A stretch of 64,000 nt of DNA, from NCBI GenBank assembly GCA_001179505.1, contig CDMY01000821.1, positions 1 to 64,000 on the forward strand, written 5' to 3'. Below the pieces are notes generated by a model, which saw only the letters and a list, made by a program, of their open reading frames with translations, made no database searches and was not told the origin of the DNA. This DNA comes from Vitrella brassicaformis CCMP3155. Lineage: Eukaryota > Protista > Chromerida. Of this stretch, positions 1 to 64,000 are shown piece by piece (the stretch's first letter is position 1; the number at the start of each line of letters is the position of its first letter). The translations under genes were made by a program, and so were the position numbers.

Positions 1-163
1 ACCCCACCCGTCCCACCCCACCCACCACACTCAGACGAGTCTCTCTCTATATGCACAGTGCGATAGCTTCTGACGCAGTGAGGCAGTGACAGCCAGACTG
101 ACATATGTACACCCACCCTCAGAAGGCAGTCCCGCTATCGCTAGCCGCTGATGTCGATCCATT

Positions 164-1021
164 CTATGGCGCTCCCTGCAGGGACTGGCCTCTCCCGCCA
201 TCCGCACCACCCGTCTTGTAACTGGCGAACAGCGCGTCGATCTCCACCGAGTAGTCCATTGCGGGCCCGCGGCCGCGGCCTTTGCTGCCCCGTGATGAGC
301 GCACAGATCGCTGAGCCGACCCGGTGGCCGTCTTCTTCGCAGCCCGGCCCTTCTTCTTCGCTGAGGCCGCCGCAGCAGTGGGTGTGGTCTTGCTATGCCC
401 ATCTCCGTCGCCATGCCCCTGTGCTCCTTCTCCCGCCTCTATCGTCGCCCAGGCCTCCGCCTCTCCCCATTTGCCGACCTGACCGGCGCCCTCCCCTGCG
501 TCACCACCCGGCTGTCCCGTCCCCATGATCTGCGAAGCCTCCCGCTTCCGTTGATAGTGGTTGCGGTGGCGACCGCGGCCCTCGAACTTCACACGCTCAG
601 CGCTCTCTGACGGCCGCTTCCTGGTCGTGGAGCCGAGGCTGAGCAGCAGCGCACGGGCAGCATCCGTGCCAGCCGGGGGAATATACAGGGATGGCACTGC
701 TGCCGCAGCCGATGCACCGCCCGATGCGCCACCCGATGCACCAGCCGGTGCGCCACCCGATGCGCCGCCCGATGCACCAGCCGGTGCCGCCGACGATGCA
801 AATGCATAGGCCTGATGCTGAGGGATGCCGAACAGGGCCTCGGCTGCAGACCAGGTGGCAGTCGAGGGTGTCGTGGTGTTGTCGTGTTCTAAGAAGAGAG
901 CCGCGGACGTCTGCCCCTCTCCCGCCCTTGGGATCGGCAGGGAGAGCGCGCCCCGCTGGTCTTCTCCATCCATTCTCCTACACCATCTTTCCTCTATCGC
1001 CTCCCTGAGCTCGCACAGCAT
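164..1021 (-). CDS. Hypothetical low-complexity (Ala/Gly/Lys-rich) protein
   Basis: Long stop-free frame 164..1228; most plausible ATG at 1021 (MLCELREAIEE...). It lacks intron-type microsatellites and lies head-to-head with the BRO1 gene. No recognisable domain. Confidence 0.4.
   Translation of the reverse strand: MLCELREAIEERWCRRMDGEDQRGALSLPIPRAGEGQTSAALFLEHDNTTTPSTATWSAAEALFGIPQHQAYAFASSAAPAGASGGASGGAPAGASGGASGGASAAAAVPSLYIPPAGTDAARALLLSLGSTTRKRPSESAERVKFEGRGRHRNHYQRKREASQIMGTGQPGGDAGEGAGQVGKWGEAEAWATIEAGEGAQGHGDGDGHSKTTPTAAAASAKKKGRAAKKTATGSAQRSVRSSRGSKGRGRGPAMDYSVEIDALFASYKTGGADGGRGQSLQGAP
709..800. repeat. Degenerate 12-nt tandem repeat (ccgatgcrccrc) with a near-duplicated ~32-nt block
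   Basis: cccgatgcgccacccgatgcaccagccggtgc is repeated with one change; it encodes PAGASGGASGGA twice in the minus-strand ORF. Confidence 0.8.
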
Positions 1022-1124
1022 TCCGTGAAACAGCTCTCGAGGCAGAACTTGAGGCGACCATCGGATCTGCCTCCTTACTGACACCGACAGCTCTAGGCGC
1101 CCACTAGCTTGTGTGCAGACTGAA

Positions 1125-3577
1125 ATGTGGATTCTGTATCCGCTGGACTTCCCCAAGTGCTGCGGCCGCTTCGCCTTCGAAGATCTCTTTGATCTCAAGA
1201 ACGTCTTCCGGCTGTCCGAGGCCAGCAAGAGCAGAGATGTGTTCGTTCAGGCTGTCAACCTCGGCCAGCCGGGGGCCCTGCGCGTCCTGGACGAGGGCGC
1301 GGCCTACCTGCCGCATTTGCTGGCGGTCATCCAGGCGATTGATGCACCCATTGTGCCCAAGGCCGCCGCCTCCTCGCGAGGCGTCAAGAACCTCCGCGTG
1401 TCTGTAAGTAAGATGCACAGGGGGCAAACTAACGACCATGCATGAATCCACATCATTGAGTGGTACGCGGCGGTGATGCGTGTGTGTTTGTGTGTGTCGG
1501 TCAGTGGCGGTCGTTCCTGAACACGCCGGCACAGCCAGTCTTCAAACAGTTCCAGAGGTCGGCCAGACAGCCAGGCACTCACCAGCCGCCTTGTTCACCT
1601 GTGAGTGACGTGTGTGTGTGTGTGCGTGTATGTGGCTGTTGGTTGGTGCAGCGTCCGTCAGGCGTTGTCGTACGAGCTGACGATGGTGCTGTGCACTTTG
1701 GCTGCTGCCCAGATCGTGCAGGCACAGAGGGGGCTGGCTGAAGCACAGATGGAGGACATCCCGGAGGGAGCCATCACGGTAGGCACGACGGACGCACACC
1801 TCACACCTCACACCTCACTCATTCCACATACAAAGGAAGGGATCGAGGAGCTTTCTGCATGTGTATACATGTGTGTGTGTTGTGTGTGGCCATCCATCTC
1901 ATCGATCTGATCAGTCTGCGGTGTCTTTTTGTGCCAAGAGTGCCGGCCTCTTCCAGCACGCACAGGAGACCACACCGGTAGGTAGTGCACTACATGCAGC
2001 ACTTGACGGACGGACGCGACAGACACCTGACCTGATGCACCTCACCGCACCTCGACTGACACAGACAGCATCCATTCATTCATTCATTGATTCTGTGTGT
2101 GGGTGTGGGTGTGGTTGCGTGTATGTTATGTGTCCCCCGGATGGCTGGTGTGTGCTGTGCTGTGCTGTGCCTACCCTACAGGAGTCGCTGCTGGATCAGA
2201 TAGAGCTGGTGCAGTGCCCTGAGGTCTACCCGAAAGTCCTTCATGGGTACGTTACCACCACAGTCAGCTTCCACTCATTCCTCTCCACGTGTAGTGAGTG
2301 TATGTGTGTCGTTCTGCACGGCAAGTGTGATATATGGGTGCCACCGATGGGTTCATTCATTCATTCCTGGCTGTGCTATGCTGTGCTGTATGTGTGTGTC
2401 TATGCTATGCAGGATGATGGCGTATGCCCAGATGTGCACGCAGCAGCTGAGCTACGAGCACGCGCGGCGCAAGGGCAGCGTCAACCACACCTTGCTAGGC
2501 AAAATCGCCCTCTGTGTGGGAGACCTTTCGGACAAGACACTCGCAGCACTCAGAAGTAAGTTGCTCACACCACACCACACCACATCACACCACATCACAC
2601 CGCCCTATAGCATAGCCGGCCGCTGTCTGTCTGCATCTTTGCATGTCCTGTGTGCGGTTGGTTGGTTGGTTTGTATGTCCGTCCATTCATTAGGTGTGCC
2701 TGAGGGTATCTGTGGAGGGTTGGTCATCCATCTGCAGGGGTGCTCGTCGCTCTACCGGGCCATAGGCTGGAAACACATCGCCATGGCCGAGTGGGAGAAG
2801 GAAGCTTACGTACGTCAGTCAGCAAAGAGCGGAGCGGAAGGGACGCAGCGTATACGCCCAAGCCCATGATTTGCGTGTCTGGCTCTGCGTGTGTGTATGT
2901 GTATGTGTGCAGGGCGTGGCTGTGACGTACGTCAAGCAGGCCAGCGCTTATGTTGCCAAACGTAAGGAAGGAGTCGCCAAATGCCTCCCAGGGAACGATA
3001 ACACATTCCTTCTGGCCGGCTGCGTGCGGATGTCAGTGCGTCAAGGCCTTGCTGCTGCACCGCTGCCGCACCTGCGGAACATCGTGGACAGGTACACTCA
3101 CAAACACACACACGCACACACAGACACGCACACACCCGGCAGACAGGCAAACAAGACGCTGCCATTTGTCTACCGATTTGTCTGCCTGCCTTGCCGTCAA
3201 TAGAGAGGTGGCGGAGGTCACGGCCGTGTGCAACGAGTAAGCAACAACACGGCGCCCACCGACACACCATGGTGGCTGGCAACCCATCACCTCTCAAACG
3301 TTTGTGTGAATGCATGGCTATCCATCCCCCTCCTTGTCTGTCCGTCTGCAGGTATGAGAACGACAACAACAATGTGTATTTCGCGACCGCCCCGCGCTTC
3401 TCGTCGCTGGTACCCGTCCACGGTGCCTTTGTCAGGGGGCCGGAGAAGTTCGTCGATCCCGAGCCAGCCTTCACGCCCGACATGCTCATGGAAGACAACA
3501 AGGAGGACCCAGATGCAGCCAAGAGGGGCGGCGGGCTGTTCGGACTCTTTAGGAAAGGCAGCGGCACCAAACCGTGA
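1125..3577 (+). CDS. BRO1-domain (BROX-like) protein, multi-exon
   Basis: Exons give MWILYPLDFPK..., WRSFLN, ALSYELTMVLCTLAA, FCAKSAGLFQHA, CPEVYPKVL, MMAYAQMCTQQLSYEHARRK and a terminal YENDNNNVYF, matching the BRO1-family (Y/C)ERENxFIYF motif. GT-AG introns; TGA at 3575-3577. Confidence 0.8.
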
Positions 3578-3979
3578 GTGGATGAATGAGTGGCATATAT
3601 CCGTGTCAGTCAATGCGGGATGGAAGACCAGCAAGCTGCATTGCATATGTATGTATGTCAGTGTGTACTCATATACATATACGCAAGGTGCATGCGATGC
3701 AAAGCTGTGTGTCTGAGCGTTTTTTCGTCCGCGCTTCAATTTGTGTGTTTGGTTTTTACAACGGTTGGTTGGTTCACACAGACGATCGAGAGGAAGGCAA
3801 GGCGCGCATGGCATCACATGACATGATGTGGTGCCGTCAGTCAAATCAAATCAATGACCTGTGAAAGTCATCCGCCCGATCCGAGGGCTTTACTTACCAA
3901 CCACTACGCACACAAGCAATACACACGTGGGCACATATATGATCGTTCCATCGATCGATCCATTGACTACTCACCCAGC

Positions 3980-4423
3980 CATCTGTCTCATCAATTCATG
4001 CATCCATCCATCGCACTCACACCTTCAGCTTCCCTCCCCTCTGCTGATCCTCCTCGGCTCGACAGCAGCACGTGTGCAAGCAAGCGCACACAGACAGGTA
4101 GGTATCACTCTCACTACTCAGAGCGTTCGGTCGGTCAGTGTCGGTCGGTCACTCGCGCCCATGAAGCACAGGTCAGCGGACAAACCAAATCCCTTTGACT
4201 GATTGATACCGATGTGGCAGTCAAGTCGCCTGACTATCTAAATGTAACGAATACATATGGGCGCAGTGCGTACGTACGGCGCGGCCGCCTGGCAGTCAGT
4301 CCGACAAAGACCTGGCCTGACCTACTCTCACTGCCAGCCACTCAGGTACACACACTCACACACACACACACACACACACATCTGTCTGTCTGTCTGTCCT
4401 TCTGTCTGCAGGTCACTGTGTCA
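3980..4423 (+). repeat. Dispersed ~440-bp repeat, copy 1 (inverted copy at ~49285-49730)
   Basis: Long near-identical stretches to the reverse complement of 49285-49730, e.g. gtcactcgcgcccatgaagcacaggtcagcggacaaaccaaatccctttgactgattgata and ctctcactgccagccactcaggtacacacac. Confidence 0.92.
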
Positions 4424-4922
4424 CCGGTCCACAAGCACACATGCACCTGCTCTGCGGGTAAGTGCACTGGCTGGCCTAACTGCAATGATGCTACATTGGA
4501 CATACATACCTAAACAAGTCAGTGCGATGTGCGATGCAGCATAACTGACGGATGGACGGGGACACGCAAGGGGCTGGCAAGCCTTCAAACTCGATCAGTC
4601 GGTCCTGTGTCCCACACTACACAAAAAAAATCGTCGTGTCCCCATGCCCCTATGACCCCCTCTCCCCTTCCCCCCACGCACACAAACATCCACTCACACC
4701 CACACACACACTCACACACACACACAGACGAAGAGGCGACAGACAGACAGACAGACAGACAGGGAGACAGAAAGACAGACAGACAGACAGACAGCAAGAG
4801 AGAGAGCAGACAGCCAACCAAGAAAGTAAGCAACCAGGGGGTACACTTAAAAAACAGCCGGACAAGAGCCGAGTATACATAACATGCACACCAGCCGGAC
4901 AAGAGCCGACTCTTCTAGCCCG

Positions 4923-7900
4923 TCAGGGCGTCGGCACATCCACCGACGGCTTGGCCTCCTCGGCGGCCGACTCGGCCTCGGCCTCGGTAGCAGGTGCGGG
5001 TGGCGGAGCAGGCGAGGCCTCGTCTTGGGCAGGGGCGGGGGAGCTGTCGTCTTGGGCGGGGGCGGGGGCAGCGCCGTTGGGGAAGATGGGGCGCAGGCGG
5101 TGGTGGTCGCGGGGGAAAGGGGTGCGGCGCTGGGGCGGCTTGCCCGTCAGACCGTACTTACGGTTCACCTGACAGGACAGGCGACACGCATGTCCAATGC
5201 AGACACTGTCTGTCTGTCTGCTGTCTGTCTGCGTGTTGGTGGGGTGCAGTGCATGTCATGTCACCAGTCAGTGCCTGTGCACACCATACCTGCTCCATCT
5301 CTTCGTCGAGCTCGAGGAGGTCCCCCTCCATGTCAGCGTACACCTGGATGGATTGCATGGATGGATGGCCGACAGAGAGGCAGACAATGGATGGATGGAT
5401 GATTCGATCCCTCCCTCCCTCAGTGTTTCTTGTGCTCACCTCTTTGTACTGGAGGTGGGTGTCAATTATCTCCTTTGCGAGCGATACGTTGGCCCGCTTC
5501 CCACACAACTCGTAGCTGCACCGGTCGGGGTGGTACCTACACCCACACCACCCACACCACACAACAGACGCCACAAAGTCCACAAGCCCATGGATCCACC
5601 TTGCCCCGTCTAAACCCGTCCCTCCCTCCTTTGCAGCCGTACGTACGTCATTTTGAAGATGCCGGACGTCTGGGCCACCTCCCTCTCAGACAGCCGCCCC
5701 TTGTTGTGGTAGTGCATACGCCTGGACGGCCTCTCGCCACCACCACCATCTTCACCACCAGCAGCACCGTAGGGAGGCGAGCCGTCATCGTCTCGCGGGC
5801 GGTGCGGGTTGATCCACATGAAGTCATCCTTGGTGAGGGTCACGTGCTCGCTCACGAACTCAAAAGCCGCTCTGGCGCGCCCCAGGGTGTCTTGGGAGCG
5901 GCCGAATATCCTGACCTTCGCCATGCCGTCAACCGAGTTCAACACGCGAATGTCAACCTGACAACAGCGACAATATGTGTGTGTGCATGTGTGTGATAGA
6001 ACCGACCGATCTCGCCCACCCACCCACCCACCTTGAAGTCGCTTTCGATCTGCTTGATGTGCTGTCCGTCTTTGCCGATGTGCAAACCGACCATGCTCTC
6101 GGGCACCTCGAACTCGAGCTGCTGGCTCTCCTCGTACTTGGTGCGGTGGGCCTCGAGGGCCTTGAGCTGCAGCGCCGGGCTGTGCTTGTGCTCCTGGATG
6201 TGTGCCGGGTGGTTCTTTTGTCTGTTGTTGTACTGGTAGACCGCCTCAGTGGTCTCCTTGCCGTCGGCGGTCTTCTGGGGCCGTCGCGCTTTGCTGGCCT
6301 TGGGTGACGCCTCACTGGCCGGCGCAGATGGGACGGATGCGGCTGAGGGTGGCGGGGCAGCACTGAGAGGCTTCGGTGAGGACTCCGACGGGCCCGACTT
6401 GTCCTCGTGAGATGAAGTCTTCTTGTCGTAGGAGCTGGCGGCCTTCTTGCCCTTCTTGCCCCGGGTCACCACAACCCACCAGTCATCGGACGCCGCGGGC
6501 CTCTCCTCAGGCTTGGCCTCCTCCTCCTTGCCCTCTGCCACCAGTGGCGCCGGAGAGACCTCTGCTGGTGCAGCGTCCTCAGCAGCAGCAGCCGTGTTAG
6601 ACGTCGGCACGTCCACTGGCGGGTTGGCCTCCTCGGCGGCCGGCTCGGCCTCGGCCTCGGTAGCAGGTGCGGGTGGGGGAGCAGGCGAGGCCTCGTCCTG
6701 GGCAGGGGCGGGGGAGGGGGAGGCACCGTCGTTGGTGGGCGATTCTGAGCTGGGCTTGGTCTTCCTCTTCTTCTTGTTCTTCCGCTTCTTCTTCTTGCCC
6801 GCGCCCCCCTCTTGCTGGCTGCCCTGCACGTCCTCCTCGGCCTTCTCGTCAGTCTCCTCGCCTCCCTCCTTGGTGCCGTCGGTAGCAGCCGCACCATCAC
6901 CCTCAGTAATCTTGCCCTCGCCGCCTGGGCCATCCTCCTTGGACTCCTCGGTGCCCCCGTTCATACCGGTCTCCTCGACACGGGGCGACGCCTCCTCCTT
7001 CTCGACGACCGGCTCAGGGGCAGCCTGGGCCTCGACCTCGCCCTCGAGGGAAGCAGCGGGCTCGCGGGCCTGGTCGGCAGCAGCGACTTCTGCTGGCGCT
7101 GGTGCGGCTGCTGCAGCTGCTGGTGCAGGGGCGTCGTCAGCGTCGCCAGCGTCTCCGGGGGCTGGGGTCTCTTGCTGTCCAGCTGCCGCTTCGGCCGCCT
7201 TGCGGGCTTTCTTCTTGGCCCGGCGCCTCGCCGACTTGGACAGCGTCGAAGTGGCAGCTGCCGCAGCGGCAGGGGCAGCGGGGGATTCGCCGCCCTCGTC
7301 ATTCTCGCCCACTCCAGCCTCTCCCTCACGCTCTCCCTCGCCCTCTCCCTCCTGCTGGTTTCCCCCCGTCTCGGCAGCCGACTCCTCCCGGGGGGCACAC
7401 GACTCAGCCGCAGTGGCGTCGACAGCCTCGGGCACGGGTGGGGGCTGGGTGTCAGCAGCCTCTGTGGGGGTCGGTTCTGTGTCGGTACCGTCCTGGGATG
7501 GTGCAGCCGGTGGGCTGGCAGCAGGTCGGTTTGTGGCTCCATCGTCGGCGGGGGGAACTATCCACGATGATGGGCGCCGCGACTTGTTGTTGCTGTGGTT
7601 GTTTGCGGGGGATACCGACGACCCGACAGAGCGACCTGCAGTGCAGCAAGGAAGACACATCACATGCACACATGGATGGATGGATGTGCAGGTCAGGTCG
7701 TTCGGTCAAAAGCCTGCTCACCTTGAGTACTAGCAGACGCGCGCTGCTGGGGTGGCACCGATCGCATGGTGTTACCTTCAGAGCGGGCGCACTCGCGGGC
7801 CAGGGCGGCCTCCACAACACCGTTCCCACCATCAGCATCACCACCTCCCCGTCCGCGGTCTCGCCCTATTCTCCGGCCGCGCCCGCCGACAGGCCCAGTG

Positions 7901-9200
7901 CTCGAGGTGCCCCCAGTGACCGCCACACGCGCACGAGTTGAGCACACACCCCCAAACACGTCGACCTGACAATACCCAGACAGGCACAAGATACCACACA
8001 CGACATGAGACGGACTGACATGCCCACCATCCTCCCTCCCTCCCATCCATCCATCCATCCGCTCCTCTCACTCACCTCGTCAAATTGATCCACGGGGGCT
8101 TTCACGTCCACAGGCGGGGTGGGGGCGTTGGAGGCCGAGGCCGCGTTGGCGCTCTGGCCGCTGCCCTTCTGCAGCAGCTGCATCGACCTTCCCTCCGACA
8201 TCGTCTCAGACGACGCAGCCGGGCTGGGCTCGGGTGACCTCGCCGGCGGCACGCGCACCTCGGGCGGTGTCGTCGTCAGCTCCTGCTTGGGGGGCTGCTG
8301 TGGCTGCTGCTGCTGCTCATCGATGTGAGCAGCCATGGCGGACACGAGCACCGCTGCACACATTCCGACAGCAGATGCACAAGGCCCCGTTTCGTACACA
8401 CATGTGTTTGTCTATGTCCGTGTGTGTGTCTATCTTCCGTACACACCTTCTGTGATGCCGTGAAGTCGGAGTATGAAGCCCAGGAACCAGCGGAATGGGC
8501 CGCCTGTTGTGAATTTCTTGAACTCGGCTACGACATGGGCCACTGCATGCGTACATCCCGACAGCAGATAGTGACAACCGCACATACGCCTCATCGATCC
8601 ACCACGCCCCTTCCATGTCATGTGCGTACCATCCGTCGCCAGTAGGGTGTCCAGATCGCCGTCGTCCGTGCTTGCCGCATGGCAGGGGTCCGTCTTAGAA
8701 GCCGCTGCACACAACACACAACACACAGACACACACACACACACACACAAAACACACAACACACACGTGTGTGCAGATCCCCACGTGTGTGCATGTGCTC
8801 CCTCCCTCTCACCCGTCGAGTAGTAGGCAGCGAATGCCCGTGTGTGCGCCATGCCGGGAAGGAAGGCCGCGCCGGAGAACATCTGAAGCGGCCCGCACAG
8901 ACGAAACATCAGAGAGAGGCCGCAAAGGGATAGGCCGCCTACTTACTGATGCCTTGTGTGTCGCAGGGAATCGAAGAGGGACCTGAAGCACACACAGGCA
9001 GACAACCCGACCATCACATACGCAGAGACACCAGACAACACGCAGTGGACACCCACTGGCAGATCCATCCATCGAAATGGACCCTCTCTCCCTGACGTCG
9101 CCCGCCCTCTCTGTCCAGCACCCCATCCTGCCTCCCCGCTGACTTTCAACGCGCCTCTCACGCCCATGTGACGCTTCCCTCTCACGGCCAGCCCCACCAT
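4923..9200 (-). CDS. KH-domain RNA-binding protein with FMR1/FXR-like C-terminal core and long acidic Ala/Pro/Lys-rich region (5' end uncertain; ATG 8336 or upstream exons to ~9200)
   Basis: KH1: EFEVPESMVGLHIGKDGQHIKQIESDFK|VDIRV, then VRIFGRSQDTLGRARAAFEF and YELCGKRANVSLAKEIIDTHLQYKE|VYADMEGDLLELDEEMEQ; stop at 4923-4925. Upstream exons at ~8444-8990 splice in frame (gaag|gtgtgt...tgcag|cggtgctc). Confidence 0.8.
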
Positions 9201-10082
9201 CCATCCCAGGACTGAGCTGCCCCTCCTGACCTACACTCCCTGTCTGTGCCGTACCTCACCGTGGTGGGTGCACGTGGGCGAGAGGGAGGTAGAGGGAGGG
9301 GGAACCGAACCGACGAACAGTCCGAGAGGCCACGAGGCGGGGATCAGCCGCTGCAGGCTCGACAAGACTAACGGGCTACACAGGCCGACAGGCCGTCACA
9401 GGCGGTCACGGGCCGTCGCACAGGCCGTCTGCCTCTGCCGGGAGGAGGGTCTTCCACTCCCCTCTCACATGCGAGCTTGTGCTCGTTCTTAACCAACCAC
9501 TGGCAGCAGATCTTTGTCTTTAGGCTACATCAAACATGCAGACATGTAGACAATGAATGCATCCGGTTCCGTTTGTGTGCAGATCCTCTCGTGTGGGATG
9601 GCGAAGGGAGTGCTTTGCTTCCTTGCTGCAGGGGAGACAACCCATCATCCCTCGCTCTCTCGGATCCATGAGTGTATCTCCCTGCTGTCTGTTGTGGAGT
9701 CTCGCAAAGGACCATTGGTGCTCATCAGTGTCCTCTCCTTTCACCGACAGACAGCCCACGATGGGTCAAAACATCAGTCTGCATCGACACTCAAAAGGGT
9801 CATGCATACATGGTTCTTCCGAGACACACACACATACATACATACATACATACATACATGTACACGCATCAGTCACATCACGGCAAGGAAAAAATGGTCA
9901 CTTCACGTCAGGCATGGAGGAGTCCAGTTGAACGATCGATGGATGTCTGCCGGACCCCACACCACACACACCAAGACCGATGCAATCCGATGCAATCATT
10001 GCAGTCAGCACCGCCTGGTGACTCACTCCTTACTGACTGGCTGACTGATTGCATTTGACACCTCGCGCAAACACTCAGGGTC

Positions 10083-10113
<31 letters not shown>

Positions 10114-10203
10114 ATCCATCCATCCATCCATCATACAGCATACATACATCCACCACACACGATAGGATACACCGTCCGTGGTCGAGTGAATGGATCGGAT
10201 CGA

Positions 10204-12074
10204 TCAAGCGGCGGGTGTGAGTGCCGCGGCGTATTTGGTGCCGACGAGTGTGTTGAACCTCTCGACCTCCTCTTCGCTGCCGTACGCACACTGTGTGCGC
10301 ACGTCAGTGGTCGTGATGGGGATCTCCAGCACAGACTTCTCGCCGTCGGACGACATGCCGCCGCCCTTCTCTATCAGGTATCTGCACACACACAGCCAGG
10401 CAGACAGACAGACAGACATCCCTTGCTTCTCTCCCACACACATCGCATCCAAGGTTCCGTGTCTGCGTGGAGGCATACCCACCCCAATGGTGCGACTTCG
10501 TAGAGGAGTCTGAGTTTAGAGGGGCAGCTGGGGGAGGACGGGGTCACGTACACACCCTTGCCCTTGATCAGCAGCTGATTCACGTCCGGCACCATGCCGC
10601 CAGTGTACCTGAAGTGAAGGCCGCCCAAGCCAAGAAGGATACATACATACATACATAGATTGATGCATCGCATCGATATACAAAGGCAGGCAGGCAGGCA
10701 GGGAGGGAAGGACAGTAGTGGGCCCTGGGCTCACCTGAGCTGGTACTTGTTTCCGAGCCAGTAGTTGAACAGCTCATTGTAGCCCGGATTGTCCTGATTC
10801 AGTATGTATGTATGTCATCGATGAGACAAACGAGACAGACGTCCGTCTGCCTGTGTGGTTGTGTTGTGGTGCGTGTGAATGTGTCCTCCCTTCCCACTGT
10901 GTCAGTCAGTCAGTGAGCGTATACCTACGTACCTACCTGTGTGGCCCTGAGGTTGCCCGGTGCGAAGAGTTTGCCGCTGTCGATGGCTGTGAATGTAGCG
11001 GCGTGGACCCAAGAGCCATGCAGTCCCGTGTAGTCGTCCACGAGGAGGAACTCATGTGCGCCCTCCACACCATCAATGGCAATCGACATGGACGTACGCG
11101 GGCCGTATGTGCACAGACCACCGGCTACCATCTCAGAACCCTTGATGCCCGTCAGCTGCACACACACAAAACACGCAACACGCGACTTGTCGTGGGTGGC
11201 AGGCACAATTCGCTTGCCTGCCTCCCTCCGTCCCTCTCTGACCTTGGTGCCCGGCCAGACTCCAAAGATAGTGCCGACGGCGAAGTTAGTGTCGACGATG
11301 GACGATCCATCCAGCGGGTCAAAGGCCACCGAATACACATCATCGGCACGACCACCGACGTCCTTCTCAATCGGCTCCTCCTCTGACACACATAGGGAAG
11401 AGGCAGGGAGGGAGGGACACATGAGTGGCTGACTTGCCTGCTCTGCTTTGCAGAGTGCAGTGTGGGGCTGGCTGGAGTGCAGTGCATCAGGGCTGCCTGC
11501 CTCTCTGCCCGTTTCCTTTGTCACCTGACGAAGCCGTTGCGATATTGTCGCAAGCTTCGAACTGATCAAACAGGATCTTGTTGGCCAGCACGTCGACAGC
11601 CAACTGAATGCAATCGACACACAGGAAGGCACCGAGATATCTGGATGGATGGACGGACTTGACAGAGAACCTCGCCCACTCACTCTTCTGCCCTCTGTCT
11701 GTTTGCCTGCCATACAATTGATGTGTCTGTGCCCCGTTTACCCTACCCACCTGTTCGTCTCCGAACTGGTTGAAGCACGAGATCTTGTTGCAGCTGGCGG
11801 TGCGCACCTTGTAGCCGATCTCCTTACAGGCGGCAAAGAGGGCTGTGAGGGTCGACTGCAGGCTGGGTGAGATGTTCTGGGCCGTCATCCACTGGTCCAG
11901 CGTCTCGCCCTCCATACGAACACCACGCCTCACATGCGCCCTCCGCACAACAGAGGCAGAGGTGCCACCACGGGGCGTCAGAGGGGCCGCTGGGGCGAAG
12001 GCTGTTCGGCCGGTGAGGGCATGGCCACTCCTCACCACCAGCAGCAGAGCCACAGATGACAGCAACGCCCACAT
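10204..12074 (-). CDS. SBP: Sedoheptulose-1,7-bisphosphatase, plastid-targeted precursor
   Basis: [80 protein letters not shown]-terminal signal peptide [19 protein letters not shown] is followed by TAFAP and a Ser/Arg-rich transit peptide. Confidence 0.95.
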
Positions 12075-12228
12075 GATTCGCCTTTGCAGATCTACGAGAT
12101 GAGGACAGACAGACGGCCAATATACACACAATGGGCTGCCGTAAGTCGCGTGGGAAGGCGGAGAGCTGACGGACCCCTGTTCGCGAGCTGGAGCTCGCAA
12201 AAGGAAGAGGCGCGGACAGCTGCAAGCA

Positions 12229-15200
12229 ATGGACGGAACGCAGCCACCGGTGATAGCCACAGGCCGTCGCTTCGGTGAGTTACTTCAAAAACGGAAGCCT
12301 CTCCTTTCACACATCTCATCTTGCGCCTGTGTGTGCGTTGGATTGTGCAGGCTCGTATGAGTAAGGGAGGGGCGGGAGCTGCCACGTGTCCGTGACAGCT
12401 AGGAACCGAACACGCCGCTGCCTGCACACGTGTGTGCGTGTGTGTGTGTGTGACTGTTCTGTCTGTCGGCAGGCTGTTGGATCAGATTGGCTCCGGCGCC
12501 AGCTCGTAAGTCCATCCACTCAGTCAACGCACTGACGGCCTTGTGTGTCACTCACGTGTGTTGTTTGACTGCTCGATATCCGTCAGTTATGTGTTTCGGT
12601 GCAAGGCGTTGAGTAGCGGTGAGATTTATGCGGCCAAGATCATCGACCTTCGTTCGTTGCGTCTTCGGCACGATGTCAAGCGCGAGAGGACCAAGCTGCG
12701 GCGCGAGGTGGCGATCCTGCGTCGGATGCACCACACGTGTGTGGTCAACCTGATAGAGGTCATCGAGACGGAGAATGAGCTGTTTCTGGTGATGGAGCTG
12801 GTGCGCTGCGGAGAGCTGTTCTACCGCATAGTGGAGCGCAAGGCGCTCACAGAGGACGAGGCCAAGTACGTCTTCCGGCAGGTGCTCGAGGCCGTCAAGT
12901 ACATGCACTCACAGGGAGTCATTCACAGGGACCTCAAACCGGTACGTACGTACGTACATACCTAATGGCTTGGAGGGAGGGTGGGTGTGGTGTGGTGTGG
13001 TGTGTGGATGGGATGGGATGGCATGCACTTGGCTTGGCCTGTCTGTGTAGGAGAACATCTTGATAGCGGAGATCTTGGATGGGAGCTACTACCGCATCAA
13101 GGTGGCTGACTTTGGTCTGGCCAAGCTGGTGCAGAGCGGCTACAGTGCGGCCAAGACCTTCGTCGGCACGCCGCAGTACTGGGCGCCGGAGGTCATCGAG
13201 GCCGCCAACACGGGATCCGCCTATGGGCCCGCTGCTGACCTATGGTACGTACTCGTGGACGGACGGACGGACGGACGGAGTGACGAGACGCGCGTCTATG
13301 TATTGATGTGTGTGTTGTGTGCATTGAATGCATTGCAATGTGTGTAGGTCGCTGGGTGTGTTGTTGTACGTGATGCTTGGCGGCACATATCCCTTTGACA
13401 CGCGTCGAGGGCCGGTGGAGAAGCAGATTCGAGAGGGCGACTACCACTTCAGATACGCAGCATTCCAAAAAGTCTCCAGGATGGCACTCGACCTCATCAG
13501 GTCACCAACCAACACAACACAACACAAGACGACACAATGCACCCAACAAAGGAAGACGAGCCACACACACATCAATCAATCGTTGAATGGCTATCTGTTT
13601 CTGTGTGAATTGCTGTCTGTCTTGTTGTGTCAGAGGCCTCATGACGGTCAATGTGTCGCGTCGTGTGACGCTCGAGCAGGCCTTCAGCCACCCATGGATG
13701 CAGCAACCTTTCTCACAAAACGTCCCACGTAACACGGCAACAAACAACAAACAAAGGGACAAAAGGCACTCAAACACCCAGCCAGCAATGCGTGTGTGTG
13801 TGTGTGTGTGTTGTGTGCCCGGCCATGCAATCGCAATCAATGTGCCCAGCGCTTCCCGCGATGCATCCGCTTGCGAGTCAGGAGATGCATCCGGCGCCCA
13901 TGCAGCCCTACTCGTCGATTCTGGCGGGCACCTCCATGGACGCCGAGGGGGACCACGCAGACCACACCACAGGGGGCGCCCCACCACATGGCATAGATGG
14001 TGCTGCCATGAGGCCGGCAGACCAGTGTGAGGGGCAGGGTAATGGCCACCACGGGCAGCACTACCAGCCAGACGGCGAAACCGCTGACATGGGTATGCAG
14101 CCAGCCAGCCAGCACCACAGCACAGCATAGCACACGTACCGTACATGCCATGCCATGCACAGAGAGGAAAGAGAGGGACACATGAAAAAATGAGTGAATT
14201 TAATGTGGACATACGGTATGTATGTATGCAGCTGACGTGTCGTCCGGCGGGGCCGCTGGCACCTCTGGTGCCCCTCCCCCCCAGCAGCCCCCGCCTGCGG
14301 CACCTGCGGCCGCCGCGGCCGACTCACAGGCATCATCGCGCCACGCCAAGACCGACAAGACGACGGCTTTCACACTTACAGAGGGGGCTGCTGCGGCCGA
14401 AGCTGTAAGCCGCACAACAACGGCACACAGATCAAGACCCACGCTCACTCACTCATTCACTGTTCCCTGGTCCCTCCCTGGATGTGTGTGTGTGCAGATT
14501 TTTAGTCTTCGCGAGCTGTTTGAGCTGCAGGTGTCGATAGCGTCGCGCTTTGAGATGGCCTGGCTGGCGTTCAGAAACGACAGCAGAATCGCAAGGTAAC
14601 GTACGCAGGCAGGCAGGCCAGTCCTGAGAGGAAGGGCAGACCAAGCGCATCAAGGTTGGCGTCGGTCTGTGCATCTGTCGGCTGTGTGTGTGGTGTAGGA
14701 AAATCCGGACGTGTGCACTTGAGTGTCGAGAGCGGCACTTCCGGTCGACACGGGTCATCAAAGGCGTAAGCACACCAACACCTCACCACACACACAGGTG
14801 GATGGATGGATGGATACATGGCTGTTTGCTCTGTGTGTGTGTGTGTGTGTGTGTGTAGTTTTCGGGTACGTGTGAGTCAGTGCTGGAGGTGCTGCCTGAC
14901 TTGCAGCTGGCGGTCGAGGAGAACGCACCCAAACTGGGAATGGACCTCATGGACGTACGTACGCAACGCAGATGCGTACGTATGGTCATCAATGAGGATG
15001 TGTGTGTGTGTGTGTATGTTCTCCTGCCCTGTTCTTCGGCTGCGGGTGTGTGTGCAGTTGGTCCGCGGCTGGGTTCTCAAGATGAAGGATGAGTCGATGC
15101 AGATACAGACCGACTACACCGCAATGATACGGTCAGTCAGTCAGGCACTCACCCATACCACAACACAGCAAGAGAGGCCATCGACACGGGTGAACGGGAG

Positions 15201-17816
15201 GGACACACCTGCCTGCCTGCCTCAATGTGTGTGTGTGTGTGTGTGTAGTGACATCAACGATTTGATAGAGAGTGCGAGGGAGGCCAAGCGGGCCCGCGAC
15301 CGTCAGTTTCAGCAGAACTACGAGGACTTCCAACTGCAGATAATGCGCCAGCAGCACATGCGGCCGCCGCAGCATGCCATCGGCAGCGACCGTGTCAGGC
15401 TGCAGCTCACCAAGCCGCCCAGCGACGAGGACGTCCACACATCGGCAGCAAACCAGCACAAGGCGGGGGAGAAGGCACCCCAGGGTGGCCCTGCTGCTGC
15501 TGGTGGTGGTGGTGCTGGTGGCGACGACGATGGCGACATGGATGCGCCGATAATTGAGGACGTGACGAGCCCTGTGCTGCAGCCACAAGTGTCGCTGCCC
15601 GAGTCAGACGAGAGCAAGGGGCCCGGAGCACACACCGCACCTACTCCACAGGTACGTACGCACGTAAGTAGGTCGCTTAGCAAGGCGTAGACGCCTCTCT
15701 GGGCTGTCTTTCGTCACCCATTTCCCCTCTGTATGGTGCACAGCAGCATAGCCCTGACGAGGCGGGTCGCGTCCATCGTGGTGCGGCAGGCCACCCGCCC
15801 TTTGCTGCCGTGGCGAGTCTCAACTTCGACGCGGTGCGGAATCGTCTGCTGGACCAGCTGTCGACGGCCATGAGGGATGACGACAAGGAGGGTCGCCCCG
15901 AGGCCACAGCCAAGCGGGAGTGGACCCGCCAGGGGCCTGCAGGGGCGCTCCATGACCGGGAGCAGATCACCGATGAGTTGATGGAGCTGCTCTTCATGAC
16001 CCCTGGCATCTTCAAAATCAACCCCATCACCAAGAAGTGGAATATGGGGCCGCAGGCACTCACGGCTGGCGAAGCGCCCGCTGCACAGGCGGGGAGTGCC
16101 GCAGCTGCTGCTGGGAGTGCAGCAGCTGCTGCTGGGACCGATGGAAACGGGGCAGATCGCAATCAGGTGGGCAAACGTGCGTGGGGTGGGGGACAGGACA
16201 GGAAGAAAGCGAGCAACAAAGGGAGGGAGGGAGGGAGGGAGGGAGGAGAGGCCATCCATCCATCCATCCATTCACTTGCGCGCCAATGAATGGGGACCGG
16301 GTCAGTATGGGTGACTGATTGATATATGGTGTTTGCAACTTGCTGTGGTGTGTGTGTCCGTGTGTGTGACGTGCCAGGTTCTGAAGCCGAGTGATCGTAT
16401 CGATTCGCTGAGTTCTGGCAAGTCCACCGAGGAGGAAGGCAAGAGTCAGCGCAAGGGAACCCCAAAGCAGACAGACCAAGACACATCTGCCGTGGAGGCT
16501 GACGGGGCCGCCAGCAGCAGAGACAACATTGAGGAAATACCCTACTCGGGCAAACGAGGTCCGTAGTGCACACGTGCGGACGGCAGTGCAGTGCACTCGC
16601 TGAAGCTGTCTGTCTGCGTCCCTCCCTCCTACGTATTTCTCTGTCGGTGCGTGCAGGTGTGCGGGGCGACGGTGGTGCGGCCCCGCTGTCTCACACACTC
16701 GCACTCTCTGCCGTCACTGGTGCGTTGCCTTATGAGCAGATAGATAGATGTCACTTAATGCAATGCACGCCACTCCCGACCGACCGATTTCAAGAGGCAC
16801 ACAGACCGACATCCTCATTCTTCTTGTTATATCGTTCGTCAGTTTTGGACAACCAGGCGACCCACCAGTCGGCTCTTCTCATCAAAGGTAAGACAAACAA
16901 CCCTCCCTCCCTCCCAGGCAGAAGTGTCACCGACAGAACTCGCTGTCTTTCCTTCCGTCTGTCTGTCTGTCTGTGTGCCTACAGCTCTCAACGAATTGCG
17001 GAAGATCGATCAGATCCTCAGCAGATGCGCGGTGAGCGGATGAGGGAGCCTGCATGACTGACAGCACGGTGTGTGCAGCATCTGCATGCACACGATTCCG
17101 TCACTTTTCTTTTGTGTCCATCGATATTGTTTGCAGGGCTTCTGGGCGAGGTAAGAGAGGACAAAGGATGGCTTATACCTCCCTCTGTGGTGCAAATGAC
17201 TGATACATACACGGGTGCATGCCATGCAGCATGGACTCCACCATTGAGCGTCTCTCGCAGATGAAGGTCAGTCAGTAAGCAAGCAAGGGAGGTCGGAGGG
17301 AGGGAGGGTGGGTAGATAGAAGCACACCAACCACCCATCCATCCATTGCTGTGCGTCGGTTAGGATCGCACCGAGCGTCTGATTTCTTACGGTGCAACGC
17401 ATCCCAGGTACCCAGCAGGCAGGCAGGCAGGCAGCTAGCAGAGATACACAGATCTATTCATCGACCAACTCATGAATGTTTGTCTCGTCTTGTCTGTGTC
17501 TGTGTCTGTGTCTGTGTGGCCATGTACTCATTCCTGCAGGTTTCGCCAGCGGTTTGAGCAGCGTCTGGAGGAGTATCGTCACTTCTGGGAGCAGCTGAGG
17601 GCTCTCTGCCAGGAGTACCTCAAGGATGCCGCCAAGAGAACTGAGAAAATATACGGTCAGTCAGTCAGTCAGAAGGGCTTACAGACAGGCGTGCCACACA
17701 CACACACACACGGATCAAATTGTCCGGCTTTCTATCTGTGTGTCTGTCTGCTTGGCTCAGAGTTCTTGATAACCGTCGGCGAGACGGCTGATTGTGTCGA
17801 CAGTATGATGGTATAG
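12229..17816 (+). CDS. CAMK-group Ser/Thr protein kinase with long uncharacterised C-terminal extension (3' end uncertain)
   Basis: Spliced N-terminus MDGTQPPVIATGRRFG|SYE|LLDQIGSGASS|YVFRCK. All catalytic motifs present: AAK, HRDLKP|EN, DFG, GTPQYWAPE, DLW|SLGV, HPW. Further in-frame exons continue to 16557 and probably to 17816. Confidence 0.85.
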
Positions 17817-18659
17817 ACACACGCACCCTCATGCCGACACCTCGTCACCTGCCGCACGTGTGGCTGCTGTCCGTCCGTCCGTCCCCCCTCTGATCCACCA
17901 TCAGGCGATGCTCCCGTCTGCTGCGGTCCCCCCCTGACTGGTCGACTGGTTGATGGCGGTGGGTGAGTGGGCGCGTGAGTGGGGTGTCTGCCCACCGTGT
18001 GCCGCCCACCATTCGTACCGGATGAAGCAGAAGACCCGAATTCGTAGCAGCCATGCAGCCAGCCAGTCAGCCAGTGACGCGACGTGACGCGGTTGAATGA
18101 ATACACAGCCTGGTGGATAGATAGATCGACAGCCCAGCCCAGCCTGTGCAGCGCTGACTTTCGCCTGCACGGTTTGCACCAGTGCGCTACCGATCGCATC
18201 TTGTTGGTCGCCACGACATTCGTACAGATACACACAACGTACATTCATGGCCGGATGAGAGAATGCCGTGACTCGGGTGTCCAAATGCACACACACGAGA
18301 CATTCATATCAATATTTCTGTGTCCATACATCCGTCTCGAGCCACCACACATGATGGCGGGTGCGATGCGCTGCTGAGTGAGGTGAGGTGAGGCTGTCAC
18401 TTGTTGGCATGGCATTCATTGGCCAAGTGAGACGGCAACCAACTCGTGTCCGTGTTGTGTGTACCATTCCGGTTCGTGATCCAATCAGTCATAATTCTGC
18501 ACACAACAAACAGGTCCCACCGAAATCCCCACTACCAAATAAACAACAAAGCTATAGAATACCCTGCCAGTACACTCCCGCTCAACAGAGACTGCCACCC
18601 GACTGTCATCAAACCCCTTCTGAACACCCAGCTGGTGGTCCGGTCAGTAGGTACGTCAG

Positions 18660-21600
18660 CTAGCTGCACCAGTCGGCCCCCTTGAGTATGAGGGCGACAG
18701 GTGCCTGTGCCACATCCATAGTGGGCACCCATGGCCCAACCACAGCTGTCACCAGCGCCAGGAACACCATAAACCCATACAGCGTAAAGGGAAACAGAAA
18801 TACAAACGGCAGCTCCTGACACACAAACCGACAACGACACACGGGTAATCAATCACTGTTGATGGTCCCTCCCTCGCTTGTCTGTTTGGTTCTTTCCCTC
18901 TTTCTTCACCGACCGAGAAGAGGTTGAACTGTACAGTGAGTGTGATGGCGACAACGCCGCCGAGTACGGTGCCGAGGAGGATGGACGACAGTGTCAGAGA
19001 CAGCGACTCGTACACACCCACACGCACCACCTGCAGTGCACCCGTCGCACCATCGCATCGCATCGCATCGTACCCATCGATGGACATAACACAGCACAGG
19101 TCGACGTGTGCATTTGCCTCCTCTCTGTGAGTGCTTCCTGGCCTGCACTTGGTTGTGAGTGAGTGATATACATACCTCACTCACCTGCCATTTTGAGAGC
19201 CCACACGCCCTGAGGACCTGCATGAATTGACCGCAGGCAGAAAGAACCACAGTCCACATTTTGTTCGCCGTGCCCTCACATCTTTTGGTGCATGTCACGT
19301 ACCCCGATCTCCCACATATTCTGGTGCATGGGACGATTGATTAATGAACGAACCGAGGTGCGGTGCATGAACACACAGACAGACAGACAGACAGACGAAC
19401 GGCCGCGTGCAGAATGAATGCGTCAGTAACCTTCGTCGATCGATTCGGTCAGCTTGCAATGCGTACCTCTCGGACATTGGCGCTCGAGGACGTCCACAAC
19501 AGGAAGAAGGCCAAAACGAAGGCGATGATCGCACACACGGCAAAGAACACCTGCCGAAAACAGCCACACACATTTGTCTGTCTGTCTTACACGTTGGTTG
19601 CTATGCCGCGTGCCGTGCGCACCTCACCTGCAGCAGATCGGCCGCCGTCTGTGTGGTCTCTGTCAGCGTCCTCACATCGATGATGGCGTGCGTGTCGTCC
19701 ATTATCGACCTGCAGTGCAGGCAGGAGGCAGCCGCAACGCCAGCCATGTGTATGCGATGCAATGGAAAGAAAACCACACGTCAGTCAGTCAGTTAATCGA
19801 TTTCATTTCGCCCGACCGACCGTATGGTGTTTGTGATGAAGTCCCTCTCGTCGATGGTTGCATTTGGCACCAACCTCACGTATAAGGACGCCTTACCTGA
19901 ATGCACGGCATGCAATCGAATCATACCATACCATACACGCAGGCAGACACACAATTGCATTGCACCATGCAATGCACTCAGACCTCTGCTACCTCCTCAT
20001 CCCATGAGCATTCGTTGTCGTCCGTCCCTGTCTGCTTCCCTCCCTCCCTCCCTCCCTCCCTCCCACCTCTCCCACTTACCGAGCCCTCTTTGTGTGGCGG
20101 CCCGCACGTTTGCCACCGGGCTGCCGATGTTGGCCCCCTCCTGCTGCCCGCCGGGCCCCCCATCTGGCTCGGTATCGTCGCTGTCACCACCAATGCTCAC
20201 CGGTACGTCGGGCGACGGGGGAGGGGGACCTGCCGTGGGACGAGGCGCCTCCGTGTCTGTGCTGTTCTGGCTCCCAGCCAGCGACGACCCCTCGCTCACA
20301 GAGAAACCCGCATAGGCTGCATTTATCGCAGAAGACAAGGGCGGGCAGTCAGTTGGACACTCGTCTGGCTGTGAGCTGCCGTGCCGTGCCGTGCCGTGCC
20401 AAATGTTGGCCTGCCTCATTTACCGCGTGAGGGGTCGGAGTCGCTCATGGATGCGATGGCGGGATCAGAATTACGCACCAGGCCAGACACACGCTGAGTA
20501 TCGTCCCACAGGGACACTGAAGGGGAGGGAGGAAATGATACGGATGCAAGCAAGAGGGCGGGTTGCATGTCATTTGTCTATCATGCGTGTAGGGTAGGGT
20601 ACGCATGGCGTCTTCTGTGGTGTATGCGTCAGGGTATCCCTGTATGAAGGAGAAGCTCGAGAACATGGTCCCAGGGATCTTCCGGACCATCGCACGAACG
20701 ACAGTGCTGTAATACAGCGACTCTCCATTCGTGCCTGCACACAGACAGACAGGCAGGATAGAGTTATGATCTGTCCATTCCTGTCTGTCTGTCCGTCCCT
20801 TGCTCGCAGGTAGCAATCTCATTTAGACTTACCGTCGAGTTTGACCCTGAGAGTGAGCTGCTTGCCTGCCTTCACCGACCATGGGTCGCGCAGGCCCTCA
20901 GGCAACAGCAGCTTCAATGGCTGCAGACTGCTGCTCGACAGATCAGCCTGAATGTAACGGATACATACATACATACGCCGGTAGGTAGGTACAGTTTGCG
21001 TCAGGGCGGTCTTTGTCTGTCTTCCGTACGTACCTTCCTCGTCTTGTTGGTTGTTTCCTGGATGACTTCATCCGACGCATTCCGACCGGCCGTCGTGAAG
21101 CCGGACAAGATGCCCCTACAAAACACACGGATGCGATGGATGCATACTCCCTCAGTCACTCACACCTCGCTGTGCAGTGAGTGCACTGCAGGAATGTGTC
21201 CTGTCTCCCTGCTTACTTTGCGTCCCTCATTCTGGCTGTTCTGTTATCGGGCAGCTGTTCGGTGGGCCCCACAGGGGGATCAACAGAGTAGGTGGCGAAC
21301 AGAGAGGGAACCAGATCATCCGTCGCCAGATCCAAGCCTGTGTATATTTACACAGACAGACAGACAGTCAGACGACAGACAGAAAAACATTGACCCAGCT
21401 GATTGGTGACATCCGTCTGCGCATTCCGTCCGTACCCTTTTGGAATTGTGAGGGTCGAAAGTACTCTTGGAAGATGACGTCAAAGAAATTGCTCTGAATC
21501 CCGCGAAGATTGACGGGCCTGACGACAATCACGCACAAAAGACGTCACACACTCCCTCCCTCCTGCCGTTCCCTCCCTCGATAAGGCTTCCAGCCTTCTC

Positions 21601-24600
21601 TTGTGGCCTGGCCCACCCACCCACGCACCCTGAGGGAAACAAGGCATCGTTGGAGAGCTGGACATCGAAGACAAGGGGTGTAAGCTGCAGGTTGAAGGTG
21701 ATGAATGAGAACCCCTCCACGACGCGATACACCGGGCCGCTTTCCCTCGCAGTGTCGCTCGCGTTGGCCACATTGGCAAAGTCCACTTGCGCCCTCTCAT
21801 CGGCGCTGCCCTCGAACTTGGGTTTGCCCATCTCGCCCTGCAGGAAGGATGACAGCTTCTCCTCATACAGCGGACGCTCCCAGAGGGAGGCGCGCACCAC
21901 CACGTCGGCACCGGTCGCCTGCTTCACGTTCGCAGCCAGGTTGTTGCCTGATTGGTAGGTTTATGAGATACAGACATTCATGGATAGATAGAAAAGGAAT
22001 CAATGAATGGAATGGATGTGCTGCCAGTCCTGTGAGTGCAGTGCAGTGCGATGCGATGCGATGCAATGCGTGTATAATCACTCATTACCTACCCTGGAGT
22101 GCGAATATGGCGCCGGCAAAGACGAGGAAGGTAAGGGCGACAGTGAACATGAGTCCCGTCTTGGCATTCCTCTTGCCATGGCCCTGTAAGTTCTTGACCA
22201 CCAGGACATAAAGAGACGCGTCCGCTCGGAACGGGACCACGATGAGCCAGCAGAAGGCCTGCTGCAGCAGCGGCTGGAACACCTGGGCCACCATCACTAG
22301 ACCCAGCATCATCCCCATCAGAATGATGTTCAGGCTGCAAACAACACACACACAATGTACCCACCCACACACCCCAGCCAGCCAGCCCATCGATGGATGA
22401 CACGTCACGTCAACATCGATCGCTGACATGGAGAAAAAGAAGACGAAAGAGCGCATGACGAACGAGAGAGGGATCAGGTAGTATGTGATGAAACCCGCTG
22501 CAGTTGACACACACAGAGCACAGCAAGCAACGAGAGAAATGAGTGACACTCCGCTGATCGACTTGGTGCGAGATAGCGCTGCCTCGTCTCATCTGTCTGT
22601 TTACCTATGACGAGAATGGACGAGGCCAGCAGTTGCAGCGGCGACAAGCCCAGCCGGTGAAGCTTGATGATCGTCACCTCTATCTCACTCACAACCGCCT
22701 GCAGCCAATCAGTCAACCAACACGACACGACACGCACTCGCCGATCGTGTGCGTACACACACAGAAAACAGCAAGGAGCCTAGCTAGCTGCATCCCTCCT
22801 CTCACGTGGTAAATGTCGAGGGCGTCTCTGAGGGTCTTTGACAGCGCCCTCCGTATGGGCACTATGTTGGCTATCACCGGCATGATGAGTCCAAGGGAGG
22901 AGCCCAGTAGGATGGCAGACAGGTGCAGCTCGTACGAGAAGACCGCATAGCTGAAGTCGGCTATGAAGTACGTCACGATCAATCCGCCGAGCCAGGCGAC
23001 CAGCAAGCCCATCGACAGCCCAGGGATTGCGAACAGCATCGCTTGAAACAAAAGCATCGATATCAGCGTCTGCTTCCGCATACCTAATTGATCCATGCCA
23101 TGCACTCATGCCATGCCATGCCGTCGACGGTGTGGTGTATGTGTGTGGTTGTGTTGTGTTGTGTTGTGTTGTACCCACCGAGTGCTCGCAGCATTCCGAA
23201 TTCATAGGTCTTGTCCTCCACGTCGTTGAGCATCAGACTGTACACCAGCACTATGGACAGCAGCACCAGCACGAACACCACGGCCGCAAACAAATTGTCG
23301 AGAAACAATCGGACAAACTGAGAAGCAACCAACAGCTGAAGAAGAGCCCGGACACAAAACGAACAGCACATTAGTGCATAGCGTGAACATGAGATCAGCC
23401 ATACCGACTGGAGCGGCGCCGTCACGCTGATGGGGTAGTCGATGCCAATTGACCTGCCAACCAGACAAGGGCAACCAACTCTCACTCTCTTCTTCGCATT
23501 TCATGCTCACTCAGCCACTCTGTCAGTCGCCACTGTGATGTCAAAAGCCTGCTGTCGGGGCTCCTGCACACACACATTGCGGGCGGCGGGGTTTGAGCAG
23601 AATGAGGAGGGGGCCCCGGGCCCTGCTCGTGTCATGGTCAACAGACTGACCTGCATGTAGAGAGGGATGCGATCCTCCAACAGGACGTTGCCGGTTAGCG
23701 CGTAGCGATCTAGATCAACTACAGGGACACACAGCACAACAGACAGACGAGGACCATACCATACATACGACGTACGGTACGTGGACCGAGAACTCATTCG
23801 TGCACCGATAGATAGGTGCGTCCGTCCGTCCCGTCCTGACCTTTCAAGGCCTCTGTAAGGAATGGCGTGGGATCGAAGGTGATCTCGAGAGGGTTGTTGA
23901 GTATGCTGGCCTGGATGTCCTCGAAGGCCTGCTTGAAGGATGTGATAATCTCCGCCAAAACATACTTGGCGTCAATCATCAGGGTGTTGCCCAAAGCACT
24001 CGGCCACTTGCCCTCGGGCGCATCAGTACCCACAACTGAAGAACCGACCCACCTACACTCATCTGTGCTCTCCTGTCTATCCTTCGCACACACTCACTCA
24101 CTCGGCACAAAATCGGCTTCGATGGTCAGCGCCTGCCTGAGGAGCGGCAGTGTCGCGTTGAGTATAGCATCAACAGGCACTGGGACTTTGCCCACTGACT
24201 CGGCCGTCCCAATCAGCACTTCCGTCACGTTGACATTGACTACGGTGCCATTGCCGATGGTAAGGGGCACTGTGCCGTTGATCGGCAGCCCCTGCTGCCT
24301 GAGTCCCTGCAGGATCGTCAGCGTGGCGTTGGGGACATCGATGACGACAGAGTCCGTCATGTTGACACCAAGAGCCCTCAGGATGGCCTCTGCGTCGTTG
24401 GTCGTCAGGTCGTTGGCGGTTGTTTCATTGGTGGGGTCCGACATAGGAGAGGAGATGCCTGAAGAGCTCAGGGCCGACGATGCGCGAATGAGGTCCAGCT
24501 CGATGCGCAACCTCTCGCCCCTGTCAGGCTGGAGACCCATTGCGCGCAGAACGGAACCTAGTCGGGTGGAACAGCGACGCATACATACAGTGGATGTGGC

Positions 24601-25614
24601 GAGCTCTGTTCTTGCATGTTTGTCGCTATGTCACCTACCTGAGGCGTAGCATTCTCCTTGTGCCAGTGGTCTTGATTGGAAAGACCTGCCAAAAGCCACG
24701 CTGTCCTCTGAGGCTGTGTCGGCTATGAGCAGCACAGCTGTCGTGTTCAGCCGCGACGGAAATCGGGCATTCACGACGCGGCCCTGCAACACCCACCTGG
24801 GCACTCAGACATACGTGCACATCAAGCAGGTCATTTGTTTCGATTTGTGTTGGTTGATCGATCCACCCAGGTGACCTACACACCTTACCTTGGCACGACT
24901 CCCCGGACGGCCTTTTCGTGCTTTCTCCTGAGCTCGCTGGCCAGATAAGAGACGTCGACAAACTGGATGGACATCTCGTCGGTGCCATTGCCAGCCTGCC
25001 CCCAGGTGAGCATGGGTGGCGACGGCCCCACCCCCCCTCCCCCTCCCGGTGCGGGAGGGTGGGGCGGCACGGGGGCGACTGTCTTGGACTGCAGTGGCGT
25101 GTACAACAGATCCGTCTCGCCAAGGTCGTTCTCCGCCAGCTGCACACATACATGACATGCATGCGGTGAAAGAAGGAAACAAAAGGATGGACAGACAGAC
25201 AAGTAGACACGGGCGCGAGGTGCTCGTCGTTCCTTGTCAGCCAGCCTCTCTGGGTCTCCTGTGTTGTGGTCGCACCTTGAGGAATATGATGGGGGATAGC
25301 TGGATTGCATTCTGCAGCAAGGCGGTGAAAAACACCACGAGAAACACCTGAAGGGAAGGAGAAAGGCAGAGAACAGGGATGGCCCCACGCATCAGCCATC
25401 GAATGGAAAGATGCACGCACGATAGATAGCTTACTGTGGCAACACCGATGCGGCATGGGCGCAGGTTTCGGCCAAGCTGGGAGAGCGCATACGTGACCGT
25501 GATCTTCAAGTCTGACAGACATGGCACCGATCGGTGTGCATGACGTGACCAAACTGCCGTTTGCTTACTTCCAGACCACGTGTTGGCCGTCTTCCTCACG
25601 TCCTCTTCAATCAT
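18660..25614 (-). CDS. FtsX/MacB-like (DUF214) multi-pass permease, protist type
   Basis: CRIGVAT|VFLVVFFTALLQNAIQLSPIIFLK|LAENDLGETD; LFLDNLFAAVVFVLVLLSIVLVYSLMLNDVEDKTYEFGMLRALG; IPGLSMGLL; NIVPIRRALSKTLRDALD; KNLQGHGKRNAKT; second FtsX block VYESLSLTLSSILLGTVLGGVVAITLTVQFNLF|ELPFVFLFP. Stop at 18660. Confidence 0.85.
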
Positions 25615-25774
25615 CGCAGATCGACGAGCCCTGATGGAGAGCAGAAGAAGCACACGATCACACAAGGCAAGGCGGCATGGAATGCATCCATCGACCTTGC
25701 TTCACATCCATACAGATCAGCATCAATTGATCAGCATTGCGTGGTATGGGATTCCCTTGCTTCTTCGGCTGCTT

Positions 25775-25873
25775 GGGGTTTAGGGTTAAGGGTTTTCTGG
25801 GGTGTAGGGTTTGAGGGGCTTAGGGTCTAGGGTCAGGGTCTAGGGTTTAGACTAAACCCTAGACCCTAGACCC
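25775..25873. promoter_or_regulatory. Telomere-like (TTTAGGG variant) palindromic repeat / telo-box in the divergent promoter between the permease and eIF2B-epsilon-like genes
   Basis: Degenerate TTTAGGG/TCTAGGG units, then a perfect 15-bp inverted repeat gggtctagggtttag-a-ctaaaccctagaccc (25836-25866) containing AAACCCTA. The array ends 14 bp before ATG 25888. Confidence 0.75.
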
Positions 25874-25887
25874 GCGCCCTTTTCTCC

Positions 25888-28800
25888 ATGGCTGCGAGCG
25901 TTAAACACAATAACCAACCAACCAGCAAGGATGCGGCAGCGGCAGATGACACGCGAGCTGCACTGCAGGCGCTGGTTGTCGTGGAGCGAGATTTTAAAGG
26001 CAGAACAGACCAGCGAGATGAGTCGATGCACCTGTCGGAGGCTGATCTTCGCCCTCTGCTCAGATTCCTGATAGAGAATGAGGCCAAGGAGGTCTACTTC
26101 CCCATCAAGAGTGCGGGCTTGAGAGATCGGCTTGCGGCGGTTGTCAAGGGCGTGCCTGAGGTGAAGCGCAAGCTAATATCAGTGGAGGTGCTGCAGCTGT
26201 CGGAGGACTGCGAGAACTTCGGGGACGTCCTGAGGGAGACCGGCCACCACAACGTCATCAGAGACCACTTCGTGCTGGTCAGTCAATCAACACACACACA
26301 GTACAGGACATGGTGTGTGGCAAGGCAGGCACTGCTTCATTTGGCTCGTTCTGCAAATGCGTGTGCGGTGCCGTGCCGTGCTGTGTTGACTTGATGCAGG
26401 TCCACGGGGATGCGTTATCGACGTGCAGAGGGCTGGTCCGCAGCGATGAGGAGCCGGCCTCCAACGGTGTGGGTGTGGATGCTGCTGCTGCTGCATCTGG
26501 ACCGGTGGGCCGGTTGAGCCCTGCAATCAGCAACCACAAGGACCACAGCCGCAGCGGCATTCCCGTCCTCGTCACCCAAATATACCAACTCAGGTCGGTA
26601 GGATCGGCTGGATGGATGGATGGAGGGATGCATGTGGGTGCACCTTGCTGTCTGTGACTGGGCTGCTTGTTGTGTTGTCATGTCAGGGGGGGTGGCTGTG
26701 GCTGTGATGCAGTGGATGTGGACGAGGCCTTGGTGGGCTACGACAGGCAGACGGGCCAGCTGCTCCTCGACGAACCCATACAGTCCAGCAAAGCCGCCGC
26801 CGTGCCTGTCATACTCTCTACCGTAAGCCAACACAACCACCCACTTTGTCTGTCTGCACGGCACACGATACGATCGCTCGGCTCGGCCGCGTTTCTGTGT
26901 GAATGCTCTATCTAGGGGACGGAGAAGGGCGGCGGCGGCGCGCTGATCGGAGCTCGTGGTGTGGTGCTTCGGTGCGACCTGGCCGACGCCCACCTGGCGG
27001 TGTGCAGCCCCGATCTGATCAATGTGTTCCAGGACGAAGTCGACTACCGACACCTCAGAAGCATCATCCGCAAATGCATCAAAGACGACGTAGGCGCACA
27101 CGCACACACCAACACCAGCGGGGGGGAATGGGTGCTGCTCGTTTGGGTGGAAGCCTGTGCACACGTGTGTATGTGTATCAGGTCCAGACGCACTATGTGT
27201 ATGCTGCAGTGCTCGACAGGTCGCCCGTGTCGGATCAGCCCTCGACGGCCAACGGCACTGACCCCCTTGCAGCCACCATGAAGGTGAGGCACTGAGCGAG
27301 CGAGTGAGAGGGGTCAGGGAAGAATGAAGCATCGTTGGCTGGACTGAATGTGTGTGCCGTCAATCAGCTGCCGCCTCATCGATTTGACGAGGACAGCAAA
27401 TACGAAAGGTTCGCAGCACAGCACAGAGCAGTACAGCAACCCTCACCCGATGAACGTGTGGGCGTGTGCCGGGGCTGGCAGTGTGTTTGACTTCGACCGT
27501 CCGTCTGAGGTGCCCGAAGACGACGAGGATGATGAGCGTGAGTGGGGCGACAACGACGGCCTCTACGCCACTGACCCCCACACACACAAACCATTCACCA
27601 AGGACGAAACCGATATGATCAAGAGCGTACGCTTCCAAACACCCCACCCAGTCAGGAGCACTGGGCTGGACTGTGTTGTGTTGTGCTGTGCTGTGCTGTG
27701 CTGTGTGGTGTGGTGTGGTGCCCCTTTCCCCTGCAGGTTCGTCCGTTGGTTCGTGAGGTGTTGCGTGGCTGCGACTGCGAGGGGGCCATACTGCAAATCA
27801 ACACACAGAGAGTCGCACACCAACTCAAGTCAGTCAGTCAGCACACACTCGCATCTCACAGGCCACACAGACAGCCGCAGCCAGCGCGGCAACCGCTAAG
27901 TCGATTGGTTGCATCGTCTACCTACCTCCTCATCAGGCCAGTGGATGTGGTTCGTTTCGTCGTGCCTGAGTTCCTCAAGCGGCTGTCGCAGCTGGCACAC
28001 GAACAACACCTGCCACAAGAACCCGGATTCGTAAGAGGATGGATGGCTGGATGGCTGGATGGCATGGCACGTAGGCTTGTATGTATGTATGTGTGCCTGT
28101 GTTGTGTGTCAGGAGGACTGGTGTGGTTTGCTGCAGTCGCAGAGCATCAGCGACTTCCTGCAGGGGCTGTGCGAGGGACAGGATCAACACAAACTGCAGG
28201 TAGGGGCGGGCCGTCCGCAAGGACGGACGACGGATCGATCGGCCTGACGCTGGCCATACTCACTGCCTGCCTGCTGTGGGTGGGGCGGGTTGTGTGTTGG
28301 TTGGGTTGCTTGATTCGATTCAGGCTGAGATCTGCACTCAAATCATGCACCTAGCCACAAGGCAAGCTGAGCTGCCTCCTTTGCAGTGCACACCACAGCA
28401 CAGACAACTCAACTAACTTGTGATTATGTACCTCATTCATGTGGTTGTTTATGTGTTGGTTGACGCGATGCACACGCGAATACCTCCCATACAGGGAGTC
28501 GTTCAGTTACGGCAGCCGGCGGCTGACGTCCCCCGACGACCATCCTGGATCGTCCATATCCCCGTCTGCTGGGTCGGAGTGTCTGTCGAATGTCTTCCAC
28601 CGCTCCCGTGCGCTGGCACAGATGTTCAGAGCCCTTGTGGAGGAGGAACTCATCGACGAGGACACACTGGCTAGGTGCGCACCACACCATCGATGGATGA
28701 CCCAGCCAGCCACAATCAATCAATGCCACACGGACGGACGGCTGTGTCGTTGCGTGTCGTGTCGTGTTGTCTACAGCTGGCTCGGGGGCTTCGAGGAACG

Positions 28801-29094
28801 ATAGTAAGGAAGGAAGGCCGATCAATCGACTGCATTCATTGCAAGGGCGGAGAGCAGACATCCCTCCCTCCATCGACTGTGTGTGGTTTGTTCTGTATGC
28901 ATGTGGGCACCGATCGGTCGACCGATCAGCCGTGACGACGACACGAGACTGCAGTACTATGCTCCCAATGGCCCTCTGAAAGCACTGCACAGGTGGGTGA
29001 CCGACACAGCCAGCCAGCCAGCCAGGCAGGCAGGCATGCCACTGACGAACATGGGTGCACGTGTGTGTGCAGATGGCTGGAAGAAGCCGAGTGA
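25888..29094 (+). CDS. EIF2B5: Translation initiation factor eIF2B epsilon-like protein (NT-like domain + W2/HEAT; no left-handed beta-helix seen)
   Basis: LQALVV; SEDCENFGDVLRETGHHNVIRDHFVLV|HGDAL; VLRCDLADAHLAVCSPDLINVFQDEVDY; acidic linker; C-terminal MFRALVEEELIDEDTLAS|W...|KALHR|WLEEAE*, a typical W2 aromatic/acidic box. Confidence 0.72.
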
Positions 29095-29449
29095 TGATGA
29101 TTGTTGTTGCGTGGGGCGAATTCCAGCAATCGATGGTGGTGCTCTTTATTCGAATGGCGCGTTTGGTGCACCACGTGCTGCGCATGTCACGTGTGGTATG
29201 GATGACGTGAGTGACTTGGAGAGGAGAGCTCACTGTTTGATGCAGACACACTTGGCTTGGCCGATGAATAAATGAATAAAGAAGGCATTTTACTTATTTA
29301 TATGTGTGTACAAAGCTCATTCAGTGTCTGCACAGACAGACAAACAATAGTCAGTGAGTCAGTGAGTCAGTCGGCCACAGAGGTCTGTCTGTCTCGCATG
29401 CACACGTGTTCTTTCCGCGCACACACGCTGACATCCCCCCATTAATTAG

Positions 29450-30744
29450 TCAGGGGCTCTTCTCGGCATCGACCAGATGGGGAGGGAGGTGGAGGGTCAG
29501 AATGCCGTCAATCTCATTCACCACAGGCCTGTCAGGCAGGACACACAGTGCAATCAATGCAATCAAGCCGTGATGGAACCCACAAGCACGGACGCGGCAT
29601 GTGCGGTGCGCGTGTGGGTATGTCAGTCGGGTGTCCTGCATGCCTGCCTGTCTGCCTGCCTACCTGAGTTGGCAGAGGAGTGCGTTGACTTCTCTGGTGG
29701 CCTCCTCGAGACTTCTGTAGCCGAAACGCCTGAACACACAAATGAACCAACAAGACAACCGGCAATGAGCCACCGCTGGGCTGATCCTTCTTCAACCCTT
29801 CTTTGGTTCCTTGGCTTACTTGAGTAGTTCTTCTCGGGAGGGGACCAGGCCCATAGCCATGCTGCAGATGTTGCGGGCCCAAAACCCTGTATGTGTACAT
29901 GCACATGTGAGGGGGGGAATGACACAAACAACCAACAACCAACGCAGCCAAACAATGGTGCGGTGATCGCATCAGTCCGTCAGTTAGGTCGCTTCGGTGA
30001 CGGGCTTCCATCAGTCTATCGGCACGTGCATACCGTGGTAGGGCTCGAGCACCCTGGTGTAGGTTTCCTGTGCGCACTTTTTGCTCGAGTGGTCTGGCTT
30101 GAGCAGCAGCAGCTCCAGGAAGGTGCACACGAAGTCCAACGCACGCTTCAGCCACAGAGTGGAGCGGGTGCCGCTCTTCTTGTCCTCTAGAATGGCATCA
30201 GGACCCCTGTGTGCACACATACAAGGTATGTATGGATTTGCAGACAGCTCAGCTTTGTTCAAGGGCATGACCGACGGACTTGTGTGCGATTTCGGCTTCG
30301 ACCATGGTGCGGATGGTCTCGTTGACGGCGGGCTGCTCGAGGAACCGATGCCGCACCTTGTCGGCCGTGCCACTCAAATCATCCTGACGCGACACGTCAG
30401 GCGGTAGAGGCCACCCCACCCACGACAGGCACAGATCACATCGAGACAGTCCAGACAGGCAGACAGACACACACACTCAGAAGGCTAGGCTTACCTACCT
30501 TGAGTATTTTGGATATCATCCCCGCCCCGAACAGTTTGTCATAGACGGGCAGCATGCCCACCGCACCCTCACACGTAGCCACTGCACCCAACACAACACA
30601 GAGAAACAACGCCTCACAAGTGCCGCCGCGGTACTTGGGAATTTGTGGCTGCTGCTCACGTGTGAGTATTTCTCCGGGTTTGCTGCGCGCCTCCTCAAAC
30701 GTCTTGCCCATCTGCATGAACGAAAACCTATCGGCGTGGCCATC
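29450..30744 (-). CDS. Glycolipid transfer protein (GLTP/HET-C2 family); first exon unresolved
   Basis: MLPVYDKLFG, DDLSGTADKV, SGTRSTLWLKRALDFVCTFL, AQETYTRVLEPYHG|FWARNICSMAMGLVPSREELL; stop at 29450. Confidence 0.88.
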
Positions 30745-31107
30745 CTGCAATGCATCGATACACAAAGGAAAGACAGATGACATCAATTGTGTGGTGTGGG
30801 CACGGGGTTAACGGGAAGCGCATCGGCACGAGGGAGGAGTCCATCAAAAAGAATGCATCATCAATCATGCCATGACTGGACAGAGAGACCAGAGCGTGTT
30901 TAATTGCCTTTCATGTATGGACCTGATGCGCCGCTGCAGGTGACCCTCCCCACCACATGCTTCCCGTTGTGCCGTTCATCGGTTGTTCTTTTCTTTTCCC
31001 TTAGGTTCTCTCCGGGGAAAGCTCGCATGGCATTTCGTGAAACTGTTCGCTCAAGGGATGGGATGAGAAGAGGATGAGGGAAGACAGCAATAGGATGAGC
31101 TAGGCCG

Positions 31108-32262
31108 ATGTCGTTGATTGGTGAGGCTGCGTTCGGTCACAAGGATCTTCCCTCAGTAGTCCGATTACTCTCTCTCTGCGCTGTGTGTGCTGATCTGCCA
31201 GGCCGGTTCAATTTGGTCATCAATGCAGGTGGGCGCCTCACGCACTGTCGATTTTGTGCCTTACTTGCCTTGTGTGCATTTGGCAGGTTCAGCCAAGCCC
31301 TCGCCGGCCATCGGGCAGGCACTCGGGCCCCTCGGCATCAACATGATGGTGCGTACACACCGCACGGACATAAAGGGCACATGGCATGGAGTGCATGGAA
31401 TGGATAGCCATGTGTTGTGCGCCTGACGTCTGCCTGGCAAAAGCAATTTTGCAAGGAGTTCAACGCTCGTACGTCCAAGGTTCGTCCGGATGTGCCCATC
31501 CAGGTGCAGCTGCTGCCTCTGACCGACCGCACCTTTAAATTCTGGCTGAGAGGCCCACCCGCATTCTGGTTCATCAGAAGGGTCAGTGGGGGGTGATGCA
31601 GGCAGGCAGGGAGGCAGACGGCTGGGCTTGTGTAATGTCTGTCTGTTGTATCCCTCGCTCCCTCACCAGGTGGCGAGGGTGCCGCTGGGCAGTGCATACC
31701 CTGGTCACGACATATTGGGCAATATCACACTCAAAGAGATCTACCACATTGCCAAGGTAGGTACTTACACGAGTCGTTCACACACAGACAGGCCGAAATG
31801 GACCAGGCGTGTTGTGTTTGCACTTGTGACTCCTTCGCGTGCTTGACATGAATCCCTCCCTCCCTCAGGCCAAGTGCATGGATCCTCCCTTGGTGGGCAG
31901 ACCTCTCAAGTCGATCGTGGCGGCACTCATCGGAACCGTAAGCCAAGCTTGTCAAGGTGGCACCCACACACACACACGGGCACATACATATACACGTATG
32001 CATTGCATCTCTATACGATAGATCGATCCATATCATATCGTATATGTGTGTATGGTATGTGTCGTCTGCCTGTGGCCTGCCCTGCCCCCCACTGTGCTGT
32101 GCGATGCGTCGGGCGTCTGTGCAGGGCAATGCGATGGGTGTAACGACCAGCCGTGAGCTGCTGCCCGAGTTCATCAAGCGTGACTTCGTGGAGGTTGGGG
32201 CCCTCGACGCCATGAAGGCACGCATCAAGGCACAAAACAAGGCACAAAAGAGGAAGAAGTAG
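31108..32262 (+). CDS. rpl11: Organellar (probably mitochondrial) ribosomal protein uL11
   Basis: MSLIG|RFNLVINAG|SAKPSPAIGQALGPLGINMM|..FCKEFNARTSKVRPDVPIQV..TDRTFKFWLRGPP..GNITLKEIYHIAK|AKCMDP..IGT|GNAMGV. No signal peptide. Confidence 0.93.
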
Positions 32263-32454
32263 AACACACACACGCTGTAGAGATAAATGCGTATGTTGGT
32301 CTTGGGGACTGTACAGTAAGGACTGTGAAGCTAGTATGCCTGTGCATTGATTGCATTTATGTATGCACCTGACGCATCCATCTTGCCGGCCATGCATCAC
32401 CGGTCCCCAAAAGCGGCAGGTCCGTTCGGGCCATTCGTAAACGATTTCACCCAA

Positions 32455-35376
32455 ATGGGAGGCGGCGTTTTTTCTGTGCTTCTGGCGCTAACGTTGGTGG
32501 TCACACACGTCAGAGCGTCTTCAACAAGCGAGGTCATCGAACGGAAAGGTGAGGAGGACGAGGTGGCCCAGCGCGTCAGGTGCTGCAGACCTTCGCACTT
32601 CAGTTAGCAGTTTTCCGAGTGTGGTTGGGGAGGGCCATGACGAGCTCCCAGATGTATTCAGCGGTCAGCCCATTTGCACCACAGGGCCCTGTGCGTTGGT
32701 GGATGGTCGATGCATTGATTGGGTTTCAGGTTCCTTCCTCGCCGCTGACAGAGAGGTTCTCTACCTCTTCGTCAAAAGCGAGGTACTTACTGTAGGAATG
32801 AATGCATTTCTCAATAGGAATCCACGATTCATTCGCTCAGCGTCCTATGGAGACATCGCCGCCCGTCATAGTGTGGTTTGGTCCTCGTCCGTCATGCAGC
32901 GCCAGCGCTCTACACGCCGCCTTCAACGCACTCGGGCCTCTGCAACTCACATTCTCGCCCAACACACGGCCTACGCTGCAGTCCAACACACACAGCTGGC
33001 ACAAGGCCGCCCATCTTCTCTTTGTCGACTTCTCGGCACCACTACACGGCTCTCGGGACGGCCGGGACACATCAGTGAGGCGGTCTTTCGCCCAGTTCTA
33101 CGTGCCGTTCTCGAGGAAGCACTTGACGGACGGGGCTGCCTTCGGTCCTGCTTGTTTGTTCTTTGCTGGTGAGGGGTCCTCGAGTCACGAGATCGTGATT
33201 GCCGCCGCTCACATGAAGATATACTATCCAGCGTCCAAGGTCTGCGGCATCATCCTGGGTGTGTGAGGCTGGGCTGGCTGAACAAAGAGGCTGGACAAGG
33301 ACCAAAGCCCCAGCCAGCCAGACAGACAGACAGACAGACAGAGTCGCTCTGTTGGCTCACTGTTGGTGCCTTGCCTGCAGGTAATGGATGGCTGATTCCT
33401 TCGGTCCAGCTGTACGCACAGGCCCTGACGGCTCATTCAAGAGGTCACGTCACTCACCGGCATGGATCGAGTGAATCGATCTTCTCGATGTATCCTCTTC
33501 TGCTCCTCCTCCCTCCCTCCCTGTCTGCCTGTTGTCTCTGTCTGCCTGTTGTCTCTGTCTGTTGTCTCAGGTCTGATGTCGTATCGCGCCTCGCAGTATC
33601 TCCAGTGGCTGTGGACACGCAATTGTGCGCCCTTCTTCTCATCCATAGACCAGCAGACAGACCCTGACGACGATCACACCACCACCGACCCACGCAACAC
33701 CCTGGAGTCCTTCGCCGCGTCTATGCGGCCCATGCCCCATGACCACCCCTGTCAGGCCATCCTGGCCGACATCGTCAAAGGCACCGATTTCGCCGTGGAG
33801 CCATTCAACCTGACGGCACTGCAGCCGCTGCGTATGTCTCGGGCGCCGACCGATGCTGGGAGGGGGAGTGACATGTGGGAGTGGCGTGTGGACGCCAGGA
33901 CCAACAGTGACAACATGGACATGTGGGACTTTATCTACTCTCACGACATGATGAAGGCACTCGGCAGACTGCACACCATAGAGACGGGGGCCACAAAGCG
34001 GTAAAAGATACATAGAGACGGACAGATGAGGCACGTTGTCCGTTCCGTGTGTCGACCAGGGGATGGTCGACGGCGCACATGACGTGCCGCACGTCGGTCG
34101 ACACTCTTCGGCCGGCCTACCTGTCATCACTGCTGCCCCTCCTCCCTCCCCTTGCCGCATCGCTGTCCCATGGAGTGCTGCTCTATCACGGCACGGAGAG
34201 CCTCGTGAATGGTGTAGAGGGGGCCGACCTCGCAATCACGCGGCTGTTTCCCCACCTTGCCAGTGTCCAAAGGGCCGCCTGGCAAGTTCAGGGTGAGGTG
34301 AGCGGAGGGGAATGGCAACAAAGAACATGCGCCGTTGGCTGTGCTGTCTGTCTGTCTTGCAGGTGTGATAGCTGGGTATTCTCAGTCGAGTGTGTTGGGT
34401 GAGGTGGCGGGCCACCCCTCATGGGTCCACTATGTCGTCATGCCGGGCGTCTCCCACTCACCCACCACCGACAGGCCCCGCGAAATGCTCGACCTGCTTG
34501 GCAAGTTTATCAGAGGTGATATAGGTACACAGACACACCGACGTCACATAACACATGCACACCCATCCACAGAATACACAGATTGGTTCATGGCCGCCTG
34601 TCTCTCATTTCGTATCAGGAAATGCGTTGGGTCCGCCTGTCGAGTCGTCGGTGCCTTTGGAGTTTGCCATGTCGGCTCCCCCGCCATTCAAATATGGCAC
34701 ACACGCTGTCAGCACACAACACACACCGACGCAGACAAAGCGGAGCGACGGGACCACCTACCGACTATGGGAGATATCATCCAGCGGGCGACTCGTCTGT
34801 GTGGTATCTTGGTTGTTTCTGTAGGGCATGTGTCCATCCTCTGTTGGCGGGCCGCCGTATCTGATCGTCGTGTGTGTCTTCGGAGTCTTGATTGGAGCGA
34901 CGCTCGCCATCTTCTTATTCGCCATGTAAGCTGACGACCGGAGTCGTGTGTCTTGCATTGTGTGCGGCATATGTATGCAAATGCAGCCTGCACAGACCCG
35001 TCAGTGTCCGATCGCTGTCGCCTCGTTTTCTTGACAGACGGACACGGTAAAGCAGGCAGGCAGGCAGGGAAAGATCCGTCGTGTCTCTCTAGCTGTCTCT
35101 TGGATACCTGTCTGTCTCTCTGTCTGTGTGTGTCCATCGCGCGATAGCAGGGACTGCCCCAGCGTCCCGCGTCACTCGTCAGTCCACAAGCCAGCGAAGC
35201 TCACCCGGCCCCCTCCGCCCCGCACCATCACTGAGATGACCGCTGACATCCGTACGTCCACCCCCTCTATCACCACGCAGCCCCCACGGGCAGGTGGGTC
35301 GCAGGGCGGCCGGCGGCTCGTGCCGCCACCACCACCCCCGCCCGCCAAGCATGCCAGAACAAATGAGGTCAGCTGA
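32455..35376 (+). CDS. Serine carboxypeptidase S10-like type I membrane protein (Kex1-like topology), probably catalytically inactive
   Basis: Signal peptide MGGGVFSVLLALTLVVTHVRA; HLLFVDFS; LFFAGEGSSSH; GIILG|NGWLIP; NMDMWDF; VLLYHGTESLVN; HYVVMPGVSHSPTTDRPREMLDLLGKFI; TM PYLIVVCVFGVLIGATLAIFLFA; Pro-rich tail, stop 35376. Confidence 0.75.
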
Positions 35377-36220
35377 CAAGCACGGAGGGGTGAGCATCAA
35401 TCAGCTGGGGACTGCCTGATTGATTCGGTTGTGATGGTGTTTGTTTTGTTCAGTGTGGTGTGGATGTGGGCATGACGGAGCGACTGCTGCAGGAAGAACC
35501 AAGGCACGAGGTCATGACATGAATGACCATGTGAGTCTCCATTCTCACATACATACTTACATGTGTATCATGGATGGGATGGGATGGGTAGGGCGAGAGT
35601 TGCACGGCATGATCGATGGGACGGACGGGCAGCGACCGTACCCTGACCTCACTCGTTTTCGGTATAGATGTCAGTCACATATCGGTTGAGTGAGTGAGAA
35701 CACTGTCTGTCCTCAGTTCGTCACACAGCATAACACAACACAACACAACACAGCACTGTGTGTATGTGTGTCCTTCGAGTGAGTCAGTGATCAATCGACC
35801 GACAGACAGACAGACAGACAGATATTCTTTCACTGACAGACTGTCACATACATGGAATGGACGGCTGAAGCAGCCAGGCAGGAGCTTTAAACGCCCTCTA
35901 GCTCGTAATTGGCACACCACACCACACCACACCCATTTCCTCATTCTGTGAGGAAAAATTACCCCCCTCTCGCTGGCTGCGCTGCCTGGCCTTCATGAAG
36001 TCCCCCACCCTCTGCAAAGCATTGCACGCAAACTGCCATTGCGCCCCCACTCCATCCCCCACACGCCCCCACTCCATCCCCCACACCACAGCAGCCTTAG
36101 TGACTCTGTGTGCAGGCACCGCCCGCGGCACTTGCTTTGTGAACGTACTCACAGTGAAGACAGGCGGGCAGCCCACAACGACAGACAGGGAGGGGGCAGA
36201 GTAGCTGGCCATCTATCTGT

Positions 36221-37850
36221 CTATCTGCCACGGTTCAGGTCACGCTCGATCATTGCGAACTCCTGCAGTCAGCCAAAGACACGAACAAGGGCTGTGAGTG
36301 AGCGAGTGAGTGTGTGTGTCAGTGTGGGGTGTGGAAGTGCGTGACGTGCCTGCATGAGCCTCTTTCGCCGTTTCTCAGGCAGCGGCACCTTGTAGCCGTA
36401 CGACTGGTAGTGACCTGCATCCATACCATACACGCACCAAACACAGCACAGCCGATGACAGACAGAGGGAATGGATGGAATACAACACACTCAAAGCTCT
36501 GGGTCAGCCACCCATCCCTCCCTCCCTGGCTGGCTGGCTGATGGACCGACCGGCCATGACATTGATGGCCGTGTACATGTTGGAGAAGGACGTACGACCA
36601 CTCACAGCGCTGAACCACACGAGAGCCAACCACACACACAATACAGCCAATGGGGCGACCCTCCCCTGGTCAATGCATTCCTTCACTTCACTGCGCTGTC
36701 TGTCTGTCTGTCTGTCTGTGTGTCTGACTTGAATCTTCTGTAATATGAGAAGAAGTCGGTCATTTCCTTCTTGAGGCCCTCGTTGATGAGCTCCATGTCG
36801 GGGTCCCCCTTGACCTGCAGCGTCGCGTACTTCATGTGGTTCAACACCTGACGCGCGTCGTCCTTGTAGTTCTTCTTAGATATCCCGAACTCAGACACCT
36901 CCGGCTTCGGACCCTTCTCGTACACGGGCACAGCCGGCGGCGGGGCCACCGGGGCGGCTGCCTCCTCTGAATATACCGAATCAATCAGCCAGCCACAGGG
37001 GGGGGGGGGGGGGCCAAAANNNNNNNNNNNNNNNNNNNNNNNNNNNNNNNNNNNNNNNNNNNNNNNNNNNNNNNNNNNNNNNNNNNNNNNNNNNNNNNNN
37101 NNNNNNNNNNNNNNNNNNNNNNNNNNNNNNNNNNNNNNNNNNNNNNNNNNNNNNNNNNNNNNNNNNNNNNNNNNNNNNNNNNNNNNNNNNNNNNNNNNNN
37201 NNNNNNNNNNNNNNNNNNNNNNNNNNNNNNNNNNNNNNNNNNNNNNNNNNNNNNNNNNNNNNNNNNNNNNNNNNNNNNNNNNNNNNNNNNNNNNNNNNNN
37301 NNNNNNNNNNNNNNNNNNNGGGGGGGGGGGGGGGGCCAAACAGTCAGTCAATGTGGGTTTGGTTTGTGTGCTTCCTTCGTGACGTACGTGCGAGGGCCTC
37401 CTCTTGCGTGAGTATAAGTGGCAGGCCGCCCATGATGCTCGCCAGCCCCGTCAGGGCGGCACGCTCCACCCACACAGACCGACGGCCACACGGAGTGCTA
37501 GCGGTACCCTCCTGGGTGGGGTGAGTGACACACAGGCGCAAACAGATAGATACACAGATGCAGCATTCCATTCACGCACGCCAGCCCAACAGCTCTGTTC
37601 CTCCGATATTCTCTCAGTACTTGCAGGTTGGCGGCGCCCATGGTGGTGGTGTGTGGCCGCGCCGCTCGCAGGCTGGGCTGCGCTGCACCAGATCTCTGCA
37701 GCACCAACCAACCAAGGATCAATCAGTGGGAATGAGTGATCTGATGCTGCTGGTGCGTACCCGGTCTGTGTGGATGGCTGGCGCCACAGAGAATCCCTCC
37801 ACTCCCACCGATGCCGCAGCGACGAGGCATACCGCTGCTGCGCACCTCAT
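36221..37850 (-). CDS. psb27: Photosystem II assembly factor Psb27, thylakoid-lumen precursor
   Basis: C-terminus YYRRFN|AVSGRTSFSNMYTAINVMA|GHYQSYGYKVPLPEKRRKRLMQ|EFAMIERDLNRGR* matches the Psb27 family. Leader comprises a signal peptide (MRCAAAVCLVAAASVGVEG/F), a transit peptide and a twin-Arg signal (GRRSV...EEALA). Confidence 0.92.
37020..37319. other. Assembly gap (300 N) inside a Psb27 intron
   Basis: Run of N; both flanks carry poly-G followed by ccaaa. Confidence 1.
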
Positions 37851-37980
37851 CACGAGACAGTCTTGCCTTCCCATCTTGCTTACTTACACCAATCTCTCTG
37901 GTAGATAATCACCAATGCAACGCCCCAAGGAAGTGCCGGCAGTGCGAGCCTTCTGCGAGCTTAGCTGCAAGGCTCAAAAA

Positions 37981-38000
37981 TTTAGGGTTTTAGGGGTTTT
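37981..38000. promoter_or_regulatory. Short telomere-like repeat (tttagggttttaggggtttt) in the Psb27/channel divergent promoter
   Basis: Two TTTAGGG-like units 40 bp upstream of ATG 38040 and 130 bp from the Psb27 ATG. Confidence 0.5.
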
Positions 38001-38039
38001 CCTCTTTCTGTCCCAGTGTGTCAGCGTGTACCCTACAAG

Positions 38040-41000
38040 ATGCCCGTGTCCGAAGAGGAGGCAAAGGATCATGGAACGTGAGCATGGGACGGAGAGAGAG
38101 AAAGAGCAGACGCGACGCATTCATCAACTCATACAGACAGAGGAGAGAGGGAGAGAGAGGGCTCACATGCACACCGATGAACGAATGCCGGCCGGAAGCC
38201 ATGTGTGTCAGAGTAATTGATTGCTGTGATTGCTTCGCTATTGTTGTTTCTTGCTGCAGGTGGAGCAAAGTGCGTAGGCTGGGTGGCTATGTGCAGCATC
38301 TCATGGAAGCCGACGAAGACACCGAGCACCTCTACACTGCATCGGGCTTCCCAAAGGCAGGCAGCCACACCACACCACAGCCGAGAAGCCACCTCCTACC
38401 CTACTTTCTGTGTGTCTGTGTGTCTGTGTGTCTGCAGGGGACGGAGCAGTTCCCGCTGTGCTGCAACAACCTTGAGTTCGCCGAGCTGGGCGCGGGTTTC
38501 CCGATGTACTTTGACTTCTTGAAGCAGCTGGTGCTGCTCCTGGTGGGCTATTTCATCCTCATGGTCCCTGCCATGGTCGTCTACGGCCAAGAGAACAAAC
38601 TCAGTCACAAAGAGGACGGCTGGAAGGAAGAGTCGAGGCTCGGAGGTAGGAAGGAGTTTTGTTTGATGAGTTAATTGGTGGTTGTGTGATGTGATGTGGT
38701 GTGGTGTGTCTGCCTGGGCGTCTGTGTGTTGTAATCAGATTTGCTGACGGCGGGGAATTTGGGCAGGAACAATGAGGGCACCCAGCTGCCCACCATCGCA
38801 ATGGCATGTGTGGCCATCTTCACACTCGTCATTCGTACGTCTGTCTGCAAAATCAAGCAAACGGCACACACACATTCACACCACACCCTGCATGGCCACC
38901 ATCCCATCCACTGCTGTGTGTGCCTGTCCCTCCCTTCCCCCCTCCCTCCCTCCCTCCCTCCCTCCACATGTCCCTCTCTCTCTCCAGTTGTTCACTTCAA
39001 CCGTCGTCAGGAGTGGATGCGGCGCAGTGTTGACAAGGAGGCCTGCCACCCCAACGACTTCGCAATCATGATCAGAGGGCTCCCGCCGGACGCCATTGAC
39101 GAAGAAGAAATCAGGTAGGCAGGCAGGCAACCAAACCACACACACCAATATACATTCTGTACAGGGCAGGGAGGGACAGCAGAGCAGAGCAGGGCAGCCA
39201 ATGGGTGTCTGTCTGTCTGTCTATAGTGTGTTCTTCGAGGAGCATGCGACTCCAGGTGACGAGTCGGTGCCCGTCGTCAAGGTGGTCGTCGGCTTCGACG
39301 TCGCCGAACACTTCGCTTTACAAGAGCGGAAAAAGAAGATCGAGATCGCCATAGGCAAGAAAGCCAAACAGAAGACCAGACAGAGGGGACAGGTATGTAG
39401 GGATGGCTGCCTGCCTGCCACAGCACAATCTAGCATTGTTTTGATCGATCTTTGGTGGCATTTGAAAGTGAGTGGGTGAGTGTTGTCATGTCAATCAGTG
39501 TCTGTGCGTGTGGTCTGGTGTGCGTCAGGATCGGTCAGAGCGGACAGTGGCGGCGGACACGGATGCCGAGGGCGGTGGTGGTGCTGCCGGCGGCTGCTGC
39601 TCCTGCCTCTTCGGCGGCGAACATCTTGAGATGAGGGTCAGGCAGTCAGTCAGGCAGTTTCACGTGTGTGTGTGTGGGTGTGTGGGTGGATCCCCTTTGC
39701 CTTTGTCTTTGTGTGTGTATGTGGTGCACTGTAGGACATGTCAGCCCTGAGGGCTGAGCTGGAGAATGTCAAGGCACAGATCGCACAGATGAGCCAACTC
39801 GACTCGCAGAACACACTCAAGTTAGTACTTAAGAGAAATAGATACAAAGATCAGTCAGTCCAGCTCCTCCATGTCCCTCCCTAATGCATTCAATGTGTGC
39901 ACACGTCACTGCACTGCAGGGGGTCGGGCTACGCCATCCTCATACTCAAGAAAGAAGCGGTGCGGTGCGCACCTCACTTCCTTCTGGCCAGAGAGGCATT
40001 CTTTCCTGCATTGGTTGATGTGATCTCTCTCTGCCCATCCACACACGCGTGTCGGGCTCTTTGTTTCCTTACTTCATTTAGGATCAGCGCAGCTGTCTGG
40101 ACCGTTGGAGCAACGACTTGTGGGTGCAGCTCCATCGGCTCACCTGCGGCCTTATTCCCACAAACCTGCCCAAGTTCAGGGGCAACATCGACCTCAGGGT
40201 AGGTTTGTGAATGGCAGGCAGGCAACACACGTGCAGTGTGTGCACATATGGATGGATAGATGATTTTCCATCTCTAGTTTTTTCTTTCTCTGTGTGTGTG
40301 AGTTAAGGTTGAGCGTGCTCCGAACCCTGATGACATTGTGTGGCACAACATGGTACGTGCGGTGCGCATGGGCTCACACACACCTGTCAGGTGTGTGTGA
40401 AGACACAAATGATGGATGGATGTCCTCTCGTGCCTGGGTGTGTGGTCAGGGCTTCACTGACATGCAGCGGCTGCAGGCAAAGGTCGGACTGACTGACTGA
40501 CGGCCACCCACACACCCAACAAACATACACTGACACACACACCAAATGCTCCTCTCTCTCTCTCTCTCCCTGTGTGTGTGTGTGTGCAGCTCAAGACCTA
40601 TGGCATTGTGATCTTTCTGCTTGGGGCATCCTTCGGCGCCACCTACGGCCTCACCATCGCCAACAAAGAGCTCGTCAAGGCCGAAGTGAGTGAGCAGAGA
40701 CCCAAAGCAAACAAACAGCCAACGGCACTCTCTCCTTGTCTCCTTGTCTCCTCGTTGTTTAGCTCGGGGGAAGCATCGTGACGTTTGTGCTGTCGATGCT
40801 GCTGGTTGGCGTGATAGCAGGCATCAATGTGGGCCTCCAGTCGCTCATCTCCTACCTCGTGCCCTACCAAAGACACGTCACTGTCACCGGACGAGACGTA
40901 CGTGCGCGGGGAGGGCACGCACACACAGAGAGACAAGCCGTCACATATATACAGCTGTCCGTGTGTGTGTATGTGTGTGTGTGTTGGCCAGGCGAGCGAG

Positions 41001-43536
41001 ATGAACATGCTGACAGCGGCATTGGTGCTCAACACGGCACTCATACACTTTATCAGCAACATCAACCCCAAAGAATGGTCAGTCGCTTACCACACAACAC
41101 AACACAACACAACACAACCACAAACACCCGCACCGCATCCGCTGTGTGTCCGTCATCCCTCCCTCCCTCCCTCCCTGTCTCTCTGTCTGTCTGTCTGCAT
41201 GGGACGGGAAGGTACGCGGCAGGCGGGTTGATGCAGAACATGTTGCTGCAGCTGTGCTTCAACGCCGTCATCGTGCCCTTCTTCTATCTACTCGACCTCA
41301 CATCCTGGGTGGGTGGGCGCGGCGGTCGGTCGGTCTGTCTGTCTGTGGTTTGGCCGTTGCTGGCTGGCATGTGACTGACGACCACACCCTGTGTGTGTCA
41401 GTTCCGTCGCCTGTTGGCCAACCGGATAGTGAATAAAATTGGTGTCGAGAAGACCAAAATGACCCAGGAGCAGTTCAACAAATACTACGAAGGACCCGCC
41501 TTCGACACGAGCAGACGGTACGGTGGGGCGGTGGGAACACACACATTCCCGGCAAGCAGTACTGGTTGAGGGCTCATCTGTGTGTGTGTGTGTCAGATAT
41601 GCGAATATTCTGAAGACCTTTACGGTGACGGCCGTGTACCTGCCGGTGCTGCCCCTCGGCACCGTCGTCTCCATCTTCGCACTCATCATCATGTACTGGG
41701 TAGGGACGTATGGTGGCCACTTACACACCGACAGACAGACAGACAGACAGACACGTACCGTACATGTGAACGAACGCTCCACCATGTCACCCAACAGGTG
41801 GACAAGTTCATCCTCCTTCGGTGGTGCGTGCGCCCCTATGTGCAGTCCTCATTCCTTGCCGACAACGTACGCACACACACACAGACACATCCACACACCC
41901 GCAGGCAGCACAGGGGCACACACACACAGACGCAGGTCCGTGTGTCATTCATGCGTCCACCTGGCAGGCCAACAGGATCGTTCGTCTGGTGGCCATCTTC
42001 ATTCCTGTGTTCGCGCTGGCCTTCCTGGGGCCCTCTCTGGGCGGCGATGCGCGTCGACTGAATCGCACTCTGTGCCTCATGCTGCTGGCTGCGGCAGTGG
42101 TGCTCTTTGTCTTCCCCATCAGCTGGCAGCGACACCTTTGCCTCACATACTGGTGCCAGGTAGGTACGGTTGCAGGTCTGGTCTGTGTGGGGGCATCTGT
42201 CCCTGTCCCTGTCCCTTGTTCCGTCAGCGTCGTGTGAGCAGTGAGGTTGATGCGTTCAGCGGCGAGTCGTATTACGTGGCGCAGTACAACTGGGCGGTCA
42301 ACACGCTGTACCACACCACCAACCCCATTTACAAGGCCCTTGGGGAGGAGCTCAACCCGCCCATCCTCGCCGACCCTGACGCCGACACCGAGGACATCTC
42401 ACCTGTCGCACACAACAACAACCAGGACCAGGGTGGCGACCGGGGACACATTCTCAAGAGAAAATGTATGTCAGTCAGCAAGACAACACAACGAGAGAGA
42501 AAGGAAAGGCGTATAGTGTGTGAATCCACCGGTGTGGTGTGCGTGTACTGTGTTGTGTTGTGATGTTGGTGCACCCAGCGAGCAACATAGCGTTTCAGAG
42601 CATCGGTGCGGCTCGTCCGAGTCAGCAGCACGGCGGCAAAGCCATCCAGGGGGGGCAGATCAACTTGCAAAGCGTCATCCAACAGGTGCGGCGCGATGCG
42701 GACACACATGCCATCCACCCGTCCCGTCCACATGGATGTATGTGTGTGTGCTGTTGGGTTGGCGTCGGTTGCCTTGCCTTGCCTTGACTGCACTCACTGC
42801 AGGCGGCCTCTGCTGCTGCGACAACTCAGACCCAAGGGCTGAACTTCAGGCAGATGTACGTGGCCCAGATGCCAAACAGAATCACCAACCAGGTCAGTCG
42901 GGTAGCTTAAGCAGCTAGACATACTTGCTCCCTCCCTCCCCAGACACACACACACAGAACCACTCACACACAACCACTGCACAGGTGTAGTGTACGGATG
43001 CGTGTCTCTCTCTCTCTCTTGCTGTGCTGTGTGCAGGCTGGCCGTATGTCGACGGCCCAGCCGCCAGTGGTGAATATGGGTGGGCCGCACACTCAGGTAT
43101 ACGGCCAGCCGCAGCAGCAATTCGTCCCTCCACAGGGCGGGCCCTTCATCCACCAGCAGCAACCACACAACCCCGCCTACGTGCAGCAGCAGCAGCAGCA
43201 GCAGCAGGCGCCTCAGCCAGTGTATGTGCAGCAGCCGCCCCAGCCGGCATACGTGCAGCAGCAGCAGCAGCCGCAGTACGTGCAGCACCAGCACCAGCAG
43301 CAACCATACAACCCAACACAGGTAGGTACCGTACGAACGTACCGATTGATTAGTGAGTGAGGAAGGAGTGGATGGATGGATGGATGGATGGACATCTGTG
43401 TGTTCGGGTGGGGTGGCTGCCATATGCATGGCAGGTGTACCATCAGCCCCTGGTCTATGGGGCGCAGCAGCACCAGCAGGTGCCAATCCAGCAGCAGCAG
43501 GGGTTCCTCACCAACCAGGCGAATATGCGCAGATAG
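38040..43536 (+). CDS. CSC1/OSCA/TMEM63-like cation channel with Gln/Pro/Tyr-rich C-terminal tail
   Basis: ELGAGFPMYFDFLK, HPNDFAIMIRGLP, VVKVVVGFDV, VERAPNPDDIVWHNM, YAAGGLMQN, MTQEQFNKYYEGPAFDTSRR|YANILKT, YW|VDKFILLRWCVRP, many TM segments; stop 43534-43536. Confidence 0.82.
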
Positions 43537-44571
43537 CTGATCGATGGCGACTCCCTTGGCCATTCCCTGCATGGCTGCTGCCCCTTGTACGAATGAATGG
43601 ATCGGTGTAGTGTAATGGCGCCCCCAACGAACAGGCAGGCAGAGGTGGATGGATGGATGGATAGATGTGTGTGTATATGATGTGCTGTGCGTCTGTCTGT
43701 CTGTCTGTTGCCTGTGTGTCGGTCGATCGATGGATGGATGTACATACATCATGATGTGTGTCTGTATGCCTGGGGGCACATGGCATATGGCGGTGGTGTC
43801 TTCCTTCAATTCGCACCGCACGGTGAGACGTTCCATGGCCGCCCTATTTATTTGCTTTCCACTCGTCGATCGTGTGGACGTCTCACTGATCGGCACACAC
43901 CCGTGGGCTCCCTCCCCTGAGTGGGTGCAGACTTGAGACATGCGTCTAAATCACACTCGAGGCACACGTACGTTCATTCTTTGAGCTTCAAGGCGGTTCA
44001 ACAGAGGTTTTACAGTTTTCTTGACTTCGAACAGTCCGAATGGTCCTCTGCGAGCGAGACTCAGACGGAGACATACTGGCTGAGCTTCAGTCCTCTTGAA
44101 CGAACACAAGGTAAAGCGTTCAAGAGCTTCAGTGTGGAGTTTTCTCTTGACTATGAATTTTCTTTCTCTTTCTGCCGCCGCTGGATGCACTGTCTGTCTC
44201 GAGCTCTGCCGCACCATCTGTCTGCCTGTCGCTCTTCCGTGTGTTGGTGCGATGAGAGAGAGTTATACAGAGACATCTCGCTCGGCCCCACACACCAGAC
44301 AGACAGATGGTCAATGGATGGTGCGGCAGACCCTTGATTGCACATCGATGATAAGTGAATGCAGCCGTGCGTTGCCAGCACTGAGTCTGACAGCATGAAC
44401 ATCGTTCACGCACTCATTGCATGTACCCAAATGGTCCTTCCACCCACCCATCACGCAAAAAGCATAAGACGGTCGGTATCGACACGCCAGCCTCAGGCCC
44501 CCACCCTCGGTCGCTGAGTGACATACGTATGCGCCCCCACCATCCTTTCGCAAACCCTCCCCTCCTCCCTC

Positions 44572-44871
44572 NNNNNNNNNNNNNNNNNNNNNNNNNNNNN
44601 NNNNNNNNNNNNNNNNNNNNNNNNNNNNNNNNNNNNNNNNNNNNNNNNNNNNNNNNNNNNNNNNNNNNNNNNNNNNNNNNNNNNNNNNNNNNNNNNNNNN
44701 NNNNNNNNNNNNNNNNNNNNNNNNNNNNNNNNNNNNNNNNNNNNNNNNNNNNNNNNNNNNNNNNNNNNNNNNNNNNNNNNNNNNNNNNNNNNNNNNNNNN
44801 NNNNNNNNNNNNNNNNNNNNNNNNNNNNNNNNNNNNNNNNNNNNNNNNNNNNNNNNNNNNNNNNNNNNNNN
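44572..44871. other. Assembly gap (300 N), intergenic
   Basis: Run of N flanked by C-rich tracts. Confidence 1.
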
Positions 44872-45877
44872 ACCCCCTCCCCTCGTCACCAGCAGGCAAC
44901 TTAGAGCCGCTGAAGGCCATCTCCACATACAATAAACGACAATATACTCTCCCTCCGCACCCGACAGTCCTAGCAGGCCTCATCCGCGGCTCTCCGATGA
45001 CTATAAAATGCCGCTGCGTATGGGTGGATGGCTGCATGCTTCGACGAATGAAGGGACGGCCGGTGGGTGGATGATTGACATCCCCACCGAATGAACGGGC
45101 AAGCACACAGGGGGGTTGTCCCGCAGGGCTTCCCAGCCGCCACGACAGACAATACACACACACCTGCAGCCATGACAGACACCCAACATACACAATGATA
45201 CGCAAGTGTCGAATGGAAGTGTCGAATGCACCTTTCCCTCGCTCATGGTGCTTTCATGCAGTCTGCTCATCACTGGTTGACGGATGCACGTCATCATCAC
45301 GGCTGCGGCGCATGAACCGGAAGCCCCTCAATGGCCGATGATGCGCTCAATCATAACAACCAGCAATCGCCCCGCCCCGATGCGGCGCTGCGGCACTTCG
45401 GACGATTCCCAACCCCCTCGTTGCCCACACGGCGCTGCCAAGGCCACCCCCAACTGGCAGCCTCGTCCAGCGAGAAGTTGGTAAGCGACGAACCGCCAGC
45501 CGCCCCTCTTGTCTCTACGGATCTTCCTGGCTGCCTCCGGATCGCGAGCTGCCCTCCATCCGCTGACGGAGAGGTGCGGGGGCGGTGCAGCAGGCTGTCG
45601 GAAGAGCCACAGACCTCACCCCACCCTGATGGCCCAGCGAACCGCTGGTAGACCCTCCACGGCCGTGCGAGCACCATAATGTGGCAGGCGCTGCCGGTGA
45701 ATGGACGGCTGCATGCTTCAACGAACGAACGAACGGACGGACGGACGGATCGATGGGTGGGCGGATGGAGGGGTGGATGGAGTGAATGCAGCGCAACCGA
45801 CGAACTTGGGGGCTGGTCCGGGGGGCTGTGGCCGCCGCGACTGACGCACCCCTCTGACGTGCCCACTGGCACGCACA

Positions 45878-46397
45878 CCCTTGGACGGCAACACACCTAC
45901 AATCAATGACACGGAAGCGTAAAATACACCCTCTAGTTGCCCGTGGTCATGCAGCCTACCATACCACATTTAATGGTTTTTCCCTCCGCCGGGCGCCTCA
46001 TCGGCCGCCGACTAAGCAAACCTAAAGCCATGACCCCTGAATACACACACGAACAGATGATGAACAAATGCACCCCCCGTCATGCTGTGTGCGTCCCTGC
46101 AGCCTACCACCGTCACATCATCACGGCTGTCGATCCATCGTCCGTGCGAGGGTGCCACGAGCCCCTTGGACGGCAACACACCTACAGTCACACCCAGCCT
46201 CAATGACACGGAAGGCTCAAATGCACCGTCTAGTCGCCCGTGGCGGTCTACCTGAGGTCATCCGCCGGGCGCCTCATCGCCGCCGACGAAGCAAACCTAA
46301 AGAAAGTCGTGACCCACGACACACACACACACACACACACACGAACAGATGATGAACAAATGCACCCCCCGCGATGCTGTGCGTGTGCGTGCAGCCT
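45878..46397. repeat. Degenerate tandem duplication (two ~230-bp units)
   Basis: Units 45878-46105 and 46162-46397 share cccttggacggcaacacacctaca, tcaatgacacggaag, ccgccgggcgcctcatcg, aagcaaacctaaag and acacacacgaacagatgatgaacaaatgcacccccc. Confidence 0.88.
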
Positions 46398-46863
46398 CGC
46401 GAGGCATCCGTCCTGGACTGCCGTCCGTCCACAGAAAGCGAAAGTACCTGCACCGCACCAACGACAACCACAGACAGCACCAGCCATCCCATCGATGGCA
46501 TGGAGGTGAGATGAGCAGCCAGCCAGCCGGCCAGCCAGCCAGCCGGTGTCAGTGCAGGCCTGTCAGTAGACCCCAGTATGTACCATGCGGTCGAGTATGT
46601 TGAGACCTCAATGCTGCACATCATCACGGCCGCCGGTGCACCATCTGCAGAACATCAATCACGTCAACCGCGCGATCACGCCAACACCGATCCTCAGCGC
46701 ATCTTAGTGGCCTGCCGCTGTGCAGTCGCTCGCCGCTGTCCTCCACCACTCCGCCGCCTTAATCAGCCAGCAGCCAAGCAGCACCAGACCGCCACCGCAT
46801 CGCTGCGGCTGGTCCGCCACCTGACGAATACAAAGAGAAGGAGAGGAGCCGTTGGAGCGACCG

Positions 46864-48704
46864 ATGGCGGTGTTTCTCGCCGCCTGGCGGCTGTCTGGCG
46901 TGTTCGCGGCTGCCCGCACCCTCCAGACGGCAGATGCAGTGTTGGTCAGCACTTCTAGTTTCTTTGTCTCGGCGAGAATTCTTCCAAGCTCGCAAACAAT
47001 TTCAGCGCAAAGAGGGCAGCCAGGCACAGCAAAGGATGACAATGTGTGTGGTTGGCCTCTGTGTGTGCAGGGAGGGACCTGTCGAAGAAAAAATCGGTTC
47101 GTTAGGCGGTTTCTGAAGGAGGTCTTTGGGCGCGTGCGCAGCATTGCAGAGGTCACGAGGACCGAAGGATGGCCTCGTTCAGGTACAGAGGATCCACGAA
47201 CCATCACACTGAACATCCATTGGGCCGCTTGCGGGCTTGGTTCAGGCGACCTCGTCGGCCCCCAAATTGCGAGCGAGTGACCACCACAACACATTGCTTC
47301 GTCCTCTGTTCTTCTCCACCCTTATCGTTGCCAATCGTCTGTAGCAGGCTTTCGTCTCTGACCATTCACTCAGCATTAGTTAACTACTGTTGGAGTGATG
47401 GAGAGCAGCACCAGGTTTGAGGTCAACCTGGACCTCGAAGGCGGCGCACTCTCCAGCTCAAGCTCATCCGCGCCCACCTACCCCGCCTCCACGCGAACAA
47501 GAGACCGCTGGTACGTATGGGTGCGGTGGGCAGGGCAGGGCAGGGCAGGGCAGATACGGAGACAAAACAGACAGACAGACAGACAGAGAGGAGGGATGCT
47601 ATTAGGGAATGCAATGGTCTCCATCTGTCTGTCTGTCTGTCTGCTGTGTGCAGGTATGCCGTGACTGTTGAGGACCTTCCCTCGGACAACACGGTGCTTG
47701 TGTCGTGTGCGCCTGTGGTGTGTGTAGGATGAGGACAACTCCGGCCACCGTCAGAAGACCGCCGAGACGCAGTGCCTATTCGACCAGCTGAGGCCGATCC
47801 TGATAGTGCACCTCAAGCGCTATGGCTTCAACAAGCACACGGGCGCAAGCAAAAAGGTACTAGAGATACACACACACACACAGAGGGAGGGAGGGAGGGA
47901 GGGAGGGAGAGAGGGATGCTATACACTTTGTGTTGTGGTGGTTGGTCGGTTGTGCTGTGCTGTGCTGTGCTGTGCAGTTGGAGCACATGTTGGCCTACCC
48001 GGAGAAACTCGTCGTCTCCGAGAAGTGGCTCACCAAGTGAGTGGGATCACGGAGGACACACACACACACACACATGTATACTGGCCTGCATCTGTCTGTC
48101 GCACGCGTCGTGTGTGTGTGTGTGTGTTGTCAGGTCGTTCCTGTCCAAGTACGAGGTGCCGACATACGAGCTGGTCGGCCTCATCGCCCACGACGGGCAG
48201 CGCGTCAACTCGGGCCACTACCGCGCCATGTGCCGCTATGGCCCCAACCACGAGTGGTAAGCACGACACACAACACAACACACATCCGCACCGCACCGCA
48301 CGCCATGCATTCCATGCAACGGACGCGCATCAATGTGTTACTATTGTCTGTGCTGTGTGTTACTATTGTCTGTGCTGTGTGCTGTGTGTCCTGTGTGCTG
48401 TGTGTCGGATGTCAGGTACCAGTTCAACGACACGAGCGTGTCGCCACGCCCGCTGCGCAAGGACCAGGTAGGTACAGATCAGATCAGCCGAACCACACAC
48501 ACCATCCGTCCGACACAGATTCTTCTCTGTCTGTCTGTGTGTCAGTACCTGGGCCAGCGGACGGCGGTGATGCTCTACTACGTCGACACCACGGCCACCG
48601 TCGACATCCGCCCCCACATGGCGCCCCGCGCCCTCCTCAACGAGCAGCCCTCGGCGTCCTCCTCATCCTTCTGGGTGGATTCCTCTCTCTGTCTGTCTGT
48701 CTAG
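46864..48704 (+). CDS. Ubiquitin-specific protease (C19) family protein, C-terminal half only (no Cys box seen); start uncertain
   Basis: FLKEVFGRVRS (finger region), PILIVHLKRYGFN, YELVGLIAHDGQRVNSGHYRAMC (His box), W|YQFNDTSV, AVMLYY; stop 48704. Confidence 0.7.
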
Positions 48705-49284
48705 CTGCCTACCTGCCTGCCTGTCTGTCTGTCTGTCGGTCTGTCTGCCTGTCGCCTGTTCGTGTCTGTGTCTGTCTGTGTGGGTGTGTGCACGTGTGTG
48801 GATGAATGCCTGAATGGATGGATGGCTGCCTGTCTGGGATGATGTTGGGTTTGTGCTTTGTTCTTTCCGTCGTCTTTTCACTGTGCCCATGTTACTCAGT
48901 CCCATGTTAGTCTGTCAGTCTGTCTGTTCGTCTGTCTGTCTGTCTATCTGTCTGCACACGAAGAGCGGTGGGGGGAAAGGGCCGGGGATTCCTTCCTTGT
49001 CGCTCATTGACACACATGCAATGCCATGCCACCACACGCCATGCTCACGATTTTTTTACCCACCTCACTCACACCCACCCACCCGCTAAGCCACACACTC
49101 AACACACACACAGCCCAGAGTTTTGTCCCAAGGAAGGGAACAGACGGAAGGACAGAGAGCGCGTGTCTGCCTGCCTGCCTGCCTGATTACGGACCTATTC
49201 AGCCACTATGGATGAAGGCAATGTGCAGCGGTCACCCTCTGTGTATGTGTATGTGCATCTGTATAATGCCGCCTCATGTTGACC

Positions 49285-49730
49285 TGACACAGTGACCTGC
49301 AGACAGACAGACAGACAGACAGAGGTGTGTGTGTGTGTGTGTACCTGAGTGGCTGGCAGTGAGAGAAGGTCCGGCCAGGTCTTGTCGACGGACTGCCTGC
49401 CAGGCGGCCGCGCCGTACGTACCCACTGCGCCCATACATATGTATTCGTTACGTTTAGATAGTCAGTCAGGCGACTTGACCGCCACATCGATATCAATCA
49501 GTCAAAGGGATTTGGTTTGTCCGCTGACCTGTGCTTCATGGGCGCGAGTGACCGACCGAAACTGACCGACCGACACGCTCTGAGTAGTGTGAGTGATACC
49601 TACCTGTTTGTGTGTGCGCTTGCTGGCACACGTGCTGCTGTCGAGCCGAGGAGGATCAGCAGAGGGGAGGGAAGCTGAAGGTGTGAGTGGGATGGATGGA
49701 TGAATGAACTGACGAGACAGATGGATGGAT
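49285..49730 (-). repeat. Dispersed ~440-bp repeat, copy 2 (inverted relative to 3980-4423)
   Basis: Reverse complement of 3980-4423 with scattered substitutions and 4-nt indels. Confidence 0.92.
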
Positions 49731-50169
49731 GCCTGGATGATTCAATCGATCTCTCGGAGAGATCGATCATGCCATGTCATGTCATGCCATGTTGTCATGT
49801 CATGGATGTGGTAGTAGGGCCGTCGCGATGGGCCGGATCACAATATGTATTCATACACACGCACAGTGTGCAGTGCAGTCCATACGCACATCACATCACA
49901 TCACATTCCTTAATGTGTCCGCACATACGCACGCCAGCCGGAATACCATGCAGGCCGACCATGGATCCTCCATGCCTTCGTTCACCAGCCAGCCAGCCAG
50001 CCAGCCAGAAATGCACACTCTCTCTCAGCCACTCCCTCCAACCACCTCACGAACAAGACCGTCATGCTTGTGCATCCTCTCTCTCCCACGTATGTATCAT
50101 CCCTCCTCGCCATTACTCGTGTCCACGACCGAACGCAATCTCGTAACCTCAATTCATTCATTTCTTCAG

Positions 50170-53100
50170 TCAGTACCCCAGCCTGACATTGAGGTTCGTC
50201 CGTCCGTCCCCCTGCTGCTCGGTCGGCGGCACCCACAGCCCACCTGCACTCTCGTCCTGCGCGTCCACCTGCTCTGGCCGCCCCTCATCGCCATTGCTCG
50301 CCGTCACATCACGAGAAGCCGGCGGCATCGTGGGACCGATGACTCGCTTCTTGGCAGCCGGGCCAGATGATGCACCTGCAGCGGAACCCAACCAGCAAAG
50401 GAATCCTCCCTCCAGTGCAGAATAGAATCAGTGTGCAGGGCCGTGGATGCATACCATACAGTACCTGTCTCCTCTCTGCGTTTGGTGCCTCGCGTGTATA
50501 TCCTCTCGAGGCCGCCCGCAGTGACCTCCACCAGTGGGGTGCGGTCTGCCTTGGCCGTCTCGGGCAAAAGCTGCGGACCGAACTCCTCGTCTGCCATCGA
50601 CTCATCTGTAGGCGGGGGCTGCTTCAGCTCCTCTTTTGCAACGGCAGGCTCTTTCGGGATCGCTGCTGATGGTGGTGCCTTGGGCTTGGCTGGTTGGGGC
50701 TTCGGTGGCGCAGCTGACGGGGTGGGCACGGCGGTGTCCACGGCACCACTCTTGTCTGGCTCCTTTTTGTCGGCCGCCAGGTGTTCCTGCCCGCGCCTTG
50801 CGATGCGCAGGAGTCGCTCTGCGTCCTTGAGCTCACTGCTCGTGGACCGCAGCTTTGCCTCGGCTTCTTGTCTGAATGGATGGATGCATGGCCGGCAGGT
50901 ATGAGAACCAGTGAGATGGAGGGACAATCGTGCAATGGCTGTGTTTGGTGTGTGTGGTTTACTTACCTTTTTTGTTTGGCGAGCAGGGCCCTGTTCTTGG
51001 CCATGAACGCCTCGAGAGGGTCCAGACCTTGCTCAGTCTGCATACCATGCCATGCAGGACAGATGACGCATGCACACACACACACACACATCCGTCCATC
51101 CATGCATGCCATGCGGGGGTGATAGCATGTGACATGACAGGTGTGTGCCGTGCCGTGCCAGGCAGCTGAGCTCACCGCCCTCTGCTCCTCGGCCTTGTAC
51201 TGCGCCACCTCCTCTTGAAGCTTCGACTGGGCGCTCGTCAGAGATGCCACCTCCTCGGCCAAACTGACCAGAGCAGAGCCACAGACAGACAGACAGACAG
51301 ACAAGAAACAGAGAGAACCAGTTAGTTAGTTCTTCGGCTGCTACGGAGCGGGGCGGGGTCCCTCTCATTTTACTTACGTTTGTTCGGTCTTTACAGCGGG
51401 TTTCCCTGCGCCCTCTGCTTTTTTGGCCTGTCGGGTGCCCGACTCCTTTCTGCACAAAAGCGCAGTGCAAGATAGATAGCCTATTAACATATGTTCATCC
51501 ATGGCCATGAGTGGTCGTTGTGTGGTGTGGTGTGGTGTTGTGTGCGTACTTGGCCTGCTGTGTCCTGTCGAAGAACTCGTCATCGTCATCCTCCAGGGCC
51601 GTGTCAAAGTGATCCAACACCTACATGTCATGGGCGTGTGTGTATTCCATCCACACCAGACAGACAGACAGATGGACAGATGGACAGTGATGGGATGGGG
51701 CAGGGCAAGTGTCTGGGTGGTGTGTGTGGCCGACTGGCTGGGCTGACCCGCTTGCTGACGCTGCGTCCGCCACCGGTGGTCAAGCCTGCAAACGTCCACA
51801 CAGACGGACAGACCGACAGCACCATACACACAGTACACTTGGAAGTGTGCACGGCGCGTGTGTGTGAGTTAACTACCCACCCAGCGCCTGTTTGAGCGAT
51901 TCTTGTGCAAGAGCCACCTCCGACTCGAGCTCCTCCAGCCGACGGGATATGACAGATAGACGGTGGGTCTGACAAACAAACGGCCACCCAGCCACCCAGC
52001 CACCCATCACACAAAGGTGTTTGTTTGTTTGTGCAGAAATGGTGTGCTTGTGTAGTGTAGTGTACCTTACCTGGCCGTCTGTGAGTGTGTCGTCCTTGCT
52101 CTCGATCTTCTCCCTCTCGGTCCGCATCTGGTCCATCTTGCGCAGCCTCTCCTCTATCTGAATGAATGAGCCACAGCCAGCCAATACAATGTGCATATGC
52201 ATTGACACACATATCCCCCCCACGCATTATCGCATGATCTGATCCNNNNNNNNNNNNNNNNNNNNNNNNNNNNNNNNNNNNNNNNNNNNNNNNNNNNNNN
52301 NNNNNNNNNNNNNNNNNNNNNNNNNNNNNNNNNNNNNNNNNNNNNNNNNNNNNNNNNNNNNNNNNNNNNNNNNNNNNNNNNNNNNNNNNNNNNNNNNNNN
52401 NNNNNNNNNNNNNNNNNNNNNNNNNNNNNNNNNNNNNNNNNNNNNNNNNNNNNNNNNNNNNNNNNNNNNNNNNNNNNNNNNNNNNNNNNNNNNNNNNNNN
52501 NNNNNNNNNNNNNNNNNNNNNNNNNNNNNNNNNNNNNNNNNNNNNCCCCCCCCCCCCCCCCCCCCCCCACATTATTTACCTTGCCGACAGCAGCGAGTTG
52601 CTTGGCGGTGAGGTCCTTCTTCTCCTTGACGCGCTCCAGGTCCAAGAAGCCTACATGCCATGCACACACAGAACAAACAGACAAGCATGACATACATACC
52701 TACATTGCAACACACATCGAAGGATACGCCCATTTGACTGTCGCCTGCCCACCTGTGACCGGGTGGATAAGTTCGTGCTGTTGTTCGTGTTGTTCGTCCC
52801 TCAGTGCGTCCTCGGCGTCCATCGCCAGACCCCAGGACGCATCAGCAGCAGGGGCGGGGGCCGCTGCCGGGGCTGCAGGACTGCAATATATACACAAAGG
52901 ACACGTCATGGAGATGATGTCATAAATGCAGTGTGCCTCGTTATCCTTCCTTGATCTGATCTGACCTCGGTTGGGCTTTTGCTGCTTTTAAGGCCTCCAT
53001 CTCCTGCACAGCACACCAAAAGGGACAGAGGGTGCGCAGCGCACCAAAGCAAAGCAAAGCATGCACTCACCGGTAAAATTAGGAAGCACACACGTGCCGC

Positions 53101-54101
53101 ACACACATGGAGGATATATGGGATGGATACCATCCATACCTTCTTCCTGGCCTGCTTGCACGCCTGAATGTTCAGCTCTTTGGGCATCAGACCCTCAGGG
53201 CCGTTAACCAGAAACACACGAGTGGCCTGACCTGCCGACACACACACACACACACAAACAAGCAAACAACACCGGAAGGAACAACATGCACACTCACCCA
53301 GACGCACACGAAAGCAAAGCAAAGCATGCCATGCTTTATAGATAGATACCAAATTGCAGCTGGTCGCCCACACAGAACTCGACAAACTTCTTGGGCTCGA
53401 GGGCGTGGCCTGATGGATGGATGGAGGGATGGATGGATGGATGTATCGGCACCACAAACAAAGGCAGGTGCGGTGCTGCTGCACTCACTGCATGCTCTCA
53501 TTTGTGTGTCTGTCTGTTTAAATAGATATCGGCGCACCGTTGCGCTTTGTCCCGTGGACGCTTTCGTTGTCGTAGAGGTACATCTTGCCTGCAACCACTC
53601 ACACACAGCCACCCATGCCAGGGACGTAGGTCGACAGATGGATGGCGAGATGGATGGTGATGGTGACTCTGTGTGTCTGTTGTACCTTTGTCACTGAACT
53701 GAATGACGGCATGCGCCCGAGAGACTGACGGATGGTCGACAAGAATGTCAGCAGTGATCGGATTGCGACCTGAGTACACACACACACACGCAGGCACACA
53801 CGCACACGACGTGCGTCGGCTGGCCGAGTGCGGCTGCACATGTGTGTGTGATCGGATTGTTCGCTGACCGATAAGGAAGTATGGTTTGTCTTTGAGGTCG
53901 ATTCGTCCGAGCAGCGCGCCCTGCCGCAGCACCTCCAGATAGATCTCCGCCTGCGGAACACCGGACCTGACCCACCATAGCCACAGCACACACGCGGTTC
54001 GGTGTCAGCACGCCGCACGGTTTGCTTGATCTGTGTGTGATTTGTTACCAGTATGGCGGTGTGTAGTCGATGGTACCGTCCTTTGGCTTAGATCCTTCCA
54101 T
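50170..54101 (-). CDS. Kanadaptin (SLC4A1AP)-like FHA-domain nuclear protein
   Basis: YTPPYW|SGVPQAEIYLEVLRQG; YFLIG|RNPITADILVDHPSVSRAHAVIQF; LYDNESVHGT (FHA); EDDDDEFFDRT; DPLEAFMA; C-terminal WVPPTEQQGDGRTNLNVRLGY*, the family-typical ending. Confidence 0.9.
52246..52545. other. Assembly gap (300 N) within a kanadaptin intron
   Basis: Run of N next to poly-C. Confidence 1.
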
Positions 54102-54189
54102 ACCTTCCTTGTCGTTTCGCTGCGGCTTTGGATCTGCGAGCTCAGCTTTTTTTTTTTCCCGAGAGCCAAGAGAGGGGGAAAGAAACACA

Positions 54190-54309
54190 ATGGAGGACCA
54201 CGCATCATCAGATACAGCGAGCGCCCCATCTGCAGCCACACAAGAGAACGTGCAACCGCAACCACCAGCAGGACCAACCGAGCAAGTCAAGGAGCAGCAA
54301 GAGGAAGGG

Positions 54310-54342
<33 letters not shown>

Positions 54343-56434
54343 GTCTTGGAGCCGCCGGCAGAGCAAGAACATTCGCCCAGCGAGAAGGAGCCGGAGGTGA
54401 CCACCCCGCCAAGGCCGTCTGTGGCAGATCCCGGCCCGTCGCTCGCTGAGGTCGGGCTGAAGGTCGGCTCATGGTTCGGCGGGCGGCTCAAGAACACGGC
54501 AAACTTCCTGCAGAGCAGAGGCAAAGAGATGATTGAGGTCAGACAGATCCAAGCACATGCCGGCCGCCAGACCAGTGCTCTCACGTGTTGTGTGTGTCGG
54601 ATTCTGTCAGACGGTGACCCCCGAGATCAAGGAGTTTGCCCAGCAGTTACAGAGCGACACCTCTCAGTTTGTGGCCAAGCAGAAGGAGCGGCTGATGCAC
54701 GTTGCGGCGCAATTTGATGAGGCTTTTGAGAGTCAGGGTGAGGGCCAGGAAGCCAGCCCCGCCAAGCAGGCTGCCGCCGACAGGGCGAGAAAGGCCACCG
54801 GCAGCAGCACCAAGCAAGAGGGGGAGGAGGAGGCACAGAGGGAGACGGATGGTGACCCGCAGCCGCCCGCCGGCAAACCGACCAGGAAGCTGCCCAAAGC
54901 ATATGAGAAAAAGTGGGGGACTGAGAGACAGACAACACAACACAACACAACACAACACAACACAGCACATGTGTGGGCTGGGCTCATCTGATCTGCATGT
55001 GATGTGTGTATCCATCATGGTTGTGGGTGTGTTGGTTCATGTGATGTGATGTGCTCAGTTTCAGCGCGCGTTTCATCTCCAAGTTGGAGGCTCTTCGTGA
55101 GGACGAGTCGACCTTCACGACGGACCCCCCCGAGCCGCCACACGACACCCCCCACCGCACCGGCACCTTCCAAGACTACCCCGTCGACCAATACGAGGTG
55201 GGTGAGGTAGTCCACACAGAGGGCGCACACGGACGCACGAGCGGATCGATCGGCCATTTGCGTCCGATGTGTTGTGTGAGTGAGTAGGTGTTAGAGTGGT
55301 GCCACGATGAGACGATTGCGACGCTCAAGGAGCGGCTAGGTGAGTGGGTGGGAATGATTAGCGCAGAATTAAGAAAAACACATACACCCAAGGTTACTTA
55401 CGTTGGGCCCTCCCTATGTGTGTGTGGATGCAATGCATCCCATCCATGCCCTCCCTCTGTCTGCAGTCCCATCACGTGTCGATGAGGAGCTCTTCTGGAA
55501 GAGGTGTCAAGGAAGGGAGATAGATAGACAGACTTCGGGCAAGGCAGGGTACCGTGCCATCGTTGGATGCATCTTTTGCGTTTGTCAGGTTTCTGTATCG
55601 GATCTACCTGCTCAAGTGTGAGGAGGCGCACCTCGCCGACCTCGTGCAGCGTAAGTGAGGGAGGCCCCACACCCACCACTCACACACGCAGGCAGGCTGT
55701 GCGAATGATCTCAGGCTGAGATCATTTGTCTGTTCTTCTCCCTCACAACGTGTCGTATGCGTTGTGTCTGTCTGTCTGTCCACAGGCGTCAAGAACACCG
55801 AGACGGGCGACGAAGAGGAGGTACTGTGACGTAACAAACGACGCCACACATGCTGCCTACCCTAATGCGGGCCTTGAACCAATCTTTGTTTGTGTGTCCC
55901 ACCCAGGAGTTCTCATGGGACGACGTGGACTCTCCCCGAGGCCACCCGGACAAGCACACACACGAGCACCCGTCGTCCGGCGGTGAAGCAGAGGGGCAAC
56001 ACGAGGAGGGCACCGAGCAGCCGTCCGTGAAGCAACCTCCCACTCCCATCCGGCTGACACCCGAGAGGCTCTCCCAGGGCGACAACACCCAAGACCAAGA
56101 GGAAGGTACACGAACGTGCATCGCATCCATCATCCCTAATGCGTGAATGAATGCGTTGATGGCTTGCATTGCAGCGGCTTGCGAGGTGGTGGACTCGCCT
56201 GTGGGTGTGCCGGGTGCGAGTCCTGATGGGCCCGCCAGCTCCGGCGCCTCTGACGACTTCGCCATCGTGCAGCCTGTCGAACAACACAAGGTAGGTGAGA
56301 GGGAGAGAGTGTGACGTGACCACACAGAGACGTGCACGCCTCCATTCATGTGCCGTGTGTGTGTGGTTGTGTGGTTGTGTGTGGTTGATGCGATGCAGGA
56401 GGAGGACAATGGCGAGTGGGTGTCGTGGGACTGA
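54190..56434 (+). CDS. BSD-domain-containing protein
   Basis: Poly-Q N-terminus; GSWFGG; LREDESTFTTDP; TLKERL|VPSRVDEELFWKR|FLYRIYLL (BSD FW motif); EFSWDD; DDFAIV; C-terminal EEDNGEWVSWD*. Confidence 0.85.
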
Positions 56435-56581
56435 CTGACTGACTCGTAGTTTTCGACATGTGTGGATCGTTTGGTTGCGGAACGAACGGACAGATCAGAT
56501 CTGCCTCCCTCTTTTTTGTACAGTCGGTCGATATATACGATGGGATGGCTGGCTGGCTGGCTGGCTGAGGCAGCGCGAAAC

Positions 56582-59091
56582 ATGCGCTGTCCACAGCTGC
56601 AGGGGCGGGAGGGACACAGACAATCGTTCGATCTATCTCGAAGACCAGAATCCATTTCTAGCCCCAGTGCATTCGTTGTAAACAGACTTTCATTCACGAA
56701 CGTCATGAATGCGACGACGCCGTCAGAGCGTGTTGCCAACGTGTTCAATGAGCTCAACAGGCGGCTCCTGGCATCACCACCGGCCAGCGGTGAGTCGGCT
56801 CTCCCATCGCAGGCCAGTGTGACTGTCACCATCGGTGCCGGCACACGAGGTGCGGAGCGCATAGAAGCAAGCAGCCTCTCACACGAATGCACATGTGCCC
56901 AGAACAGTCGAAAGACAAGAGGGATGTCGTCTGTGTGTGTTGTCAGGCCAGCCTCTCGTCTACCGATTGACCAGCCTTGACGAAGGGTTTGTGCAGCAAG
57001 ACAGCGGCAGCAGGAGTGGACGGGCGTCCCACAACAACACCAGTGATTCGTCGTCTGTCGTGGTACTTACGTGCTTCTGTGTCAAAGAGGCATACATGGG
57101 AGCTCTCACACACGCGTTGATGTGTGTGCATGTATCCTATGATTCAGGTGCATTACTCATCGGTTGATTCGTTTGTGGATGTGACGTGTGGGCGGACGCC
57201 CTTCACGAGGGCTCTGGCTGAGAGGAGGGTCACTGTCAGGGGCGGCAGCCCACGGATGTACCGGTAAGCCAGCCAGCCAGCCAGCCAGTCAGCCAGCCAG
57301 CCAGCCAGCGAGTCAGCAAGGGCTCTGATGCGATGCACATGTGGTATGTATGTTCGATGGTGGTCGTTATATCTACCAGTGTGATGGCATCTCTGTTCAA
57401 GCGCGAGTCGCTCCCGTCTGCTTTGTCGAGCCCCGACGTCACGCGAACAGCTGGTGGGCGGGGCGTGCCTGCATCCCTCCATCCATCAATCAATCATTAA
57501 TGCCATGAACTCTGTTTGTCTGTGTGTATGGATGGTATGTATGTGTTCATTTATGTGCAGGTGGGAGCGGATATCCGCTGCTGCCCCGGTCGGCGAGCAA
57601 CCTGACGCTGCCCCAGCAGCCACAGTGGATGCCTGTACGTGGCAATCAATCGCAACACTCGCTACTCACACGAACGTGTGGATGTGTCTGTCTGTCTGTC
57701 TGTCTGTTTGCGTATGAGTGCAGAACGACGCCAGCCGTGTGTGTCTTGGCTGCAGCAAGCCCTTCAGAGCCATTGGGAGGCGGCGGCACCACTGCAGGTA
57801 AGGTACTCTACTCCCTCCCTCCCTCCCGCCCCCACACGCCTTACATACAGGTCGTGCGGAGGTCTGTTTTGCCACCGGTGTTCCCCTCTGCGGCCCTCGC
57901 CCCTGCCGTCGTTGCCCAAACAACGGGTGGGTCGGTGGGCGCAGTACACACCACACCCCCCACGCAGTGGGCCTTGATTGATACATGCATGATACGCCAT
58001 GCATGTCCCTGCCTGCAGGTGTGTCATTCGTGCTTCGCGGCGAGGAACACACACTCGCTGGGATCAGCCTCGACGGTAATAAGTAAAGGAATGCAGTGAA
58101 TGCCGTGTGCATCAGACAACACATGGGTGTATGAGCCGCGCACGTACGTGTGTGTGTGTGTGTGTGAGTGTGTGAGTGGAGTGCAGACGGACGCGAGCGG
58201 CGCCTCCTTGACGATGATTCAGGCGTCCGATGACAGCCACACATCTGCAGACGTCGACGGACTCAGGGAAAGGTGAGATCGGATTCCGCACACACCACAC
58301 ACACGACGAGGCAGGCAGGCAGGCCTGATGACCCACCCACCTGTGTGTGCTTGTGTCAGGCTTTATGCGTTGGAAACTTCGCTGGTGGATCGGGACGTCG
58401 ACTCGCTGATGAGAACGGCCACAATCACGCAATACGCACTGGCAGGGGCCATGCTGGTACGTACGAAGGGATGCATTAGCTGATCTGTCCTCACGAGTGC
58501 ACACACGCGCATCGCATCGCATCGCATCGCTTCCCCTGTCTGTGTGGTGTGCATCCCTCCCCCAAAACAGCTCGTGTTGACGGCCATGATCTCGTTTTGT
58601 GTGTCGAGTGTGTGGGTCCGGGTGGCGTGCACGACACTCGTGGGCGGCGGCCTGGCCGTCCTGTGCGCCAACCGCCAAGGCATGATCAACAGACGGGTGG
58701 GTGACGAGATGCTCACTTATATGATGGATGGGTGTGGCAGAACGTGTCTGTGTGAGAGTGGGTGTATTTGTGTGTGCGTTCGCTCAGGTTCACGTGTTTG
58801 TGGTTGCGTCGTTCGTGTACGTGTCGCTCAAGGCGGCCCAGCTGCAGACACGCAGGAAGCACATGAGCCAAGACGAAGAGGACCGGGTGGGTGAGCGGCA
58901 CGGTCTGTTTGAGTTCTGTTTATCTGTCATCGATTCATTCATGTGTGTCTGTCTGTCTGGACCAGTTGTGGGACCATAGGTATCGCGTCACGAGCAGATA
59001 TCTGTTTCTGCACATCAAGGCACTCAGAGGTAGGCGGGGCGGCCATGCGTCCCTGCAGACAGACAGACAGACAGACACATGTTCCCCTATG

Positions 59092-59125
<34 letters not shown>

Positions 59126-62100
59126 TGTGTGGTTCTGACAGGCTTCTGGGTTAAGGTACGCAAGGAGCAACACAGATTGACAAATGAGAATGTACACACG
59201 AGTGTATGTGCGTGTTGATGCGCAGCTCGGGCAGTACCTCAGCAGCAGAGCCGATGCCCTGCCGGAAGCGTTCGTCAGGTGCATAGCATCGCACACAGAC
59301 ACGCACACACATCCAGGTGCACATCTATCCGCTTGCTTACATGAAGCCCGGTGTGTGCTTTGTACGCTCAGCGAGTTGGGTCGTCTGCAGGACGCCATGC
59401 CCTCCGAGCCCTTTGAAGCCATCAAACACGCTGTCGAGACGGAGCTGAAGCGGCCGCTCAATGACCTCTTTGCGTCGTTCGACAAGGCACGCAAGCAAAC
59501 CAAACCCACGTGACAGCATAGCTAGCATCGTGTGTGTGTGTATGTGTGTGTGTGTGGATGATGTGTGCAGTCGCCTCTTGCGAGTGCGTCGATAGCCCAG
59601 GTGCACAGAGCGACACTCAAACAAGACGGCACCAAAGGTCAGGGCAGTGAGTGGGGGCAGGGCAACGAGCCCTTTGCATTTCTGGCACACCACACTGACT
59701 GACTCTTTTGGCTTCTCTGATCGAATCGATCAGTGGTCGTCAAAGTGCAGGTAAGCTTTGGCAGTGGCATTGACTGGCACGTGTGTGTACTATATGGGTG
59801 CAACTACTCCCTATGTGTGTGTGTGTGTTGTCTATGTGGTTGATTCATTCAGCACGCGCACATCGACCGGATCATGCGTCAGGATGTCTCGGACCTTTCT
59901 GCCATCTGCTGGATTGTCGCCAAGCTCGAACCAAGGCATGGCATGCACACTGAGCGAGAGAGTGAGGCCACTGCACACATCTCCCTCGTGTGTGCCTGCC
60001 TGCCTGTGTGTGTGTGGGTCCATCCATCGCCAGGTACGATTTCCGTCCGGTCATCAGCGAGTGGCAGCGGCTGGCCATCAAGGTATGTGGGTCGCTCGCA
60101 TCCACTCCACACAGCCATCCACAAGGCGTGCAATGCAATGCGACGCAATGATTGATGCCTGCAGGAGCTTGATTTCACGATTGAGGGCAGCAACCAGCGG
60201 AGGGCCAGGGAGGCACTCATCAAGGCCAACATACAGGTGGGCATGTGCGGACGGGTTTCGGGTTTAGGGCTTAGGGTTTCGGGTTTAGGGTTAAGGGTTT
60301 ATAAACCCTAAGCCCTAAACCCTACGTGCCCACGTTTGTCCACACGCGCACAAACCACACCACACTGAGTGAGACAGGTGGGTGCAATCATGGTGTGTGC
60401 CTGCAGGTGTCGATTCCGCGGTTGGTCGACAGCCTGATAACGAAGCGCGTCATCGTTATGGAATTTGCAGAGGTTCGCATCGCATCGACGTTTCCCTCAT
60501 GTATTGTCTACGAAATGCGTCTGTCCGTCAGGGCTTCAAGATCACCGACTCTGCGCAGCTGCTGGAGCACCGTGTGACCAACGAAGAGCTCACAAAAGTG
60601 TTCGGGCGGCTGGTGGATGCGTAAGGACAGACAGACAGAGACAGACGTAGCACAGCTCGTGCGCTCATCCATCCATCCATCCATCCACCAACACAAACAC
60701 GTGGTGTGGTCTCTTCCTTGGTGTGTGTGGCGTGTCAGGTTTGCATACGGCATGTTCTGCGACGGGCACTTCAACGGTGGGTGGGGCGATGCGATGCGAT
60801 GCACTCACTGCACACGAGTGCACACACGCATACATAGGTATATCCATGGCCGGCCGGACCTGTATACACACACGTTCAGGCGACCCTCACCCTGGCAATA
60901 TTCTGCTGCACGTCAAAGAGCAAGAGGGAGACCGACAGCTCACCGGTAGGTAGTGAGCCATACACACACACGCACACACACACATGCACATCCACACACA
61001 CAAATTTCTGTCTCTATGTGTTTGTGGTGTGATGCATAGTGACTTTGTTGGACTGGGGTTTGGCCAAGACGTTCGAGCCTCCTGGACAGGTGGCTATCAA
61101 GAGCAAATACAAACGCAGGTAAGTACAACAACAGGGGCACCACGGCACGGGCACCCGTTTTGATGCCTCCCTCCGTGTCACGGATGCGTGCATGCAGGTC
61201 GCGGCCCATGATGCGATACATTGACTCCCGTCTGGCCTTCGCCAAACTGGTGGCCTGTGTGGCCGCCAAAAACAGCAACGGGTACGTGTGGACAGACTGG
61301 ATGGATGTACCTCTGTACACTCTGAATATACGCATCGCATCGACGTCGGTTCGTCTGTCTGTCTGTCTGTCTGCCTGTCTGCCCGTTTCTACAACCGTGC
61401 AGGTTGATCGAGGCCTTTGAGGAGCTGGGTAGGCACAGCACAGCACAGCATCATCTGATCTGTTGCTAGATAGATCTCTGTGTACGTCACGTGTGCGATA
61501 TATGCGACCGACCGATGTGGAGGTTTTGAGTTCTTTCACGACGAGATTGAGCCGCAGATGGGGATAGAGGTCATGCGCTTTGTGATGCGCGACACACAGA
61601 CCAAGGAGAGGGCGGCCAGCATCACCAAACGGAGGTGACAGACACACACACCGACACACAGACAGCAACCATACCGTGGTATGGGTGGCTGACATTGGCT
61701 GCGTGAGTGCAGGATGCGTGCTGACATGGACAAGTTCCAGCGCGAGCAGAAGGAGAAGAAACGAGACCCCGTTGACGCATTCCCCGGTGAGTACTCACCA
61801 CGCACCGCACACCCACACGTGCACTGCACTGCTCACACACACATGGCTACCAGTCTAGGTGTGTCGTGTCACATCCATCAGGTGAGATCATTTTCTTCTT
61901 TCGAGTCACTTTCCTGCTGCACGGACTCGCGAGTATACACACACACACACACTGAGATGAATGACATCCATGTGCTAATGAATGGTCCATCGCTGTCTGT
62001 CTGTCGTCTTGTGTTGTGTGGATGCGACACAGGTCGTCTGGCGATTCGGTATGCATTCCTGAGCACGCTCGAGCGGCGGGCGACTGAGGCCGTCAACAGA

Positions 62101-64000
62101 CACAGACTCGAAACATGCCACACACATGACATCGGTACCTACGGCAATGAAATGCGCATGGCGCATGCGCCTTCATGCCATGCGTTGTGGGCCGGGTGTG
62201 GTGTGTTCCATGGGTGTGTGTGTGTCCAGATGACAATGCAGCTCTGTTGCGGATACGCGACAAAGTCAATCACGTATGTGCATGGCGTGCGTGGGCAGCA
62301 ACTGATGGAACCTCTTGTTTGGACACGTGTGTGTGTGTGTTTTGTGGCTGTGTGCGTGTGTGTGTGCAGGATGGTGGCGACTCGTGCCCCATCCGCTCGA
62401 TGCCTGAATACACCAAGGCCTACGGACTGCACAAACACGTAACGACACCCCACCTTTAGCCATCATGGCCATAGGTAGCGTGAATCCGTGTGCGTGTTTG
62501 TTTGCTTGTTTGTTTGTGTGCAGAACGGCGCTGTGAGCGGCATCGAGAGGGCGTTGCAGGAGTGCATGGACGAGCTGTGGAGAGACGAGGTGCGGATGGG
62601 AGCACGTCAACATGCCTTGGAATGTATGTTTCAATGTGTGTGGGTATTGCTGTGCGTGTGTGTGTGTGTGTTCAGTGGGTGCTCGGGGCCCAGTGCAGCG
62701 TTTACGTGAGCAGCCAGAAGGTGGCCGACGTGTGTGTGGGGCAGTGCGGGCCGCTCGATCCAATGCCCGTCAGACCAGGTAGGTCAACCCACACACACCT
62801 TACGCACACACACATACGTACACCTACGTGTTGTGAATGAGTCTGCTCGTGCGTGTGCAGATACGGTCTTCAACACATTCAGCGTGACCAAGGCCATAGG
62901 GGCGACAGCTGTGCTGCAGCTGGTCGACCGCAACGTCATCCACCTCGATACAAAAATTGCCGACATCTGGTGAAAGCCTGCGGTGTTGCACACTCATACC
63001 ACACACGGCGTTGGTATGAACGGTTTGTATAGGCCCGGGTTCGGTCAAAACGGCAAGGAGAACATCACTGTCGCGCAGGCACTCGCACACACGGCTGGTG
63101 GGTGGGTGGGGGGGCTGGTGGGTATGCACGTGTCACTCACTCATTGCTGTCATTCTATGCTGTTGTGGGACTTAAGGTCTGTACCACCTGATCCCGCCCA
63201 ACATGACGACGAGCAAGCTGTGTGACTTCAACCTCATGGCACACGAGATCGCCAAAGCCAAACCTCTCCACGAACCGGGAACACGACAGGCACGTATCCA
63301 TCGTATGCTATGTACGTCTCGTCCAGTCCACTCCCCCTTTCATTTATGTTATGTTATCGGCGGTGCAGGTGTATCACTACATCACCTACGGCTGGCTCAT
63401 TGGCGGCATCATCCAACATGCACTCCAAACCACCACCGACACCCACACCGACACCCAGTCCACAGGCACCGCCGCAAAGGACCACCACCAACAGGACGGC
63501 GGGTACGGTACCTTCACACAGATGCATGCGCAACCAACCCACAGCATATAGCCATCCCGCCTCCCTCCCCCGTGTGCAGGTCGATCGTGTCTTGCTTCGT
63601 CCGTAATTCGATTGCTGCGCCGCTGGGTTTGGCTGATGAGCTCATCGTGGGCCTCACACCGGACGTCATGGCCAGAAGGGGTGAGTGAGTCAGCCAGATG
63701 GATGGATGGATGGATGGGTGCATGATAGGCATGTACGCACACACGTCTGTGTTCTTGGGTGTGCAGGCAAGGTGGCGAGTCTGCACAAGCCTCCGTCCAC
63801 AACAGTCAGCGAACAGGTGGGTGCGCCGCGCCGCGCCCTGGTCAAGTCACGTGTGTGCGCTCTGTGTCTATCGGCATGTGTCTGTGTCTGTGTCTGTGTA
63901 GGAGGTGGAGAGCGCTATAGAGCGGCTGGAGGACACACTACAGGACGGAGAGGGCGGCACCAAGGAAACGTACACAGACAGACAGACAGACAGTAGGAAG
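56582..64000 (+). CDS. FYVE zinc finger - TM - ABC1/UbiB atypical kinase - beta-lactamase-like serine hydrolase fusion protein (3' end outside window; start 56582 or 56705)
   Basis: FYVE: WMP|NDASRVCLGC..RRHHCR|SCGGLFCHRC..R|VCHSC. ABC1: GFWVK|LGQYLSSRAD, LQDAMP, PLASASIAQVHRA, VVVKVQ, ELDFTIEG, VMEFAE, GDPHPGNIL, LLDWGLAK. Beta-lactamase: TFSVTK, HTAG, YHYITYGW. The linking exons are all in frame. Confidence 0.8.
60237..60333. repeat. Telomere-like palindromic hairpin at the 5' end of an ABC1-gene intron
   Basis: (GGGTTTA/C)-type units, then a perfect 16-bp palindrome agggtttataaaccct and CCCTAA units; flanked by gtgggcatgt...acgtgcccac (10-bp inverted repeat, one mismatch) starting at the GT donor. 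Confidence 0.85.

What the first reader, a model, noticed from the sequence alone, without database searches (positions are those of the whole stretch)
57561..59160. FYVE finger fused in frame through a TM segment to an ABC1/UbiB kinase-beta-lactamase
Seen: a complete FYVE (WMPND, RRHHCR, RVC, 8 Cys) continues through consecutive GT-AG exons 58019-58075 (phase 0), 58187-58272 (phase 2), 58360-58456 (phase 0) and 58571-58696 (phase 0) into 58788 onward, with no stop. A hydrophobic stretch (YALAGAML|LVLTAMISFCVSSVWVRVACTTLVGGGLAVLCA) precedes RRVHVFVVASFVY...LWD...GFWVKLGQYLSSRAD. Established: FYVE binds PI3P; ABC1/UbiB kinases act in quinone and lipid metabolism, mostly in mitochondria and plastoglobules; an ABC1 plus beta-lactamase two-domain form exists in plants; PI3P-marked vesicles are linked to apicoplast biogenesis in Toxoplasma. 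Inference: a previously undescribed four-part architecture directing an atypical kinase/ATPase and a serine hydrolase to PI3P membranes (endosome, autophagosome or the outer plastid membrane), forming a one-polypeptide lipid-sensing and remodelling module.
Basis: partly seen in the sequence, partly recalled or inferred. Interest (0 to 1): 0.82.

Follow-up and report, generated by a model that had tools for sequence, protein, structure and literature searches.

The report
FYVE-anchored UbiB kinase–esterase fusion gene
The FYVE finger really is part of one long gene with a membrane anchor, an ABC1/UbiB kinase-like domain and a beta-lactamase-fold esterase, but this domain order already sits uncharacterised in public databases (for example in Capsaspora), so it is a new member of a conserved lipid-handling protein family and not a new architecture.

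Summary
From ATG 56705 to 63969 I traced 43 exons and 1122 codons with no stop. All introns are GT-AG except three GC-AG. The gene runs off the window end.

Spliced RNA contigs from three studies directly join the linker, membrane and ABC1 exons.

Independent support is strong:
- A paralog on contig C271 carries the last FYVE zinc pair and the ABC1 KxGQ motif in one uninterrupted 427-codon open frame.
- Capsaspora owczarzaki "ABC1 family protein" (1470 aa) has SCP2, FYVE, ABC1 and beta-lactamase in this order and aligns colinearly with the window exons.
- A metagenome contig encodes the same architecture as a single 5079-nt ORF.
- One relative has PX where FYVE sits. Others add START.

So the architecture is not new. 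It is an uncharacterised family, and I found no paper describing it.

Likely function (inferred): a hairpin-anchored, PI3P-addressed lipid extraction and ester-hydrolysis module.

This scan noted the same fusion on another piece of this genome (s1-218472, probably the C271 paralog).

The parts
56705..56834 (+). Putative first coding exon (ATG at 56705). The N-terminal helix resembles the N-termini of the paralog and of P0001.
   Evidence: Open frame, GT donor at 56835, and an in-frame join to 56947. In run X7 the RNA contig runs 524 letters upstream of 56945. The start codon is inferred.
56947..57453 (+). Three N-terminal exons (56947-57062, 57148-57263, 57380-57453). This is the position of SCP2 in relatives, but it is only weakly SCP2-like here.
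   Evidence: RNA contigs join 57061/57147 directly (table 8). hhalign to the family's SCP2 profile aligns 13 columns with P 0.033. There is no Pfam hit.
57561..58075 (+). FYVE zinc finger in four exons (57561-57634, 57724-57797, 57851-57926, 58019-58075).
   Evidence: Motifs read directly. Pfam FYVE 24.0 and 15.4 bits on consecutive exons. Own-genome scan 25.9 bits. Best solved-structure hit is the Vps27 FYVE.
58076..58186 (+). Critical intron between the FYVE part and the rest. It is GT-AG and 111 nt long, with an in-frame TGA at 58097-58099 if retained. A second RNA path converges at its acceptor.
   Evidence: The contig geometry and depth show that the FYVE contig does not cover 58076-58099 yet runs 29 letters past 58075.
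58187..58456 (+). Linker exons (58187-58272, 58360-58456): an acidic stretch with an internal ATG at 58214, then a probable coiled segment.
   Evidence: The ABC1 contig starts 85 letters before the piece at 58358, which I place at 58186-58270 from depth. Its junctions 58456/58571 and 58696/58788 are direct (table 8).
58430..58669 (+). Hydrophobic membrane anchor, about 45 residues, spanning intron 58457-58570. Probably a two-helix hairpin.
   Evidence: Hydropathy of the model, residues 289-333. Relatives mostly have two TM segments between FYVE/PX and ABC1.
58788..59029 (+). Conserved pre-ABC1 helices (exons 58788-58886, 58966-59029).
   Evidence: tblastn to Capsaspora P0005 residues 600-632. 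RNA contig pieces.
59142..61932 (+). ABC1/UbiB kinase-like domain in about 19 small exons. These include microexons 59142-59155 (14 nt, GFWVK) and 59734-59750 (17 nt, VVVKVQ).
   Evidence: KxGQ, ASASIAQVH, VVVKVQ, ELDF, DPHPGN and DWG read directly. Pfam ABC1 on exons. RNA joints and the microexon letters (tables 5 and 5c).
62676..64000 (+). Beta-lactamase-fold serine hydrolase (family VIII esterase-like). It runs off the window end and continues at least 384 nt beyond.
   Evidence: Pfam PF00144 39 bits on exon 62861-62969. Colinear tblastn to P0005. RNA joints.
62881..62892 (+). Catalytic S-x-x-K motif (SVTK).
   Evidence: Read directly from exon 62861-62969.

Best explanation
This is one protein-coding gene of a chromerid-like alga. 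The assembly is 72.7 Mb in 1064 contigs, which I believe is Vitrella brassicaformis, from memory and unverified.

Its product has, in order: an N-terminal region that is SCP2 in relatives, a canonical FYVE finger, a short linker, a hydrophobic hairpin anchor, an ABC1/UbiB atypical kinase/ATPase domain, and a beta-lactamase-fold hydrolase of the family VIII carboxylesterase type.

It belongs to a conserved, uncharacterised eukaryotic family. The family includes Capsaspora owczarzaki 'ABC1 family protein', several protist transcripts and metagenome ORFs, and a second copy in this genome. Land plants keep only the ABC1 plus hydrolase core.

Shown: gene structure, domain identities and family membership.

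Inferred (about 0.4 for the full chain): the hairpin holds the protein in one membrane with both halves in the cytosol. FYVE (PX in some relatives) addresses it to PI3P-bearing endosomal or autophagic membranes. The UbiB domain, the lipid-carrier domain and the esterase then extract, hydrolyse and move a hydrophobic lipid there, such as an isoprenoid quinone or a sterol or prenyl ester.

A FYVE-less transcript starting inside intron 58076-58186 may coexist with the fused one.
For: - Gene structure. An open 1122-codon chain over 43 exons.
- RNA. All four runs laid hold intron-less contigs. They join 58456/58571 and 58696/58788 and every listed intron from 59279 to 62860, and they contain the two microexons.
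- The critical junction, by length. The FYVE-side contigs in X7 and X8 both run 388 letters past 57259. That equals 4+74+74+74+76+57+29, so they extend 29 letters past 58075.
- The critical junction, by depth. In bin 57900-58099 the depth equals 83 covered bases (27+57 expected), so 58076-58099 is not covered.
- The critical junction, by contig start. The ABC1 contig in X1, X7 and X8 starts at G58186, the first base shared by the spliced and unspliced forms. This gives the 30-letter overlap expected between neighbouring k=31 contigs (k=31 is my knowledge of Logan).
- Paralog on C271. Exon 132141-131052 runs from RRLCNEC to FVKFGQYLGG without interruption. ABC1 scores 88.8 bits, beta-lactamase 84.3 bits, FYVE 20.5 bits, and SCP2 by hhalign has P 91.6%, E 8e-7.
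- Relatives. P0005 has SCP2 52-138, FYVE 209-261, ABC1 681-923 and beta-lactamase 1055-1445, and is colinear with the window exons. P0012 adds START. P0026 is a single 5079-nt ORF on a metagenome contig. P0001 has PX in place of FYVE.
- Hydrolase type. It is closest to carboxylesterases (E 2e-39, against about 1e-8 for AmpC).
- UbiB background. UbiB proteins are linked to cellular CoQ distribution and to a membrane contact site (PMC8346625, PMC10214851).
Against: - The joint 58075 to 58187 was not among the rows printed by read laying, so it rests on arithmetic and not on a displayed read.
- The ABC1 contig has higher depth than the FYVE contig in X8 and X1. A second path converges at the acceptor. 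Many transcripts may therefore lack FYVE, although depth per contig is a poor measure.
- The WxxD motif reads WMPN-D, with N at the usual D position.
- SCP2 is not statistically supported in this copy.
- No lipid, membrane or activity datum exists for any family member.
- This genome's own annotated proteins are withheld from the protein tools, so no independent gene model was seen.
Confidence: 0.8

Rival explanations
1. There are two adjacent genes. A small FYVE protein ends at the TGA at 58097-58099 in the unspliced 'intron'. A separate ABC1/hydrolase gene starts at its own promoter, for example at ATG 58214. The in-frame GT-AG join would be coincidence or rare read-through.
For: A stop follows soon after 58075 if the intron is retained. 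An ATG lies at 58214 in the next exon. The ABC1 contig ends at the acceptor in three assemblies and has higher depth than the FYVE contig in X8 and X1.
Against: - The FYVE contig does not cover 58076-58099 yet extends exactly 29 letters further, matching a k-1 overlap with the ABC1 contig.
- The paralog has FYVE and ABC1 in a single exon.
- Orthologous single proteins, and one single ORF, have the same order.
- The window exons are colinear with Capsaspora from FYVE to the hydrolase.
Confidence: 0.05
2. Two isoforms come from one locus. One is the full fusion. The other is a FYVE-less form transcribed from inside intron 58076-58186 and translated from ATG 58214. Only part of the protein pool would then be PI3P-addressed.
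For: A branch sits at the acceptor: the ABC1 contig starts at the base shared by two upstream paths. Depth in bin 58100-58299 exceeds what the two known contigs explain, while 58076-58099 is uncovered. The contig depths are unequal.
Against: The second path could simply be unspliced pre-mRNA. Contig depth is one figure per contig and is biased toward the 3' end. The repeat at 58135-58181 was masked by the tool, so the second path was not seen directly.
Confidence: 0.3
3. The fusion is real but the FYVE finger does not read PI3P. It would serve as a structural or protein-binding zinc finger, and targeting would be set by the membrane anchor alone, for example to mitochondria or the plastid as for most ABC1 proteins.
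For: The WxxD motif is altered (WMPN-D here, WAPN-G in the paralog). Most characterised UbiB/ABC1 proteins are mitochondrial or plastidial (PMC8346625; plant plastoglobule ABC1Ks from my own knowledge).
Against: RRHHCR and RVC are intact. The family's FYVE is closest to proven PI3P binders. The FYVE to PX exchange at the same position in P0001 argues that PI3P reading is the selected function.
Confidence: 0.15

Closest known systems
Capsaspora owczarzaki ATCC 30864 'ABC1 family protein' (P0005, 1470 aa; NCBI/UniRef)
   Same: Same order: FYVE, two-segment membrane anchor, conserved pre-ABC1 helices, ABC1, then a beta-lactamase-fold hydrolase. It aligns colinearly with the window exons and has the same motifs (RRHHCR, GFWVK-GQY, ASIAQVHRA, VVVKVQH, DPHxGN, FSxTK).
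   Different: It has a clear SCP2 domain (42 bits) and a canonical WAHD motif, and its FYVE-to-TM linker is longer. About 31% identity over aligned parts. The window copy is split into more than 43 exons.
Paralog in the same genome (contig C271, about 133000-128000, minus strand)
   Same: SCP2, FYVE, TM region, ABC1 and beta-lactamase in the same order. It shares the WxPN variant of the FYVE N-terminal motif.
   Different: It has few, long exons. Its FYVE-to-ABC1 linker is longer and has more TM segments. It is closer to the PX-bearing P0001 group (about 40% identity). The S-x-x-K serine position appears to read D-L-S-K, so the hydrolase may be inactive (read by eye, not tested).
Plant ABC1 plus beta-lactamase proteins (about 960 aa; e.g. 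Selaginella SELMODRAFT_443434, Actinidia LOC130764990)
   Same: The two-domain core: ABC1 followed by a PF00144 hydrolase. 40-41% identity to Capsaspora over the core.
   Different: No SCP2, no FYVE or PX, and no hydrophobic anchor by my hydropathy scan.
Yeast Cqd1/Cqd2 and COQ8/ADCK3 (UbiB family)
   Same: Same kinase-like fold and signature motifs. Solved COQ8A matches the family at E about 1e-21. There is a functional link to lipid (CoQ) distribution and to a membrane contact site (PMC8346625, PMC10214851).
   Different: These are mitochondrial single-domain proteins with no PI3P reader, no lipid-carrier domain and no hydrolase.
Family VIII carboxylesterases (e.g. PDB 5gmx, EstA 5gkv)
   Same: Best solved relatives of the C-terminal domain (E 2e-39 for Capsaspora, 1.5e-8 for the paralog). 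S-x-x-K nucleophile motif.
   Different: These are free-standing bacterial enzymes. The substrate of the eukaryotic fused domain is unknown.

Membership tests
FYVE zinc finger (PF01363) | Eight Cys in four CxxC pairs with FYVE spacing | tested here: met
   CLGC, CRSC, CHRC and CHSC lie over exons 57724-58075.
FYVE zinc finger (PF01363) | R(R/K)HHCR and RVC basic motifs | tested here: met
   RRRHHC|R spans the 57797/57851 junction and R|VC spans the 57926/58019 junction.
FYVE zinc finger (PF01363) | N-terminal WxxD motif | tested here: inconclusive
   It reads W-M-P-N-D, with N at the D position and D one residue later. The paralog has WAPNG.
FYVE zinc finger (PF01363) | Profile score over Pfam's cut-off (27.8 bits) | tested here: inconclusive
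   Exon by exon the scores are 24.0 bits (profile 6-27) and 15.4 bits (profile 29-47). They are colinear and sum to more than the cut-off, but each is below it. The joined model was not searched, by rule.
FYVE zinc finger (PF01363) | PI3P binding | not testable with these tools
   Needs a lipid-binding assay.
UbiB/ABC1 atypical kinase (PF03109) | KxGQ motif, Ala-rich loop (AAASIAQVH type), invariant Lys, catalytic DPHxGN, DxG | tested here: met
   K-LGQ (59142-59235), ASASIAQVH, VVVKVQ, ELDF, DPHPGN and DWG read from the exons.
UbiB/ABC1 atypical kinase (PF03109) | Profile match | tested here: met
   Exon 59568-59630 scores 22.9 bits, at the cut-off. It is 38.1 bits with its neighbours in the frame. 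Exon 59373-59486 scores 19.5 bits. tblastn is colinear with the ABC1 domain of P0005.
Beta-lactamase / PBP-like serine hydrolase (PF00144) | S-x-x-K nucleophile motif and profile match | tested here: met
   FSVTK at 62878-62892. A single exon scores 39 bits, above the cut-off of 27.
Beta-lactamase / PBP-like serine hydrolase (PF00144) | Second (Tyr) and third (K/H-T/S-G) motifs | not tested
   A Tyr-containing YHYITYGW is present at 63369 onward. The third motif lies beyond the window end and was not mapped.
SCP2 sterol/lipid carrier (PF02036) | Profile match over about 100 residues N-terminal of FYVE | tested here: inconclusive
   There was no Pfam hit on the exons, no BLASTP hit, and no significant hit with a family HMM. 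hhalign aligns 13 columns with P 0.033 at the colinear place. The paralog is clear. The joined-model test was left out.
SCP2-FYVE/PX-TM-ABC1-hydrolase family (Capsaspora type) | Colinear homology from FYVE through the anchor and pre-ABC1 helices to the hydrolase | tested here: met
   tblastn of P0005 against the window gives ordered hits from 57781 to 64384.
SCP2-FYVE/PX-TM-ABC1-hydrolase family (Capsaspora type) | All parts on one mRNA | tested here: met
   Direct for 58186 onward.

The most novel reading that the evidence does not exclude
A conserved but unstudied eukaryotic protein family joins five kinds of module: a lipid-carrier domain (SCP2, sometimes START), an interchangeable PI3P reader (FYVE or PX), a membrane hairpin, a UbiB ATPase/kinase and a family VIII-type esterase.

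It would be the first UbiB machine working at endosomal or autophagic PI3P membranes instead of in mitochondria or plastids. It would extract, de-esterify and hand over isoprenoid quinones or sterol/prenyl esters. That would be a natural 'Rosetta stone' for what UbiB domains do, and for how CoQ-like lipids travel outside mitochondria.
Probability: 0.3. Interest if true: 0.75.

Novelty: new member of a known kind. Interest (0 to 1): 0.55.

Why it matters
UbiB/ABC1 proteins are ancient and disease-linked, yet their biochemical role is still debated. Current evidence points to lipid (CoQ) extraction and distribution (PMC8346625).

A natural fusion that repeatedly couples this domain to lipid-carrier domains, to a PI3P address tag (FYVE or PX) and to an esterase is strong comparative evidence for a lipid-trafficking role away from mitochondria. 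It also names concrete partners to test.

The family occurs in a culturable relative of animals (Capsaspora) and twice in this chromerid-like alga, so the hypothesis can be tested experimentally. For genome annotation, the case shows that a chain of more than 43 tiny exons, including 14-nt and 17-nt microexons and GC-AG introns, encodes one protein.

Tried and rejected
- Word search with the stop-free frame window:57509-58096 found nothing. Records of this genome appear to be withheld (note), so the blank means nothing.
- The one big representative search, with the paralog's 427-aa exon, gave only two hits and no self-hit. It nevertheless led to P0001 and from there to the family.
- SCP2 in the window copy was not supported. 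Pfam on the exons, BLASTP to the Capsaspora SCP2 and a home-made family HMM over all six frames gave nothing significant.
- 'FYVE transcript ends in the retained intron' was rejected. Bin 57900-58099 shows 83 covered bases, not about 107.
- Spliced-leader trans-splicing at acceptor 58187 was considered and rejected. The contig carries no extra leader letters upstream; exactly 85 letters precede 58358 in three runs.
- The low-GC bin at 52000-52499 is only an assembly gap.
- Literature searches for FYVE with ABC1, UbiB, ABC1K or beta-lactamase found no description of the architecture. The library is limited to open-access papers and bioRxiv preprints.
- The joined spliced model was built only inside scripts, to count stops and compute hydropathy. 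It was sent to no search, fold or family tool.


Full report
**What is in the sequence**

I re-read the region and checked every border in a script. Exons 57561-57634, 57724-57797, 57851-57926 and 58019-58075 encode a complete FYVE finger: QWMP|ND, CLGC, RRRHHC|R, SCGGLFCHRC, and KQR|VCHSC.

Pfam FYVE matches the second and third exons at consecutive profile positions. The second covers 6-27 (24.0 bits, E 4e-5) and the third covers 29-47 (15.4 bits). A six-frame scan of the whole genome also picks up 57721-57801.

I extended the chain in both directions. From ATG 56705 to 63969 there are 43 exons and 1122 codons with no stop. Forty-two introns separate them. All are GT-AG except GC-AG at 59487, 59936 and 63290. 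The gene runs off the window. Homology to the hydrolase domain continues at least to 64384 of the contig.

**RNA evidence**

The one run search returned eight holders, and I laid four of them. All four carry intron-less contigs, so they derive from RNA. They come from three studies.

One contig runs through the linker, the membrane exon, ABC1 and into the hydrolase. It is 4197 nt in X7, 3714 nt in X8 and 3263 nt in X1. The record coordinates are contiguous across 58456/58571 and 58696/58788. Fourteen of the fifteen printed joints are true introns, lying between 59279 and 62860. The 14-nt and 17-nt microexons appear as 'letters between' (tables 5, 5c, 8).

A second contig covers the upstream exons and joins 57061/57147 directly. 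It is 1142 nt in X7 and 617 nt in X8.

Three quantitative facts bear on it.

- **Length.** Both upstream contigs run exactly 388 letters past 57259. The exons give 4+74+74+74+76+57 = 359, which leaves 29 letters beyond 58075.
- **Depth.** In bin 57900-58099 the depth equals 83 covered bases at that contig's depth in both runs (56.8 at depth 136.9, and 6.21 at depth 15). That is the 27+57 exon bases and nothing from 58076-58099. The 29 letters therefore do not lie in the intron.
- **Contig start.** In X1, X7 and X8 the downstream contig has exactly 85 letters before the piece at 58358. It therefore starts at G58186. This base is identical to G58075 and is the first base shared by a spliced and an unspliced upstream path.

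Neighbouring contigs of a k=31 graph overlap by 30 letters, and G plus 29 letters is exactly that. That Logan uses k=31 is my own knowledge; the tool text only speaks of 31-letter words.

I take this as strong indirect evidence of two things. The FYVE exon is spliced to 58187. A second path, either pre-mRNA or an internal start, meets it there.

**Independent genomic evidence**

The family scans of the whole genome showed a second place where FYVE and ABC1 hits are neighbours, on contig C271.

There, on the minus strand, the FYVE finger is in three exons. The third exon, 132141-131052, is one uninterrupted open frame. It runs from RRLCNEC (the fourth zinc pair) through several hydrophobic segments to FVKFGQYLGG (the ABC1 KxGQ motif). 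No splicing model is needed there to link FYVE and ABC1.

The same gene has these matches:
- ABC1, 88.8 bits.
- A 408-codon beta-lactamase exon, 84.3 bits.
- An SCP2 tail just upstream of FYVE. Pfam gives E 0.057. hhalign to the family's SCP2 gives P 91.6% and E 8e-7.

**Relatives elsewhere**

The big search with that exon found P0001 (2056 aa). It has SCP2 30-97, PX 155-231, ABC1 895-1117 and beta-lactamase 1386-1593.

Word searches from P0001 and then from P0005 found the following:
- **P0005**, the public Capsaspora owczarzaki 'ABC1 family protein': SCP2 52-138, FYVE 209-261, ABC1 681-923, beta-lactamase 1055-1445.
- **P0012**, a complete transcript ORF with the same four domains plus START.
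- **P0026**, with the same four domains, encoded as a single 5079-nt ORF on a 27-kb metagenome contig.
- **Land-plant proteins** with only ABC1 plus beta-lactamase.

Capsaspora P0005 aligns colinearly with the window exons from RRHHCR to ANGHxSARALAK. The alignment includes the pre-ABC1 helices and all the kinase-like motifs.

The window gene is therefore a member of an existing, database-visible family. I found no paper that describes this family.

**Domain details**

- **FYVE.** The family's FYVE is closest to proven PI3P binders: WDFY3, EEA1, endofin, Hrs and Vps27. The window's 24-residue exon also hits Vps27 first. The WxxD motif is altered to WMPN-D.
- **PX swap.** PX in place of FYVE in P0001 argues that PI3P reading is the conserved role of this position.
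- **Hydrolase.** This domain is much closer to family VIII carboxylesterases (E 2e-39) than to AmpC (about 1e-8).
- **Membrane anchor.** The window model has one 45-residue hydrophobic stretch. Most relatives have two TM segments between FYVE/PX and ABC1, and plants have none. I read this as a hairpin that leaves both halves on the cytosolic side. This is an inference.
- **SCP2.** In the window copy it is only suggested, by 13 aligned columns with P 0.033.

**Mechanism**

The gene structure and the domains are shown. The function is inferred from three things: the domain set, the recurrent partners (SCP2, START, FYVE or PX) and what is known of UbiB proteins (PMC8346625, PMC10214851). On that basis I propose a membrane-anchored, PI3P-addressed module that extracts, de-esterifies and transfers a hydrophobic lipid.

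I give about 0.9 to 'one gene, one fused protein', about 0.6 to PI3P addressing, and about 0.4 to the whole mechanism.

**Rivals**

- Two separate genes: 0.05.
- A coexisting FYVE-less isoform: 0.3. This is compatible with the main reading.
- A FYVE finger that does not read PI3P: 0.15.

**Verdict**

The value of the finding lies in the family as comparative evidence for UbiB function. This scan also noted the same fusion on another piece of this genome (s1-218472). I reached the C271 paralog independently before seeing that note.

Noticed in passing
window 59142-59155, 59734-59750 and 61403-61428: Very small exons of 14, 17 and 26 nt lie inside the ABC1 domain. They carry the KxGQ lysine (GFWVK) and the invariant lysine (VVVKVQ). 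The 14-nt and 17-nt exons appear verbatim in RNA contigs of two runs.
   Followed up: yes
window 59487-59570, 59936-60033 and 63290-63368: Three GC-AG introns occur in one gene. The 59936 intron matches a printed RNA joint; the other two rest on the open frame only. That is 3 of 42 introns.
   Followed up: partly
window 60253-60322 (inside intron 60237-60406): Telomere-like TTTAGGG-type repeats are arranged as a perfect 20-nt inverted repeat, forming a palindrome centred near 60301.
   Followed up: partly
window 58076-58186: A second RNA path converges at acceptor 58187, while 58076-58099 is not covered. This could be an internal transcription start giving a FYVE-less isoform from ATG 58214.
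   Followed up: partly
L018 (G000:C271) about 128900-128880, minus strand: In the paralog's hydrolase exon, the place of the S-x-x-K serine seems to read D-L-S-K. That copy may be a pseudo-enzyme. This was read by eye from the translation and not aligned formally.
   Followed up: no
window 54190-55300, plus strand: The upstream neighbour gene starts MEDHASS and has a long poly-Q run. One of its exons reads ARFISKLEALREDESTFTTDP, which looks BSD-domain-like to me. It was not scanned.
   Followed up: no
window 52247-52545: A run of N (an assembly gap) followed by poly-C. It explains the low-GC bin in the composition profile.
   Followed up: yes
window 57268-57310, 57675-57717 and 58135-58181: Introns of this gene carry short microsatellites (GCCA, CTGT and GT runs). 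This is the pattern other notes of this scan discuss as a possible splicing aid. It was not examined here.
   Followed up: no
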